A program made the position numbers and the translations under genes. Shown one piece after another: positions 1-64,000 of a stretch of 64,000 nucleotides of DNA; the first letter of the stretch is position 1; the number at the start of each line of letters is the position of its first letter. Below the pieces are notes generated by a model that saw only the letters and a list, made by a program, of their open reading frames with translations, ran no database searches and had not been told where the DNA came from. This stretch comes from Candidatus Latescibacterota bacterium (GTDB lineage Bacteria > Latescibacterota > UBA2968 > UBA8231): the NCBI GenBank assembly GCA_965223905.1, contig CBDCXV010000010.1:1600001-1664000 (forward strand). The letters run 5' to 3'.

Positions 1-1238
1 TCGTCGAACGCCGCCACGGCCATTTCCTGGCCCAGGAAGAGGCGGCCTGCCCCAAGTGCAAAGGCCTGCTGCGAGCGCGCCCGTCTCGCTCGCGCACGGT
101 GGAGACGCTGCTCGGGCCGGTGACCTTGGAGCGTCCCTATTTCTACTGCGTTGGCTGTCACCACGGGTTCTATCCGCTGGACGAGGCCCTGGGCCTGTCG
201 GCGCAGCGCAAGCAGTGGGACGTGCAGCAGGCCGGGGTCAAGCTGGGGCTGGAGATGCCCCACCGGCGCGCCGCCGAACTGTTGGACGAGCTCACCGACG
301 CGTCGATGAGCGATTGTGTGATTCACGAGGTGCTGCAACAGACCGGGTCGTTGGACGTGCTGCAGGTGTGTCCGGACGCGGCCGATATCCAGGATCGCAT
401 TGCGCAAGCCGCCGCCGGTCGCAAGTGGCGGCCGATCGTGGTGTTGGCCATCGACGCGGCCGACGTGCCCAGTCGTCCCCAGACCGCCAAAGGCACCCGT
501 CCCGGACGCAAGAAGAGCCGGGCTCGGCGAAGGCGTTGGCAGGGGGAATACCACGAAGCCAAGGGCTTTCGCTTCTACCTGATAGACGATGAGCGCATCG
601 AGCAGCTGATCTCCTGGCACCAGATGGGCAACGAACAGGCCTTCGGCGCGGCCTTGCGCCAGGTCAAGGAGGCGGGGCTGATCCCGGAGGATCAGGTGCG
701 CTTGTGTGCCATCGGAGATGGCGCTCCGTGGATCTGGAAGTGGGTGGAAGAGCTGTTCCCGAGCGCCCGTCAGATCCTCGACTACTACCATTGCAGCAGC
801 TACCTGCACGCGGTGGCCGAGGCCCAATACGGCGCCGATGCGGCGCGTGCTGCCCATTGGCTGGAAGCGACCCTGGCGCGCCTGTTCTGCGGCGAGGGCA
901 GCGGCGTGGTCTGGGGTCTGCAGCGCATGCAGCCGCTCTCGGAAGAGGCCGGAGAGGCCATCGGCACGGCCTTGACCTACCTGCAAAAGCGACTGCACCA
1001 GGTCGATTTCGGCAGCCATCGCAAGGGCGGATACCCGATCGGGTCGGGGGCGATCGAATCGGCGCATCGCTTCATCGGCCACGTTCGTCTGAAACGGTCG
1101 GGCGCTTGGTGGTATAAGGAAAACAGCAACGCCATTCTGGCCCTGCGCTGCGCCTTGTACAATGGAACGCTTGACCGGGTCTTTCAGCAGTACCGAGAAA
1201 ACCTAAAAACAACCACCGAAACCGTAACAATCAGCTAA
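1..1238 (+). CDS. ISKra4/ISLre2-like (UPF0236) DDE transposase, 5' end outside window
   Basis: Motifs YFYCxxCxxGFYPLD, AIDAA, GDGAPWIW, LDYYH, IGSGAIES, RLKRSGAWW; frame appears open back to the window start. Confidence 0.85.
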   Translation, partial: VERRHGHFLAQEEAACPKCKGLLRARPSRSRTVETLLGPVTLERPYFYCVGCHHGFYPLDEALGLSAQRKQWDVQQAGVKLGLEMPHRRAAELLDELTDASMSDCVIHEVLQQTGSLDVLQVCPDAADIQDRIAQAAAGRKWRPIVVLAIDAADVPSRPQTAKGTRPGRKKSRARRRRWQGEYHEAKGFRFYLIDDERIEQLISWHQMGNEQAFGAALRQVKEAGLIPEDQVRLCAIGDGAPWIWKWVEELFPSARQILDYYHCSSYLHAVAEAQYGADAARAAHWLEATLARLFCGEGSGVVWGLQRMQPLSEEAGEAIGTALTYLQKRLHQVDFGSHRKGGYPIGSGAIESAHRFIGHVRLKRSGAWWYKENSNAILALRCALYNGTLDRVFQQYRENLKTTTETVTIS

Positions 1239-1245
1239 GACACCC
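1..1245 (+). mobile_element. ISKra4-like IS, right part
   Basis: Transposase followed by ...TAAGACACCC, a plausible terminal IR; left end not in window. Confidence 0.55.
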
Positions 1246-1545
1246 TTCTCCTGACGAACCTTCACGAGAAGATTTTGTACACGTACAGGAAGAGGGCCAC
1301 ACTATCGGTCTATCAATTTTATTTTTTGACGGCGAGGGGGGAGGACTTCAGGGCATTTGGGGTTTGGAGGGAGGTGAGCTGGTGGCGGACCACGGAGATC
1401 ATATGGGTGATGCAACAAACTCGGGATATTGGATCATAGTCGAATACTTTGGTGATTGCTGCATTGATGATTCCAGTGCCGGGCCGACTACCTGGGGATC
1501 TCTGAAACGGGAATCGGTTAGCAAATAGGGCCGTGTCGCTGTTTC

Positions 1546-1618
1546 TTAGTCAATGGGATTCGAACCCGGGTAACCTTCGACTGCGACGCCGATGCTCTAT
1601 CATTTGAGCTACAGAGGC
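1546..1618 (-). pseudogene. tRNA-like relic
   Basis: Minus strand GCCTCTG-TA-GCTC-AAATGATA-GAGC-A-TCGGC-GTCGCA-GTCGA-AGGTTACCCGGG-TTCGAAT-CCC. D arm, anticodon stem and T loop recognisable; anticodon loop is 6 nt and the 3' acceptor strand does not pair. Confidence 0.5.
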
Positions 1619-2243
1619 TCAAAACGCCGTGGTCGGATGGGACCCCCATCTCCTGCTCTCTCCGATGAAACTGCTGGAGAAGCTGGCGGCTCTGGTTCTC
1701 CCGCCCCGGTTTCATCTCCTGCGCAACCACGGGGTCCTGGCGCCCCGGGCCCAGATCCGCGACCTCATCGTGCCGGCCCAACCGGTTGCCGAGCCGGCGG
1801 CGGCGGACGGCTCGGCGAGCGCTGCGTCCTGCGGCCATCGGCGGCGGTGGGCGACCCTGCTGGCGCGGGTGTTTTCCTCCGACCTCAGCGAATGCGCTGC
1901 CTGTGGCGGTCGCCTGAGAATCATCGCCGCCCTGACCGATCCGGCTTCGATCCGGACCTGTCTGGAGGGGGTAGGGCTGCCGGCGATGCCCCCGCCTGAG
2001 CCGCTGTTCGAGTTCGCCGCCTGACCTGCCTTCTCGACCCGTGGCCGTCGCCGGGTACGGCTGGGTGTGCCCTCAACGGTCCCTCAGGCCCCGGATTGAT
2101 CCGGATACGGGCCGACAGGCAACCAAACTACTGCGAGCTCGGTCGAAGGACTGGCAACGATCCTCAGGGGAGTTGCCAGACCCTTGCGGTACGCTCAGCG
2201 CCTTGACCGAGAGTCCAAAAAAGGTGCCTCATTTTACCTATAC
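1617..2243 (+). mobile_element. ISCR/IS91-family fragment A (tnpA 3' end + oriIS)
   Basis: KTPWSDG..., PPRFHLLR.HGVLAP, CAACGGRLRIIA, then conserved 3' UTR ending ATTTTACCTATAC, resembling the ISCR oriIS TTCCTATAC. Confidence 0.9.
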
Positions 2244-2909
2244 TTCGATCCCGAACTCAAGGCCGGAGACCTGCTGCTCGTAAACGAGCACACCTGGCAC
2301 AAAGCGCCGAGCGGCACTTCCTCGGAAGATCGGTGCGGAATCTTCAACAAGTATTGTGCAGTCGACGCGCCTCCAGCTGCTGGCTACTATCCGTATAGCC
2401 CGGCAGCCCTCGACGCCCTGAGTGATGCCGGCAAGCGTCTCATCCCCGTCTGTTTTGACAAACCGATCACGACGACGCGCCTTCTAATAGAGCATCCGTC
2501 CGGTCAGGAATCGAGATACCTGATGCTGCATGACGACGAGCACGACCGCTGGGAACTGCCGGGGGGAGAAGGCTGGGAAGAGGAAGGGGTTGGCTGGGAT
2601 ATCGGCGCGCGGATCGGCTCTCTGCAGGAACTCACAAAGACACAGCTCGGACTGGACATCCCGTGGATGTCCTACATCGAGGATGTTGAAACGAAAGACG
2701 GTGTCTGCCGACTGTACGGCTACTCCGATGAAACATTGCCTCCTGACCAACTGGCCCGCGATCGGCATGAGTGGTTCACGAAAGACCAGCTACGGCGACT
2801 CCTCGGTGAGAGCGACTGGATCTGTCGCGCCGTCCAGACCTGGAAGCGCCGGGATATCATTCGAGGCAAAGGCAAGGTGGTCCGCCAGAGCGAACGGCAG
2901 TTCGAGTGA
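2244..2909 (+). pseudogene. 5'-truncated PhyH-like C-terminus fused to NUDIX-like domain
   Basis: LKAGDLLLVNEHTWH and RWELPGG motifs; reading frame begins right at the oriIS junction. Confidence 0.55.
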
Positions 2910-3511
2910 CGCACACTGGCTTACCGACCGGCCACAGGATTCACATAGTTGGGAATAGCTGCGCTGGAAAAAGCACCTTGGGAGCGCAGCTGTCGGCCGC
3001 CCTCGGCGTCCCCTTGGTGGAGTTGGACGCGCTCAATTGGCAACCTGGCTGGGTTGCTCTGAGCGACACAAACCCCGAGGAACTCGAACGGAGAATAGGC
3101 GAAGCAACCCGTGGTGATGGATGGGTTGTGGCCGGCTCCTACATGCAATTTTCACAACGCATTTTCTGGCCACGCCTGGAGACGATCGCTGGCTGGATTT
3201 GCCCATGGTTCCACTCATCTGGCGAATGCTGATTCGATTCGTGGCGTCGCTGGCGGTCGCAGGAGCCGCTTTGGGGGACAAACTACGAGCGTTTCTGGCC
3301 CCAGCTCATGGTCTGGCGCAAGGAGGATTCGCTGCTATGGTGGATTGTCACGCAGCACCGGCGCACGCGTCGCAGTATGCTGGCATATACTACTGAATCG
3401 TCTTGGAACCACATACGATTTGTGCGTCTTAGATCTTCTGCTGAGGTCGGGGCGTTTTCACAGGCTGTGGCACTCAGGACTGACAGCCTGACAGGCCTCA
3501 ACGAGCTTTGA
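2906..3511 (+). pseudogene. Adenylate kinase/FlaR-like P-loop protein, frameshifted near 3190
   Basis: GNSCAGKST P-loop and ELDALNWQPGW; continuation W.DLP...RRW...W in other frames. Confidence 0.7.
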
Positions 3512-3528
3512 TCACATGAAGGAGTGAA

Positions 3529-4518
3529 GTGGAATACCGGAGGCTGGGCAATTTGGGTATCGAAGTCTCGGTGATGGGTCTGGGTTGCTGGCCCTTCGCG
3601 GGCGGCTCGATCTGGGGCGATCAGGACGACGATCAATCGATTGCGACGGTGCGCGCCGCACTGGACGCGGGCATCAACCTCTTCGACACGGCAGAGGCAT
3701 ACGAGAAGGGTGAGTCCGAGCGTGTTCTCGCACGTGGTCTGGAAGGGAGGCGCCAGCAGGCGGTGATCGCAACCAAGGTAGCCCCGAACCACCTGACTGC
3801 GGAAGGGATCGCGTCCGCCTGCGAGGAGAGCCTCAAAAATCTGAATACGGACTACATCGACCTGTACCAGATCCACTGGCCAAATCACGACATCCCGATC
3901 GACACGTCCTGGCGCGCGCTCGAGGATCTGGTGAGGGAGGGCAAGGTGCGCGCGCTCGGTGTCGCGAACTTCGCCGTCGGCGACCTGTCCGATCTGATCG
4001 AGGTTGGCCGGCCGGAGACGAACCAGCTGCCCTTCAGCCTTCTGTGGCGGGCAATCGAGTTTGAAATCCTGCCGCTCTGCCGCGAGAGCGCGATCGGGTT
4101 GATATGCTACAGTCCGCTGGCGCAGGGGCTGCTGACGGGAAGGTATGCGACGGCTGACGAGGTTCCGGAGGGGCTGGCCCGGACGCGATGGTATGCGAGC
4201 TCCCGCGCGCAGGCCGGACACGGCGAGCCGGGATGCGAGGCAGCTGTTTTCAGCGCCATCTCCGGCATTCGCGAGTTGAGCCGCCAGGTTGGCGCCCCGA
4301 TGGCGAGCGTGGCACTCGCCTGGGTGAGACAGCAGAGGGGAGTGACATCCTTCCTGGTCGGCGCCCGGGATGCGGACGAACTGGAGACCAACCTGCCGAC
4401 GCTTTCGTTGGAGCTCGACGCAGCTACGATGGCCGAGTTAGAGCGCCTGACACAACCTGTCAAAGACGCCATCGGCCGGAACCCTGACATGTGGATGTCC
4501 GACTCCCGGATGCGATGA
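3529..4518 (+). CDS. Aldo/keto reductase
   Basis: GINLFDTAEAY, IATK, DYIDLYQIHWP, YSPLAQGLLTG; RBS GAAGGAG. Confidence 0.92.
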   Translation: MEYRRLGNLGIEVSVMGLGCWPFAGGSIWGDQDDDQSIATVRAALDAGINLFDTAEAYEKGESERVLARGLEGRRQQAVIATKVAPNHLTAEGIASACEESLKNLNTDYIDLYQIHWPNHDIPIDTSWRALEDLVREGKVRALGVANFAVGDLSDLIEVGRPETNQLPFSLLWRAIEFEILPLCRESAIGLICYSPLAQGLLTGRYATADEVPEGLARTRWYASSRAQAGHGEPGCEAAVFSAISGIRELSRQVGAPMASVALAWVRQQRGVTSFLVGARDADELETNLPTLSLELDAATMAELERLTQPVKDAIGRNPDMWMSDSRMR

Positions 4519-4573
4519 GCCGGGCTGCGCCAGCGCCTCGGGGCTCGTTCGACCAAAGAGGAGGTAGGCGAAC

Positions 4574-4642
4574 ATGATCAAACAAACTCACACCGTCGTC
4601 GACATCGCCATCGTCTGCAGCGACTTCGACAAATCGCTATGA
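4574..4642 (+). pseudogene. 22-codon N-terminal remnant of a VOC/glyoxalase-family gene
   Basis: MIKQTHTVVDIAIVCSDFDKSL* after RBS GAGGAGG; ATGA overlap with the next gene. Confidence 0.45.
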
Positions 4643-5799
4643 AAGTCACGAAGATCGAGACCCTGCGGGCCAGCCGCTTTATCTACGTGCGGGTGCACAC
4701 TGACGAGGGCATAGCGGGGGTCGGCGAGTTGCACCCCGCAAGCGGCACCAGCGGCACGTCGTTTGCGCCCATTGCGGCGGTGGATTACTGCGCCGAGTAC
4801 CTGATCGGCAAGGATCCCCTCCACATTGAGCGCAACTGGCAGCACATGTTCCGCCGCTGCGTGTTTCGCGGCGGCGCAGACACCATGGCCGCGATCGGTG
4901 CAATCGACATCGCGCTATGGGACATCAAGGGCAAGGTAGCCGAGCTACCCGTCCATTCGCTGCTAGGCGGTCCTACGCGGGAGCGCGTGCGCGTGTACTC
5001 CCATCTGCAGGGCGATACCCCGGCGGAGTTGGCCGCAGACGCCCGGAGCATGGTCGAGGCCGGCTACACAGCCCTGCGCCTCTATCCGTTCGGGGCCTTT
5101 GCGTCCGGCGAGGGCACAAGCCTAGAACAACTGTCGTTCCGCGGCATGGCTAAGCACGCCGCGGCTACCTTGCAGGCGGTCCGCGACGCCGTGGGTGACG
5201 AGATCGATCTCATGGTCGACGTGGTCAACCGCCTCACGCCGCCGGAGGCCATCGAGGTGGCCAAGGCCCTTGAGCCCTATGGCCTGTTTTTTTTCGAGGA
5301 TCCCATCGAGCCCGAGAACATGGACGCGTGGGGCCATATCGCGGCAAATATGCCGGTGCCCGTGGCCATGGGCGAGCGGCTCTACACCACCTACCAGTTC
5401 CGCGAGTTGCTGGCCCACAAGGGGGCCTCGTACATCCGGCCGGACCTGTCGCTCGCCGGTGGAGTCACGAATTGCAAAAAGATCGCGGCGCTTGCCGAAG
5501 CAAGCTACGTGGGAGTCGCCCCGCACAACCCTCTGAGTTGCGTCCTGACCGCGGCGTGCGTGCAACTCGACGCCGCCATCCACAACGTCGCCATCCAGGA
5601 GTACCCGCGGGACGAGTACGATGCCCCGAAACGGGATCTGGTCGAGATGCCACTGCGACGCGAGGGCGGTTTCCTGATTGTGCCGCAGACTCCCGGCATT
5701 GGAATTGAACTGAACGACGAAGCGTTCCCGCACTATCCGCCTGTGCCCTATACCCGGTCGCCGGTGATTGGACCCGACGGCGCCCTGCGGGACTACTGA
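4639..5799 (+). CDS. Mandelate racemase/galactonate dehydratase-like enolase-superfamily enzyme
   Basis: AIDIALWDIKGK, FFEDP, MGERL, RPDL, PHNP, PGIGIELN. Confidence 0.9.
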   Translation: MKVTKIETLRASRFIYVRVHTDEGIAGVGELHPASGTSGTSFAPIAAVDYCAEYLIGKDPLHIERNWQHMFRRCVFRGGADTMAAIGAIDIALWDIKGKVAELPVHSLLGGPTRERVRVYSHLQGDTPAELAADARSMVEAGYTALRLYPFGAFASGEGTSLEQLSFRGMAKHAAATLQAVRDAVGDEIDLMVDVVNRLTPPEAIEVAKALEPYGLFFFEDPIEPENMDAWGHIAANMPVPVAMGERLYTTYQFRELLAHKGASYIRPDLSLAGGVTNCKKIAALAEASYVGVAPHNPLSCVLTAACVQLDAAIHNVAIQEYPRDEYDAPKRDLVEMPLRREGGFLIVPQTPGIGIELNDEAFPHYPPVPYTRSPVIGPDGALRDY

Positions 5800-5943
5800 T
5801 TAGAGCACCTTTGGACGCCACGGTATTCCACGCGGGCCCCGGCAGACGACTAGCGAAAAGCTCGGTACTCGTCCCGAGGCAAGTACCCTGTCCGCCCTCT
5901 TAGAGAACTGATAGATGCTATCGAGCATGAAGGTTGGAGGCGT

Positions 5944-7014
5944 ATGATCAGGCTGACTCAAATAACCTCAGAGCAGTTGGAGTGGTACAAAGAACAAACT
6001 GGGGGCTTCTATGGAATGGATTTCAATTTTGGAGGACCATCGGGATTTTTCGGCTTCTATGGCGAGTTTGCTATCTCCAGCGAAGGCCAGGTTGACTTGG
6101 CAAACCTCCTGGTAGCCCATTCTTGCGAACACGAGCAGGAGGAGATGATTGCCGAGATTAGTGCTCTGCGACAGACTATCATGGATGGTCTGTGGTCTGC
6201 TACATTGCGCCAGGAAAATCGCCTCGAAGCTGTCTGGGAGGAGTTTAAGTTGGAGTTTTTCTCCCAACCAACGCGCGATGGAACGGTCGCAACTCATTTG
6301 TTACTCTCACACGACGATCCCGCCATTTTTAGGAACTCCTTGCGGGCACGATCGGAACGCAGGAGGGGCTACTACCCCGTAAGTCCAGAGCAAGCCCCTG
6401 AACAGGCTGAGGCTGTTGACGTGGCGGAACTTGCGCGTCGCATTCAGGGCAAGCCACTAGTGGCGTTCACGGGCGCTGGGTTATCGGCCGCGGCAGGTAT
6501 TCCCGCGTTTGACGGGAAAGGTGGACTGCAGGAGCAATTCCCCATCGACAATTACCGTTTTCCCGGTGCTGTTGCCGATTGGATAATACACCGACCTCGT
6601 GAGACGGCTATAGTACTTGGAACATTCTATACCCGCTTTATGACAGCCAGCCCCACCGAAGCCCATGCGGCTCTTGCACAATTGGAGAAACACGGAATAC
6701 TGAAGCATATCATTACGGGCAATTTTGACGGGCTGCACGAATGGGCCGGTAGCCAAAAAGTGCATATAAACGAACCCAAGTACTTTAAAAGCTCAGACGA
6801 GGGCTGGGCTTGGATCGAGGAAGGTCAGGTAGCTTTGGTTGCAGGCGTGTCGATGGATGCAAATAACGGTCTGCTGGACTATGCCCGTGACAACGCCCTC
6901 CAAATCGTCGTTGTGGCTCCAGAAAGACCGGCCTTCATGCATGCACAGGACTGGTTTGTCGAGGGTCTTGCCGAGGATGTCTTGCCCGAACTGGCAAAGC
7001 TGCTCACCACCTGA
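5944..7014 (+). CDS. Sir2/sirtuin-domain protein with unknown N-terminal domain
   Basis: FTGAGLSAAAGIPAF, PTEAHAALAQL, ITGNFDGLHEWAGS; no CxxC zinc ribbon. Confidence 0.75.
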   Translation: MIRLTQITSEQLEWYKEQTGGFYGMDFNFGGPSGFFGFYGEFAISSEGQVDLANLLVAHSCEHEQEEMIAEISALRQTIMDGLWSATLRQENRLEAVWEEFKLEFFSQPTRDGTVATHLLLSHDDPAIFRNSLRARSERRRGYYPVSPEQAPEQAEAVDVAELARRIQGKPLVAFTGAGLSAAAGIPAFDGKGGLQEQFPIDNYRFPGAVADWIIHRPRETAIVLGTFYTRFMTASPTEAHAALAQLEKHGILKHIITGNFDGLHEWAGSQKVHINEPKYFKSSDEGWAWIEEGQVALVAGVSMDANNGLLDYARDNALQIVVVAPERPAFMHAQDWFVEGLAEDVLPELAKLLTT

Positions 7015-7044
7015 TCATGCACTAACCGCTTTCGCCAGAGCTTC

Positions 7045-8198
7045 TCAGGTGCCCTCCTCGACCTGGCGCGCCATCTGCGCCATATAGGCGGCTCGACCCA
7101 TGAGGTCTTTCTTGTAGTTCCAGCGCATCTTTTCCGGGTACATCACCAGGGAGCGATCCGCCAAGGGCAGGGACACCCGGGCGCCGCCCTGCCGGTGCGA
7201 TTGGCGCAGGGCCACGGCCAACTCCAGGGCATGGCGCAAATCGTCGCCGCTGGTGATTGCCAAGTCTCCGCCTTCTTCGAGGACGCGGACGATATCCTCG
7301 ACAATGGCCCGCATCACCGGCCCGGAATCCTGCCAGCCCTCGTCGTCGTACCCCCTCTCCTCCTCGGTGTATTGCTCGAACACCCCTTCCACCTCGACCA
7401 AAGGGGCCCCTCGACCGCTGTGCTTGAACAGGCGCAAACCTAGGGCCGTATTGTTCCAATTGCAGATCAGTCCCTCGCTGCCCACCACCTCGAGGCCGCG
7501 CCAGGCCGGGCCCGGGAAGCTGCTGAAGCACTCTATGCCATTGTCAAAGCGAATGTACCCGCCCACGCCGCCGAAACCAGTGGCTCCTTCCTCGTAGGGT
7601 TCCTCGTGATCGCTATGGGGATCGCCCTCGACCCGGCCGACGACCCACTCCGCCGGCGCCCTGGCGGCGAACTTGCGCGCCAAGTTCAAACCGTGGCAGC
7701 CACCCTGGCCGTTGCCGTCGTACAGATTGATGCCCTGCACTTGGCCAATCGCCCCCCCCCCCCCGCGCGCGGCCAACTCGCAGGCCCGGCGGTAGTCTGG
7801 ATGGCTCGACACCATGACGCCCGAGGCCAGATACACGCCCCGCCGCTGGCAGCTCTCCACCATGCGGTCGGCTGCGGACAGCCGGGCCGTCAGCGGTTTT
7901 TCGCAAAAGATGGCCTTGACCCCGGCCTGGGCCGCGGCCACTACTGCTCCGGCGTTGGCTCCCACCGGCAGCACTGGCATGGCGATATCGATCGACTCGC
8001 GTGCCAACATCTCCTCGTAGGTGGCGTAGCCGGGCACCCCGAAGCGGCGGCAACCCAGCGCCAGATTTTCCGCATCCGTATCGGCAATGGCCACCACCTC
8101 GCACAAGGGGTGCACATCAAAGGCCGGGCCCGACTGGTGCCGGCCCGTCCGCAGCCAATGACGCCGACCCGGTATTTGGCTTCTCGCTTTTCTCGCAT
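7045..8198 (-). pseudogene. Gfo/Idh/MocA oxidoreductase, frameshift near 8125
   Basis: YRVGVIGCGRAG in one frame; IFCEKPL and the rest in ORF 7045-8115. Confidence 0.75.
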
Positions 8199-8438
8199 GG
8201 AGAGCTGTCCTAGCTATTGGATTACTTGGGGAAATAGGGCAGTTCGAGACCGGATATGTGCTGCAGGATGCGGATCACCTGGGCGCTGTAGCCGTACTCG
8301 TTGTCGGGTACCACACGTACAGCACGCAGCGCTTGCCCTGGGTAATGGTCGCCCCCGAGTCGACGATGCCGCTTCTCTCATTGCCGACGAAGTCGCTCGA
8401 TACCACCTCGGGCGAGCTAGTGTAATCGATCTGGCCCC

Positions 8439-9336
8439 GTGTTTCTGCGCGTGGTGGGCCGTTGGTATCGGCGTCAGGCGCAGGCCATGGGCCATGACCG
8501 CGCGCGGTGGGGCTCGGTGACCTTCGTCCAAAGATTCGGTTCCTCCCTGAACCTCAATCCCCACGTACACGTGCTCATGCTCGACGGGGTCTACGTCGAT
8601 GGGGAGGACGCTCCGGTTTCCGTTCCGGCCCCGCCGTTGTCCGACCAAGCCGTTCAGCAGATCGTGGAGACGAGTGCGCGCCGCATCATCCGCTGGTGCA
8701 CGAAACGCGGCCTGCTCGACGACACCGCAGCGGATCCGCTCACCGACGAGGAGCCGGTGCTGGCGGCTCTCACCGCGGCTTCGGTGCGAGGGATCACCGC
8801 CACCGGGGCACGCGCCGGCCAACGCCCTGCGCCGGGTCCTGAAAGATCCGGCCACCGGGGTGCGTACGGCGCCCTTGTGCTTTGCTTCGCGCGGCTTTTG
8901 GCTGCATGCGGCAACGCGGATCGCAGGCCCTGACCGGCGGGGGCTCGAACGCTTGTGCCGCTACGTGGCCCGGCCGGCCCTGGCGGGAGGGCGTCTGCGC
9001 CTCGTCGATGCCGACCCTCTTTCCTTGGCGCTCAAAACGCCGTGGTCGGATGGGACCCGCCCTCTCCTGCTGTCGCCGATGGAACTGCTGGAGAAGCTGG
9101 CGGCTCTGGTTCCCCCGCCCCGGTTTCATCTCCTGCGCTACCACGGGGTCCTGGCCCCCCGGGCCCGGGCCCGCGACCGCATCGTGCCGGCCCAACCGGG
9201 TGCCGAGCCGGCGGCGGCGGACGGCTCGGCGAGCGCTGCGTCCTGCGGCCATCGACTGCGGTGGGGGACCCTGCTGGCGCGGGTGTTTTCCTCCGACCTC
9301 AGCGAATGCGCGGCCTGTGGCGGTCGCCTGAGAATC
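8439..9336 (+). mobile_element. ISCR/IS91-family fragment B (HUH motif through C-terminal CxxC; no oriIS; frameshift)
   Basis: QRFGSSLNLNPHVHVLMLDGVY (HUH), LERLCRYVARP (Tyr), RYHGVLAP. Confidence 0.9.
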
Positions 9337-9339
9337 TGA

Positions 9340-10183
9340 CACTGCGCTCGACCGTGCTGAAGACTTCCTCGAACAGTTTGGTGGGAAGTACGCAACAGCG
9401 GATGCTCAGCGGATCTTCGACGATCCGGAGATCGATGCGGTCATGATCCAGACGGGAGAATTACACCATCCCGCACTTGGCATAGCGGCTGCCCGGGCGG
9501 GGAAGCACATGTTCATCGAAAAGCCTATCGCCCGCACGCTCGCGGAAGCGGACAAACTGGTGCATGCTGTTCACGAAGCCGGGGTGAAATTCCAGTTGGG
9601 GTTCTGTTTCGAGTACTCACCAACAATTGAACGGGCAAAGCAGTTGATGCCACACCCGGCTTACTCCGTGTGCCAGTGTGCTGCGTCACTCACCGGTCAG
9701 GCCTGCCACAACATCGATCTGATCGTTCACAAGATCCATGATGCGCCACTCACAGCCGTATATGCCTCGGGCGGCAAGTATTTCGACTTCGAGCAGGATT
9801 TGCCCATCGACTCCTTCGCCGCGGTATTTCACTTTGACGATGGCTCTACATGCAGCTATGTACAGCATGGTGTGATGAATCCGCAGCTGAGCAAGTTCCA
9901 GTTCCAGCTTTTCGGTCCGGAGGGGTGTGTGTATGTAGCTGACCGCTTCCGTGAGGTGCTCTGGTATCCCGCGAGTGGTAGCCCTGCTGAGCCCCATCGC
10001 GACGATGTGCTCTACATGGGGCATCTACAAGAAATCGAAGACTTCACGCGATGTATCCTCGAGGATGACCTGCCTGTCAACACCGTGGACCGTGCGCGAT
10101 TCGTCCTCGCAGTAGAAAAAGCGCTCATCGAGAGCGCCACCACCGGTCGGGCTATCGCGGTCACACAACCGCAGATAGCTTGA
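9340..10183 (+). pseudogene. 5'-truncated Gfo/Idh/MocA oxidoreductase
   Basis: GKHMFIEKPIA, ACHNIDL; N-terminal Rossmann motif missing at the ISCR junction. Confidence 0.7.
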
Positions 10184-10199
10184 CTCGAAAGGGATCGTC

Positions 10200-11243
10200 A
10201 TGGAGAACGTTGATAAGAATCTGGCTGAGTTTTTCGCGGACGAGCCGCCGGGCCAGAAGGTGAACTCGGTCCGCTGGCTTCAGAAGAAGGTGATGGAGAA
10301 AGCCCGAGCGCTGCCGCGCGATTTCAGCACGGTCGCTGAATGGGAGATTTTCCGGACGAGAATGCGCGAGGAACTGCCCCGCGTCATCGGCATTCCGGCG
10401 TTTCCGTCGATGAAGGAAAGTTTCGTCCGCGGTCGGACTCGACTCGGCGACGACGTCATCGTCGAGCGCGTCGACGTGTACGTGGACGACGACTACGCCG
10501 TCCCGTCGTTCGTCTTCTCCCCTGCCGCAGAGCACAGTGAGAAAAGCCCGGCGCTGATGTGGAACCCCGGGTGGCCACAGGACAAGTTCGAGGCGTCGTA
10601 CCAGAAGTTCGCCGAGCGTATGGCCAAGCAGGGTTACGTCGTCCTCATCCCGGACCACGCCCCGTTCGGCGAAACCTCGCAGGTGGGAGAAAAGAAGAGG
10701 GCAAACATGACGCTCGTGATGGGGATGGGACATGTGGTCGGCATCAGTCAGCTCGCGCTTCGCTCGGCAGAGGCATCGCGGTGTGGTGAGTACCTGCGGT
10801 CGCGCGACGACGTGGACGCTGCGCGCGTCGCCATCTCCGGCCTGTGCCAGGGTGGGATGGACACGTGGCTGACGGGCGGGATGGACGACGGCTTCTGCGC
10901 CGTGGCCCCCATGTGCTCCGCCTCCACGATGGCCGTTCACTTCGCCGAGATGCTCTACAGCGCGAATGCCGACGTTTCGCCGTTTCCGTTCGGAATCCTG
11001 GACGTCTGTGACGTCGAGCACCTGCACGCGGCTGTGGCCCCGCGACCGCTGCTGGTCCGGGCGAATCTGCCCGACAACTGGTGGCCCATCAGCGGGCTCG
11101 ACGACATCGAGAGCCTGACCCGAAAGGTCTACCGTCTGTACGGGTGCGAGGACAAGGCCGATATCCGGTCCGAGGTGCACGAGCACAACCTGACCGGCCC
11201 GTTCGCCGATGCGCTCGAAGCGTTTCTGCTGAAATACGTGTGA
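10200..11243 (+). CDS. Alpha/beta hydrolase (acetyl-xylan esterase/dienelactone hydrolase-like)
   Basis: GYVVLIPD, RVAISGLCQGG nucleophile elbow, APRPLLV, terminal EH. Confidence 0.75.
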   Translation: MENVDKNLAEFFADEPPGQKVNSVRWLQKKVMEKARALPRDFSTVAEWEIFRTRMREELPRVIGIPAFPSMKESFVRGRTRLGDDVIVERVDVYVDDDYAVPSFVFSPAAEHSEKSPALMWNPGWPQDKFEASYQKFAERMAKQGYVVLIPDHAPFGETSQVGEKKRANMTLVMGMGHVVGISQLALRSAEASRCGEYLRSRDDVDAARVAISGLCQGGMDTWLTGGMDDGFCAVAPMCSASTMAVHFAEMLYSANADVSPFPFGILDVCDVEHLHAAVAPRPLLVRANLPDNWWPISGLDDIESLTRKVYRLYGCEDKADIRSEVHEHNLTGPFADALEAFLLKYV

Positions 11244-11289
11244 CCACAAAAAGGTCGCCGCGCGGTCCGACCATGCAGCAGGCGGCACA

Positions 11290-13233
11290 ATGAAGGACAC
11301 AAAGTCCCCCTTCACGATCCGGGGCCTCTTCGTCGGGGCCATCATGTCCGTCTTCGTCGGCGTCGTTGCCCCGTATGGCATGATCATGGTACGGGCGGCC
11401 GAGTGGGGCTCTCATGCCTCACAACTGGGCGGCGTCTTCCTGTTCTTCGTCTTCACTTTCTTGATCAACACCCTTCTGGGACTCATCCGCCGTCCCCTGG
11501 CCCTGAACCGGGCCGAGCTCGTCCTCATCTACGTCATGATGCTCGTGGCGCTGACTGTGCCGACTCAGAACCTGCTCGTCTACATCATCCCGACGATTTG
11601 CGTCCCCTTCTACTCGGCCAGCCCCGAGAACAACTGGGCCTCTTTCATCCACCCCTATCTTCCTGAGTGGATCGCGCCAAAGGATCTCGACTCCATCCGC
11701 CACCTCTACGAAGGTCTGCCGGCAGGTCAGTCGATTCCGTGGGAGGCGTGGTTGGTGCCGTTCGTCGCCTGGTTTTCCTTCCTCATTGCCCTCAGCGTGA
11801 TGATGTTTTGTCTCTGCGCGATCCTGCACCGCCAATGGTCGACGAATGAACGCCTCGCCTATCCCATGGTCCAGCTGCCGCAGCAGATGATCGAGTCGGG
11901 CGACGATCCGCTGGCGCGAGTCGCGCCGTTTTTCCGCAGTCCCGTCGTCTGGCTCGGGTTCGCATTGCCGTTCACTCTTTGGAGTCTCACCGGTCTCAAT
12001 CACTATTTCCCGTCGGTGCCCGAATGGCCCTACGGCTTTGGCAGCTTCGAGCTGTTCAAAGGACATCACGGGGTCCTCTTGACTTTGAGCTTTTCCTGGG
12101 TCGGTTTCTTTTTTCTCGTCGACCACAGCATCGTTTTCAGCGTCTGGTTCTTCTACCTGTTTGCCAAGTTGGAGGGTGGGCTGCTCACAACGCTGGGAAT
12201 CGCCGGCGACGAAGTCCTGAGCCAGTACGAGTTCTACAACACGCCCGACATGAACCATCAGAGTGTGGGCGCTATCCTCGTCTTCGTGTTGTTCGGTCTC
12301 TGGGTCGGCCGTGGCCATCTGCGCTTGGTGTGGGAGAAGGCCTGGCATCCCGATCGAGATCGCGATGGCGTCGATGCAGAGGAGTTGCTCTCCTACCGGG
12401 CTGCCCTCTGCGGTTTTCTGATCAGCCTCGCGTTCCTGGCCATCTGGCTCTGGCTTTCCGGAGTACCGGGCGTGGCGCTGCCGTTCTTCCTTCTCCTGGT
12501 GCTCGTTTACTACATTGCGCTGACGAGGGTCACGGCAGCCGGGGGCATCCCGTCGGCGCGACCGCCGATCGTCGCCCCGTACGCCGTCATCTCGGGGATG
12601 GGCAGCTCCTTGCTCGGGAGCAAGGGGATGGTCGCCCTGAATATGGCCATGGGGTGGCAGGGGGAAATGAGGCTTTTCCCCATGATCGCCTGCGCCAACG
12701 GCCTCAAGCTCGCGGAGATGGTGCAGGGCCCGAAGGGGCGTCTCTTCTGGGGCATGTTGCTGGCGGTCACGTGCAGTCTCGCAGGAGGGACCTGGATGTT
12801 GATGACGCTCGGCTACGAGCACGGCGGCATCAATCTGCTCGGAAACTTTCTCAGCAACGGGTACACCTGGCAGTATCTGAACCCGATCCTTCAGAGCCAA
12901 CCGGAGATTGACGTGCGGGGCTGGATCTTCACCGGCATCGGCGGCGCTATCGAAGGATTTCTGATGTGGGCGAATCACCGCTGGTTCTGGTGGCCCCTCC
13001 ACCCGCTCGGGTTAGTCGTCTGCGTCGGTTACCTGGCCAGCCACGTCTGGTTCTCGGCATTCGTCGCCTGGTTGCTCAAGTTGGGTATCCTGAAGTATGG
13101 CGGTGGCTCGCTGTTCGCCAGTATCAAACCTTTCTTCCTGGGACTCATCATGGGAGAGGCGACCTGCTCCGGCGTCTGGCTCGCTATCGACTACATGACT
13201 GGAACAGTCGGAAACCGTCTGGGTTTTATGTGA
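11290..13233 (+). CDS. Polytopic membrane protein, DUF6785/DUF6784 (OPT-like) family
   Basis: Many TM segments; QWxxNERLAYPMVQLP, WWPLHPLG, LKYGG...KPFFLGLI motifs. Confidence 0.75.
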   Translation: MKDTKSPFTIRGLFVGAIMSVFVGVVAPYGMIMVRAAEWGSHASQLGGVFLFFVFTFLINTLLGLIRRPLALNRAELVLIYVMMLVALTVPTQNLLVYIIPTICVPFYSASPENNWASFIHPYLPEWIAPKDLDSIRHLYEGLPAGQSIPWEAWLVPFVAWFSFLIALSVMMFCLCAILHRQWSTNERLAYPMVQLPQQMIESGDDPLARVAPFFRSPVVWLGFALPFTLWSLTGLNHYFPSVPEWPYGFGSFELFKGHHGVLLTLSFSWVGFFFLVDHSIVFSVWFFYLFAKLEGGLLTTLGIAGDEVLSQYEFYNTPDMNHQSVGAILVFVLFGLWVGRGHLRLVWEKAWHPDRDRDGVDAEELLSYRAALCGFLISLAFLAIWLWLSGVPGVALPFFLLLVLVYYIALTRVTAAGGIPSARPPIVAPYAVISGMGSSLLGSKGMVALNMAMGWQGEMRLFPMIACANGLKLAEMVQGPKGRLFWGMLLAVTCSLAGGTWMLMTLGYEHGGINLLGNFLSNGYTWQYLNPILQSQPEIDVRGWIFTGIGGAIEGFLMWANHRWFWWPLHPLGLVVCVGYLASHVWFSAFVAWLLKLGILKYGGGSLFASIKPFFLGLIMGEATCSGVWLAIDYMTGTVGNRLGFM

Positions 13234-13428
13234 TAGAAGTGCGATACGTGCGCAGAGATCGATGCGGCCGATCAGTTGAAGGCACTACCTCGAAGCAGTC
13301 GGACTGCCAGCTCGGTCACCACCCTTCGCCTTGCCCAAAATACCGCCATCGACACAAATTCGTTTCAATGTAGACTAGCGATCTCTATGTCGCTTATGCT
13401 TCCTATTCTCTAGTGAAGGAACAGCGAG

Positions 13429-15459
13429 ATGAGAACGTCCCTGTGCCTCATTTTGTGCGCCGTCTGCCTGGGTTGGGTCGCGGACTCCAGCGCCACCCTC
13501 TACGTCTATCGCCTTGGTGGTGCCGCCGACCAACCCGAACCGGCGTTTCCGGATGCGTGGGACGTGGAATTCGTCTCCCTTCCGTGGACACCTGTAGACG
13601 AGGGCAGCTTCGGCTCCGTCCAACTGATCGAGACAGCTGACGGCTCCATCGGCCCCGAGAAGATGGACCCCGAGGTGAATCTGACGCCGACCCTGAGGGG
13701 TCGGACCGGAGGGTGGATCAAGTCCTCGGACGGATATGGCTTCAAGGACGAACCGCAGCTGGATTTCATCTTCGACGGCGATCCGACGACGGCCTACGAC
13801 GGCGGCGGCGGCCACTTCAGGGGCGGCCAGAGCTGCCCGGCGAATGGCTCTCGGTGCAACGACGAGACCAGAAACCTGCCCACGAACAGCGCCAAGGCGA
13901 GTTGGGGGGGCTCCAAGGCGGTCTGGTTCGACCTCGGTGGCGCCTTTCCGATCCGCCTGATCCGCATGTACCCGACCACCAAACGCTTCGACGAGCGCGT
14001 CCTGAAGGTATTCCTGATCGGCACGAGTGACGGCGATCCGCTCAAGGAGGGCACCAGAGACACGAACTTCTTCTGGCGCGAAGGCCCTTTCAATTTCAAT
14101 CTGCGTCACCTGATGCTGGAGAACACGGTTCCCTTGCTCGAGCTCGACATGGGTGACGTACCCGCCCGCCACATTTTTCTCGAGACCATCCCGGGCAGGT
14201 GGGAAATCGCCGAATTCGAGATCTACGGCGCTGGCGTTGCACCGTCGGCGACGTACACCTCCAACCTCATCCCTCTGGGTGAGCCCGCCAGCCTGGGGAG
14301 CCTGACGTGGTCAGGCTCGCGAGACGATGGAGCTGAGGTCGAGCTGACCGTGCGCAGCGGCAGTGACGACGATCCCAACGTTTACTGGCGCCACACGTTT
14401 CGGGGGTCGGAGCGGTCGCGGTTCGACGCTTCCGGTAAACCGCTGACGCGAGCGGCGTACCTGAAACTGGAAGGCGGCGAACGGGCCGGCATCGCGCCGG
14501 ACACACGGAACTGGGAGTTCTGGACGCCGCCACTGGACTTCGATGAGCGCAATGCCCAGCTGGTGACGGAGCGTCCGCGCCAGTTCGTGCAGTTCAATGC
14601 CGACTTCCTCTCCGAACGGCCGGCAGATGCCGGCAGCCGACTCGATTTTCTCGAGTTCACGGTCAGCAAGCCGCCGATCGTAAGCCAGCTGGTAGCCGAG
14701 ATTTCCCCGGCGGCTGTGCTGCCCAGGGAGGTGACGCGCTTCACATATACCCTGCTGCCGGAGTTCGGAAGGGATGACCTCGGCTTCGACAGTATCGAGA
14801 TCGAGACGCCGGTGCAGGCGGCGAGTGTTGACACGATCATCCTGAGCTCGCCGACGAATCCCCTGGCGATCGACACCCTCGATGTGACAGACATGGCGCA
14901 GCTGGGACCCGGCGGTTTCGTCATCACGCTGCCTGGAGCGTATCGCCGAGACCCCCAGAGCTCCCTGATTCCGATCCAGGTCATCTTCCGCGCCCAGGTG
15001 TTTCATTACGGCACCGTGTTCGAGGGCCGGGTGTTCGACAGCACGCGTGAGTGGGAGGTGCACCAGCGCTTGGCCGCAGGCGACGCCGATCCGCTGATCG
15101 ATGGCAACACCTTGAGTGTGACCCTGACCGAGGTCGAAGCCAGGGCGGTGGGAGCGCTGCGTCTATCGTCGCCGGCACTGACGCCGAACGGCGATGGGAT
15201 CAACGACGAGTTGACGATTGACTATGACCTCGTCAACATGGTCGGATCCGTGCCGGTAACGGTCGGTTTCTTCGACCTCTCCGGCCGAAAGGTGGCGGAG
15301 GTCGTCAGCGAGCGGGCGAGCGGGCAATGGACGGATGTCTGGGATGGGACTGACGGGAGCGGCAATCTCCAGCCACCGGGGATGTACATCCTCCGCATGG
15401 AGGTGGAAACCGATGAGACGACAGACACGGTGACCGAGGCGGTGGCCCTCGTCTACTGA
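13429..15459 (+). CDS. Secreted protein with discoidin-like segment and C-terminal FlgD-Ig domain
   Basis: Signal peptide; FDGDPTTAY; TPNGDGINDEL...FDLSGRKV...WDGTD...PPGMYI. Confidence 0.8.
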   Translation: MRTSLCLILCAVCLGWVADSSATLYVYRLGGAADQPEPAFPDAWDVEFVSLPWTPVDEGSFGSVQLIETADGSIGPEKMDPEVNLTPTLRGRTGGWIKSSDGYGFKDEPQLDFIFDGDPTTAYDGGGGHFRGGQSCPANGSRCNDETRNLPTNSAKASWGGSKAVWFDLGGAFPIRLIRMYPTTKRFDERVLKVFLIGTSDGDPLKEGTRDTNFFWREGPFNFNLRHLMLENTVPLLELDMGDVPARHIFLETIPGRWEIAEFEIYGAGVAPSATYTSNLIPLGEPASLGSLTWSGSRDDGAEVELTVRSGSDDDPNVYWRHTFRGSERSRFDASGKPLTRAAYLKLEGGERAGIAPDTRNWEFWTPPLDFDERNAQLVTERPRQFVQFNADFLSERPADAGSRLDFLEFTVSKPPIVSQLVAEISPAAVLPREVTRFTYTLLPEFGRDDLGFDSIEIETPVQAASVDTIILSSPTNPLAIDTLDVTDMAQLGPGGFVITLPGAYRRDPQSSLIPIQVIFRAQVFHYGTVFEGRVFDSTREWEVHQRLAAGDADPLIDGNTLSVTLTEVEARAVGALRLSSPALTPNGDGINDELTIDYDLVNMVGSVPVTVGFFDLSGRKVAEVVSERASGQWTDVWDGTDGSGNLQPPGMYILRMEVETDETTDTVTEAVALVY

Positions 15460-15539
15460 GGGAGCGGCGAAGCTATGCCGCCCTGTTCAGGCCGGCTGGC
15501 ATGGCATGGGCGGCCTCTTCTGACTGTGGAGATTTGAGA

Positions 15540-15720
15540 ATGACCAAAACCAATCATCTTCTCGACGACGAGGCTGTGCAGCAGTTCATTGTGGACGGAT
15601 ATCTACTGGTAAAGGGCGAACAGCGACCCAGCCGTACATCAGGCGATCCGCGAAGAGCTGGAGCAGGTTATCGAGGAGGAAGGAAATCCCGGAAACAACA
15701 TCTTGCCGCGGATTCCGGAG
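15540..15720 (+). pseudogene. PhyH-family N-terminal fragment cut by ISCR copy C
   Basis: LLDDEAVQQFIVDGYLLV; NPGNNILPRIPE in a shifted frame. Confidence 0.6.
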
Positions 15721-16387
15721 CGATGCCGACCCTCTTTCCTTCGCGCTCAAAACGCCGTGGTCGGATGGGACCCGCCATCTCCTGCTGTCGCCGATGGAAC
15801 TGCTGGAGAAGCTGGCGGCTCTGGTTCCCCCGCCCCGGTTTCATCTCCTGCGCTACCACGGGGTCCTGGCCCCCCGGGCCCGGGCCCGCGACCGCATCGT
15901 GCCGGCCCAACCGGGTGCCGAGCCGGCCGCGGAGGACGCCTCGCCCAGCGCTGCGGCCTGCGGCCATCGACTGCGCTGGGCGACCCTGCTGGCGCGGGTG
16001 TTTTCCTCCGACCTCAGCCAATGCGCGGCCTGTGGCCGGCGCCTGCGGATCGTCGCCGCCCTGACCGATCCGACCTCGATCCGGATCTATCTGGAGGGGG
16101 TAGGGCTGCCGGCGATGCCCCCGCCGAGAGCCCCGCCGCAGCCGCTGTTCGAGTTCGCCGCCTGACCTCCTCCGCGATTCGCTCCCGGCGCCGGGCGTAC
16201 GGCGGGGGGTGCCCTCAACGGTCCCTCAGGCCCCGGATTGATCCGGATACGGGCCTACAGGCAACCAAACTGTACTGCGAGCTCGGTCGAAGGACGGGCA
16301 AACGATCCTCCGGGAGCTGCCGGACCCTGGCGGTGCGCTGTCCGCCTTGACCGAGAGTCCAAAAAAGGTGCCTGATTTTACCTATGC
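15721..16387 (+). mobile_element. ISCR/IS91-family fragment C (3' end + oriIS)
   Basis: Near-identical to copy A; ends ATTTTACCTATGC. Confidence 0.9.
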
Positions 16388-16601
16388 TTCCCCGCCATGG
16401 CCTAGGGCATCTAGTGCGGCATTGATGTTTTTGCGAACCGGCAAAGGGCGGACGACCCCCTGGGGCGTCAGTTCGACGATCCCCAGGGGCAAGATCCACT
16501 GGCGCCACTGGGCGGCGTTGTCGAAGCGCAATTCCTCGGCATTGAGCGGAGCAGCCGCAGCAAGCGCCAGCACGGCGCAGCGCAGATGTTTGGGTTTCAT
16601 C
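16388..16601 (-). pseudogene. N-terminal fragment of a secreted protein truncated at oriIS of copy C
   Basis: MKPKHLRCAVLALAAAAPLNA signal peptide; ORF stops inside the ISCR end. Confidence 0.5.
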
Positions 16602-16629
16602 AAGGCCGCGGGGATTGGGCGCCAAGAGC

Positions 16630-18261
16630 TCACAGTTTGCTCGAGGGCCATGCAAAAGGGCACCGGCCGTCGTGCCCGTACGTGAAGAGCGCTGTCCGCC
16701 TCGGTGACTCAGCCTCCCAGCGGTACGCCCCGTGACAGACCGTCCCTCCCAAAAAGAAGAGAACAGATCCGCGACGCATTGGAATGTGGCGGATCGGCGC
16801 GCGCTCGTTGCAGACCCGCACCGAATGCGGTAAGGGGTAGTGCGATTTGTGACTGCCCGGCACTACGACAAATCCGCCATCGTCGGGCCCGACGTCGGTG
16901 AGCTGCCAGGCGACGTTGATGCCCGACCTCGTGTGCACGCGCCCGTTTACCATCTCGTAGTGCTTGCCGATGCAGGTCGGGTTGGCGTTCCCCGAGTGCA
17001 GCATCTGCCCGCTCGAGCCTTTGACGTGGCACAGGGCCGTGTTCTGAGTTTCCCTGTACCCTGGTCCAATCATCCAGTTCAGGCGCTGGATGACGGCCGG
17101 ATGCGCCAGCATTTTGAGGAAGGGCGCATTGTGCGGCGCCGGTAACTGAAACAAGTCCTTCAGATCCGGCCGGCCCGTGCCCGAGATCGTCGGCGCCCCA
17201 GGGATGTCGGCAAGCGTCACGTCCCCGTCAAGCTTGTCGCCTGCGCCCCGGTACACCAGACGGTCGAGGTTGGCGTCGATGCCCGCCACGGCCGCATCGA
17301 CCCAATCATCGTCCATGACGCCCTCGACCAACAGGAAGCCCTGGGTGTCAAACGCCCAGCGCTCGGCATGATCATCTCGGCGTTCGAACTCGAGGGCAGA
17401 GGAGGCCCTCTGCGCCGCGTCGGCATCGGCGGCGGAGGTAAGCCAGGTGGCAGTGCCGTCCGACAGGAGCAGGCGACGCGAGTCGCCGCCCGCCAGCACG
17501 GTTTGCTCGGCCTCGCCCAGCCCTTCGGCCCATGCGGGCAGGGGCTGCTGGTCCTGCTGGTCAGGTGGCCCCTGTGGCCGAGCCGTGCGCGAGATGAAAT
17601 TTACCACGAGTAGCTCGCCTTCATCACCCTGCGGGCAAATCCCGTGCAGCGTGCTGGCGGCGCACAGCAGCACGTCGCCCGCCGCCAGCGCCGGGTGCTC
17701 GGCGAAGCGGCTGGAGGATGAAAGCGGTGGGGCAGGCAGCCCGCTCTTGTGCGAGGAGGGCACGACCACCAGCGGGCACTTGCCTTCTGCGGAGTCCGTG
17801 AGGGCGATGGCCACCACCAGCCCCTGGCACTGCCGGATGCGGACCTCTTCCCAGGCGCCGCCGGCTCGCGTGAGCGGAGTTCCGTCGGCGTTGCGGCCAT
17901 TCCACCCCGCCAGGTTGATGTACGCCCGGTCCAGCGTGTGCACCCCGCCTTCCAGTGGCAGCGAGGCTTCGTCGTACCCTCCTGCGGCGGCAGGGACGTG
18001 CCTCGCAGGGCCGTCCTGGCGAAAGCCATCGCCGCACAGTTCGCGCACGTAGCGTCCGACGGCGCCGGCCTCGCTGCAGAGATCGCCCAGCCCATCGCCG
18101 CTGTCGCGGCACGCGGACAGTTCGGCCTGGCTGAGGAGTTGCGGCAACACGACGAACCCGAGCGCGTCGAAGGTGAAGTTCTGCTCTATGGTAAGGATCG
18201 ATGGCTCGTGTACGTGCGTCGCCTCGTTCCAGTGGTTCACGGTGTAGGTGTCGATGCCCAT
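16630..18261 (-). CDS. Tandem two-domain PhyH-family Fe(II)/2OG dioxygenase
   Basis: Two F(D)xxGF-initiated domains, each with VVPxSHKS and a distal HG. Confidence 0.8.
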   Translation of the reverse strand: MGIDTYTVNHWNEATHVHEPSILTIEQNFTFDALGFVVLPQLLSQAELSACRDSGDGLGDLCSEAGAVGRYVRELCGDGFRQDGPARHVPAAAGGYDEASLPLEGGVHTLDRAYINLAGWNGRNADGTPLTRAGGAWEEVRIRQCQGLVVAIALTDSAEGKCPLVVVPSSHKSGLPAPPLSSSSRFAEHPALAAGDVLLCAASTLHGICPQGDEGELLVVNFISRTARPQGPPDQQDQQPLPAWAEGLGEAEQTVLAGGDSRRLLLSDGTATWLTSAADADAAQRASSALEFERRDDHAERWAFDTQGFLLVEGVMDDDWVDAAVAGIDANLDRLVYRGAGDKLDGDVTLADIPGAPTISGTGRPDLKDLFQLPAPHNAPFLKMLAHPAVIQRLNWMIGPGYRETQNTALCHVKGSSGQMLHSGNANPTCIGKHYEMVNGRVHTRSGINVAWQLTDVGPDDGGFVVVPGSHKSHYPLPHSVRVCNERAPIRHIPMRRGSVLFFLGGTVCHGAYRWEAESPRRTALFTYGHDGRCPFAWPSSKL

Positions 18262-18431
18262 AGTTAGACCTCGATGGATTCTGGAGGGTGGACGGTGTTT
18301 TCTGGCATCTCTCCGTCCCACTCAACATCCGCGCGAAGCTACCTACCGAGAACACCGCTATGGCGGCAAACTAAACAAAGTTCGCGTATCTTACAACTAC
18401 GGCTCCTATTGAGCAAACTTCAGGAGAAAAA

Positions 18432-18710
18432 TTGAAAGCCCAGACAAATCAGCTATTCGAGAATATGGGGGATGGCACCTTTGCCGAAGTGCCCCTGACC
18501 TCGGGCGCGGGACTGCAGATCGAGAAGGTAAGCAGGGGCGCTATTGCGGAAGCCCTGCGCAAGGAAATCCGCGATCCGTCTGTCCGTGCGATAGCCGACA
18601 GGTGGATGATTGGCAGCATAGACCTCTTCAACGACAACCACATGTTGGACGATGATCCGGCACAGCGGCCCCTGCAGTTGAAGCTTTATGAGTGCCTATG
18701 CGTACGATAA
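18432..18710 (+). pseudogene. Chimeric fragment: CRTAC1/ASPIC-UnbV-like piece fused to unrelated sequence
   Basis: QTNQLFENMGDGTFAEV...VSRGA, then an abrupt change in character. Confidence 0.4.
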
Positions 18711-18728
18711 GCACGAAGAGACATAACA

Positions 18729-18785
18729 AGCGAACCATCGGCTACAGCGGATGCCTGAGCGCCGCCGCTAAGCCGCACGTTGTTT
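18729..18785 (+). other. attC-like site (degenerate)
   Basis: GCGAAC-CATCGGCTACAGCGG...CCGCTAAGCCGCAC-GTT imperfect palindrome just after a stop codon. Confidence 0.4.
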
Positions 18786-18836
18786 GGCTCTAGTAGCTCT
18801 ATTTTATGTATGGAGGAGCCTAAATCCCATATCATA

Positions 18837-18931
18837 TATCAACACGGTTTGCGCTGCGCGACATATGTCGCTTGGGGCTTCGTCCAATCCTCCGCTGCGC
18901 CTCGGGTTCGCAAACCGGAAAGCTGTTAAAT
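18837..18931 (+). other. attC-like site
   Basis: TATCAAC.CGGTTTGCG...CGCAAACCG...GTTAAAT (AAC/GTTRRRY ends, 9-bp inverted arms) immediately before a GNAT gene. Confidence 0.45.
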
Positions 18932-19407
18932 GACATGGGCCTTATATGAGAAGAGACGAGTTTTGACCGTTCGCCTTGAATTCGAGCAGGTGCTTCCTTC
19001 CGCTGAGGATAGGTTTCGGCCACTGGTTGACGCCTACTGGTTGGAGACAATGCCAACTGCAGATTCCGGAGCCAAGGATTTTCTGGTGCCTCAGCGAGGG
19101 GGCCCCGGTTGGATTTGTTTCATTTTCAATTAGTGGCACTAGCGCGAAGATCAATGACTTCTACGTTGTTCCTGCGCAACGCCGGGAGGGCATTGGGTCA
19201 TTCCTTGTACAAGCCGTAACAGAAATCACCGACGGCTTGGGTATCGATCGGATTGACTTGAATGTACGCCGCGACAATCCAAGCGCCCTGACGTTCTGGG
19301 AGTCCCAAGGCTTCATGATCGGACATCACGAATTGACTCAATACAGAAATCCGCACAAACGCATTGGATTTACTCATTTATTAAGGCTACCTCTTCGGCT
19401 ACTTTGA
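18930..19407 (+). pseudogene. GNAT acetyltransferase, frameshifted
   Basis: INDFYVVPAQRREGIGS, NPSALTFWESQGF. Confidence 0.7.
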
Positions 19408-19717
19408 GACCGAGACGGATATTGCCACGGCTCTCGACGACTTTCTCGCGGAAGAGGCCACGCAGTGCTGGGGGGAAGCCAACGAGGGGTTAGTCGAAAT
19501 ACCGGAGGGCGGCCCCAAAGACGCACTAGTCGAACTAGAAGAGGGCTTCCACCTCGATTAGCCCCAAGAGTCCCTTGCGCCGCGACCAAGTGGCCATACT
19601 AGTATCACCCTGCATTGGAGATTTGCCGTCGCGCTGTGGACTGCGGTGGACTGCTATTTAGGTGCCCTGCTGACGATGCGTAGTATGGCGCGGTTACAAA
19701 CGCTGCGCCGATAGTGA

Positions 19718-19951
19718 TCAATCTGTCATCGTCATCTTGCGAGCGTGGGTAATGTCCTTGTCGGTTACTAGGCGGGCCTGCGATGGCAGCACTGTTGCAA
19801 TGGCAACAGTATTCCCGTCGAGCGCCATGAACTCCACCACAACGGCTTCTCCCCCCGGATGGATATGCACAATCGTGCCGACGTCACCAGCCACCAACCC
19901 CTCCTCCAAGATGTCGCTTATAAGTACGATGCGTTCATGTTCTTTAAACAT
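19718..19951 (-). CDS. DUF4926-family protein
   Basis: GLVAGDVGTIVH...VVEF; typical partner of DUF6883. Confidence 0.8.
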   Translation of the reverse strand: MFKEHERIVLISDILEEGLVAGDVGTIVHIHPGGEAVVVEFMALDGNTVAIATVLPSQARLVTDKDITHARKMTMTD

Positions 19952-20191
19952 TTTCATCCTCCGAGCGGGTGTGCTGTGATGAGCCTGGGGCTGTTGTGAG
20001 GTGGACCCCATTCTTTGGACAGCCGGGCAGCAGGATTAAGGTGGATTCATTGTGGTTGATTTGCTGCCCTGTCCTTCTTGTTCTTGGGGTTCCCTGAGAC
20101 CTCCTTTCCGACTCTGCAGGATCGCCGTTTTGCTGGGTGTAGGATAGTCCACCCACCCTTGGCAAATTGTCCACACCGCTCCCTTCCGCGT

Positions 20192-21013
20192 TCATGCCGC
20201 TCTGCGGCCGGTGTATGCCTCCATCGGCGTCCGGTCCCCGGCCAGGCTGGAATGAGGCCGCTCTTCGTTGTAATAGCGAAGCCAGGAGGCAAGGTGCCGA
20301 CGCGCCTGCCGTCCATCCTCGAAGTCGTGCAGATAGACACACTCGTATTTGAGAGAGCGCCAGAGACGCTCGATGAAGACGTTGTCCATCCATCGGCCCT
20401 TGCCGTCCATCGAGATCGCTACCCCGGCCTGCTCGAGAACCTCAGTGAACTCCCGACTCGTAAACTGGCTGCCCTGGTCGGTGTTGAAGATCTCCGGCCT
20501 GCCGTAGCGGGCCAGCGCCTCCTGCAAGGCCTCCCGGCAGAAGGCAGTGTCCTGGGTGTTCGACAGCCGCCACGAAAGCACCGTGCGCGTCGCCCAGTCC
20601 ATGATCGCCACCAGATAAAGAAAACCCCGCTGCATCGGGATATAGGTCACGTCCGCACACCACACCTGGTTCGGCCGCTCAATCCTGAGATGTCCAAGCC
20701 GATACGGATAGATCCGATGGGATCCATCCGGCGACGACGTGTGTGGCTTGCGGTAGATGGCCGTCAGCCCCATCTGCCGCATCAATCGACGCACCCGCTT
20801 GCGGCCGACTTCATATCCCTGGCGCCGCAGGTGACGGGTCATCTGCCGCGACCCATACCAGGGCGTGGCCAGAAACTGTTCGTCGATACAGCGCATCACC
20901 TGCCGGTTGAAGGCACTCTCCCCTTGAGGCGCGTAGTAATAGGTGGATCGCGAAAGGGCAACCAAGGTGCACTGGCGCACGACAGGGAGCCGGGGATGAT
21001 CCGGATCGATCAT
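20192..21013 (-). CDS. IS3-family OrfB DDE transposase (rve)
   Basis: WCADVTYI, FNTDQGSQFTS, DNVFIERLWRSLKYE. Confidence 0.92.
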   Translation of the reverse strand: MIDPDHPRLPVVRQCTLVALSRSTYYYAPQGESAFNRQVMRCIDEQFLATPWYGSRQMTRHLRRQGYEVGRKRVRRLMRQMGLTAIYRKPHTSSPDGSHRIYPYRLGHLRIERPNQVWCADVTYIPMQRGFLYLVAIMDWATRTVLSWRLSNTQDTAFCREALQEALARYGRPEIFNTDQGSQFTSREFTEVLEQAGVAISMDGKGRWMDNVFIERLWRSLKYECVYLHDFEDGRQARRHLASWLRYYNEERPHSSLAGDRTPMEAYTGRRAA

Positions 21014-21033
21014 CGTTATCCTTCGGTCGCGGC

Positions 21034-21315
21034 TCAACGGCCGAAGGCGCGAGACAAAAAATCGTTCTCGACGGTCAGCTGTCCGATCTTGGCGTGCAGC
21101 GCCTTGACCTCGGCCTCGTGGTCGGCGGCGCGGGAAGAGGTCTTGCGGGCGAACACCTCCGGCAGGCTCTCCCGGGCCTGCCGTTTCCACTGCGCAATCA
21201 CGTTGGGGTGCAGGTGATGCTTGGCAGCGAGCTCGGCCAGGGTCTGGTCGCCGACCAGGGCCTCCAAGGCGACTTTGGCCTTGAATTGGGCGGAGAAGCT
21301 ACGTCGTTTTCCCAT
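21034..21315 (-). CDS. IS3-family OrfA (HTH)
   Basis: RRSFSAQFKAKVALEAL, LHAKIGQLTVENDFL. Confidence 0.9.
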   Translation of the reverse strand: MGKRRSFSAQFKAKVALEALVGDQTLAELAAKHHLHPNVIAQWKRQARESLPEVFARKTSSRAADHEAEVKALHAKIGQLTVENDFLSRAFGR

Positions 21316-21884
21316 GTCTCCAGTCCTTCCGTAGAGGGGTTGGATCCACCTAACGTAGCTGTCCGAATTCCGGGGTCCACCTCTGAGCCTGGGGCTGTTG
21401 CTCCCTATGTCCACCTGCCAAACCGTTTTTATTTTTGGGTTGCGTCCATCAGGCGTCTCAATAATCCCATCTACATGGTAGCGCGGACCGAAAGCGGTTT
21501 CTACAATCTCGACAACTTTATGGCTTGTTCCCTGAATCCGTAATGCATCCGCTAAGTTCTGCCACTGATCCACTCGAAAGCCGAATCTGAAAAAGAATTT
21601 AGCCTTGCCTCGACCATCGGGACTCGTTGTCGAGAGCAGGTAGCCCGTAATTTTTTCTTTTTCAACTCGGGCATATCGTGCGTTGGGCAGGGTCAATTTC
21701 TCTGGCCTTCATACGTGCATCTCTGACATCAGGTAACAACTCTATCATCCACGACATCTCCTTCAGGTATTCTACAACTTGATCGAATGATGCCGGTGCA
21801 GTTCATTAGCACCATCTCCACGTTCTGTCAATATCCGATTGATGTGGTCAACGCGCAATGGCCCGCCTTTCCCCTTACGGCGTG

Positions 21885-22181
21885 CCTATCTGGAGGGGGT
21901 AGGGCTGCCGGCGAAGCCCCCGCCGAGAGCCCCGCCTCAGCCGCAGCTCGAGTTCGCCGCCTGACCTCCTCCGCGATTCGCTCCCGGTGCCGGGCGTACG
22001 GAGGGGTGTCCCCTCAACGGTCCTCAGGCCCCGGATTGATCCGGATACGGGCCGACAGACAACTAAACCGTACTGGGAACTCGGTCGAAGGACGGGCAAA
22101 CGATCCTCCGGGAGCTGCCGGACCCTGGCGGTGCGCTGTCCGCCTTGACCGAGAGTCCAAAAAAAGTGCCTCATTTTACCT
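21885..22181 (+). mobile_element. ISCR/IS91-family fragment D (3' UTR + oriIS interrupted at CT)
   Basis: Homologous to copies A/C; ends ATTTTACCT, then switches to the IS110 left end. Confidence 0.85.
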
Positions 22182-22315
22182 CGTATAATAGGTCCAGAGG
22201 TTTCGAGACAAGTGTAAATCCAGCCGTGACGGTCTCCCGTATGAGGGTACCTGAGCACCTAAGATGCGCTTGCCTTGTTGGGGACCGGAAGCGACCCTGT
22301 CACCAGCGAGGCTGC
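22180..22315 (+). mobile_element. Truncated IS110 left end
   Basis: Near-identical to 28652-28787 (CTCGTATAATAGGTCC...GAGGCTGC). Confidence 0.9.
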
Positions 22316-22440
22316 CGGAGATCACCCAGGGGCCGCGCCTTCCTTTGCTGGTCTGAGATCGAATTCACCCGACAATTGGCCACACTGAGAAGTGTAGTCA
22401 TGCCGCCCTCGATGAAGTCATCATCCCGATCTAGACAGAC

Positions 22441-22479
22441 AAAGCCTCAATTCAAAGCCTCAATTCAAAGCCTCAATTC
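22441..22479. repeat. Tandem repeat AAAGCCTCAATTC x3
   Basis: Three exact 13-bp units. Confidence 0.9.
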
Positions 22480-22509
22480 GGATGGAACCGAGCACTGACG
22501 AAACGGCCA

Positions 22510-22609
22510 GTTGCGGGGGATCGCCACGCCGAAGCAGGAGCTCGACCTGGTCCGGCGCCGGCTGAGGGTGGCCGAGCAGCATTACCGGAACACGCATGGC
22601 GGAGGGTAG
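22510..22609 (+). pseudogene. C-terminal remnant of Gp49/HigB-like (RelE) toxin
   Basis: GIATPKQELDLVRRRLRVAEQHY directly upstream of an HTH antitoxin. Confidence 0.65.
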
Positions 22610-22613
22610 AACC

Positions 22614-22952
22614 ATGACCACATCCGACTCGACCGTCGAACGCGGCAGCGGCAACGTCTTCGCCGACCTCGGCCACCCCGAGGCCGACGCCCACCTGCTC
22701 AAGGCGGAGCTGGTCAGCCGCATCGACGCCATCGTGCGCCAGCGCGGCATCACCCAGACCGAGGCCGGGCGCCTGCTCGGCCTTTCCCAGCCCGACGTGT
22801 CGCGGCTTCTGAGGGGCGACTTCGGCGAGTATTCTCTCGAGCGTCTGTTCCGCCTGCTCACCGCGCTCGGCCGCGATATCGACATCGTCATCCGCCAGCC
22901 GCGCTCGGCCGCCGGTGGGAAGCTGCTAATCGCCGCCGCCGAGCCCGTCTGA
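22614..22952 (+). CDS. XRE/HigA-like HTH antitoxin
   Basis: GSGNVFADLG..., ITQTEAGRLLGLSQPDVSRL, SLERL. Confidence 0.85.
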   Translation: MTTSDSTVERGSGNVFADLGHPEADAHLLKAELVSRIDAIVRQRGITQTEAGRLLGLSQPDVSRLLRGDFGEYSLERLFRLLTALGRDIDIVIRQPRSAAGGKLLIAAAEPV

Positions 22953-23224
22953 CACGCCCTGTCCGGCGTTCGGATTAGGGGCTTATATCGAATACTGCGC
23001 AAAACGTATGACTCCGACAGAGGAGGTGACGGCGATGGCGGCCATGGCCGCGGGCGAGGTGCGTGCAGCCGCTTGTCACCCACCGCCTCCCCGGCCGGGA
23101 GCTGAAGGCCGGCTACGACCTGCTCTACGAGCACCCGGAGCAGGCGCTGGGCGTCCTGTTCCTGTGGGAGTAACAGAGTTCATCAGCGCGCGCGGGAGAA
23201 CCGTCGGCAAAGGTGGACGATTTA

Positions 23225-23240
23225 ATATCCAATCGGATAT
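23225..23240. promoter_or_regulatory. Probable operator palindrome ATATCC-N4-GGATAT
   Basis: Inverted repeat ending 9 bp before the XRE start codon. Confidence 0.45.
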
Positions 23241-23249
23241 ATTCATGGC

Positions 23250-23753
23250 ATGAACCTAGTTGCCCGCCTGCGGCGCAGCGCCGGTCTGACGCAGGCCGCA
23301 TTGGCCGAGTTGGCCGGCACCTCGCAACCGACGATTGCAGCCTACGAGACCGGAACCAAGCGCCCGAATCTGCGTACGCTCCAGCGTCTGGCCTCTGCCG
23401 TCGGTCTCGGCGTCCATGTGTCATTCGTTCCGCACCTGACGCGGGAAGACCGCCGGAGCCTGGCCCTGCATGAACGGATCGCCGAACGGCTTCGCGCCGC
23501 TCCCGCCGAGACGCTGGGCCGAGCGGAGGCGAACCTCTTGCGCATGCGTGGTCTTCACCCTGGCGCGTCCGACCTCCTCGACGAATGGGAACGCCTGTTG
23601 CAAGGCTCCCCGGATGCACTCGTAGAGGCGCTGGTCAACCCCGGATTGCACTATCGCGACCTTCGTCACGTCACTCCGTTCGCCGGCGTGCTGAGTGCAT
23701 CGGAGCGCGCTACCGCGTATCGGGAGTTCCGGCGCGACGAGATGCAACGATGA
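23250..23753 (+). CDS. XRE-family HTH protein (putative antitoxin)
   Basis: LTQAALAELAGTSQPTIAAYETG; C-terminal LR..TPFAGVL...ER. Confidence 0.8.
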   Translation: MNLVARLRRSAGLTQAALAELAGTSQPTIAAYETGTKRPNLRTLQRLASAVGLGVHVSFVPHLTREDRRSLALHERIAERLRAAPAETLGRAEANLLRMRGLHPGASDLLDEWERLLQGSPDALVEALVNPGLHYRDLRHVTPFAGVLSASERATAYREFRRDEMQR

Positions 23754-24274
23754 ACCGCGCGCAGTTCGAGCATGCGGTCAGGGCGGCGGCCGCCGTCGTG
23801 GGGGAGCGCGAGGTGATCGTCATTGGGTCTCAGGCGATTCATGCCTGGATCGAAGACGACATTCCCGAGGCAGCGATGCGCTCGGTAGAGGCGGACATCG
23901 CGCTGCGAGAGGATGTCGACGGCAGCAAGGCCGATCTCATCGATGGCTCGATCGGCGAAGCATCCCTGTTCCAGGAGACCTTCGGCTTCTACGCGCATGG
24001 CGTCTCCGTCACCACGGCCCTGCTGCCACTCGGGTGGGAGCAGCGACTCGTTCGGTTCGCGACACCGGCGACCGCCGGTGTCGTTGCCTGGTGTCTTTCG
24101 CCGGAGGACCTATGGGTGGCCAAGGCCCTGGCTGGAAGGCCGAAGGACTTCGAACTGTGTCGGGACCTCCTCCACGCCGGCGTCGTACAGCGGGACACGC
24201 TTGCCGAGCTGATCGGCGACACCGACGCGCACGCCGCTCGAAAGCACGTGGCTCGTGAGCTACTGGCTGAGTAG
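23750..24274 (+). CDS. DUF6036-like nucleotidyltransferase
   Basis: VIGSQAI, SVEADI, IGEASLFQETFGFYA, LPLGWEQRL, KALAGRPKD; ATGA coupling. Confidence 0.75.
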   Translation: MNRAQFEHAVRAAAAVVGEREVIVIGSQAIHAWIEDDIPEAAMRSVEADIALREDVDGSKADLIDGSIGEASLFQETFGFYAHGVSVTTALLPLGWEQRLVRFATPATAGVVAWCLSPEDLWVAKALAGRPKDFELCRDLLHAGVVQRDTLAELIGDTDAHAARKHVARELLAE

Positions 24275-24484
24275 CTGCAGCGCTCCGTGAATCAGCTCAT
24301 ACCGGAAACCGAGTTGCCGGCCTCAGCTCCCGCGGGTAGCGTAGGCGGCCGACCGGCACCGGGGCTATGCTCGTGGCCGTGAGCTCAGCCCGATGACGAC
24401 GGGAGCCGGCGGCGCGCCGGCGCCCTCCTCCACCCCGCCGCTGCTGCAGGTGCGCAATCTCTCCAAGCGCTTCGACATGACACA

Positions 24485-25280
24485 GGCGCGGTGACCTTCG
24501 TCCAGCGGTTCGGTTCCTCCCTGAACCTCAATCCCCACATCCACGTACTCATGCTCGGTGGGGTCTACGTCGATGGGGAGGACGCTCCGGTTTTCGTTCC
24601 CGCCCCGCCGTTGTCGGACCAAGCCGTGCAGCAGATCGTGGAGACGAGTGCGCGCCGCATCATCCGCTTGTGCACGAAACGCGGCCTGCTCGACGACACC
24701 GCCGCCGATCCGCTCACCGACGAGGAGCCGGTGCTGGCGGCTCTGGTTCCCCCGCCCCGGTTTCATCTCCTGCGCTACCACGGGGTCCTGGCGCCCCGGG
24801 CCCGGGCCCGCGACCTCATCGTGCCGGCCCAGCCGGTTGCCGAGCCGTCGGCGGCAGACGCCTCGACGAGCGCTGCGGCCTGCGGCCATCGACTGCGGTG
24901 GGCGACCCTGCTGGCGCGGGTGTTTTCCTCCGACCTCAGCGAATGCGCGGCATGCGACGGGTGGCCTGAGAATCATCGCCGCTCTGACCGATCCGGCCTC
25001 GATCCGGACCTATCTGGAGGGAGTAGGGCGGCCGGCGATGCCCCCGCCGAGAGCCCCGCCTGAGCCGCTGTTCGAGTTCGCCGCCTGACCTGCCTTCTCG
25101 ACCCGTCGCCGGCGCCGGGCGTACGGCTGGGTGTGCCCTCAACGGGCTCACAGGCAACCAAACTACTGCGAGCTCGGTCGAAGGACTGGCAAAACGATCC
25201 TCAGGGGAGTTGCCGGACCCTTGCGGTGCGCTGTCCGCCTTGACCGAGAGTCCAAAAAAGGTGCCTAATTTTCCCTATAC
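24485..25280 (+). mobile_element. ISCR/IS91-family fragment E (HUH region, internal deletion, oriIS variant)
   Basis: NPHIH motif; EEPVLAAL|VPPPRF deletion join; ends ATTTTCCCTATAC. Confidence 0.9.
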
Positions 25281-25368
25281 TCCATTAAATTCGTGAACAT
25301 ATTACCAGGAGCGGTCAATAGTTGACAATTTTCCGACTGATACAGAGGGGTGTGATGTCAACTTTAGG

Positions 25369-25644
25369 GTGCTCCCCGTGATAATCAGGCCTCGCAGCTT
25401 GATCGCCTTCGTTGTAACCTTGACGGTTATTGGCCTGATGTCCTTTATTCCCTCCCAAATGCCGCAGACAGGGGCGTACTCACTGCTTGACGCGGTTTTT
25501 GTGCCTCAGGTTGAGGCTTCAAATTGCCAAAATGAGCATCAATGCGTCAACGGGTTCGGACCCTGCTCATACGCATCTACCAAGCGGTGTATCTACCCGA
25601 CCGATGGGGGCGGTTGCACCACCCAAAGCGGCGGAAGCTGCTAG
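25369..25644 (+). CDS. Small secreted protein with 6-Cys C-terminal peptide
   Basis: Hydrophobic N-terminus, VEA|S, then C-x5-C-x6-C-x7-C-x8-C-x7-C. Confidence 0.55.
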   Translation: MLPVIIRPRSLIAFVVTLTVIGLMSFIPSQMPQTGAYSLLDAVFVPQVEASNCQNEHQCVNGFGPCSYASTKRCIYPTDGGGCTTQSGGSC

Positions 25645-26001
25645 TTGAAGGGGGATTTCTACAAAGGGGGCAACGTATCCTGCAAAGGAACGTTGCCCCT
25701 GATCCGACCACCCCAAAATAAATCCATATTTTCTCTGAAACTGGCGAAAAATGAACCAAAAAAACCCTTGTTTTTCGCATATTGCTTTAGGTGTAAAAAA
25801 AGATGGTATGGAGATCTGGATACCATTCGAAGCCAAGAATTTTTCGTAGTCGTAAATGGCTATAAAACAAGCATTTGGATGATCGATTTTCAATGGATAT
25901 TTTGAAGTACGGGCCGTTTTTATGGTTAGTGATGCCTCATTTAATCTGGAAACGTTGCGCGATGAACTAATCAAGGATAGCGGCTAATCAATAGGAAACG
26001 T

Positions 26002-26044
26002 ACCTAACATGTGGCTTAAGTCGTTCGCTTCGCCCACTCGGACC
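26002..26044 (+). other. Left half of an attC-like site
   Basis: ACCTAACATGTGGCTTAAGTCGTTCGCTTCGCCCACTCGGACC (RYYTAAC start, typical attC left arm); right arm absent. Confidence 0.5.
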
Positions 26045-26193
26045 TCTCGTTCTCTGGGCCTCGCCCGCAAACCCGGAACTGCTGGAAAAGCAAGGCAGAA
26101 CGCACATATGTAGGTAATCGACGCCCTGGTAACGAATAGACGCGGAGGGAAGTTAGACGCTATGGAAGTCCAAGAATTTACGGGGAGGTACTG

Positions 26194-27996
26194 ATGCACA
26201 CGGATATCCTCACTCCTAAAGACCTGTTTCAGAAAGAGGTACGCTACACCATCCCGCCTTTTCAGCGCCCCTACGTTTGGTCTCAGGACGATCAGTGGGA
26301 GCCGCTGTGGGAAGATGTCCGCAACGTAGCAGAAAACTATCTTGAGGAACTGGAGCGCTCAGGCAACAACGGAGTCGAAGCGGAGCAGAATACAAGCCCG
26401 CACTTCCTGGGGGCCGTCGTTCTCAAGCAAGTTCCCACGGCAGCAAAGGACATCGACCAACGTGAAGTGATTGACGGCCAACAGAGGGTGACGACGCTGC
26501 AATTGCTTCTGGATGCAATTCAACAGATTTGCGAAGAGTCAGACCAACCATACCTCAAGAGAGTCGCAAGGCGTCTGGCCAAGCTTGTTACCAACGACGA
26601 AGAACTCATCGGGGACGATAGGCTTCACATCTTCAAACTGTGGCCTACCAGGGGTGACAGGGAAGCGTTCAGACACGCCATGGACAACGGACTCGCCGTA
26701 AACGACTTTGCGGAGTCGCTGATTGTCCAGGCCCACGAATTCTTCCAGTTGCAAGTCCGCAAATGGCTTGACGATGCAGCGGGGCCAATCGAGCCCAAAA
26801 TCGATGCGCTTGAGGCTGCGGCAACATCGATGCTCCAGATGGTGGTTATTGACCTCAGTCCAAAGGACGATCCGAACCTCATATTCGAGACGCTAAATGC
26901 CCGTGGCACTCCGCTTGAACAGTCCGACCTCATCAAGAACTTTGTCCTTTCTCGGGAGCGCGACCGGCAGGGTGACATCTGGGGGAACCTGGACGACGGC
27001 TGGTGGAGGATGGAGGTCAAACAAGGTCGTCTGTTCAGGCCGCGCTTGGACATGCTCCTCAACTACTGGCTGGCTATGCGCACGGGTTCGGAGGTCTCGC
27101 CATCTAGGGTGTTTGACTTGTTCCGCAACTACCTTGATGACCAAGAAGTCCACGCGATGATGTCAGGCGTCAAGCGAGACCTGGTGAACTATCGTGATTT
27201 CGAATCGACCAGAGGCCGCAGCCCAGAGGAGAAGTCGTTCTACTACCACGTAGATGTCATGCAGGCCCGCGTGATCACCCCCGTACTTCTACTGCTCTTG
27301 TCAGCTGAGGAAGGACCGCGCATCAGAGCGTTCAGTTCTTTGGAGAGTTTCCTGGTACGTAGAATGATTTGCCGTCAGACCACGAAGGACTACAATAGGC
27401 TGGTTCTAGAGCTGGCCAGCCGCTTGAGGGATAGTGGACTGGATAAGGCCGATGCAGTTACCGGCGGATTTCTGAAAGAGCAGACGGCATATGCCAGAGA
27501 ATGGCCCAGCGACGAAGCTGTGGCCGATGCACTGGGGTCTTCTCCGCTCTATCGCCTGCTGACAAGAGGCAGACTACGATTGATCCTCGAAGGTGCTGAG
27601 CGCCGGTTGCGTTCTTCGGGAAAATCTGAACAGCCTGCCGTACCGACGAATCTGACAATAGAGCACCTGATGCCGGTAGGTTGGAGAATAGCGGAGTGGC
27701 CACTCCCAGAGGGCATTGTCACCGATGCAGCCACCTACCAACGCAACACGCTCATCCACTCAATTGGCAACCTCACGCTCGCGACCCAGAAACTCAATTC
27801 ATCCATGTCCAACGACGCTTGGGCGAGCAAACGCGACGAACTCCAAGGGCACAGTGTTTTGTTGCTGAACAACGAGCTGTTATCTCAGCCTTCTTGGAGC
27901 GAGGAAACCATACGGTCCAGAAGCCGACGAATGGCGAAGCTCGTATCAGAAAGATGGCCCGGCCCCGCTTCAGAGAAGTGGAACCAAGCCAAATAG
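26194..27996 (+). CDS. gmrSD: GmrSD-type (DUF262 + DUF1524 HNH) type IV restriction endonuclease
   Basis: IPPFQRPYVW, IDGQQRVTT, FETLNARG, IEHLMP, IGNLTLA...LNSSMSN. Confidence 0.88.
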   Translation: MHTDILTPKDLFQKEVRYTIPPFQRPYVWSQDDQWEPLWEDVRNVAENYLEELERSGNNGVEAEQNTSPHFLGAVVLKQVPTAAKDIDQREVIDGQQRVTTLQLLLDAIQQICEESDQPYLKRVARRLAKLVTNDEELIGDDRLHIFKLWPTRGDREAFRHAMDNGLAVNDFAESLIVQAHEFFQLQVRKWLDDAAGPIEPKIDALEAAATSMLQMVVIDLSPKDDPNLIFETLNARGTPLEQSDLIKNFVLSRERDRQGDIWGNLDDGWWRMEVKQGRLFRPRLDMLLNYWLAMRTGSEVSPSRVFDLFRNYLDDQEVHAMMSGVKRDLVNYRDFESTRGRSPEEKSFYYHVDVMQARVITPVLLLLLSAEEGPRIRAFSSLESFLVRRMICRQTTKDYNRLVLELASRLRDSGLDKADAVTGGFLKEQTAYAREWPSDEAVADALGSSPLYRLLTRGRLRLILEGAERRLRSSGKSEQPAVPTNLTIEHLMPVGWRIAEWPLPEGIVTDAATYQRNTLIHSIGNLTLATQKLNSSMSNDAWASKRDELQGHSVLLLNNELLSQPSWSEETIRSRSRRMAKLVSERWPGPASEKWNQAK

Positions 27997-28018
27997 AGAG
28001 TAAGAGCTAAGGAGGATA

Positions 28019-28653
28019 GCTCAAAACGCCGTGGTCGGATGGGACCCGCCCTCTCCTACTCTCTCCGATGGAACTGCTGGAGAAGCTGGCGGCTCTGGTC
28101 CCCCGCCCCGGCTCCATCTCCTGCGCTACCACGGGGTCCTGGCGCCCCGGGCCCGGGGCGCCAAGACCGCATCGTGCCGGCCAAGCCGGTTGCCGAGCCG
28201 GCGGCGGACGGCTCGGCGAGCGCTGCGCCCTGCTCCCATCGGCTGCGCTGGGCGACCCTGCTGGCGCGGGTGTTTTCCTCCGACCTCAGCCAATGCGCGG
28301 CCTGTGGCGGTCGCCTGCGGATCGTCGCCGCCCTGACCGATCCGACCTCGATCCGGATCTATCTGGAGGGGGTAGGGCTGAGGCGATGCCCCCGCCGAGA
28401 GCCCCGCCTCAGCCGCTGTTCGAGTTCGCCGCCTGACCTCCTCCGCGATTCGCTCCCGGCGCCGGGCGTACGGAGGGGTGTGCCCCCATCAGTCCCTCAG
28501 GCCCCGGATTGATCCGGATACGGGCCGACAGGCAACCAAACTGTACTGCGAGCTCGGTCGAAGGACTGGCAACGATCCTCAGGGGAGTTGCCGGACCCTT
28601 GCGGTGCGCTCAGCGCCTTGACCGAGAGTCCAAAAAGGGGCCTCATTTTACCT
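28019..28653 (+). mobile_element. ISCR/IS91-family fragment F; oriIS split by IS110 (terminal ATAC at 29944-29947)
   Basis: Homologous to copy A with the same 5' start GCTCAAAACG; ends ATTTTACCT. Confidence 0.9.
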
Positions 28654-28662
28654 CGTATAATA

Positions 28663-28910
28663 GGTCCGGAGGTTTCGAGGCAAGTGTAAATCCAGCCGTG
28701 AGGGTCTCCCGTATGAGGGTACCTGAGCACGTAAGATGCGCTTGCCTTGTTGGGGACCTGAAGCGATCCTGTCACCAGCGAGGCTGCTGGGGTTCGGCTG
28801 ATTTTACCTCGGGGCATCGTCCCCTGTGATATAGACCGCCGATGCCAGCATGTTGCACTTACCGCTTGACGGGACCCGGTTCCCTGATCTGGCTGCGAGG
28901 ACGTGCCCGG
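28663..28910 (+). ncRNA. Putative IS110 bridge RNA
   Basis: 5' stem-loop; target loop with ATTTTACCT (28801-28809) and TATAG (28830-28834); donor loop with TTACCGCTTGAC (28859-28870) and TGCGAG (28894-28899); each loop closed by stems. Transcript ends are estimated. Confidence 0.82.
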
Positions 28911-28965
28911 CTGGCGTCACCCGATCGTGGGCAGCTTCCACCTCCCTCTTGGCAAGGAGCGTCCC

Positions 28966-29889
28966 ATGTACCCCCTCGGCATCGACGTCGCCAAACGCCG
29001 ACACCATGCCACCCTGCTTGATGAGGACGGCACCCCGGTGTTCCGCAACTTCGCCGTGCCCCACAGTCGCCAGGGCTTCGAGCAGTTGCTGGCCAAGGTA
29101 GCCGACACCGCCGCAGCCGATGCCATCCGGGTCGGCATGGAAGCCACCGGTCACTACTGGATGGTGCTGTTCGAAGCGATGACTCAGGCCGGGTACGCCG
29201 TCGACGTCCTCAATCCGCTGGTCATCGCCGCCCGACGCAATATCACCATTCGGGGCACCAAGACCGACATCGACCTCCGCCGGCTGACCCGACTGCTCCG
29301 GGAAAGCAGCCGCGGGTGCTTCGGCCGAGCGCCGGCGCAACGGCTCAAAGCAGCCGCCAAGAACTCGTGGGCCCTGAGGCGTCGAGCTGAGGCCCTGGCG
29401 ATGGAGATCCGCTTCGTCGTGGAACGGCTCAATGTGCTCATCGATCAGATCCGCCAGCTGGAGAAGCGGTTCCAGACCCTCATGGTCGACCAGCAGAAGC
29501 TGTTGCAAACCATTCCCGGCCTGGGAAAGGTGTGGGCACCCACCGTCCTCGCCGAAATCCTGCCCGTCTTTCAGCCCGACAGCAAGCACGGCGCCCGTAA
29601 GTTGGTTGCCACCGCAGGCGTCGATGTGCGCCTCACCGAAAGCGGCGACAAGAAGGGATCCGGAAAAAGGTCAAAGCGGGGCAGTCGATACCTGCGCACC
29701 GCGGTCATGCAGGCGGCTGAAATCGCCGTCTTTCGCAGCCACGATCCACTCTTCAGCGAGGTCTACAAACGACAGAAAGATCGCGGCAAGCACCACATGG
29801 TAGCGCTGACACATGTCGCCAACAAGATGTTGCACGTGATCTTCTCCGTCTTGAAGAACGACAGGCCCTACACCCCAATACTCACGTAA
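28966..29889 (+). CDS. IS110-family DEDD recombinase with probable in-frame internal deletion
   Basis: GIDVAK, GMEATGHYW, LNP, KTD; C-terminal TIPGLG, AGVD...ESG, KRGSRYLR; RBS AAGGAG. Confidence 0.9.
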   Translation: MYPLGIDVAKRRHHATLLDEDGTPVFRNFAVPHSRQGFEQLLAKVADTAAADAIRVGMEATGHYWMVLFEAMTQAGYAVDVLNPLVIAARRNITIRGTKTDIDLRRLTRLLRESSRGCFGRAPAQRLKAAAKNSWALRRRAEALAMEIRFVVERLNVLIDQIRQLEKRFQTLMVDQQKLLQTIPGLGKVWAPTVLAEILPVFQPDSKHGARKLVATAGVDVRLTESGDKKGSGKRSKRGSRYLRTAVMQAAEIAVFRSHDPLFSEVYKRQKDRGKHHMVALTHVANKMLHVIFSVLKNDRPYTPILT

Positions 29890-30040
29890 CGTGAACCATA
29901 GATAAAATGCCCACGATCGGTGCTGACTGTTTACCGCTTGTCTATACATTACGCAAGCTAGAAGGCGATCAGGATGTTGCCGCTCGTGCAGAACCGACCC
30001 GTTCCCACTCAACCCTGGCCTTGCCCGATCATTGGAGGCG

Positions 30041-31717
30041 TCAGTGACGCGAGCCGATAGTTTTCTGCATCCGGAATCCGTGCGCCGAGAACTGCTGAAC
30101 TAACAGCCCTTTCCTGCCACCACGGACGTTGACGGCCTGCTCGACTACAGCGGCTTTGGTGTTCGCCCCGTGCCAAATCTCTTCGATGGCGTTCGACGGC
30201 AAGTCGATCACCCCTATGGGCCAGTCATTCCTGTCCAGGGATCCTACGTCGCGCGTTTTGTCAGCATCAACCAGCAGCCGCACCTCCGACTCGTACTCCC
30301 ATGACATACCTTTGACCAACAGTAGGCGCGATAGGGACTTCCAGTCCGTCCCGAATGTTGCAAGATCGACGGTTGATTGAATCGAAGTGCCAGCCCGTTC
30401 TTCGCCCGCCCTCAAACGACGGTCCATCTCCTCGCGGTTGGCTAGGTCCAAGCGAATCGTATCGTCCTTCAAGGGTTGGTAGTTCGGTGCCATCTCAGAG
30501 TACATCACCGGCCTCAATTCGTAGCCTAGCGATCTCAGCGCGTCTGTGCTGTACCCGGCGACTATGCCGGTGTTGCGCGCATAGTGCGCCCACATTGTCG
30601 GAACTAGTGGGTCCGTGCTTAACGACACGACTCCAACCAAGTCGTTCAGGAATGCCTGAATGAAAGGCGACAGCCTCGGACTGCCGTGTCGTCGGGCTTC
30701 CACCAAGAGGTCGTACCAAGGCAGTTCAACGTCCAGGTGCGACTTCAGTTTTTTCTGCAATAGCCGAAGGAAGTTTAGCGTGTCATGGTCGCCTCTTCCG
30801 ATCGTCTCGACATTGCATTCCATGATGTCGTTCAACGCGAGCATTTGGGTGGCGCGTAGGCTTTTGGGCGCTCCCTTGTACACGAGTTCCGCAGGGATGT
30901 ACTTGTAGACAATGCCGGGTATTTCGACGTCTCCCCATAGCCACTCCTGTAGGCAATCTTGTGACTGGTATAGCTGAAGCCAATGCGTAGCCAGCTGGCT
31001 GGCTCTAGCTCCCACGCCGCTTGCCTGAGACATAGCCGACACCACGCTTGAAAGGGTCATCTGGATGACCTTCTCGCTGTACGCGTGGTGGCGTTTGTGT
31101 ATGGAGCAGTAGATGCCCTGATCGGCCAACGGGCGGACCGCGGATCGAGCGGGCCTCAACGGCTCGGCAGGCACGTGCAGCAAATCCAGGCCGGGGTTCG
31201 GCGATATGAGGACTGCACCCTCTGGAGGTGGTGGCATGCGAGTCGCTTTGTCCTTTTGCTGTCTATCTGTGTCGCGAATGGCGGTCTCCAACCACTCGAC
31301 GTCGTATTGATAGTGGGCGTTCTTCGATTTGCTGGCACGCCTGTCAGACTCCTTGTGCAGGCCGAAGTCGGCGCAGTACATGAGGTCCAACCTGCCACGA
31401 GAGCCATGGCAGTCGCAGCCATCCGAAAGTGTTTCGCACCACGGATACGGCTCCCCATCGACACGGTAGTCGTCGTGGTCCCAGCCAGCAGGAAGCTGGT
31501 CTACTATGGAGGACCAGTTGGCTAGATTGTCTGCCAGAACAGATGGCTTGAACGGTGTCCCGGGCTTGTGTTCGTCTAGACGCATGCCAATTTGGAGAGT
31601 TAGTCGTGTATGGAAGATCTCGACCAATCGGTCCGGTGACTGAAACGACGCCTGTATCTTCATCCATACACGAGAGTTGCGGATAACCGCTTCGTAGAGG
31701 TGACTGCGCTCTGTCAT
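30041..31717 (-). CDS. DUF2971-domain protein with N-terminal extension
   Basis: VYKY, LNDIME, SLS...MWAHYA, V.YS, K..SWEYESEVRL. Confidence 0.7.
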   Translation of the reverse strand: MTERSHLYEAVIRNSRVWMKIQASFQSPDRLVEIFHTRLTLQIGMRLDEHKPGTPFKPSVLADNLANWSSIVDQLPAGWDHDDYRVDGEPYPWCETLSDGCDCHGSRGRLDLMYCADFGLHKESDRRASKSKNAHYQYDVEWLETAIRDTDRQQKDKATRMPPPPEGAVLISPNPGLDLLHVPAEPLRPARSAVRPLADQGIYCSIHKRHHAYSEKVIQMTLSSVVSAMSQASGVGARASQLATHWLQLYQSQDCLQEWLWGDVEIPGIVYKYIPAELVYKGAPKSLRATQMLALNDIMECNVETIGRGDHDTLNFLRLLQKKLKSHLDVELPWYDLLVEARRHGSPRLSPFIQAFLNDLVGVVSLSTDPLVPTMWAHYARNTGIVAGYSTDALRSLGYELRPVMYSEMAPNYQPLKDDTIRLDLANREEMDRRLRAGEERAGTSIQSTVDLATFGTDWKSLSRLLLVKGMSWEYESEVRLLVDADKTRDVGSLDRNDWPIGVIDLPSNAIEEIWHGANTKAAVVEQAVNVRGGRKGLLVQQFSAHGFRMQKTIGSRH

Positions 31718-31823
31718 TCTTGCGTTTCCCTAAACGGTCGTGCCAAAGCTACGACGTGCCATTCGGTGCTGTCAGTTCTCACACGAGCTCGGCGGGATTT
31801 GAAATGTCTGCGCGGCGAAGGCG

Positions 31824-31898
31824 TTCCTCCGACATCAGCGAATGCGCAGCCTGTGGCGGGCGCCTGCGGATCGTCGCCGCCTGACCTGCCTTTTCGAC
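31824..31898 (+). mobile_element. ISCR fragment G (tiny, internally deleted)
   Basis: TTCCTCCGAC.TCAGCGAATGCGC..CTGTGGCGG.CGCCTGCGGATCGTCGCCGCC|TGACCTGCC. Confidence 0.8.
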
Positions 31899-31976
31899 AC
31901 CGCGACAGATTGGTAAGGTTACACTGTACGGCCTCGAACGACAGGCCGAAATTACTCCGCTTAACAGCATGTCAAA

Positions 31977-32996
31977 ATGATCAGGGTAGCAGTCAGCGCC
32001 GGCGATCTCTCGGAGAGCTGGCTGAAGCGCGTGTCACAGCTCGGCGTGGACTGTGTCGACGTCGACACCGACCTGCCGGGGGTGAAAGAGCAGGGCTATC
32101 CGGATCTGGACGGACTTCTGCGGATCGTCAAGAAAATCAAGTCCTTTGGTCTGGATCTGAATCGGTGCACTCTGCCCGCGGTGACCGATCGGTTCATGAC
32201 GGATCGGGAAGGTGGCGAAGAGGAGGCGGAGCGCGCCGTGCTGGCGCTGCGGGTATACGCCGAGGCCGGTCTTCCGATCATCAGACCAGCTCTCACAGGC
32301 GACCAGTTCAATCATCTCGCGAGGTTCACCAAGTCACTGCACCGAGGCGGCTACGAGACGAGGGGACTGAGCATGAATCAGCCCCCCGGTCACGACTTCA
32401 CCGACGAACGGGCGCTGCGCTTCTCGTACTGGCCGCGGGTGATGGGGTGGAGGCATCCCTCGCAGGAGCAGTTGGAGGACTGGTGGGCCCACTTCTGCCG
32501 GCTCTACGAGCGGCTGGTGCCGGAGGCGGAAGAGCGCGGCGTGAAGCTGGCCATGCATCCCAGCGACATCCCGCTGCCGGATACGCCGTTCGGCGGATTG
32601 GGGTTCCACCGCATCATCGACGCCTTTCCGAATTCCTGCGTCGGGTATCTTTACTGCTGCGGAACGCGCGCCGAGGCCGGCGGCATGCCGCTGGTGCTCG
32701 ACGAGATTCACAACTACGGACGGAAGGGCCGCATCTTCATGGTCCACCTGCGCAATCCGCGCGGCACGTTTGGCATCGACCGTGCCTTCGAGGAGTCTCT
32801 GCTCGACGACGGGGGCGGAGACATGTTTACCATTCTGCGGGCATTGAGAGACGTGGGGTTCGATGGTTGCGTGAATCCCGATCACTACTATCCGCTCGAG
32901 GGGGACAGCGAATCGGAAAAAGGTCGGAGCCTGTCGTATGCCGTGGGATACATCAAGGGGCTCATCGCGGCCCTCGAGTCAGGTGGATGGAGGTGA
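31977..32996 (+). CDS. Mannonate dehydratase (UxuA)-family protein
   Basis: KLAMHPSD.P, YCCGT, VHLRN, FEES, NPDH, YAVGYIKGL. Confidence 0.8.
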   Translation: MIRVAVSAGDLSESWLKRVSQLGVDCVDVDTDLPGVKEQGYPDLDGLLRIVKKIKSFGLDLNRCTLPAVTDRFMTDREGGEEEAERAVLALRVYAEAGLPIIRPALTGDQFNHLARFTKSLHRGGYETRGLSMNQPPGHDFTDERALRFSYWPRVMGWRHPSQEQLEDWWAHFCRLYERLVPEAEERGVKLAMHPSDIPLPDTPFGGLGFHRIIDAFPNSCVGYLYCCGTRAEAGGMPLVLDEIHNYGRKGRIFMVHLRNPRGTFGIDRAFEESLLDDGGGDMFTILRALRDVGFDGCVNPDHYYPLEGDSESEKGRSLSYAVGYIKGLIAALESGGWR

Positions 32997-33014
32997 CGAA
33001 GGTCCGCATCTCCC

Positions 33015-34121
33015 TCAAGCCTCCGGCTTCTCCACAAACGCACCGGCATCCCTCAACGCCTGCACCGCAGTATCGCGGTCCTCGAGCGGCAGCGTGACCG
33101 GCTGATTTCCTGCAAGTTGCGACTGGTAGACGGCCATGACGAGCTCCAGCGATCGGCGCCCGACTCTGCCGTCGCTGCGCAGCTGCCCATTCCCTTCCAG
33201 AGCGGCGACCAGCTCTTCCAGTGCGAGCACGTAGGTCGATTCCGGCGGCGGGTGCTCGACCTCCGCTTCCTTCAACGCGCTCCACTGAAAGCCGGAATCC
33301 GGCTCGTAGTCGTCGGGCACCGCCTGTAGAAGCCTGACTTTCTCCCAGGCCATGTGGATGGTGCCGCTGTCGCCGCGCAGCTGAAAGTCGGTATCGGTGT
33401 ATCCGGTGAGCTCGGCCGAGTGCACAGCGCCGGTGATGCCGCTCCTGAACTTCATGAAGGCGGCGGCGAAGTCCTCGACGGCCCAGGGGCGCAGGCGCTG
33501 CTCGGCCATGCCGCAGAGCCACTCGACCTCGCCGGCGAACATGTCCATCATGTCGAAGTAGTGGGTGAAGTCGTGCAGCATCGGACCCTCGTTCTCGCTG
33601 CGCCACCACGGAGCCGGTTTGCCTCCGTCCCAGTAGCAGAGGATGTGCCTGAGCTCGCCGATGGCGCCGTCTTTGACGAGCTGCAGGCCGAGGGACCATT
33701 CCGGATTCCAGCGCCGGTTGTGGTTCATCTGCAGGAGCGTGTCGGTGCGGTCGCAGGTGTCTATCATGCGGTCGCACTCGGCCAGGGTGAGGCCCATCGG
33801 CTTTTCGCAGATGATCGCCTTCACGGAGGGGAATTCGGCGCAGGTCACGACCATGTCGGAGTGAAGCTCGGGATGCGTCGCGATGATGCAGATGTCCGGC
33901 TTCACCTCATCGAGCATCTGGCGGTAGTCGTGATAGAGCGCATCGATGCCAAAGCGCTTGCCGAAGTCCTCGAGCTTCTCCCTGCCGCGATTGACGCCGG
34001 CGACGAGCTCGCAGCTGTCGACTTGCTGCACGGCCTCGGCGTGATTGTCGGGGAGATCGGCGAAGCTGAACTGGTAGCCGACGCGGCCGGTGCCGATGAG
34101 GGCGATGCGGTGTTTTGCCAT
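33015..34121 (-). CDS. Gfo/Idh/MocA oxidoreductase
   Basis: RIALIGTGRVG, ICEKPMG, HNRRW, THYFD. Confidence 0.88.
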   Translation of the reverse strand: MAKHRIALIGTGRVGYQFSFADLPDNHAEAVQQVDSCELVAGVNRGREKLEDFGKRFGIDALYHDYRQMLDEVKPDICIIATHPELHSDMVVTCAEFPSVKAIICEKPMGLTLAECDRMIDTCDRTDTLLQMNHNRRWNPEWSLGLQLVKDGAIGELRHILCYWDGGKPAPWWRSENEGPMLHDFTHYFDMMDMFAGEVEWLCGMAEQRLRPWAVEDFAAAFMKFRSGITGAVHSAELTGYTDTDFQLRGDSGTIHMAWEKVRLLQAVPDDYEPDSGFQWSALKEAEVEHPPPESTYVLALEELVAALEGNGQLRSDGRVGRRSLELVMAVYQSQLAGNQPVTLPLEDRDTAVQALRDAGAFVEKPEA

Positions 34122-34132
34122 TGCAGGTCCCT

Positions 34133-35206
34133 TCAGACGTGGTAGATGTAGAGGTCCCGATTCTCCAGCGGCAGGTCCACCCAGACGCCGCCGCGGCGAT
34201 GGCTCTCGGCTGCGGCGAAGACGGCTTCGGTGGTGCGGTGGGCCAAGTCGATGTTGTTGTACGACGGCCGTTCCGACTCGCGGGCATCGACGATGTCCTC
34301 GAGGCAGGCTGCGACCGAGCTGTTCGGCGATGGGATCCTCACCGGGCGCACTTCGTACTCGTCCCACTCGCCCGTACGCAGCATCACACCGGCACCGTTG
34401 TTGAGCGCCCGAATGCTCCCCTCAGAGCCGATGACTTCGGCCTCCATCTCCCATCCAAACGCCGGCACTGACCAGCCTTCGACACCGCTCTCGAAGCGGA
34501 TCTGGAAATTGGCAAGCGGGTCCTTGGGAAGCTGCTCGCCCACGAACTGGTCATCTGGGGGGACGAGGTCGCCGCGCACGGAGACGATCCCGGGGTCGCC
34601 GATGAGGCTGGAAATGAGATCGACGGAGTGGATGTGTCCGTGCACGAGGGTCGAGCGAGCGAAGGCGACGGCAATCTTCGGCTCGCCGATGTCGCCGGCG
34701 GCGATGGCATCCCGCACCACCTGAAAGCCGCTGTTGAAGCGCTTGAAGACGCCGGTGTTGACGACGGTGCCGTTGCCGGTGCAGACATCGCGCAGCTCGT
34801 CGGCTCTCGCCATCGAGCAGGCGATCGCCTTCTCCAGATACAGCATCGGGATTCCGGCTTCGGAGACGGCGATGCCGATGTCGGCGTGGGCGTCGCCGCG
34901 GTATTCGGGATCGGGCGCCGTGTTGACGCGCTTGGGCAAGCCACCTGACGGCACGCAGACGGCGACGAGATCGAGCTGCTCCCGCGCCAGCATGTCGGGG
35001 AAGTCCTCGAACACGGTCTCGACGCCCCACTTCTCGACGAAGGCGTCGCGTTTCTCCGGTTCGGGATCGGCTCCGGCCACGACTTCGAGCCGCTCGATTC
35101 TTCGGCACGCCGAGGCGATGGAATCGGGCACATCCGGGTGCCGGCCCTCGTCGATGGTGCTGCCCATGCGGCCGAGGCCGATGATGCCGACGCGGTAGGT
35201 CTTCAT
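34133..35206 (-). CDS. Gfo/Idh/MocA oxidoreductase
   Basis: YRVGIIGLGRMG, YLEKAIA, HSVDL. Confidence 0.85.
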   Translation of the reverse strand: MKTYRVGIIGLGRMGSTIDEGRHPDVPDSIASACRRIERLEVVAGADPEPEKRDAFVEKWGVETVFEDFPDMLAREQLDLVAVCVPSGGLPKRVNTAPDPEYRGDAHADIGIAVSEAGIPMLYLEKAIACSMARADELRDVCTGNGTVVNTGVFKRFNSGFQVVRDAIAAGDIGEPKIAVAFARSTLVHGHIHSVDLISSLIGDPGIVSVRGDLVPPDDQFVGEQLPKDPLANFQIRFESGVEGWSVPAFGWEMEAEVIGSEGSIRALNNGAGVMLRTGEWDEYEVRPVRIPSPNSSVAACLEDIVDARESERPSYNNIDLAHRTTEAVFAAAESHRRGGVWVDLPLENRDLYIYHV

Positions 35207-35260
35207 CGTCCCTGCTCCCCAGGATGCGGGCTCGTCAGAATCCAGACAAAGGAGAATTTC

Positions 35261-36151
35261 GTGAGACGCTGTACGAGAATCAAGGAAACTACGCGCCTGA
35301 CCCACCGGAATGTGCAGGCTTTTCTGAGACGTTTCGCTAAGCAGATAGATATCGATGATCTGGAGTTTGTGCCTTCGGGTCCGTACAGCGCCAGCTTTAC
35401 ATTTTACTACCAGAGAGACAAGGTGCTCAAAGTCAACAAGGTTGGATCTCGTCCTTCACTGCTGAAGGAAACGATACTTGCGGATTACCTGAGTAAGCAA
35501 GATTTGCGAGTTTCGGTTCCCAGGCCGTTGTACGTACATCCCAAAGGGTTTTACGCGGTGTTCTCTAGAATAGACGCTGCGGAGCTGGCGCCCCAGGTGG
35601 TCATGGCCATGAGTGAGAGTCAACGAGAGTCGCTTGTCCGATCGCTTGGAGAGTTTTTTACATTTTTGCACAGCGAGGATATGCCACACGAAGTCAAGAG
35701 ACACGTCCCCCAACCGAAAGCGGACTTGAAGCTCGAACTCAAGCAGGCGCGGCGCGGCTTGGAGTGTCTCAGAGAGCATGAACCAGGTTTTGAGGTGACG
35801 AGTTTCGAAGAGCGACTTCAAGAACTGGAGGAGTGTACGGACCAGGTTTGGGCAATAACGCACAGCGACTTTTCCCTCGGTAACATTCTTGTGGATGCTT
35901 TGGACGTCGAACGCTTGTCTATCATCGACTTTACCGACGCGGAGATGGCTGACCCATCGGTCGATTTTGCGTGTCTTCAAGGAGATCTGGAAGACGAGGA
36001 ACTTGAACCTGCACCCATAATAGAAGGGGTTCTGAAACACTATGAAACAGAGGACCCAGCACTCCGAGCCAAGATTGAGTTCAGGCGGCTCGTTGGGGGA
36101 AATCATGGACCAATTCAGAAGTGTCAGGCTCGCTCTGCGACGAGCTGGTAA
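35261..36151 (+). CDS. APH/choline-kinase-family phosphotransferase
   Basis: VLKV, THSDFSLGNIL (Brenner motif), IIDF, DPSVDFA; RBS AAGGAG before GTG. Confidence 0.8.
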   Translation: MRRCTRIKETTRLTHRNVQAFLRRFAKQIDIDDLEFVPSGPYSASFTFYYQRDKVLKVNKVGSRPSLLKETILADYLSKQDLRVSVPRPLYVHPKGFYAVFSRIDAAELAPQVVMAMSESQRESLVRSLGEFFTFLHSEDMPHEVKRHVPQPKADLKLELKQARRGLECLREHEPGFEVTSFEERLQELEECTDQVWAITHSDFSLGNILVDALDVERLSIIDFTDAEMADPSVDFACLQGDLEDEELEPAPIIEGVLKHYETEDPALRAKIEFRRLVGGNHGPIQKCQARSATSW

Positions 36152-36465
36152 AGACGAATGAGGTGCGTGCCGGCCTCGCGGTCCGGTATGCGCCGTGGTG
36201 GCTGAACGTCAACGTACTCGTTCCCGCGCGAGCGCTTCGCCGCAGCCGTGCCCCGGCCCAGGACCGGATCGGTCGCGATGACCTCGACACCAGGGCGAGT
36301 ACCGCCTAGCCCTTGGTCGCCAACCCCCGATCGGTGGGCCCCATGATACCGGGAGGTGGATTGCCTGGGCTACTCCATTTCGGCCAGTTGAGGCACGACT
36401 CGGCCAGTGACGGGCGGGGGGGGGGAAGGCGACTTCCAGAGGTGGACGTGCCGCATCGCCGGGCT

Positions 36466-38352
36466 CTATCGGGCCGGCTCGAAGTCCAGGTTCTCCGTGA
36501 TCCTCGTGCCGTCCCGGGCGAAGGCCTGCGAGTACAGCCGGATCCGTTCCTTCGCCGTGGCCAGATCGTGGTTGTTGAGGTTGATGTTCAGCAGGTCGAT
36601 GTACCAGGGCGTCTTGGTCTCCCACAGGACGTAGCTCTCGACGATCTCCCGGGCGATGGGCAGGGTCGTCCCCTTGGAGTCGTCGTGCACGTCCCGGTCT
36701 CCGGCCTGCTGCAGCTTCTCGTACTCCTCCTCCAGCAGCCGGCGGAACAGCTCCAGGCCGAAGACCTCTCCCTCCCCCGCTCCGGTCTCCTCGTCGGCCT
36801 CGGTGAGGCGGCCGCCCTTGTGGAGCCACTCCCAGAGGATGCTCAGGCGGATCTCCCCCGTGGCCATGTCCTCCATGAGGTAGAGGATGTCGTCGTCGCC
36901 GAAGAAGTCGGCCGGCTTCAGGGCCGCCGCCTGGAACCCCTGGCCGAAGGCGTTGCCGTACTGGGCGGCGACGCTGATCAGGTTGCGGGCGCCCCGGACC
37001 GTGCGCGGCGCCGGCTCCAGCAGGGTCAGGCCGTCGGCGTCCTCCTCCGTGTAGGTGAGGGGCGGGAAACGCCGCCCGAGCTGGTTCTCGGCTCCGGCCT
37101 TCTCCCACACGGGGCGGACGATGTGGACCATCTTCCAGTGGGCCACCCACTTGCCGCTGGCCCCCTCGCGCTGCTCGCGCTCGGCGCCGGCCACGGCCCT
37201 CTCCATGCTGAGGGCCACGCCCTCCTCCGATCCCACCGGGATGTTCGGCTCCATGCCGCCCTGCCAGAGGGCGAAGCCCCCCGCGCGGTCGGCGGTGTTG
37301 ACGGCCCGGCGGACGCGGTCCTCGTAGTTGCGCATGTACCCGTAGGTCATGGTGATCGCCTCGATGTCGGGGTTGACGAACCCCGGGTCCCAGGCCATGG
37401 CGTCGGAGACGCTGTTGATGTAGTCCCAACGGCCGGTGTTGAAGCCGACGAAGTGGCGGCCCAGGGCGGCGCGGATCTCCATGAGCTGGAAGGTGGCCTC
37501 GAGCTGCTCCACGAGGACGTAGACCTTGACGGCGCCCTGAGCCAGCCCGAGATGGGCCTCCAGGGCGTCGAGCATCTCCGCCCACAGGGCGGCCTCCTCC
37601 GCGGTCTGGATCTTCGGCAGGTAGAGGACGATGGAGGAGCCGGCCCGCCGCAGCTCCTTGTGGTTGTTGGCCACGTACAGACCCAGGTCGACGATCGAGG
37701 CCGACAGGGCCACCCCCGCCCCGTCCCGGGTGTGCCGGTCGTCCAGGTGCAGCCCCCGGGCGCGGAAGATCTTGGTGGTGAAGCCGAGCTGTGCCTCCCA
37801 GTCCCCGACGATCGCGCGGCCGAAGAAGCCGGAGGCCCACTCGTTCATCTCCCCCGCCACCTGCTCGGCCGCCTGCAGGAAGACGGGATCGCGGCGGATG
37901 GCCAGGGCCAGGTTCCGCTGGTTGTCCAGGGACATGGTGGTGATCTGGCCGAGGGCGTCCTCGCCGTCGAACATCCAGCCGTCGGCGCCGGAGAGCAGGG
38001 CGTAGGCCACGTTGCGGATGCTGCGCTCCACCGGGGCCCGGGGCTTGCAGGCGGGGCCGGTCCCCTGGATCCACTGGCGCCGCAGGTCGGCGGGGATCTC
38101 GGAGCCGATGAAGTCCCCCCGCCGGGCCTCGCCGACGCGGAGGGGGGTCCGGGGGATGCAGTCATCCTCCTCGAGAAAGGCGATGCGCTCCCGGTACCGG
38201 GCCCGCGCCGCCCGCCGCTCCATGCGCGCCGCCATGACCGCCTTCTGCTCCGGGTTGAAGGGAGCCAGCGCTTCGAGGGCGGCCACGGCCGCGGGGGTGT
38301 ACACGTCGGGATAGGCGCTCCGCAGACCCGCACGAATCTGGATGGAACTCAT
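36466..38352 (-). CDS. aceB: Malate synthase
   Basis: MFDGEDA, RARGLHL, YLPK, VEQ, GFNTGRWDYINS, GKWVAH, LMEDMATGEIR. Confidence 0.85.
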   Translation of the reverse strand: MSSIQIRAGLRSAYPDVYTPAAVAALEALAPFNPEQKAVMAARMERRAARARYRERIAFLEEDDCIPRTPLRVGEARRGDFIGSEIPADLRRQWIQGTGPACKPRAPVERSIRNVAYALLSGADGWMFDGEDALGQITTMSLDNQRNLALAIRRDPVFLQAAEQVAGEMNEWASGFFGRAIVGDWEAQLGFTTKIFRARGLHLDDRHTRDGAGVALSASIVDLGLYVANNHKELRRAGSSIVLYLPKIQTAEEAALWAEMLDALEAHLGLAQGAVKVYVLVEQLEATFQLMEIRAALGRHFVGFNTGRWDYINSVSDAMAWDPGFVNPDIEAITMTYGYMRNYEDRVRRAVNTADRAGGFALWQGGMEPNIPVGSEEGVALSMERAVAGAEREQREGASGKWVAHWKMVHIVRPVWEKAGAENQLGRRFPPLTYTEEDADGLTLLEPAPRTVRGARNLISVAAQYGNAFGQGFQAAALKPADFFGDDDILYLMEDMATGEIRLSILWEWLHKGGRLTEADEETGAGEGEVFGLELFRRLLEEEYEKLQQAGDRDVHDDSKGTTLPIAREIVESYVLWETKTPWYIDLLNINLNNHDLATAKERIRLYSQAFARDGTRITENLDFEPAR

Positions 38353-38469
38353 GGATTCGAACCTATGTCGGAATGGGAAGGCGAGGGAGAGGGGGGGGCG
38401 CCGCGTCAAGATGGAAGGGGCCAGCGCTTCAGGTCAAGCTGACGGGGACGCGCCACGGCCGGGTCTCCG

Positions 38470-38880
38470 GCAGGTGGGAGCCGTCCTCTCCCTGGATCTG
38501 GCCACCAACGTCGCCGCCGGCCTCGTCGGCATCGGCGGCTCTCCGGGCGAGAGCGTCTTCGTGAAGGCGGGAGCCTCCACCGTCGAACCCGTGACGCCCG
38601 AGGACGGCAGCGGATACTTCCGGATGAACATCGACAAGGGAAACCAGTCGAACGGGGGCGAGTCGATGGTCGTCGTCGGGCACGTCGCCCACCCCGCCGT
38701 GACCGGCCAGGAGTACCGCCTGAAGTCCCTCGACAACTCCGGCCGTCCGGTCTCCGTCACGGCCGACGGCGAGGGCCGGCTGTGGCTGATCGTCGGCACC
38801 GACTCCGGGTTCGAGGGGCTGAGCGCCTTCTACTACGCCCGCATCGCCTGCACCCTCACACCCGTGGCTTCCGCCAAGAG
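38470..38880 (+). pseudogene. C-terminal fragment of a conserved hypothetical exported protein
   Basis: GIGGSPGESVFVKAGAS, MNIDKGNQS, LWLIVGTDSGFEG; no credible start; boundaries approximate. Confidence 0.45.
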
Positions 38881-38953
38881 GTTGGGCGGGTGCATGAAAA
38901 AGCGCCCGATGCCAAGGAGACACCGGGCGCTTTGCAGAGGTCGAGGACCGCGC

Positions 38954-41689
38954 CTACTTCAGGTAGAGCAGGCGCTGAGTCTGCACCCCGCCCGGATAGT
39001 GCAGGCGCACCAGATACATCCCCGCCGACACCAACGCGCCGCGCCGGTCGCGCGCATCCCAGCGAACCTTATAGAAGCCAGCGTCCTGGTATTGATCGAC
39101 CAGCGTGCGCATGGACTGCCCGAGGAGGTTGTAGATCTCCAGGCGCACGGGGCCGTCCGCGTCCAGGCGATATGGGATGAGGGTGTTGGCGTTGAACGGG
39201 TTGGGCGCGTTGGGCGCGAGGCCCGGCGGCCCGTCCGCGACCGCCGGCTTGGACGCCGGGGCCGCCGGGGTGTCGATGTGGAACCAGCGCGAGCGTTCAC
39301 TCGTTCCGGCCCCGTTGATGGCCTTGATCCGGTAGGTGTAGCGAGTCTCCGCCGCCACCGTGTTGTCGGTGTAGGTGGTGGCGGCCGTCCTCGTGTTCGC
39401 GACCAATACACTGAACTCGCCCTTCGGGTCGACCCCGGGAATGCGCCTCAGGATCACGTAGCCGGTGATGGAGTCGTCGCCGGGATCGTCCCAGGTGAGG
39501 GTCACCGAGTTGTGCGACGCCGTGGCTTCGAGGCCCGTGGGCTTGGCCGGTGCGGAGGCTGGCGGACCGGCCACCGTCGCCGAGATCGTCTCCGACAGCG
39601 CTTGGCCGTCCGAGGCGCAGATTGCCGCCGGGGTGCCGCAGGCCGCCCCGGCCGCGAGCGTCACCGTCACGTCCGCCGGCGAGTCCGGCTCGACGGTCAA
39701 CTGCCACAGGTCCCGGCGTCGGTTCACCCGGCCGGCCGCCGTCGCCCGGCCCCCGGCCACCGCCACCACGTCCTCCCGCAACCGCCGGCCGCTCATCCTG
39801 CTGAGCGGCTCGCTGAACGCGATCCTGAGCTTGAACGCGCGCTCCCCGTCATGCGCCTCCGGCAGGTCCCGGAACTCCGCCGTCAGGTCCGCCGTCGCCG
39901 TCCCGTCCTCGGTCCCGTAGTCGACCGTCACCTCCGAGCCCGGATTCCCTTCGGAGCTCACCGTCTCGTCCTTGCCCTCGGTCGCCTCCGCGTCCTCCAC
40001 CGACAGCACCGAACTCCCTGTGGCTTGGCTCCGGGCGGTCACCGTCTTCCTCGCCGATCCCCGGCTCCCGTGGATCTCATAGAGATATCCGTACGGATGC
40101 ACATTGCTCTGCCTCACCGTGGCGGTCACTTCGCTGTCCGGCTCGTCCGCGTCGCCGTCGTCGCCGGTTTCCAGCACCAGCTCCGCCGTCGTCTGCCCGT
40201 CCGCGAACTCGACGTTCCTGAGTTCCGAATTGTGTCCCCCCTTGATCATCTCGCCGGTCTCGCTGACCGTTACCAAGACGCTCAGCCTGCCGTTGGCCTT
40301 TTCGAAGGACTCATGGCGCGACACCGTGAAGCGCACCGGTTCTCCTTCGGTCACCGAGCCGGGTACCGCTTCGATCGAGATCACTCGCCTGCTGGCCGTC
40401 GTCGCCCGGATCGAGACACTCTCGCTTGTGGGGCCCCCCCTGACCGTGCGCACCTCGAACTCATAGGTGTCCCCCCAGTACAAATCCGTCACCTCGCGGG
40501 AGTTGTAGTTTCTAATCTCGGTGTTGTTGGGCGGGGGAAGGAACTCCTCCGCAACGGTCTTCCAACCCGTCCAGGTGTCCGCGTGAGAAAGGCGGTACCG
40601 GTATTGGTAGTCGTAGCAGACCGGCCGGTTACGGGCGGACTGGGTGTCCGGAGACCACCAACCGAGGTGAATCTGGCCGGGCAACGTGGGATACGCTCTC
40701 ACGCTCACAGGCGGGGAGAGCGGGTTCGGGCAAACGTCGTCGTCCGCGAACCGCGAGTCGACATAGCCGTTCACGCCGAGTCGGTGCACGTTGCTGTCAG
40801 CGGTCCCCCAAGTTGCGTCCGAAGCGTTACCGCAGAGGGGTTGGACCATTGGACTGCACCAGTTCTCATTGGGAATGTCCCACCCCTCCGCAGAAGCCGC
40901 ATCGACGCGTACGATGGTTTCAAGAGTCTGCCAATAGGGAGCGACTTCGCCGAACCTTTTGCGTTTGTCGTAGGAGACCACGACCGCGTACGTCTTGCCT
41001 GCCAAGAGCGGTGCGCCTTCAGGCGCAGTAAAGGTCGCCGTGGTCGCTTCTGGGGTGCTCGGCGGATCTGGGATGCTCGGCGGATTCTCCAAGGTGTAGA
41101 GCTGATATCCGAGGGGCACGGGTTGACAGGGCCAAGGGCAACCAACGAAACCCACATTGGTGAACAATTCGTTGTTGACCAACTCGTAATCCCACGAATC
41201 GGAATACCAGATGCTGACGCTCAACTTCTCGATATCCGCAGCCGCAATGCCTGCACTTACAAACGGGATTTCGACTGACGTGAGCGTGTAGTTGTCTTGA
41301 TCCGGGCCGACGTGGAATGGCTGCGCGGGAGTGTCCCGATGGCTCGACAGTTCCGCTCCGCTTGCGTAGCCGTCCTCGATGTCAGGGGGGTGCCCCAGAT
41401 CGCTCACCAGCACTCGGTCCTGGGCCGCAGCCGGCGGGGCGAGCGCGCCGGAGAGCAGCAGGGCGATCGTGACGAGCAGCGCGTGCGCGAACGGATGTGG
41501 ACCGACCCGGCCGGCCGCGGATACGGCATATGTATGAGGCGAGGAACCGCCGCCCCGGCGGGGCGGCCGGCGGTCAGGCGGAGATGGCGGTCTGGGGGAA
41601 CTTGATTCGGCGTTCGGCGTTCGGCGCTCGGCGCTAGCGACTGCATCCCGTCGCACGCCGTACCCGGCTATCTCTGTTCGACCCTTCAT
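38954..41689 (-). CDS. Large secreted protein: FN3, Calx-beta-like, P..HDG..F repeat, C-terminal FlgD-Ig tail
   Basis: Signal-like LLVTIALLLSGALAPPAAAQ; two FN3-like segments; PNPFN...LEIYNLLGQ...WDARD; start uncertain. Confidence 0.75.
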   Translation of the reverse strand: MKGRTEIAGYGVRRDAVASAERRTPNAESSSPRPPSPPDRRPPRRGGGSSPHTYAVSAAGRVGPHPFAHALLVTIALLLSGALAPPAAAQDRVLVSDLGHPPDIEDGYASGAELSSHRDTPAQPFHVGPDQDNYTLTSVEIPFVSAGIAAADIEKLSVSIWYSDSWDYELVNNELFTNVGFVGCPWPCQPVPLGYQLYTLENPPSIPDPPSTPEATTATFTAPEGAPLLAGKTYAVVVSYDKRKRFGEVAPYWQTLETIVRVDAASAEGWDIPNENWCSPMVQPLCGNASDATWGTADSNVHRLGVNGYVDSRFADDDVCPNPLSPPVSVRAYPTLPGQIHLGWWSPDTQSARNRPVCYDYQYRYRLSHADTWTGWKTVAEEFLPPPNNTEIRNYNSREVTDLYWGDTYEFEVRTVRGGPTSESVSIRATTASRRVISIEAVPGSVTEGEPVRFTVSRHESFEKANGRLSVLVTVSETGEMIKGGHNSELRNVEFADGQTTAELVLETGDDGDADEPDSEVTATVRQSNVHPYGYLYEIHGSRGSARKTVTARSQATGSSVLSVEDAEATEGKDETVSSEGNPGSEVTVDYGTEDGTATADLTAEFRDLPEAHDGERAFKLRIAFSEPLSRMSGRRLREDVVAVAGGRATAAGRVNRRRDLWQLTVEPDSPADVTVTLAAGAACGTPAAICASDGQALSETISATVAGPPASAPAKPTGLEATASHNSVTLTWDDPGDDSITGYVILRRIPGVDPKGEFSVLVANTRTAATTYTDNTVAAETRYTYRIKAINGAGTSERSRWFHIDTPAAPASKPAVADGPPGLAPNAPNPFNANTLIPYRLDADGPVRLEIYNLLGQSMRTLVDQYQDAGFYKVRWDARDRRGALVSAGMYLVRLHYPGGVQTQRLLYLK

Positions 41690-41796
41690 TCCTCTTCTCT
41701 CCTCGATGAATGACAGCCGGGCACGGATAGCGGACGACCCGCTGACTCGGCTGCCTGCCTAACTTCCACGTGGACCCTCCTACCGCTCCTGCTCGA

Positions 41797-41828
41797 TTGC
41801 TCCTGATAACAATAGTTATCGGGAGCAA
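41797..41828. other. lox/dif-like palindrome upstream of recombinase
   Basis: TTGCTCCTGATAAC-AATA-GTTATCGGGAGCAA, 14-bp arms with one mismatch. Confidence 0.55.
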
Positions 41829-41865
41829 CCTTCTCCGGACGTATATCCTTGTCCCAAAGTCAGTT

Positions 41866-42852
41866 ATGCCAATTATGCCCGCAGGAGATGTGACCGACCT
41901 TCCCGACCCGGCCACTTCCCGGTCACAAACCGGCGAGCGCCTGACCGAGTACCTGGGGGACGCCGATGGCGCCCTCAGCGGCAACACCGTGCGGGCGCTG
42001 AAAGCGGACCTGGAACGGTTCGCGGCGTGGTGCGCCGAGCGGGGGGTCGCCCCGCTGCCCGCGCGCTCGGCCACGCTGGTGGCCTACATCGAGGCGATGG
42101 CGAGCGCGCGCGCGCCGGCCACCGTGCGCCGCTACGTGTCGAGCATCGCCGCCGTGCACAAGGCGGCCGGGGAGCCCGGCCCGCTCGATCGCGTGACCGT
42201 GCGGCGGGCCCTACAGCGCATGCACCGGCGCAAGGGGTGCCGGCAGAGGCAGGTCAAGGGGCTGACCTGGACGCTCCGCCGGCGCCTGATGGAGGCTGCC
42301 GGCGACCGGGTGATCGACGTGCGGAACCGCGCCATCCTGGCCGTGGCCTACGACGCCATGCTCCGCCGCTCCGAGCTGGTCGCGCTGCAAGTCGTTGACG
42401 TGACGATGGATAGGAGCGGCTCGGCCTCGCTCCTCGTGCGTCGAGCGAAGACCGATCCGGAGGGCGGCGGCGCGATGCTCTACCTGCACCGCGACAGCGT
42501 CAAGCTGCTCTCGGCGTGGCTGAGCGCGAGCGGCATCGCCGGCGGGCCGCTCTTCCGTTCCGTGCGCAAGGACGGCACGGTGGGCGGGAGGCTCGATGCG
42601 AGCCAGGTGCCGCGCATCTACAAGGGGATGGCCGAACGCGCCGGGCTGCCGGCGCGGATCGTTGGGCGGCTCTCCGGGCACAGTCCCCGCGTGGGCGCGG
42701 TTCAGGACATGATCGCCTCGGGGATCGGGACCCCGGCCATCATGCAGGCCGGACGCTGGAAGAGCGCCCAGATGGTGCAGCGCTACGGCGAGCGGCTGCT
42801 CGCCAAGCGGAATGGCGCCGCGCAGTTGGCACGGCTTCAGAAACGCGGATGA
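41866..42852 (+). CDS. Cre-like tyrosine recombinase
   Basis: SAM-like N-domain; MLRRSEL (R), AKTD (K), HSPR (HxxR), GRW (W), MVQRY (Y). Confidence 0.88.
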   Translation: MPIMPAGDVTDLPDPATSRSQTGERLTEYLGDADGALSGNTVRALKADLERFAAWCAERGVAPLPARSATLVAYIEAMASARAPATVRRYVSSIAAVHKAAGEPGPLDRVTVRRALQRMHRRKGCRQRQVKGLTWTLRRRLMEAAGDRVIDVRNRAILAVAYDAMLRRSELVALQVVDVTMDRSGSASLLVRRAKTDPEGGGAMLYLHRDSVKLLSAWLSASGIAGGPLFRSVRKDGTVGGRLDASQVPRIYKGMAERAGLPARIVGRLSGHSPRVGAVQDMIASGIGTPAIMQAGRWKSAQMVQRYGERLLAKRNGAAQLARLQKRG

Positions 42853-43103
42853 GCCCCGATGACGTCCAAGGCTTTCCGGTCACAAGATTTGCCGCAGGTA
42901 GCTCTCGATTACTATTGCTATCAGGAGCCAACTTGGAAAGTAAGCCATGTTGTGTGAGCTAAGTGTGACTTACGGGGCGAAAGCTCGTGACCATTAGTGA
43001 CTTCCCGCGCGAAACGCGCTATCCTCCACTCCCGCCCGGTCCGGCGGAAACGCGGCCGGACCGATCATTCGGAGCCCAGTGAGCTCCGCCTTACCCTGCG
43101 GCA

Positions 43104-45464
43104 GTGAGTGGAGCATTGAACGATCCAGACCCGGCCGGTCCCGGGAGCGGCGCGTCCGGGGAGCGCATCTCGCGGCTGAGCGCGGCGATCCTGCGCATCA
43201 GCGCGAGCCTCGACCTGGCCACCGTGCTCAAGGAGGTGGTCGACAGCACCCGCGCTCTCACCGGCGCCCGGACCGGTGTCATCACGACGATCGACGGGCG
43301 GGGACGGGTCCAGGACTTCGTCACCTCCGGCCTCGCCCCGGAGGAGCGCCGGAAGATGGTGGAGTGGCCCGACGGGCCGCGGCTCTTCGCGCACCTGCGC
43401 GACCTCCCGGCGCCGCTCCGGGTGGCGGACGTGCAGGACTACCTTCGGTCGCTCGGCCTCTCCCCGAACCCGTGGGGCTCGAAGACGATGCAGGGGACCC
43501 CGATGCACCACCGGGGCGAGCATCTCGGCAGCTTCTTCCTGGCCGACAAGGAGGACGGCGAGGCGTTCACGAGCGAGGACGAGGAGATCCTCGTCCTGCT
43601 CGCCTCGCAGGCGGCGACGGCGATCGCCAACGCGCGCACGCACCGCGAGGTCGAGCGGGCGCGGGCCGACCTCGAGGCCCTGGTCGAGACCTCGCCGGTC
43701 GGCGTCGCGGTGTTCGACGCCGCAACCGGCCATCCGGTCTCGTTCAACCGCGAGGCGCGGCGCATCGTCGAGCGCCTCCGCACCCCCGGCCACCCCCCGG
43801 AGCAGCTGCTCGAGGTGATCACGTGCCGGCACGCCGACGGGCGGGAGGTCTCGCTCGACGAGCTTCCCCTGTCCCGCCAGCTCGGGAGCGCGACGACGAT
43901 GCGCGCCGAGGAAGTCGAACTCTCCGTGCCCGACGGACGGAGCGTCCGGACGCTCTTGAACGTCACGCCGATCCGTTCGGACGACGGAGGCGCCGTGTCG
44001 GTCGTCGTCACCATGCAGGACCTGGAACCACTCGAGGAACTGGAGCGGCAGCGGGCGGAGTTCCTCGGCATGGTGAGTCATGAACTGCGCGCCCCGCTGA
44101 CGTCGATCAAGGGCTCGGCCGCGACCGTGCTGGACGCCGCCACGCTCCCGTCCCAGGCCGAGATGGTGCAGTTCTTCCGCATCATCGGCGGGCAGGCCGA
44201 CCACATGCGGGGCCTCATCGCGAACCTGCTGGACGCGGGGAGCATCGAGGCGGGCACGCTCACCGTGCAGCCCGAGCCCTCGGACGTGGCGGTCCTGGTG
44301 GACCGGGCCCGGAACACGTTCCTGAGCGGCGGCGGCCGCCAGGCCGTGCTCATCGACCTGCCGCCGGACCTGCCGCCGGCGATGGCCGACCGCGAGCGCA
44401 TCGTGCAGGTGCTGAACAACCTGCTCTCGAACGCGGCCCGGCACGCTCCGCCCTCGTCGCCGATCCGGGTCGAGGCGGGGCGCGAGGGCGGCTCCGTCGC
44501 GATCTCGGTCTCCGACGAGGGCCGGGGGATCCCGCCCGACGAGCTTCCGCATCTCTTCGGGAAGCCCGCCCGGCCGGCCGGAGGCACCGGGCTCGGGCTC
44601 GCGATCTGCAAGGGACTCGTCGAGGCGCACGGCGGCCGCATCCGCGCCGAGAGCGGGGGCACGGGCCAGGGCGCGCGCTTCACGTTCACGATCCCCGTGG
44701 CCGGGGAGGTCGCACCGGAAGCGGCCCCGCCCCGCGGCCCGACGCGTACGCCGGGGGAGGGGCGGGAGAAGACGCGCATCCTGGTCGTGGACGACGACCC
44801 GCAGACGCTCCGCTACGTGCGGGACGTCCTCTCCGATGTGGGATACGCCCCGCTCGTCACGGGCGATCCGGACGGGCTGGGCGGCGTGATCCGCGCCGAG
44901 AAGCCCCGCCTCGTGCTCCTCGACCTCATGCTGCCGGGCACGGACGGGATCGAGCTGATGCGGCGGGTCCCGGAGTTGTCCGACCTCCCGGTCATCTTCA
45001 TCTCCGGGTACGGCCGCGACGAGACCATCGCCAGGGCGCTCGAGAGCGGCGCGGCCGACTACATCGTCAAGCCCTTCTCGCCGACCGAGCTCGTCGCCCG
45101 GGTGCAGGCGGCGCTGCGGAACAAGGCCCAGGCCGAAACCTTCGTGCTCGGGGAACTGGCCATCGATTACGGCCTGCGGCGCGTGAGCGTGGCCGGTCGC
45201 GCGGTCCCGCTCACGACCACGGAATACGAGCTGCTGCGCGTCCTGTCGGCGGGCGGCGGACGGGTCGTCACCACGGAGGCGCTCCTCCGGCAGGTGTGGG
45301 GGCGCCGCGGCTCGGACGACACCGACCGCGTGCGCACCGCCGTCAAGAAGCTCCGGGCCAAGCTCGGCGACGACGTCGCCAACCCGACCTACATCTTCAA
45401 CGAGCACGGGATCGGCTACCGCTTCGCGAGGCCGGGCAGGGCCCATGAGGCGGTAGCCGGCTGA
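43104..45464 (+). CDS. Hybrid GAF-PAS histidine kinase-receiver-OmpR wHTH protein
   Basis: SHELRAPLT, NLLSNA, GTGLGL, VVDDD, LLDL, KPF, LTTTEYELL...GIGYRF. Confidence 0.9.
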   Translation: MSGALNDPDPAGPGSGASGERISRLSAAILRISASLDLATVLKEVVDSTRALTGARTGVITTIDGRGRVQDFVTSGLAPEERRKMVEWPDGPRLFAHLRDLPAPLRVADVQDYLRSLGLSPNPWGSKTMQGTPMHHRGEHLGSFFLADKEDGEAFTSEDEEILVLLASQAATAIANARTHREVERARADLEALVETSPVGVAVFDAATGHPVSFNREARRIVERLRTPGHPPEQLLEVITCRHADGREVSLDELPLSRQLGSATTMRAEEVELSVPDGRSVRTLLNVTPIRSDDGGAVSVVVTMQDLEPLEELERQRAEFLGMVSHELRAPLTSIKGSAATVLDAATLPSQAEMVQFFRIIGGQADHMRGLIANLLDAGSIEAGTLTVQPEPSDVAVLVDRARNTFLSGGGRQAVLIDLPPDLPPAMADRERIVQVLNNLLSNAARHAPPSSPIRVEAGREGGSVAISVSDEGRGIPPDELPHLFGKPARPAGGTGLGLAICKGLVEAHGGRIRAESGGTGQGARFTFTIPVAGEVAPEAAPPRGPTRTPGEGREKTRILVVDDDPQTLRYVRDVLSDVGYAPLVTGDPDGLGGVIRAEKPRLVLLDLMLPGTDGIELMRRVPELSDLPVIFISGYGRDETIARALESGAADYIVKPFSPTELVARVQAALRNKAQAETFVLGELAIDYGLRRVSVAGRAVPLTTTEYELLRVLSAGGGRVVTTEALLRQVWGRRGSDDTDRVRTAVKKLRAKLGDDVANPTYIFNEHGIGYRFARPGRAHEAVAG

Positions 45465-45699
45465 CGTTCAGGGATACCGTGCGAGCGGGAAGCGAGTGTC
45501 GAGGATCCCGGATCTCACTCCCGGTCCACCGCGGGAGCGCGCCGGAAGGCCCACAGACAGATCAGGAAGGCGGCGGCGGTCTCCACCAGCAGGATGGAGA
45601 TGGGCAGGTAGCTGCCGACCACGGCGGACGCCAGGGAGACCCGCACCCCCCGAAGCGGGGGATGTCCCGGTGGTCGAGAGGCCGCGGGGAGACGGCGGC

Positions 45700-46152
<453 letters not shown>

Positions 46153-46247
46153 AGGGCGGACTGCCCCTCCCCTGGGGTATTTCGAGGTTTAGGGGGGTGC
46201 AGAAAGTACGTGCGGGGGAGCTGCTGCGGTCAGCGGCCCGGCACTTC

Positions 46248-47169
46248 GCCGGTGCTGGCGGCTCTCACCGCGGCTTCGGTGCGAGGGCTCACCGCCACCG
46301 GGGCAGGCGCCGGCCAACGCCTGCGCCGGGTCCTGAAAGATGCGGCCACCGGGGTGCGTACGGCGCCCTTGTGCTTTGCTTCGCGCGGCTTTTCCCTGCA
46401 TGCGGCAACGCGGATCGCCGGCCCTGACCGGCGCGGGCTCGAACGCTTATGCCGCTACGTGGCCCGGCCGGCCCTGGCGGGGGGGCGTCTGCGCATTCTC
46501 GATGCCGACCATCTTTCCTTCGCGCTCAAAACGCCGTGGTCGGATGGGACCCGCCCTCTCCTGCTGTCTCCGATGGAACTGCTGGAGAAGCTGGCGGCTC
46601 TGGTTCCCCCGCCCCGGTTTCATCTCCTGCGCTACCACGGGGTCCTGGCGCCCCGGGCCCGGGCCCGCGACCGCATCGTGCCGGCCCAGCCGGGTGCCGA
46701 GCCGTCGGCGGCAGACGCCTCGACGAGCGCTGCGTCCTGCGGCCATCGACTGCGCTGGGCGACCCTGCTGGCGCGGGTGTTTTCCTCCGACCTCAGCGAA
46801 TGCGCGGTCTGTGGCGGTCGCCTGAGAATCATCGCCGCCCTGACCGATCCGGCCTCGATCCGGACCTGTCTGGAGGGGGTAGGGCTGCCGGCGATGCCCC
46901 CGCCGAGGGCCCCGCCTGAGCCGCTGTTCGAGTTCGCCGCCTGACCTCCTCCGCGATTCGCTCCCTGCGCCGTGAGCCGTACGGAGGAGTACGCCCTCAA
47001 ATACCAGATTGACCCCTGAAACGCGCCGAAATCCTTTACAACGGTGCTCGGAGCAGGCCCGAACGATTCGGTGCGACGACAAGCGATTCATCAGGAACCC
47101 TGCCTAACCCTTGACAACAGTTTCAGCGAATTGATAGTACCGATATCGGTGCCCTTATTTTTCCTATAC
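46248..47169 (+). mobile_element. ISCR/IS91-family fragment H with alternative 3' UTR/oriIS
   Basis: FSLHAA, LERLCRYVARP, RYHGVLAP; UTR diverges from about 47000 but ends GTGCCCTTATTTTTCCTATAC. Confidence 0.85.
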
Positions 47170-47199
47170 ATAGGAAGAGATTGGTCGCGCCCGCCGGGG

Positions 47200-47440
47200 T
47201 CAGCCGTCCGCCGAGTCTGTAGTTGGGCCCGCGGTCCGACATGCCGACGCCGGCCTCCGGACTCCAGGTGAAGCAGTCGTCGAAGGCGGCGAAGCCGTAG
47301 CCGAACCGCGCCTCCCACCGACGGCTCCCGAGGTCGTTCCCGTTGTCGTTGGCAGCCAGCCCCTCCAGCGTGTCGCGCCGGAGCAGCGCCTCGATCGTGC
47401 CGCTGCCCGCGCCGTCGCGGTAGCCGCCCTCACCCAGGCT
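47200..47440 (-). pseudogene. Remnant resembling an autotransporter-type beta-barrel C-terminus
   Basis: EALL.RDTLEGLAAND...RWEARFGYGF...PEAGVG.S....YRLG.RL. Confidence 0.5.
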
Positions 47441-47658
47441 GTGCGCGACCAAGAGCCCCGTCGTCCACCGGCCTTGCTACTGCAGGCGGTGGACGACCCG
47501 CTTTCTTCGACCTCTCGGTCAAGAAAAACACCTTCAACCGTGGAACCGGGCTGCATCTGGAACCAGCAGATCAACGGTTCCACGGTTGAAGGGATTGGGT
47601 ACATTCTGCTGAAGCAGAGGGTTTCTCGGGCTGACGCCTCCTGCCTAACCGTTCGGCA

Positions 47659-50487
47659 CTACTTCAAATAGAGTAGCCGTTGCGTCTCCATCCGGCCGGG
47701 ATAGCTCAGGCGGATTATATACACCCCCGATGACAGCGAAGCGCCCTGCTCGCCGCGGGCATCCCATTGGACCCGGTGGGAGCCGGCGGCCTGGAACTGA
47801 TCCACCAAGGTGCGAACCGACTGGCCCAGAACATTGTAGATCACCAACTGCACCGGGCCGGGGTTCGACAGGTGGTAAGCGATCTGCGTCGAACTGTTGA
47901 AGGGGTTGGGAACACTAAGCGCCAGACCGCTGACCGAGGCCACGGGCTTGTCCGCTACGGAGAGCATCGCCGGTCCCTTGACCCGGACTTCCGCCCCTGC
48001 CTCGAGCTTCCGCCCCACCGCGTCGCACACCGCGTGGTCCTCGCTGCACTGCCCCGTGCCGTTCACATCCGCGGTCACGTCGCCGGTCCCCGAGGGCGTG
48101 ACCTGCACGCCCCACTCGCTGTTCCGCCCTTCCACCCAGCGCCACACGTGGGTGATGGTCCCGCCTTGGACGTTCACGGCGCCGCCCGCGATGGACCGGT
48201 AGCTGAAGTCGACCGGCTCGTGGCTGAATTTCAGGTGGAGGTCAAACGCGGTGCTCCCGTCGTGCTCTTCGGGAGGCTGCACCCAGCTCGCGGTGATGGG
48301 TCCCAGGGTCTCCGGCACCGGTTCTTCCGTGTATGTCTCCGGTCCCGGCACCGTGATCGAGGCGCTGCTGGCGAGCGCTTCGCCGTCCACGCAGACCGCG
48401 TTCGTCTCCGTGCATGCCCGCACCGGAAGCGTGATCGTGAGGTCTCCCTGGACCGAGGGTCTGATCGTCACCCGCCAGTCGGTGTTGCTTCCCGGGGTCA
48501 GCCGGCGCGCTTCGACGACGCTCCCTCCCGTCACATCGAGAAGGGATCCGCCCACCGTCTGGTAGCTCAGCCCCACCGGCTCCTTGCTGAACGTCAGGTC
48601 CACGACGAACTTGCTCGACCCGTCGTGGTGCTTGGGCGGGTTGGAGAACGTGGCTTTGAGCGCGGTCGGACTCACCGGGACCTCGTTGCGCGTGTTGCGC
48701 GTGTTGCGCGTGCTGCTGCCCTGCACGACCGTGCCGTTGTGGGCGAGCAGCGCGGCCGCCTGCGTTTCCGCGCTGCGGATGGTCCCGCCGTTCAAGGCCA
48801 GGCTGTTCGGCGTCACCGACACCGAGGTATAGGAGCTCTCGTTCTTGCCCAGGGTGTAGCTGAAAACCAGTGTGCTCGTGCCGCTGCCGCTCAGATATTC
48901 CGCGCTGTGCGCCGCCGAGCCGCCGAGCCGGATTTCGAGTGAGGGCGTCCCGCCCGAGGTGTTCACAGCCACCGCCTCGCTGAAGGAGAGCGTCACCTCG
49001 ACGCTCTCGCCCGCCGACCAGCTCCCGTCTTCGCCCTCACCGCTCACCTGCGGCGTCCCGTCCACCTCCGGCGGGTCCACCGCGACCTGCATCGACGTCG
49101 GCATGCTCAGCGTCAGGGTGCGCACGAGCCCATCGCTCCAAGTAAGCCCGGAGTTCTCCCAGATGTAGTGGCGGTCCTGGCCCGACCCCGCCGGCAGCGT
49201 CGTAACGCTGCCTGGACGCTTCGCACTGGCGAAGGTGAAGGCTTCGCCGCAGACATGCAGCGTCAGGCCTGCCTTCTCCGTCGCCGTCAACTCCGCGTCC
49301 GGGTTGGTCTCGCCGACCAGATGGAACACCAGCGCCCCCGGCGGCGCGGTCAGTAGCGACACAAGATCCCCGGTTTGGGCGAAGCGCATCACCAGCTCGC
49401 CGATCCGGTAGCGGTTGGTGCCGAGATCGATCGGCGCACTCCGCCCGGACAGGGTGCCGGTATCCCGGAACCAGCCATAGCCGACCAGCTCGTTCAGGCC
49501 CCCGGCCTCGTAGCGGCCCACCGTCAGTGTCTGCTGCCAGACCCGGCGGCGATTGGTGAGGGTGGGCGGGGCACACGCCGGCGTGTCGGCTACCGCCGTC
49601 ACGTCGATGGTCATGGTGTAGTCGGCCATGCTGTCCAACTCGCCGTCGTTCACCTTGAAGGTGAAGCTCGTATAGCCCGTGCCGCTGGCGTTCGCCGGCG
49701 GAACGTACTTGAAATTGCCGGCGTCAAGCTGGGCCTTCGTCACCGTTTGCGGCACGCTGCCGATCGCCGCATTGTTCAGTTGCAGCTCGCCGCTCGCCGG
49801 CAGCGTGACGATCTTCACGCTCTCCAGCTCATCGCCGGCGGTGTCGGCGAAATTGAAGTCGGACGCGGCGAATGCGTAGTCCGTGTCCTCATTGGTCGTC
49901 ACCGTCCCGTTCGAGGTAGTGGGGGCCGTGAGGATGCGGACGAGCCTGACCGGGACCACGTCGCCGTCCGACCAGGAGAGACCGGGATTCTCCCAAGCAT
50001 ACTCGCCTTTATCCGTATCAAACGTACCAGTGGGAAAGGACAATTCGACAGTACCGAGAGTCAGCTTGAGATCGGACTGACCGTCAAGAGCCGCGTTCAG
50101 CTGGTCTCCTGTCTGGCCTCCTATATTGTTATTGAGGATAAATATGAATCGAGGCGGAGTGTCCAACGAATCGTAGTGAAAACCAATCACCGAATAAAAG
50201 GTGCCGTCGTATTCGAAGGAACCTGAAGACAACGAACCAAAGCCATAGGTCCCATCCGGATCGTATCCGAACAGACCGGAGTCCTCCTCCACCGTCAAGG
50301 AAGCGCACCAGATTTCGCGGGGGTCCGTATCGTCGCAGTGGCTGAGGTTCTGGGCGAGAGCGGGCGCGCCCGCGGCGAGCAAGAGGACCGCCGCCGTGAT
50401 GCGGCGCAGCCATGTCATCACGGGTTGTCCGGTAGATAATGCAAGGGGGGTGAAAAGCGCACAGGCAAAAAGTCTTCTATACCGCAT
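47659..50487 (-). CDS. Large secreted protein: cadherin-like/Ig, two P..HDG..F repeats, C-terminal FlgD-Ig tail
   Basis: Signal peptide APALAQ; TNEDTDY...FTFKVNDG; PNPFNSST.I.Y...IYNVLGQ...WDA. Confidence 0.8.
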   Translation of the reverse strand: MRYRRLFACALFTPLALSTGQPVMTWLRRITAAVLLLAAGAPALAQNLSHCDDTDPREIWCASLTVEEDSGLFGYDPDGTYGFGSLSSGSFEYDGTFYSVIGFHYDSLDTPPRFIFILNNNIGGQTGDQLNAALDGQSDLKLTLGTVELSFPTGTFDTDKGEYAWENPGLSWSDGDVVPVRLVRILTAPTTSNGTVTTNEDTDYAFAASDFNFADTAGDELESVKIVTLPASGELQLNNAAIGSVPQTVTKAQLDAGNFKYVPPANASGTGYTSFTFKVNDGELDSMADYTMTIDVTAVADTPACAPPTLTNRRRVWQQTLTVGRYEAGGLNELVGYGWFRDTGTLSGRSAPIDLGTNRYRIGELVMRFAQTGDLVSLLTAPPGALVFHLVGETNPDAELTATEKAGLTLHVCGEAFTFASAKRPGSVTTLPAGSGQDRHYIWENSGLTWSDGLVRTLTLSMPTSMQVAVDPPEVDGTPQVSGEGEDGSWSAGESVEVTLSFSEAVAVNTSGGTPSLEIRLGGSAAHSAEYLSGSGTSTLVFSYTLGKNESSYTSVSVTPNSLALNGGTIRSAETQAAALLAHNGTVVQGSSTRNTRNTRNEVPVSPTALKATFSNPPKHHDGSSKFVVDLTFSKEPVGLSYQTVGGSLLDVTGGSVVEARRLTPGSNTDWRVTIRPSVQGDLTITLPVRACTETNAVCVDGEALASSASITVPGPETYTEEPVPETLGPITASWVQPPEEHDGSTAFDLHLKFSHEPVDFSYRSIAGGAVNVQGGTITHVWRWVEGRNSEWGVQVTPSGTGDVTADVNGTGQCSEDHAVCDAVGRKLEAGAEVRVKGPAMLSVADKPVASVSGLALSVPNPFNSSTQIAYHLSNPGPVQLVIYNVLGQSVRTLVDQFQAAGSHRVQWDARGEQGASLSSGVYIIRLSYPGRMETQRLLYLK

Positions 50488-51158
50488 GATGAGGTAATCC
50501 CTCCTCTGTGTGACGGGTGAATCGGCCCCCTATAAAACGGGGGCCGGGCCATATCCACCTCACGCAGAGTATGTGGGGCATTCCTGCCTATTCGCCAAGC
50601 AGCGGGAGGGGAGCGACCCCTCCACCTAATCATTATGCTAGGTATAACAAGAACCCAACATGTAGGTTCATTGAGTAATCGCGCAGAATATGCAGAACAT
50701 TCCGCTTACTGGTTAGTGAAGGGGAGCGCCCCCTTCACTAAGAAGCTATTTATAGAACAAGGGACACCAACATGCGGATTCCCTACGCAAGGTGGAGAGG
50801 AAAGAATATGTAAGCGTTTACAAAAAAGCAAGTGTCCAACCATCCGGCGGCGGTGCTCGGTAGCTGAAACCGCGAGCGTCATTCCCAGACCCCAGAACAT
50901 TGCAGCCGCGGCGATGAAATAGGTGCCAGACCACATAGGAGCAGAAGCAGCAAATTGTGGCACCCGAGGCGCATTGTGAGTGCTCACCACGCCATCGGCC
51001 AGTCTTGCCGTCCGAGTACACACGAGTGTATTTAAAGAAAAATACTCCCAATAACGTGAATTCGGGTTAAGCGGCCTTCTAACTGGAATCGTGCTTCCGC
51101 CTAGTAGCATACGTTTACGATGTATATTGTATATGTTTATAAAGTACTCCAGGAGAAG

Positions 51159-52027
51159 GTACGGTCCAGGTACATGGTTTACAGATCAGTCCAGGTACAT
51201 GGTTTACAGTTTCGTCCACCTTTGGGCACCTCAAGGAGGTGCTCACATGCCCTGGAACGAAACCTCAGCCATGGACCAACGAATGCATTTCATCGCCGAT
51301 TTCCTCGAGGACTACTTCCCCTTTTCCGAGCTGTGCCGTCGCTACGGCATCAGCCGTCCCACCGGCTACAAGTGGGTGCAGCGGTATGTCGACACAGGCG
51401 CTGCCGGCTTGATGGCGCAGTCGCGTAGACCGGTCCGTTGCCCGCACGCGCTGGGACGGCTCTCCCAACTGTCGGTCTGGTGGATCCGGCTCGGCATCTT
51501 GCCCGAGCGCATCCAGCCCGGTTGCCCGCAGCAGAATGGGCGCCACGAACGCATGCATGGCACGCTCAAGCGGGAGGCGACGATTCCCCCCCCCCGCGTC
51601 CCGCTTCGGACAGCAATACCGCTTTACCCGCTTCCGTCACGAATACAACCAGGAACGACGCCACGAGGCCTTGGGACAAAGACCTCCGGTCCTCTTCTAC
51701 CAGCCTTCGCCACGTCCTTTTCCCAGAAAGCTGCCGCCCCTACACTACCCTGCGCACTGGGAAGTTCGGCGGGTCAGTACTAACGGAGGCATCCGATGGA
51801 AGACCCATCGAGTAGCCGTCAGTAACGCCTTGCGTCAACAACCCATCGGCTTGGAACCCATTGACGACGGAGTCTGGGAGGTGTGGTTCGGTCCCCTTAG
51901 ACGGGGTCGCATGGACGAACGACAGCTCACCATCACCGACGCTTTGGGTAAAGCCGCTCGCCGGAAACTGTACACCATGTTGCCGGACTATTCTGTACAG
52001 GATGTACCCGACCGCTCAGAACCGACA
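51159..52027 (+). mobile_element. IS481-family remnant (internally deleted, frameshifted transposase)
   Basis: MPWNE...ELCRRYGISRPTGYKW; PQQNGRHERMH.TLK; YNQERRHEAL; sub-terminal GGTACATGGTTTACA repeats; ends ...ACA. Confidence 0.8.
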
Positions 52028-52051
52028 TGATCCCCCTCAACCAACAGCGGC

Positions 52052-52145
52052 CTGCTGCTGTCCACGCTGTTCACCCTGTTTCTGGTGCCTACGTTCCTCA
52101 GCCTGGCCATGGATCTGAGAGCCTGGATCGGCCGCGTCGGGAGGG
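52052..52145 (+). repeat. 94-bp direct repeat copy 2 (RND 3' end)
   Basis: Matches 46051-46144. Confidence 0.9.
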
Positions 52146-52257
52146 CGATGTAGCGAACAGATGCGGCAGGAATTCCTTCGCAGCCTGCCCGTGGGATCGA
52201 TGCCCCAAGTGGGCGATCGGAGGCGCCGACTCAGGCGATATCGGGCTGCGGTTCAGC

Positions 52258-53799
52258 TCACCGATTGCGCTGCGCGCTCATGCCTCGCACCAGACTGAAG
52301 CCGAGCAGCAGCAGCACGACCGCGAAGGGCAGACCTGTGGTCACCACCGCCGTCTGCAATGCCAGCAGCCCCCCACCCATGAGCAGCACGGCGGCGACGA
52401 CGCCCTCCATCGAAGCCCAGAACACCCTCTGGATCCGCGGCGGATCCAGATGGCCGCCTGCGGTGATGATGTCTACGACGAGGGAGGCCGAATCCGAGGA
52501 GGTGACGAAGAAGGTGATGACGATGCACACCGCGAGCGTCACGGTGAGCGACGTCAGTGGATAGTGTTCGAGCAGCTGAAAGAGGGCAACCGCGACGTCT
52601 TCTTTCACAGCCGCGGCGATGCCGCCGGCGCCGAAGAGCTCGACGTGCAGTGCGGCATTCCCGAACACGGTCAGCCACACGCAGGTGGCCAGGGTGGGTA
52701 CGAGCAGGATGGCACCGACGAATTCGCGCACTGTGCGGCCGCGCGACACACGGGCGACAAAAATCCCGACAAAAGGAGACCAGGCGATCCACCAGGCCCA
52801 GTAGAAGAGGGTCCAGCCGTGCTGCCAGCCTGTGTTGCGGTAGGCCTCGGTCCAGAGGCTCAGCCGCGGCAGCTCCTGTATGTAGATGCCGAAGTTCTGC
52901 ACGAGGGCATCGAGCAGGTAACGGGTGGGGCCGGCCGCCACTACGAACAGCAGCAACAGACAGGCCAGGATGACGTTGAGTTGACTCAGGCGTCGAATTC
53001 CCCGGTCGACGCCGAGGACCACGGAGATCGTCGCCATGGCCGTGATTCCGGCGATCAGACCCACCTGCACCGTCACGTCTTGCGGGATGTCGAAGAGGTA
53101 GGCGAACCCGGCGTTGACCTGTTGCGCACCCAGTCCCAGGGACGTGGCCAGGCCGAAGATCGTCGCCAGCGTCGCCAGTATGTCGATCACGTCCCCGGCC
53201 AAACCGTGGATTCGCTCCCCCAGGAGCGGGTAGAAAGTGGAGCGCACCGTCAGCGGCAGGCCGCGATTGTAGGCGAAGTAGGCCAGGGCCAGCGCCATCA
53301 GACCGTAGAGTCCCCAGGCGTGAAATCCCCAGTGGAAGAAGGTGATGCCCATGGCCAGGCGGGCGGCCTCGGCGGTACGCGGCTCCCCCCACGGGGGGCT
53401 GCCGAAATGGTAGATAGGCTCGGCCACACTCCAGAACATCAACCCTATGCCCATGCCGGCGCTGAACAGCATCGACAGCCAGCCCCAGTAACTGAAGTCG
53501 GGGCGCGCTTCGTCGCCGCCCAGACGAACGCGGCCGTGGCGGCTGAAAAGAAAAAACAGGACGATGGCCAGATAGACGTTCACACAGAGCACGAAGAACC
53601 ATCCCGCCTGCCCCGTGATGAACCCGAGAACAGCGTCGAAGATCTCGGTCATCCCGCTCAGGTTCAGCAGAGTGAACGCGACGAAGAGGACCACCAGGGC
53701 CGCCGAGGCCCAGAAGACGGTCTGGTTTATTTCGAGACCGAGCCGGTTCCGCCGCCCGGGCTTGGAGGGGTCTGCCAGCGAACCAGCGCTACCGCTCAT
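52258..53799 (-). CDS. BCCT-family betaine/choline/carnitine transporter
   Basis: SMLFSAGMGIGL, FHWGFHAW, WTLFYWAWWIAWSPFVG.F.AR.SRGRT, FFVTSSDS. Confidence 0.92.
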   Translation of the reverse strand: MSGSAGSLADPSKPGRRNRLGLEINQTVFWASAALVVLFVAFTLLNLSGMTEIFDAVLGFITGQAGWFFVLCVNVYLAIVLFFLFSRHGRVRLGGDEARPDFSYWGWLSMLFSAGMGIGLMFWSVAEPIYHFGSPPWGEPRTAEAARLAMGITFFHWGFHAWGLYGLMALALAYFAYNRGLPLTVRSTFYPLLGERIHGLAGDVIDILATLATIFGLATSLGLGAQQVNAGFAYLFDIPQDVTVQVGLIAGITAMATISVVLGVDRGIRRLSQLNVILACLLLLFVVAAGPTRYLLDALVQNFGIYIQELPRLSLWTEAYRNTGWQHGWTLFYWAWWIAWSPFVGIFVARVSRGRTVREFVGAILLVPTLATCVWLTVFGNAALHVELFGAGGIAAAVKEDVAVALFQLLEHYPLTSLTVTLAVCIVITFFVTSSDSASLVVDIITAGGHLDPPRIQRVFWASMEGVVAAVLLMGGGLLALQTAVVTTGLPFAVVLLLLGFSLVRGMSAQRNR

Positions 53800-54650
53800 G
53801 ACCGGCTCAACTTGCGAAACGCGAAAATTCCCCAGACGAGGTAGCCCCTTTCTCCGCCCTCGACCCATCGCGCCAGACCGCGCTTCATGTTACTCAGGTA
53901 GTCTTCGCTGATCTGATCGCGCAGCTCGGACTCGCGTGTTTCCGTTTGGTCCAACACCTCTCCATAATGGCGTACGAGATGATGCGTGAGGTCGGTGAAA
54001 CCGGTTTCCTCGAGAGGGTATTCCGTCGCCGTTCCCCGGTAGAAATCGGGAGAGGCCAAGCTGGTCAGGTGAATCCGCGCAAGGATCGGATCGAGGACGC
54101 CCGGGGGGCAATCGTCCGCCTGCATGATGTCGGTGAAGGCGAAAACTCCACCCGGCTTGAGCACGCGAACCGCTTCACCGACTACCCGGTCGCGCCGGTC
54201 GCTGTGCAACAGAGCGTCCTGTGAGAACACCGCATGGAAGCTGTTGTCGTCCGCCGGCACCGACTCGAAGCTGCCGTCGACGATCTCAACCCGGTCTGAC
54301 AGCCCCTGCTCGGCGTTGAGTCCCCGCGCCCGGGCGTTCTCCATCTCACTCAGGTTCAGCCCTGTGACCCGGCACCCGTACATCCCGGCTACATACCGGG
54401 CCGGGCCGCCATACCCGGAGCCCATGTCCAGCACGCGTGCCCAGTCGCCCAGCGGCTCCAGAGTGCGCGCCAGGCGTGCCGTTGCCCGACGACTCGCCTC
54501 GGCGATGCTGTCCCCTTCGCGATGATACATGCCGATGTGGATGTCCTCGCCACCCCAGATCGTCGAGTAGAAGGCTTCGGCATCATCGCTGTTGTAGTAG
54601 TCCCGGGCGGTCTGGACGACCTCGGAATATTCTGAAATCCCGGTCGTCAT
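53796..54650 (-). CDS. sdmt: Sarcosine/dimethylglycine N-methyltransferase
   Basis: YYNSDDA..FY..IWGGEDIHIG, LDMGSGYGG, SQDALLH, RIHL; coupled to GSMT. Confidence 0.85.
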   Translation of the reverse strand: MTTGISEYSEVVQTARDYYNSDDAEAFYSTIWGGEDIHIGMYHREGDSIAEASRRATARLARTLEPLGDWARVLDMGSGYGGPARYVAGMYGCRVTGLNLSEMENARARGLNAEQGLSDRVEIVDGSFESVPADDNSFHAVFSQDALLHSDRRDRVVGEAVRVLKPGGVFAFTDIMQADDCPPGVLDPILARIHLTSLASPDFYRGTATEYPLEETGFTDLTHHLVRHYGEVLDQTETRESELRDQISEDYLSNMKRGLARWVEGGERGYLVWGIFAFRKLSRS

Positions 54651-55468
54651 CAGGCCAAGCTCTTTTCTGCCACATGGACGAAGAAATCGGGTTCCAGGTC
54701 GTCGTACTCCGCCTGGAAGTCACCAAAGGTCTCCACCCGCTGGAAACCGACTTCTTTCAGCAACCGCCGCGTGTAATCCCGGCGGAGCGGAAACATGTTC
54801 AGGTGGAAGGTGGAGCCATCCTTGAATCGGTATGCAAAACGAGCAAGACCGTCATCGACATGCTCGGGCTCGACCACGATGTCGTCACCGCAGTAGTAGA
54901 ACGCCTGCTTGCACCTGTACCCGCTGTCGAGGATCGCGTCGTAGTTGCGCTGATCGAGAATGAGGAAGCCGTCGTGATTGAGAACGGCGTAGAACTCGGC
55001 CAGGGCCTTGCGGCGGTCCCGCTCCTTGAAAAGGTGCGTGAAAGAGTTGCCCAGACAGATGACGGCATCGAAGGTTTCGTGGATATCGCGGTTGAGGAAA
55101 CGCCAGTCCGCCTGCACGGTGCGCAGGAGCAGTCCTCGCCGACGAGCGTTCTCGAATGCCTGGCACAACATCGCCGGACTGCCATCGGCGCTGACCACAT
55201 CGAAGCCGGCCTTCAACAGCCGCACCGAGTGAAACCCGGTGCCGGTGGCGACATCGAGGACGCGGCTGGCGCCGCGCTCCTGCAGCCGCTCGATGAAGAA
55301 GTCCCCTTCCCCTTCGGCCCGTTGTTCCCAATCGATCAGCTCATCCCACTTCTCGACGAAGCTATGGATGTACTCCGCCTTGTAATGGTCGGTCTCGCGA
55401 ACCTCGACCGGTTCGGAGCCGTATTCCTGGTGCCGGGGTGTGAGTATCGCTGCACTTGCCGAACTCAT
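54650..55468 (-). CDS. gsmt: Glycine/sarcosine N-methyltransferase
   Basis: TDHY..EY...FVEKWDELIDW, LDVATGTGFHS, CLGNSFTHL, DQRNYD, YYCG. Confidence 0.88.
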   Translation of the reverse strand: MSSASAAILTPRHQEYGSEPVEVRETDHYKAEYIHSFVEKWDELIDWEQRAEGEGDFFIERLQERGASRVLDVATGTGFHSVRLLKAGFDVVSADGSPAMLCQAFENARRRGLLLRTVQADWRFLNRDIHETFDAVICLGNSFTHLFKERDRRKALAEFYAVLNHDGFLILDQRNYDAILDSGYRCKQAFYYCGDDIVVEPEHVDDGLARFAYRFKDGSTFHLNMFPLRRDYTRRLLKEVGFQRVETFGDFQAEYDDLEPDFFVHVAEKSLA

Positions 55469-55786
55469 TGTGTGCATTCCGTTCCGATTTGTGGTGAGAG
55501 GATAAGTGTTCAATGTATACACCATACGATTCGGATGCAATCCCCGGTCATTTTCATGTGTATTTCCGTAAATAACTGATTATTATTTATATACATCCAC
55601 AAATTCCCATAATGTCGGACCGAAATCACTCTTCATTCAGGGAGATATGTGTGTATATTATTTACACATACCCTTGATTGAACTGCGCAGAAAATACACA
55701 TGTGTGATATCCCCGAGATTCTCGCGGACATCCCTATGTGGGGGGATACACGGGCCTTGCGACAGGAGGAACGAAGGGGATGCCAT

Positions 55787-55809
55787 GCCTGCAAAAAATG
55801 CAGGCATGC
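55787..55809 (-). terminator. Hairpin after the sigma54 regulator gene
   Basis: ATGCCTGCA-AAAAA-TGCAGGCAT; no clear U-tract. Confidence 0.35.
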
Positions 55810-55811
55810 AG

Positions 55812-57158
55812 TCACTCGATACCGTAGCGCTCGAGTTTGTTGTACAGGGCGCGGCGACTGATACCGAGAATCTGTGCCGTCCGCTGACGGTTATTCCCGG
55901 TGGAGCGCAGGGTGCGGACGATTATTTCGCGCTCTACTTCCTGCAGAGTGGCCCCGATGCGGAAACTCACAGTCCCCGAGCCGGGTGCGGTCGCCCCGCC
56001 GCGCAGTCGGGCCGGCAGGTGGTCGGGAGAGACGATCTCGCCGGCGCACAGCAGCACGGCGCGCTGCATCACGTTGCGCAGCTCCCTCACGTTGCCCGGC
56101 CACGGGTAGGATTCCAAAAGGCCGCTGCATTCGGGCGTCAGGCCGATAACCCGCTTCTGGTAGGCGCGGTTGTATCGCTGGATGAAGTGGCCGGCGAGCA
56201 GGGGGATATCTCCATGTCGATCCCGGAGCGGGGGCATGTTGATCCGGAACACGTCGAGACGATAGAAGAGATCGTCCCGGAAGTCCCCCTCGCGGACCAG
56301 GGCGGGAAGATCGGCATTGCTGGCGGCGAGAAGCCTTACGTCGGCGGAAACAGAACGCGTGCCGCCGAGCCGGCGGAACCGTCGCTCTTCGAGAAAACGC
56401 AGGAGGCTGACCTGCTCCCGGTCGGCTACGGCGGCGATCTCGTCGAGGAAGACGGTGCCGCCTCTGGCCTGCTCGAAACGGCCGGCGTGCCTGCTGTCAG
56501 CCCCGGGGAAGGCGCCCTTCTCATAGCCGAACAGTTCACTGGCCACATGCTCAAACGGGATGGCGCCGACGTTCACAGTGACATAGGGGCCTTCGTGCCG
56601 GAAGCTCTGCCGGTGAATGGCGCGCCCGACCAGATCCTTCCCCGTTCCGGTCTCACCCTGAATCAGCACGGGGATGTCCGTTGCCGCGGCCTGGCGGATG
56701 CCGCGGTAGATCTCCTGCATCGTCGCCGATCCCCCGACGAGGTCGTCGAAGCCTTCGTCATCGCTCTTCAGCAGCTGGTTGGTGCCCACCTGGGGCCGCT
56801 GTTCCCAGGCGGTCTCGAGCAACGCCTGAAGCTCCTCGTCTGCTACCGGCGTACGGGCGTACTGATACGTGCCGGCGCGCAACACCGATCGAACCATACC
56901 CACATGGGCCTGCTCCACGACGAAGAGCACCTGCGTTACCGGACACTGGGCAGCAAGCACCTCGAGGGTTTCCAGGCCGTCCTGGCTTTCCCGGAACACC
57001 TGACCCGTCGCCAACAGGATTTCGTACGTGTCGGTCTCGAAGCGGTCGAGAATACGATCGAAGCTGCTTTCCCAGGCAACTTCGACATCCCGGTCGCGAA
57101 ACAGCTCTCCCACCCGCCGTTTCAGGTCCAAGTCCCTCGAGACAGTGAGGATACGCAT
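55812..57158 (-). CDS. Sigma54-dependent (NtrC-like) activator with degenerate receiver domain
   Basis: GETGTGKD, ELFGYEKGAFPGA (GAFTGA variant), FLDEI, WPGNVREL, Fis-type HTH. Confidence 0.88.
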   Translation of the reverse strand: MRILTVSRDLDLKRRVGELFRDRDVEVAWESSFDRILDRFETDTYEILLATGQVFRESQDGLETLEVLAAQCPVTQVLFVVEQAHVGMVRSVLRAGTYQYARTPVADEELQALLETAWEQRPQVGTNQLLKSDDEGFDDLVGGSATMQEIYRGIRQAAATDIPVLIQGETGTGKDLVGRAIHRQSFRHEGPYVTVNVGAIPFEHVASELFGYEKGAFPGADSRHAGRFEQARGGTVFLDEIAAVADREQVSLLRFLEERRFRRLGGTRSVSADVRLLAASNADLPALVREGDFRDDLFYRLDVFRINMPPLRDRHGDIPLLAGHFIQRYNRAYQKRVIGLTPECSGLLESYPWPGNVRELRNVMQRAVLLCAGEIVSPDHLPARLRGGATAPGSGTVSFRIGATLQEVEREIIVRTLRSTGNNRQRTAQILGISRRALYNKLERYGIE

Positions 57159-57858
57159 GGTGTGATGGTACCCTTGCAGCGGCGGCAAGCGCAAGGCACC
57201 GGCCAGCTTCCGCCAAATGGGCCTGGGACAGCTTTGTCGGGCCGGCCTCTGCTCCCGTGCATCCGAGAAACGACGGGGTGGGAATCAACGCGACACGACT
57301 GCCGATCAAGAAGGTGCTGGCCAGCCTCAGAGCGGCGCGCTATCCGAACGAGAGCGGGACGGTCCGCGCCCTCCCTGACCAGTGACAGCCAGACCGGAGC
57401 TCCATCCACAACGATTGACGAAAGGAGGTGATGTGATGATCGATTCACGCATTGCCAAGGCAACCAACCTGCTGATGGACGTCATCAACGAGCACCACGG
57501 TCCCGGTGGTGCGCGCGGCAAACACTACGACGCCCTTCGATATTACTATCAGCTCAGAGCGCATATGGAGCGGCTCGTCCAACGGTACCCCGTGTTGCCC
57601 GACATCCCGTCCAAAGAAATGACCGATCCTGACGGCGTTTTCCAACGCCTCCCGCGCGTTCGAAAACGCGGGTTCAGGAACTCAAGGGTCATCGCCCCCA
57701 GCAAGACCAGGGACGCAATCGGAGTAAAAAAGCCGTTGGCGATATCGACATTGAAACCATAGGTGCGCCGGTCCGCGTAAGAACCGTCGTATTGGCGGAT
57801 GCACTCATGTCGCCATCCAAAGAAACGACCGGAATTCGCTAGGATCTCTCCTAAAAAA

Positions 57859-58248
57859 CTAAGGCGCGGAAACACCCATCGAAGCGTGGATCTGTGAAAA
57901 CATCCACAACTGGTCAACTTTTTCGAGGACACCGGTCATTCGCATCACGAACTCCTCTCTCGTACCTCGCCATTTCAGTCGCCAGACCTGGCGCGTGTAG
58001 AACCATGCGACGTTGTCCCGTTCATGGACGTCAAGGTTGATAAACTTTATGCTGAAATCCTCTGTGCTCGCGACGTGGTTCCGGTAATACGCCGCGATCT
58101 CTGCGCTCCCCTCAACAACTTCGTCAGCGTCGGTACCGATTTTAACATAGTGAGATGCAGGGAGCATCATTGCGATGAGGGTTTCCGCATCTCCAATAAC
58201 AAGGGCGTCAAAATACGCCCGCACCGTATCATGCGCATCCGGCATCAT
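57859..58248 (-). CDS. SnoaL/NTF2-like protein
   Basis: IGTDADE, VAW, MRMTGVL....W...QIHAS. Confidence 0.75.
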   Translation of the reverse strand: MMPDAHDTVRAYFDALVIGDAETLIAMMLPASHYVKIGTDADEVVEGSAEIAAYYRNHVASTEDFSIKFINLDVHERDNVAWFYTRQVWRLKWRGTREEFVMRMTGVLEKVDQLWMFSQIHASMGVSAP

Positions 58249-58532
58249 GGAGTCCCGTTAGATCGTTCCATATGGTGGGCTGCCACGTCCAGTGCAGCAT
58301 GTTGATCGTCTCCTCATCCGGTTTCAAAACCGCCTCCTTCATTTAATTTGCGAGTACCATTGTCCCGCACACAGGAACGATAAGGCTCCTTATCCGATAC
58401 TTTGTCAAGACGCTCGGGGGGGCTACGATCGGGGGTTCGATGCCGAGCGGACGAGGCAGGCACCCGGATCCAAGGCGGCAGAACGAGCGGTGATCTTCTG
58501 TTCTCCGGGCGGCACTCGACAACAGGAGGCAC

Positions 58533-59111
58533 ATGATGCCGAATCAATTGACCGACATCCATTTCCGCCCCCGCAGCTGCCTGGTGAGGTATCCCGGCTT
58601 CAAATGCAATTCGCTCCAGGCCCACCTCGACAACGGGAACAACTCTCTCCTGCCACCGACCGAGGACAGAACGCACAAGCAGATCTGGTTCTGGATTCAT
58701 CCCGAAGCGGTTGCAGGAGACCAGGCGCCGCTGCGGCTGATCGCTCACGAAAACGCTGGCGATTTAGAGAAAGCCGAGCACTTGGTATGCGAAGGCGGCA
58801 CCCTGTGCATTTTTCACACGCACACCTGGCACGCCGCCAGCGACTACATCCGGAAGGATGGCCAGCGTTACATCTGGGGGTTTGCCTTCGGGCACGGCGA
58901 CCATTACTGGGAGGGAGTGCGGCATTACACGGACGTCGGTCACAACAGCGACTTCCGGGAGTTCATCAGCGGCCTCCGGGCAAGGGACCGCGAGCTGTTT
59001 CGTTTCCCTCCTGCCGGACACCCGTACTACACCGTCCAGACCCTCGCAGCCCTGGAACAACAGTACCCGGGCTGGAACGCGCGGAACGAGTACCGTCCCT
59101 GCACTCCCTGA
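58533..59111 (+). pseudogene. PhyH-family dioxygenase, probably 5'-truncated
   Basis: HLDNGNN (HxD), GTLCIF...TWHAAS, FPPAGHPYYT. Confidence 0.6.
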
Positions 59112-59334
59112 CCGGCAAGGAAGGTTGGGACGCCAGTGGCCCGGAACACCTGTTGGGGCACAGCCCCGCCGCCATCGGCAAGCCATCCACAGCATTTGCA
59201 CTTTCGCGGGAGAGATACCACTGCCGAGGGCGGCCGCCCGAACCTGGGCCATTTCCCGAGCGGGATTCCCTGTCCGGGAACGAGAGGACGGCGTTAATTC
59301 CCCCCATCCGCAGCATCGCCAAGGGAGAACACGG

Positions 59335-60157
59335 ATGACGGACGAACAACAGTATCTCTTCGACCTGAACGGCTTTCTGGTAGTTCCGGGAGTGTTGAGC
59401 CCCGAGGAGTGCCGCAGGTTGCGCGAGTTCATCGTGACGCTGAAGAACGATCCGGAATCGCTGCCCGACCACGAGCACTACGCTTCAACCGATCCCGATC
59501 CGACGACCCTCCACCTGGTGACCGGTCCCAGCTCGGAGCTCCTGGACCATCCCGTACTCGTCGACATCCTCGCAGAGCTCGTCGCCGGGGACGAGGCGGA
59601 ACGGGTCCTACACGGGCGACGCCTACCCGTTCCGTTTCGAGAGCACGTGGTACACCATCAAGCCGGCCGGGGAGCACGGCGTGCCCCCGCACGGGGCCCC
59701 GCGGGTCGGACCGCTGTTCGCCTACCTCTGCCGGAATCAGCGCATCTACAGCGGCATGGTACGCGTCGTGTGGGAGCTCAATCCGGTCGGGCCGGAGGAT
59801 GAGGGCACGACGTTCGCGCCCGGTTCGCACAAGGCGAACTTCCCCACTCCCGATCACCTGCTCGAGCATGGGTCGGCGATCATGAAGTCCTACGATTGCC
59901 CGGAGGGATCGCTGGTGATCTTCACCGAAGCCATTACGCACGCCGGGGGCCTGTGGAACAACCCCGACAGGCCGAGAATGGCGATCCTGAACTCCTACTG
60001 CCCCATCACGGCGCAGTTTCACCGTTTCGACATGCCTCACGAGTTGATCGAGAAGCTGCCCCCCAAACGCCGGACGCTCTTCCGTGGCGTGTGGGGCACA
60101 CGGCGCTTTGCACCGACCGTCAACGACTACTACGGCCCGGACAACGTGGCGGTCTGA
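59335..60157 (+). pseudogene. PhyH-family dioxygenase, frameshift near 59610
   Basis: QYLFDLNGFLVV; continues as PHG...VVWEL...PGSHKANF...EAITH in another frame. Confidence 0.75.
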
Positions 60158-60171
60158 TCGGGTTCGCCAGC

Positions 60172-60280
60172 GGTTATGCGCCGCCACTGGCGGAAGGCAA
60201 GCTCCGGATCATTCGCGTGGATGTGACCCAATGCCCGGTCTGCGGGGGCAGGTGAAAACCATTGCCGCACTTACCCGGCC
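60172..60280 (+). mobile_element. Divergent ISCR-like transposase remnant
   Basis: PPLAEGKLRI|...DVTQCPVCGGR.KTIAALT parallels PALAGGRLR and CAACGGRLRIIAALT. Confidence 0.45.
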
Positions 60281-60302
60281 CCTTGGCCATTCGGAGATAC
60301 CC

Positions 60303-61193
60303 ATGGTTTTGACTCAGGAACAGAAAACCCAATTTTTCGAAGACGGTTATATCGTCGTCAAAGAGCTGCTCACCACGGACGAACTCGAGACTCTACACAA
60401 CCACTACGCCGACCTCGCACTCGGTCGCGTCCCCGACTTCCCGGAAGGCAATATCTCTCACTACACTCCGGATGCGGGTCAAGCCGCCGAACCGCCCACA
60501 CCTCACGGGAGTCGACATGACCGGCGCGGCACCCAGGTTTATCCAAAAGGGGAAGTAACCGCGGCCGAGGTGCGCACACCGGTGGAGGACCCGTTGGATA
60601 CGATCAGTCATCTCATCCTGCCTTCGTACTACGATTCGGTTTTCAATGCGTTTGTTCGGAACCCCGGAATTGTCGACATCATCGAATCCCTGATGGGGCC
60701 GGACATCAAGCTCTACTACGACCAGGTCTTTGCGAAGCCGCCTTACGCGAAAGCGAATCGCTATCATCAGGATTCCGTTTTCTGGGCATTCTTTGCGAGC
60801 AACTTCCAGGTCACATGCCAGATCCTGCTCGACGATGCGACTGTCGAGAACGGTTGTGTGCGTTTTATCCCGGGCAGCCACAACTTCGGCCTCGTCAACT
60901 GGGACCACCTTCCCTACATGCTGACAGAGGATGTGCTCGCCCAAGAGGTCGCTGTTCCACTGAAAGCGGGTGATGCGACCATTCACCATAGCCTGGCTCT
61001 CCATTGCAGCGGCCCGAATACAACGCCGTACCGGCGGCGAGGCTGGTCGATTCACTACGTCTCCTCGGACACGCGTTATATCGGTACGCCGGAAGAGACC
61101 GATCAGCTCAAACAGCGCGGTTGCCTTGTCGGACCGGAACCCGTCAACGGGTGGCCCCTGATCCGGGGGCGTGAGTTCCCGGGGTGTGTATAG
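60303..61193 (+). CDS. PhyH-family Fe(II)/2OG dioxygenase
   Basis: QFFEDGY, YHQDS, LDDATVENGC..FIPGSH, ALHCSGPN...RR. Confidence 0.9.
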   Translation: MVLTQEQKTQFFEDGYIVVKELLTTDELETLHNHYADLALGRVPDFPEGNISHYTPDAGQAAEPPTPHGSRHDRRGTQVYPKGEVTAAEVRTPVEDPLDTISHLILPSYYDSVFNAFVRNPGIVDIIESLMGPDIKLYYDQVFAKPPYAKANRYHQDSVFWAFFASNFQVTCQILLDDATVENGCVRFIPGSHNFGLVNWDHLPYMLTEDVLAQEVAVPLKAGDATIHHSLALHCSGPNTTPYRRRGWSIHYVSSDTRYIGTPEETDQLKQRGCLVGPEPVNGWPLIRGREFPGCV

Positions 61194-61225
61194 TCGGACG
61201 GCAGCCGTGCCGAATTGATTGCATC

Positions 61226-64000
61226 ATGCAATGGTTGAACAAAGCAGCAGCCCTGAGCTTGTTCGGTGCTCTGGCCCTTGTCGCTTGTGGCCGCGATTCC
61301 CCGCTAGTTTTCACTGGCAGGGGAGGGGAAGTGGGGGTTGCCATTCCCGATGCCAAGCTGCGGGCGGCGATTGCAGGTGCGCTCGGCAAGGCACGAAACG
61401 CCCTGATCACCGTCGATGAAATGGCGACCTTGACGCGCCTTGACGTACCCAATTCAGGCATTCGCGATTTGACTGGGCTCAAATTCGCAACCAGCCTGAC
61501 GCGGTTACATCTCGGTATAGACGGTATAGACATGGTCGAGGGCAGGTATGTGAACAGCAACGATATATCCGACCTGACGCCTCTGGCCGGGCTGACCAAC
61601 CTGGCAAGGCTAATCCTTACTCGCACCAACGTCTCGGATTTGACACCCCTGGCAGGCCTGACCAGCCTGACAAGGCTGTCTCTTGGAGACAACTCCATCG
61701 CGGATTTGACGCCCCTCGCCGACCTGACCAACCTGACACGGCTATCTCTTGGAGACAACTCCATTTCGGACCTCACCCCCCTCGCCGGACTAACCAGCCT
61801 GACACAGCTATTTCTTTCTAGTACCAGCGTCTCGGATTTGACGCCCCTCGCCGGGCTGACCAACCTGACATGGCTGTCTCTTGGCGATAACTCCCTTGCG
61901 GATTTGACGCCCCTCGCCGGGCTGACCAACCTGACAAGCCTGTCTCTTGGCCACAACTCCATTTCGGACCTCACCCCCCTCGCCGGACTAACCAGCCTGA
62001 CATGGCTGTCCCTTTACACCAACAGCGTCTCCGATTTGACACCCCTTGCCGGGCTGACCAGCCTGACAGGGCTGCGGCTTGACGCAAACTCCATTGCGGA
62101 CCTCACCCCCCTCGCCGGGCTGACCAACCTGATAAGGCTGTCTCTGGACGACAACTCCATTGCGGATCCGATGCCCCTCGCCGGGCTGACCAACCTGACA
62201 GACCTGTCTCTTGGCGACAACTCTATTGCGGATCTGATGCCCCTCGACGGCCTGACCAACCTTACAGAACTTCAGCTCGGGAACAACAGCATCTCGGACC
62301 TCACCCCCCTCGCCGGGTTGACCAACCTGATAAGGCTGTACCTCAACGCGAATTTCATTGCGGACATCGATCCCCTCGCCGGACTGACCAACCTGGCAAC
62401 GCTGTGGCTTGGCGACAACGCAATCTCGGATTTGACGCCTCTGGCCGGGCTGACCAACCTGACCGAACTGCGGCTTGAGAACAACAACATCTCGGATATC
62501 GCGCCATTGGTGGAGAATGCTGGATTGGGCGTTGGGAACTGGATTGATGTGCGGGGCAACCCGCTGAGCGACGCATCGATCACCACGCACATTCCGGCCC
62601 TTCAAGCCAGAGGAGTGATCAGCGATGGCGATGGAGGGGAGACGCCCCTTGCCATTCCCGATGCCAACCTGCACGCGGCCATTGCAAACGAGCTCGGCAA
62701 GGCAAGCAACGACCCGATCACCGCCAGTGAGATGACAGCTTTGAGTCACCTTTTTGCACTCGACTCGGATATTGGCGAGTTGACCGGGCTTGAGTATGCG
62801 ATCAACCTGACAACGCTACAGCTGTATGGCAACCGCGTCTCGGATTTGACCCCTCTCGCAGGGCTGACCAACCTGGCAGAGCTACATCTTCGCCGCAACT
62901 CCATCACGGATCTGACGCCCCTCGGCGGGCTTGCCAACCTGACGACGCTCCTCCTTCTTGGCAACAACGTCTCGGATCTGACACCCCTCGCCGCATTGAC
63001 CAACCTGACCGAACTGGAGCTTTACTTCAATTCAGTCTCGGATCTCACGCCCCTTGCTGGATTGACCAACCTGACCGAACTGGAGCTTGACTTCAATTCA
63101 GTCTCGGATCTGACGCCCCTCGCCGGCCTGGCCAACCTGAAAGAGCTGCATCTTCGCAGCAACTCCATTGCGGCCTTGACACCCCTCGCCGGGCTGACCA
63201 ACCTGACAGCGCTGGAGCTTGAAGACAACGCAATCACGGACCTCTCGCCCCTGGCCGGGCTGACCAACCTGATGACCCTGAAGCTAGGCGGGAACTCCAT
63301 CTCTGAGTTGCCCGCCGGCTTGTTCGCCGGCTTCGCCAACCTCGAAACGCTCTACTTGGCGCCCAACCCAGGTGCTCCGTTCGCGTTCACGCTCGAACTT
63401 GAACGCACGGACACGGCCAACCGGCTGGCACCAGGCCCCGCTGATGTTGCCGTCCAACTAGCAGAGGGAGCACCGTTCGAGATCACCGTAGCGTTGTCAG
63501 TACACAACGGCTCGGCGTCTGTTGCTTCGCTCACGATCGGCGCCGGCGACACCGCAAGCACCCCTGCACAAGTCACGGCGCTCAGCGGCTCGTCAACTGC
63601 GGCTCATGTTGTTTTGGACCATGCACCCCAGATTCCAAGCGGGTTCACGGGCATTGAAGTTCGCACCGGCAGCCCGCTGGTTTTGTTCGCCGAATCCGAC
63701 GACCACTTTCCGGTTGCCGAAGGAGAGATTCCACCTCATATCCTGCAAGTGGGCGGCCCAAAGCCAGCATTCGACGTGAAGGAGTACTTTTCGGACGCCG
63801 ATGGCGATGAACTGGTGTATTCGGTCACGTCCAATGACGGTCATCTGGTTGGCACCAGAGTGAACGCGGGCGTGATAACCTTGGTCCCCCGTGTGGAAGG
63901 TTATGCTTCGGTTGTCGTTACCGCGACCGATCCCAATGGATGGAGCGCATCGCAAGAGCTACCCGTCACGGTACTGCCGGCCCCGGATCCTCATTCGTTC
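61226..64000 (+). CDS. Internalin-like LRR lipoprotein, 3' end outside window
   Basis: Absent from the ORF track because it has no stop in the window. MQWLNKAAALSLFGALALVAC lipobox; IPDxxLR caps; 22-aa repeats N.ISDLTPLAGLTNL..L.L; Ig-like segments to the window end. Confidence 0.88.
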   Translation, partial: MQWLNKAAALSLFGALALVACGRDSPLVFTGRGGEVGVAIPDAKLRAAIAGALGKARNALITVDEMATLTRLDVPNSGIRDLTGLKFATSLTRLHLGIDGIDMVEGRYVNSNDISDLTPLAGLTNLARLILTRTNVSDLTPLAGLTSLTRLSLGDNSIADLTPLADLTNLTRLSLGDNSISDLTPLAGLTSLTQLFLSSTSVSDLTPLAGLTNLTWLSLGDNSLADLTPLAGLTNLTSLSLGHNSISDLTPLAGLTSLTWLSLYTNSVSDLTPLAGLTSLTGLRLDANSIADLTPLAGLTNLIRLSLDDNSIADPMPLAGLTNLTDLSLGDNSIADLMPLDGLTNLTELQLGNNSISDLTPLAGLTNLIRLYLNANFIADIDPLAGLTNLATLWLGDNAISDLTPLAGLTNLTELRLENNNISDIAPLVENAGLGVGNWIDVRGNPLSDASITTHIPALQARGVISDGDGGETPLAIPDANLHAAIANELGKASNDPITASEMTALSHLFALDSDIGELTGLEYAINLTTLQLYGNRVSDLTPLAGLTNLAELHLRRNSITDLTPLGGLANLTTLLLLGNNVSDLTPLAALTNLTELELYFNSVSDLTPLAGLTNLTELELDFNSVSDLTPLAGLANLKELHLRSNSIAALTPLAGLTNLTALELEDNAITDLSPLAGLTNLMTLKLGGNSISELPAGLFAGFANLETLYLAPNPGAPFAFTLELERTDTANRLAPGPADVAVQLAEGAPFEITVALSVHNGSASVASLTIGAGDTASTPAQVTALSGSSTAAHVVLDHAPQIPSGFTGIEVRTGSPLVLFAESDDHFPVAEGEIPPHILQVGGPKPAFDVKEYFSDADGDELVYSVTSNDGHLVGTRVNAGVITLVPRVEGYASVVVTATDPNGWSASQELPVTVLPAPDPHSF
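61571..63360 (+). repeat. 66-bp coding tandem repeats (LRR), two arrays of about 15 and about 8 units
   Basis: Register conserved every 66 bp over 61571-62495 and 62843-63305. Confidence 0.9.

What the first reader, a model, noticed from the sequence alone, without database searches (positions are those of the whole stretch)
28645..29947. IS110 bridge-RNA system programmed to target the oriIS of an ISCR/IS91 rolling-circle transposon
Seen: empty ISCR ends read ATTTTAC-CT-ATAC (2231-2243). Here the sequence reads ATTTTAC-CT-[element]-CT-ATAC. The non-coding left end has two stem-closed internal loops. Loop 1 (stems TGCTGG/CCAGCA and TCGGC/GCCGA, inner hairpin GGGG/CCCC) carries ATTTTACCT, identical to left target plus core, and TATAG, the reverse complement of CTATA. 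Loop 2 (stem GCAC/GTGC, inner hairpin GGGA/TCCC) carries TTACCGCTTGAC, an 11/12 match to the right end TTACCGCTTGTC, and TGCGAG, which pairs with CTCGTA of the left end with one G-T wobble. Established: this is the LTG/RTG/LDG/RDG layout of the IS621 bridge RNA, and some IS110/IS1111 elements target other elements (Tn21 IRs, attC, REPs). Inference: this element parasitises the HUH nicking origin of ISCR copies. I know of no description of that target, but cannot search the literature.
Basis: partly seen in the sequence, partly recalled or inferred. Interest (0 to 1): 0.95.

Follow-up and report, generated by a model that had tools for sequence, protein, structure and literature searches.

The report
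IS110 element homing to IS91 ends
A small RNA-guided jumping gene, broken in this copy, carries a guide that matches the very tip of another kind of jumping gene (IS91/ISCR), and its relatives sit at the same spot in other bacteria.

Summary
Window 28654-29943 is a 1290-bp IS110-family element flanked by the core CT. It sits 4 bp inside the 3' (oriIS-side) tip of an IS91-family remnant. Their stems covary across 44 relatives: 90.6% of cells pair against 41-49% for slid controls.

The target loop carries ATTTTACCT (left target plus core) and TATAG (complement of CTATA). All 9 exact ATTTTACCTATA sites in the 7.9-Mb genome are empty IS91-like ends.

ISCR1, ISVsa3/ISCR2 and an IS91-family record end in the same motif about 230 bp after the transposase stop. 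All 19 right junctions of the subclade read A[TA][ACG]C. Of its 19 left junctions, 9 have IS91 transposase sequence upstream and 2 lie in IS1595-family inverted repeats with a similar tip. Guides fit their own targets better than others' (0 of 10,000 permutations).

This copy is a fossil: an 88-aa in-frame deletion removes part of the DEDD domain, and no intact copy was found in the genome.

The mechanism is known and the target class looks new. My paper searches found no description, and supplements were closed. The effect on IS91 is untested.

The parts
28019..28653 (+). IS91-family 3' remnant. It holds the C-terminal piece of the Y2 transposase gene (stop at 28434-28436) and a 217-bp oriIS-side tail ending ...CATTTTACCT.
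   Evidence: tblastn to the genome's full-length IS91-like protein; repeat copies; PF04986 in the genome; tail motif shared with ISCR1, ISVsa3 and IS91-family records.
28645..28653 (+). Left target (ATTTTAC) plus core CT.
28654..29943 (+). IS110-family element, 1290 bp, a deletion derivative. Left non-coding end 312 nt, right non-coding end 54 nt including the core.
28656..28661 (+). TATAAT, the -10 half of the promoter that forms only across a right-end/left-end junction.
   Evidence: Sequence. A natural RE-CT-LE junction in L002 scores TTAACT-17-TATAAT. The model is from PMC11208160.
28785..28850 (+). Target-binding loop: outer, middle and inner stems, with LTG 28801-28809 and RTG 28830-28834.
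28855..28906 (+). Donor-binding loop: stems GCAC/GTGC and GGGA/TCCC, with LDG 28859-28870 and RDG 28894-28899.
28966..29889 (+). Recombinase gene, 307 aa in place of about 395. An in-frame 88-aa deletion has its junction at 29268/29269 (KTD|IDLRRL).
   Evidence: Pfam PF01548 covers positions 1-108 of 155, plus PF02371; alignment with 19 full-length homologs; L003 keeps the missing 264-265 nt.
29923..29928 (+). CTGACT, the -35 half of the junction promoter, 17 nt from TATAAT once the ends are joined.
   Evidence: TTGACT in most relatives
29929..29943 (+). Right end GTTTACCGCTTGT plus core CT.
29944..29947 (+). Right target ATAC, the last bases of the IS91-like tip.
21886..22181 (+). Second IS91-like tail occupied at the same position.
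22182..22315 (+). 134-bp left-end fragment of the same IS110 (95.5% identical), cut off inside the target-loop stem.
2231..2243 (+). Empty target ATTTTACCTATAC. Further empty ends lie at 16375 (ATGC) and 25268 (ATTTTCCCTATAC).

Best explanation
Window 28654-29943 is a member of the IS110 group of bridge-RNA-guided insertion sequences.

How it works (inferred from the IS621 model):
- The excised circle joins the right end to the left end.
- This creates a sigma-70 promoter ((C/T)TGACT, 17 nt, TATAAT).
- The promoter transcribes a leader RNA of roughly 250 nt with two internal loops.
- The conserved donor loop pairs with the element's own joined ends.
- The variable target loop pairs with ATTTTAC-CT on the bottom strand and CT-ATA on the top strand.
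- The DEDD/serine recombinase then exchanges strands at the CT core.

What is shown:
- The programmed sequence is the terminal motif of IS91/ISCR-family elements on their oriIS side. Insertion lands 4 bp inside that tip, in the same orientation as the IS91 transposase gene.
- A whole subclade of these elements sits at this kind of site, so it uses the ends of other transposons as its landing pads.
- This copy is a fossil with an 88-aa deletion in the catalytic domain.

What is inferred: RNA expression, recombination activity and any damage to the IS91 origin.
For: Family membership:
- PF01548 and PF02371 are present, with a long left and a short right non-coding end.
- CT lies at both junctions, and the empty sites have one CT.

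Structure:
- 15 of 26 pairs change on both sides, and 0 of 500 shuffles reach the score.
- The first loop is variable and the second conserved, as PMC11208160 describes.

Guides:
- In this copy LTG is 9/9, RTG 5, LDG 11/12 and RDG 6 with one wobble.
- Across the clade, the contiguous RTG match from the core averages 5.03 for an element's own target against 2.92 for others' (n=37).
- LTG matches in the last 9 nt average 6.59 against 4.50 (n=32). Both give 0 of 10,000 permutations.

Target identity:
- The genome has full-length Y2 transposase genes followed by this same tail.
- ISCR1, ISVsa3 and an IS91-family record end in ...AAAGG..GTTT...CTTCCTATAC about 230 bp after the stop.
- 9 of 9 exact 12-mer sites, and 19 of 22 sites with at most 1 mismatch, are such ends.

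Recurrence:
- There are three left junctions in this genome (28654, 22182, C10:~237k).
- The subclade has 19 distinct left junctions. 9 have IS91 transposase sequence upstream on the same strand, 2 lie in IS1595 inverted repeats and 8 show the motif only.
- 19 of 19 distinct right junctions read A[TA][ACG]C.
- Left flanks are conserved to about -20, beyond the guide footprint. The sister clade's flanks are conserved only to -4.
- Elements with this right target form one clade, support 100/99. Its 10 rows include P0001, whose site I assumed rather than saw.
Against: - No intact copy was found in this genome. PF01548 gives 3 hits: this one, a fragment and an unrelated one. No circle junction was seen.
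- LTG fits are poor for several relatives. L003 is 6/9 by eye. By script, L013, L017, L102 and L107 are 5/9 and L005 is 3/9 (its left end has an extra T).
- The RTG run is only 3 in L008, L013, L097, L104 and L118.
- The two window copies could be one insertion later copied along with the IS91 repeat.
- Relatives share guides and targets by descent, so the permutation tests overstate independence.
- Rfam has no matching family.
- L004 and L005 show the same lineage in IS1595 inverted repeats, so 'oriIS' is not the only target class.
Confidence: 0.85

Rival explanations
1. The lineage homes to a short sequence that happens to be shared by the tips of several transposon families (IS91/ISCR oriIS, IS1595 inverted repeats). 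It uses them only as abundant, harmless, mobile landing pads. It is not an antagonist of the rolling-circle origin, and insertion has no selected effect on IS91.
For: L004 sits in the right inverted repeat of an IS1595-family element (PF12762 and PF12760). L005 sits in the repeat of a roughly 480-bp derivative. Many of the targeted IS91 copies here are already 5'-truncated remnants. IS110/IS1111 elements are known to use repeats as targets (PMC11208160 and PMC11187229, passages).
Against: The core lies 4 bp from the tip, between the subterminal palindromic region and the end where IS91-family transposases cleave (PMC13181058, passages). A functional effect is therefore hard to avoid if the copy was active. 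9 of 19 sites are IS91-linked, against 2 in IS1595.
Confidence: 0.4
2. Site choice is set largely by the recombinase, or by a DNA structure at the oriIS (hairpins), and the loop complementarity is secondary.
For: The oriIS tail folds somewhat better than shuffles as single-stranded DNA (z -2.06, 7 of 200). Flanks are conserved well beyond the guide footprint. A 2026 preprint reports a sequence-plus-structure requirement for ISPpu10 (10.64898/2026.03.19.712850; I saw the abstract in a search listing only). Several LTG fits are weak.
Against: RTG letters change with the right target: ATA/TATAG, ATC/GATAG, ATCCG/CGGATAG, AAGC/GCTTAG, ATACG/CGTATAG. The sister clade has the same donor loop and ends but other target loops, and it sits at unrelated sites. 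The wider flank conservation is expected if the sites are homologous IS91 ends.
Confidence: 0.1
3. The association is chance or hitch-hiking: one accidental insertion was copied around with the IS91 repeat.
For: The two window copies lie in related repeats. Their IS110 parts are 95.5% identical and the repeats 90.6%.
Against: The same position is occupied in IS91-like tails of clearly different sequence in 4 other genomes and in metagenome contigs. The guide equals the target. 9 of 9 genome-wide exact sites are IS91 ends.
Confidence: 0.03

Closest known systems
IS621 and other IS110-group bridge-RNA elements (Durrant et al. 2024, PMC11208160; Hiraizumi et al. 2024, PMC11208158, the latter seen in a search listing only)
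   Same: DEDD plus serine-domain recombinase. Leader RNA encoded in the long left end. Two internal loops with LTG/RTG and LDG/RDG on opposite strands. CT core. Promoter rebuilt across the joined ends. Variable first loop and conserved second loop.
   Different: The recombinase is about 395 aa. The leader is longer (about 130 nt lie ahead of the target loop). The segment CCAGC can pair either with the 5' TGCTGG or with a 3' GCTGG. The natural target is a transposon tip rather than a REP sequence. Identity to anything in the plasmid collection is at most 37%. No activity data.
[quoted passage not shown]
   Same: A DEDD-family insertion sequence that inserts at a fixed position and orientation inside the end of another transposon.
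   Different: Those are IS1111-type, with the guide RNA downstream of the gene and subterminal repeats. Their host is a DDE Tn3-family transposon. Here the element is IS110-type, and the host end is that of a rolling-circle HUH element (in 2 relatives, an IS1595 repeat).
IS1111-attC group (ISKpn4, ISPst6) and REP-targeting ISPa11/ISPpu9/ISPpu10 (PMC11187229 passages; PMC12288879 abstract)
   Same: Homing to repeated, structured, non-essential sequences that belong to or accompany mobile DNA.
   Different: A different target class. No paper found with my terms links IS110 to IS91 or oriIS.
oriIS ends of IS91, ISCR1 and ISVsa3/ISCR2 (the target, not the element)
   Same: The position is about 220-240 bp after the transposase stop, and the terminal motif is ...AAAGG..(G/C)(T/C)TTAT...CCTATAC. 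One relative's restored target (L096) equals the ISVsa3 end at 17 of 17.
   Different: The local IS91-like transposase is only 38-41% identical to them. The local tip reads CATTTTACCTATAC. Most local copies are 5'-truncated and lie in same-orientation arrays.

Membership tests
IS110 family (IS110 group) bridge-RNA element | [quoted passage not shown] | tested here: inconclusive
   Matched at 92.9 bits, but only profile positions 1-108 of 155. The 88-aa deletion starts right after KTD, so the fourth acidic residue of full-length homologs (KTDSVDS) is lost. This makes it a family member but a defective copy.
IS110 family (IS110 group) bridge-RNA element | C-terminal domain PF02371 with the conserved serine region | tested here: met
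   61.3 bits over residues 199-288. The SKRGS block is invariant in the alignment.
IS110 family (IS110 group) bridge-RNA element | Long non-coding end upstream of the gene, no terminal inverted repeats, and a 2-nt core at both junctions with no target duplication | tested here: met
   Left end 312 nt, right end 54 nt. CT lies at 28652-53 and 29942-43, and the empty sites have one CT.
IS110 family (IS110 group) bridge-RNA element | Leader RNA with two stem-closed internal loops supported by covariation | tested here: met
   90.6% paired against 41.6-49.4% when slid, 15 of 26 pairs with changes on both sides, 0 of 500 shuffles. RNAalifold gives 34 pairs, 18 of them compensatory.
IS110 family (IS110 group) bridge-RNA element | Loop 1 pairs with the target (LTG bottom strand, RTG top strand); loop 2 pairs with the joined ends | tested here: met
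   Strand rules are as worded in PMC11208160.
IS110 family (IS110 group) bridge-RNA element | Promoter rebuilt across the RE-LE junction | tested here: met
   By sequence only: CTGACT-17-TATAAT here, TTGACT in most relatives, and a consensus hit on the natural junction in L002. Function was not tested.
IS110 family (IS110 group) bridge-RNA element | Circular intermediate, RNA bound by the recombinase, guided recombination | not testable with these tools
   No RE-to-LE joint appeared among the contigs laid. These are contigs only, so this says nothing either way.
Rfam family for this RNA | Match to a curated covariance model | tested here: not met
   0 matches at E up to 1 over 27500-31000. I do not know whether Rfam 15 holds a bridge-RNA model.
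IS91/ISCR family oriIS (the target) | Lies downstream of a Y2 HUH transposase gene (PF04986), on the same strand | tested here: met
   Full-length copies lie at C1:927518-929047 and C11:524158-525666, followed by the same tail. In the window only the C-terminal piece remains.
IS91/ISCR family oriIS (the target) | Terminal sequence shared with characterised members | tested here: met
   The ISCR1 (L180), ISVsa3 (L181) and IS91-family (L182) records end in the same motif at about the same distance. The end positions in those records are inferred from the motif and from where they diverge; the table carries no annotated oriIS.
IS91/ISCR family oriIS (the target) | Subterminal imperfect palindromes | tested here: inconclusive
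   The DNA fold of 28490-28653 gives z -2.06, and 7 of 200 shuffles fold as well.
IS91/ISCR family oriIS (the target) | Acts as the origin of rolling-circle transposition; cleaved next to a target tetranucleotide | not testable with these tools
   14 of 15 ends of the main repeat type are followed by CTT after CCTAT(A/G). This recalls the CTTG/GTTC rule (PMC13181058) but does not locate the nick.

The most novel reading that the evidence does not exclude
A lineage of bridge-RNA IS110 elements lives as a parasite of rolling-circle IS91/ISCR transposons. It inserts 4 bp inside the oriIS tip and so separates the origin's recognition region from its cleavage end. This disables, or rides on, the host transposon. 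Its target loop drifts to follow oriIS variants and occasionally jumps to look-alike IS1595 repeats. Some natural members already carry guides for the tip sequence found on ISCR2-type elements.
Probability: 0.35. Interest if true: 0.7.

Novelty: new member of a known kind. Interest (0 to 1): 0.55.

Why it matters
It adds a natural target class to bridge-RNA recombinases: the origin-side tip of rolling-circle IS91/ISCR elements. It comes with a ready comparative series in which the target loop changes while the donor loop stays fixed. That series is useful for learning the natural rules of guide length and mismatch tolerance.

It is also a clear case of one insertion sequence nesting in a functional end of another. 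If the insertion blocks the origin, it would be a natural brake on a transposon family known for capturing neighbouring genes.

The mechanism itself is not new, and this particular copy is dead.

Tried and rejected
- **Rfam scan of 27500-31000:** no match.
- **Single-sequence RNA fold of the leader:** no better than shuffles. I used covariation instead.
- **Does the right end mimic an oriIS tip, so that insertion would rebuild one?** The alignment score is reached by 738 of 5000 shuffles for the ISVsa3 end and 4225 of 5000 for the local end. Rejected.
- **Close relatives on known plasmids:** none. The best is 36.9% identity.
- **Intact near-identical copy in the taxonomic family:** 76 genomes searched with P0001 and none found. 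Only 5 of 76 genomes hold the clade at all.
- **Public runs (contigs only):**
  - No joint from the right end back to the left end, so there is no evidence for circles.
  - Stretches without cover mean nothing.
  - RNA-library contigs lie on 28920-29157 (X20, 238 nt, no differences) and on 28747-28985 and 28958-29184 (X21, 11 and 5 differences). DNA carry-over cannot be excluded, so I do not count this as expression.
- **Toleman et al. 2006 review of ISCR elements:** not held. I took the oriIS comparison from plasmid records instead.
- **Supplements:** closed. The target tables of PMC11208160 (Supplementary Data 2, Table 1) and the target logos of PMC11187229 could hold an IS91-type target that I could not see. 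ISfinder and TnCentral were not available.
- **Not followed up:** the RE-CT-LE junction in L002, a similar one after L113, the nature of the sister clade's sites, and the origin of the IS91-remnant arrays.
Full report
**What is at the site**

Window 28640-29950 reads ...GGGGCCTCATTTTAC-CT-[CGTATAATAGG ... GTTTACCGCTTGT-CT]-ATACATT. An unoccupied copy of the same flank at 2231-2243 reads ATTTTAC-CT-ATAC. Two more copies, at 16375 and 25268, differ by one letter each. The inserted piece is therefore 1290 bp (28654-29943, counting one CT). It has no terminal inverted repeats and causes no target duplication.

Its one long ORF (28966-29889) carries PF01548 and PF02371, the two IS110-family domains. 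PF01548 is matched only over profile positions 1-108 of 155. Aligned with 19 homologs of 395-401 aa, the window protein lacks 88 residues right after the invariant KTD. A relative's locus (L003) still holds the missing 264-265 nt. This copy is an in-frame deletion derivative.

The genome holds no intact copy. It has this one, a 134-bp left-end fragment at window 22182-22315, a 149-bp internal fragment, and a decayed copy near C10:237,000.

**The leader RNA**

Folding the single sequence says nothing (z -0.30), and Rfam has no match. I therefore collected relatives:
- 15 loci from 101 related genomes.
- 80 loci from species-representative genomes, of which 7 (L016-L022) are at least 51% identical in protein.
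- 80 loci from metagenomes, of which 46 (L096-L139, L148 and L157) belong to the close clade by the 47% cut used below.

Forty-four distinct leader segments align well (A3).
- 90.6% of cells are paired, against 41.6-49.4% when the partners are slid by 1-3 columns.
- 15 of 26 pairs change on both sides.
- 0 of 500 shuffles reach the covariation score.

RNAalifold prefers to pair CCAGC (28845-49) with a downstream GCTGG (28910-14) rather than with the upstream TGCTGG. Both pairings covary equally, because all three segments change together. This may be an alternative conformation; it is unexplained.

The first loop is variable and the second nearly invariant. PMC11208160 says the same of bridge RNAs (passages).

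The joined ends would give CTGACT-17 nt-TATAAT (TTGACT in most relatives). A natural RE-CT-LE junction in L002 is picked up by the promoter scan.

**Guides against targets**

PMC11208160 states the following rules:
[quoted passage not shown] - LDG and RDG do likewise on the donor.
- The core is included in each pairing.

| Guide | Sequence here | Partner | Fit |
|---|---|---|---|
| LTG | ATTTTACCT | left target plus core | 9/9 |
| RTG | TATAG | complement of CTATA | 5 |
| LDG | TTACCGCTTGAC | right end | 11/12 |
| RDG | TGCGAG | CTCGTA | 6, with one G-T |

Across the clade the right guide changes with the right flank:

| Locus | Right flank | Right guide |
|---|---|---|
| L004 | ATC | GATAG |
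| L005 | ATCCG | CGGATAG |
| L011 | AAGC | GCTTAG |
| L102 | ATACG | CGTATAG |
| L119 | GATTCA | TGAATCAG |

Scored for all elements with known junctions:
- The contiguous RTG match from the core averages 5.03 for an element's own target against 2.92 for others' (n=37).
- LTG matches in the last nine letters average 6.59 against 4.50 (n=32).
- Both give 0 of 10,000 permutations.

These tests overstate independence, because relatives share both guide and target.

The fit is not uniform:
- L001, L004, L114 and L121 are perfect.
- L013, L017, L102 and L107 reach only 5 of 9.
- L005 reaches 3 of 9 by script.
- L003 reaches 6 of 9 by eye.
- The RTG run is only 3 in five elements.

**What the target is**

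Upstream of the element lies the C-terminal part of a Y2 HUH transposase gene. The genome has 25 PF04986 matches, three of them covering profile positions 1-179. The copies at C1:927518 and C11:524158 are followed by the same tail, and in C1 the tail ends ...CATTTTACCTATAC.

The complete protein is 38-41% identical over more than 90% of its length to transposases annotated as ISCR1, ISVsa3 and IS91 family on plasmids. In three such records the sequence about 230 bp after the stop reads as follows:
- ISCR1: ...AAAAAGGTGGTTTATACTTCCTATACCC
- ISVsa3: ...AAAAGGGCGTTTATTCTTCCTATACG
- IS91 family: ...AAAAGGGCGTTTGAACTTCCTATACG

The window has ...AAAAAGGGGCCTCATTTTACCTATAC 217 bp after the stop.

IS91-family papers place oriIS at the end downstream of the transposase gene, next to the cleavage site (PMC13181058 and PMC6218425, passages). 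The target is therefore the terminal motif of the oriIS side, and the CT core lies 4 bp from the point where copies diverge.

Genome-wide:
- The exact 12-mer ATTTTACCTATA occurs 9 times, and all 9 are such ends.
- With one mismatch allowed there are 22 sites, of which 19 are such ends: 15 of the main repeat type, 3 of a second type and 1 on C9.

**Recurrence**

I define the subclade that contains this element by the right target.

It has 19 distinct left junctions:
- 9 have IS91 transposase sequence or the IS91 repeat upstream on the same strand (L001, L007, L015, L003, L006, L008, L011, L099/100, L101).
- 2 lie in the inverted repeat of an IS1595-family element (L004) or of a roughly 480-bp derivative of one (L005). 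The tip of that repeat resembles the oriIS motif.
- 8 show only the motif. Two of these have under 105 nt of flank.

All 19 distinct right junctions read A[TA][ACG]C.

Left flanks of this subclade stay conserved out to about -20, beyond what the guide covers. Flanks of the sister clade are conserved only to -4.

The restored target of L096 equals the ISVsa3 end at 17 of 17 letters.

In a maximum-likelihood tree of 47 recombinases, the rows with this right target form one clade (100/99). Its sister clade sits at ...CTCCT|TTCC-type sites. One of the 10 rows, P0001, was labelled by assumption. Rows with frameshifts or partial genes were left out.

**Reading**

This is an ordinary bridge-RNA IS110 in its mechanism, and that part is inference from IS621. 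The shown facts are the architecture, the covariation, the guide-target match and the recurrent site.

The new point is the target class. My searches found no paper describing it: 'bridge RNA'+IS110+IS91; IS110+oriIS; IS110 family/IS91 family/inserted into; IS110+ISCR+inserted. The ISCR hits in bridge-RNA papers were not opened, and I only assume they refer to another element's name.

Supplements, ISfinder and TnCentral could not be consulted.

Whether insertion cripples the IS91 origin is untested. The position makes it likely for an active copy, but many targets here are already truncated remnants.

**Public reads**

These are contigs only. Many contigs run from the IS91 tail straight into ATACTT..., which are empty sites. 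Contigs from two RNA libraries lie on the leader and the 5' part of the gene, but DNA carry-over cannot be excluded.

**Verdict**

This is a known mechanism, a new natural target and a dead copy.

Noticed in passing
window 1617-2246, 8753-9336, 15745-16390, 21886-22181, 24733-25281, 28019-28653, 31824-31886, 46248-47000; genome clusters at C10:353829-383212, 546340-560947, 1459636-1479327, and C1:928690-967168: About 47 BLAST hits of the roughly 640-bp IS91 3' remnant lie in same-orientation arrays spaced 3-7 kb apart. Their 5' truncation points vary, but the oriIS-side end is intact. Genes between the copies include SIR2, GmrSD, DUF2971 and a DUF6036 nucleotidyltransferase beside metabolic genes. 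This looks like ISCR-style serial capture or abortive rolling-circle copies. The origin is not worked out.
   Followed up: partly
G000 C11:798340-799450 and C10:54860-55860; L004; L005: An IS1595-family element of about 1.07 kb has inverted repeats ending ...GGATACCCCCAAAGGTGCCTTAT.... The outer part resembles the IS91/ISCR oriIS motif. At C11:525873 an inverted copy of this repeat abuts a full-length IS91 tail exactly at ...AAAAAGGTGCCT. Why two unrelated transposon families share this tip is unexplained.
   Followed up: partly
A3 columns 22-28, 96-101, 164-169 (window 28785-90, 28845-50, 28910-15): Three segments covary together. The middle one can close either the target loop or a long stem around the donor loop. 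This may be a conformational switch.
   Followed up: partly
L002:1480-1510 (G012) and L113 just past its right end: The right end, CT and the left end lie directly joined in a chromosome (L002). In L113 the right end is followed by a left-end-like start. This could be a tandem copy, an integrated junction, or insertion into a donor-like site.
   Followed up: no
loci L016, L017, L103-L107, L109, L110, L114-L116, L130: The sister clade keeps the same ends and donor loop, but its target loops read ...TCTCCT / GAAAG, and it sits at ...CTCCT|TTCC sites with no conserved wider context. What these sites are is unknown.
   Followed up: no
window 61565-63272: A long imperfect tandem repeat with a unit of about 66 bp (self-matches offset by 66, 132 and 198 nt at 72-80% identity).
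   Followed up: no
window 22440-22480: Three head-to-tail copies of CAAAGCCTCAATT lie just after the truncated IS110 fragment.
   Followed up: no
window 28804, 28806 (LTG positions 4 and 6): Contigs of another run (X3) and the locus L002 carry ATTATTCCT instead of ATTTTACCT in the target loop. This is a two-letter guide variant among near-identical elements.
   Followed up: no
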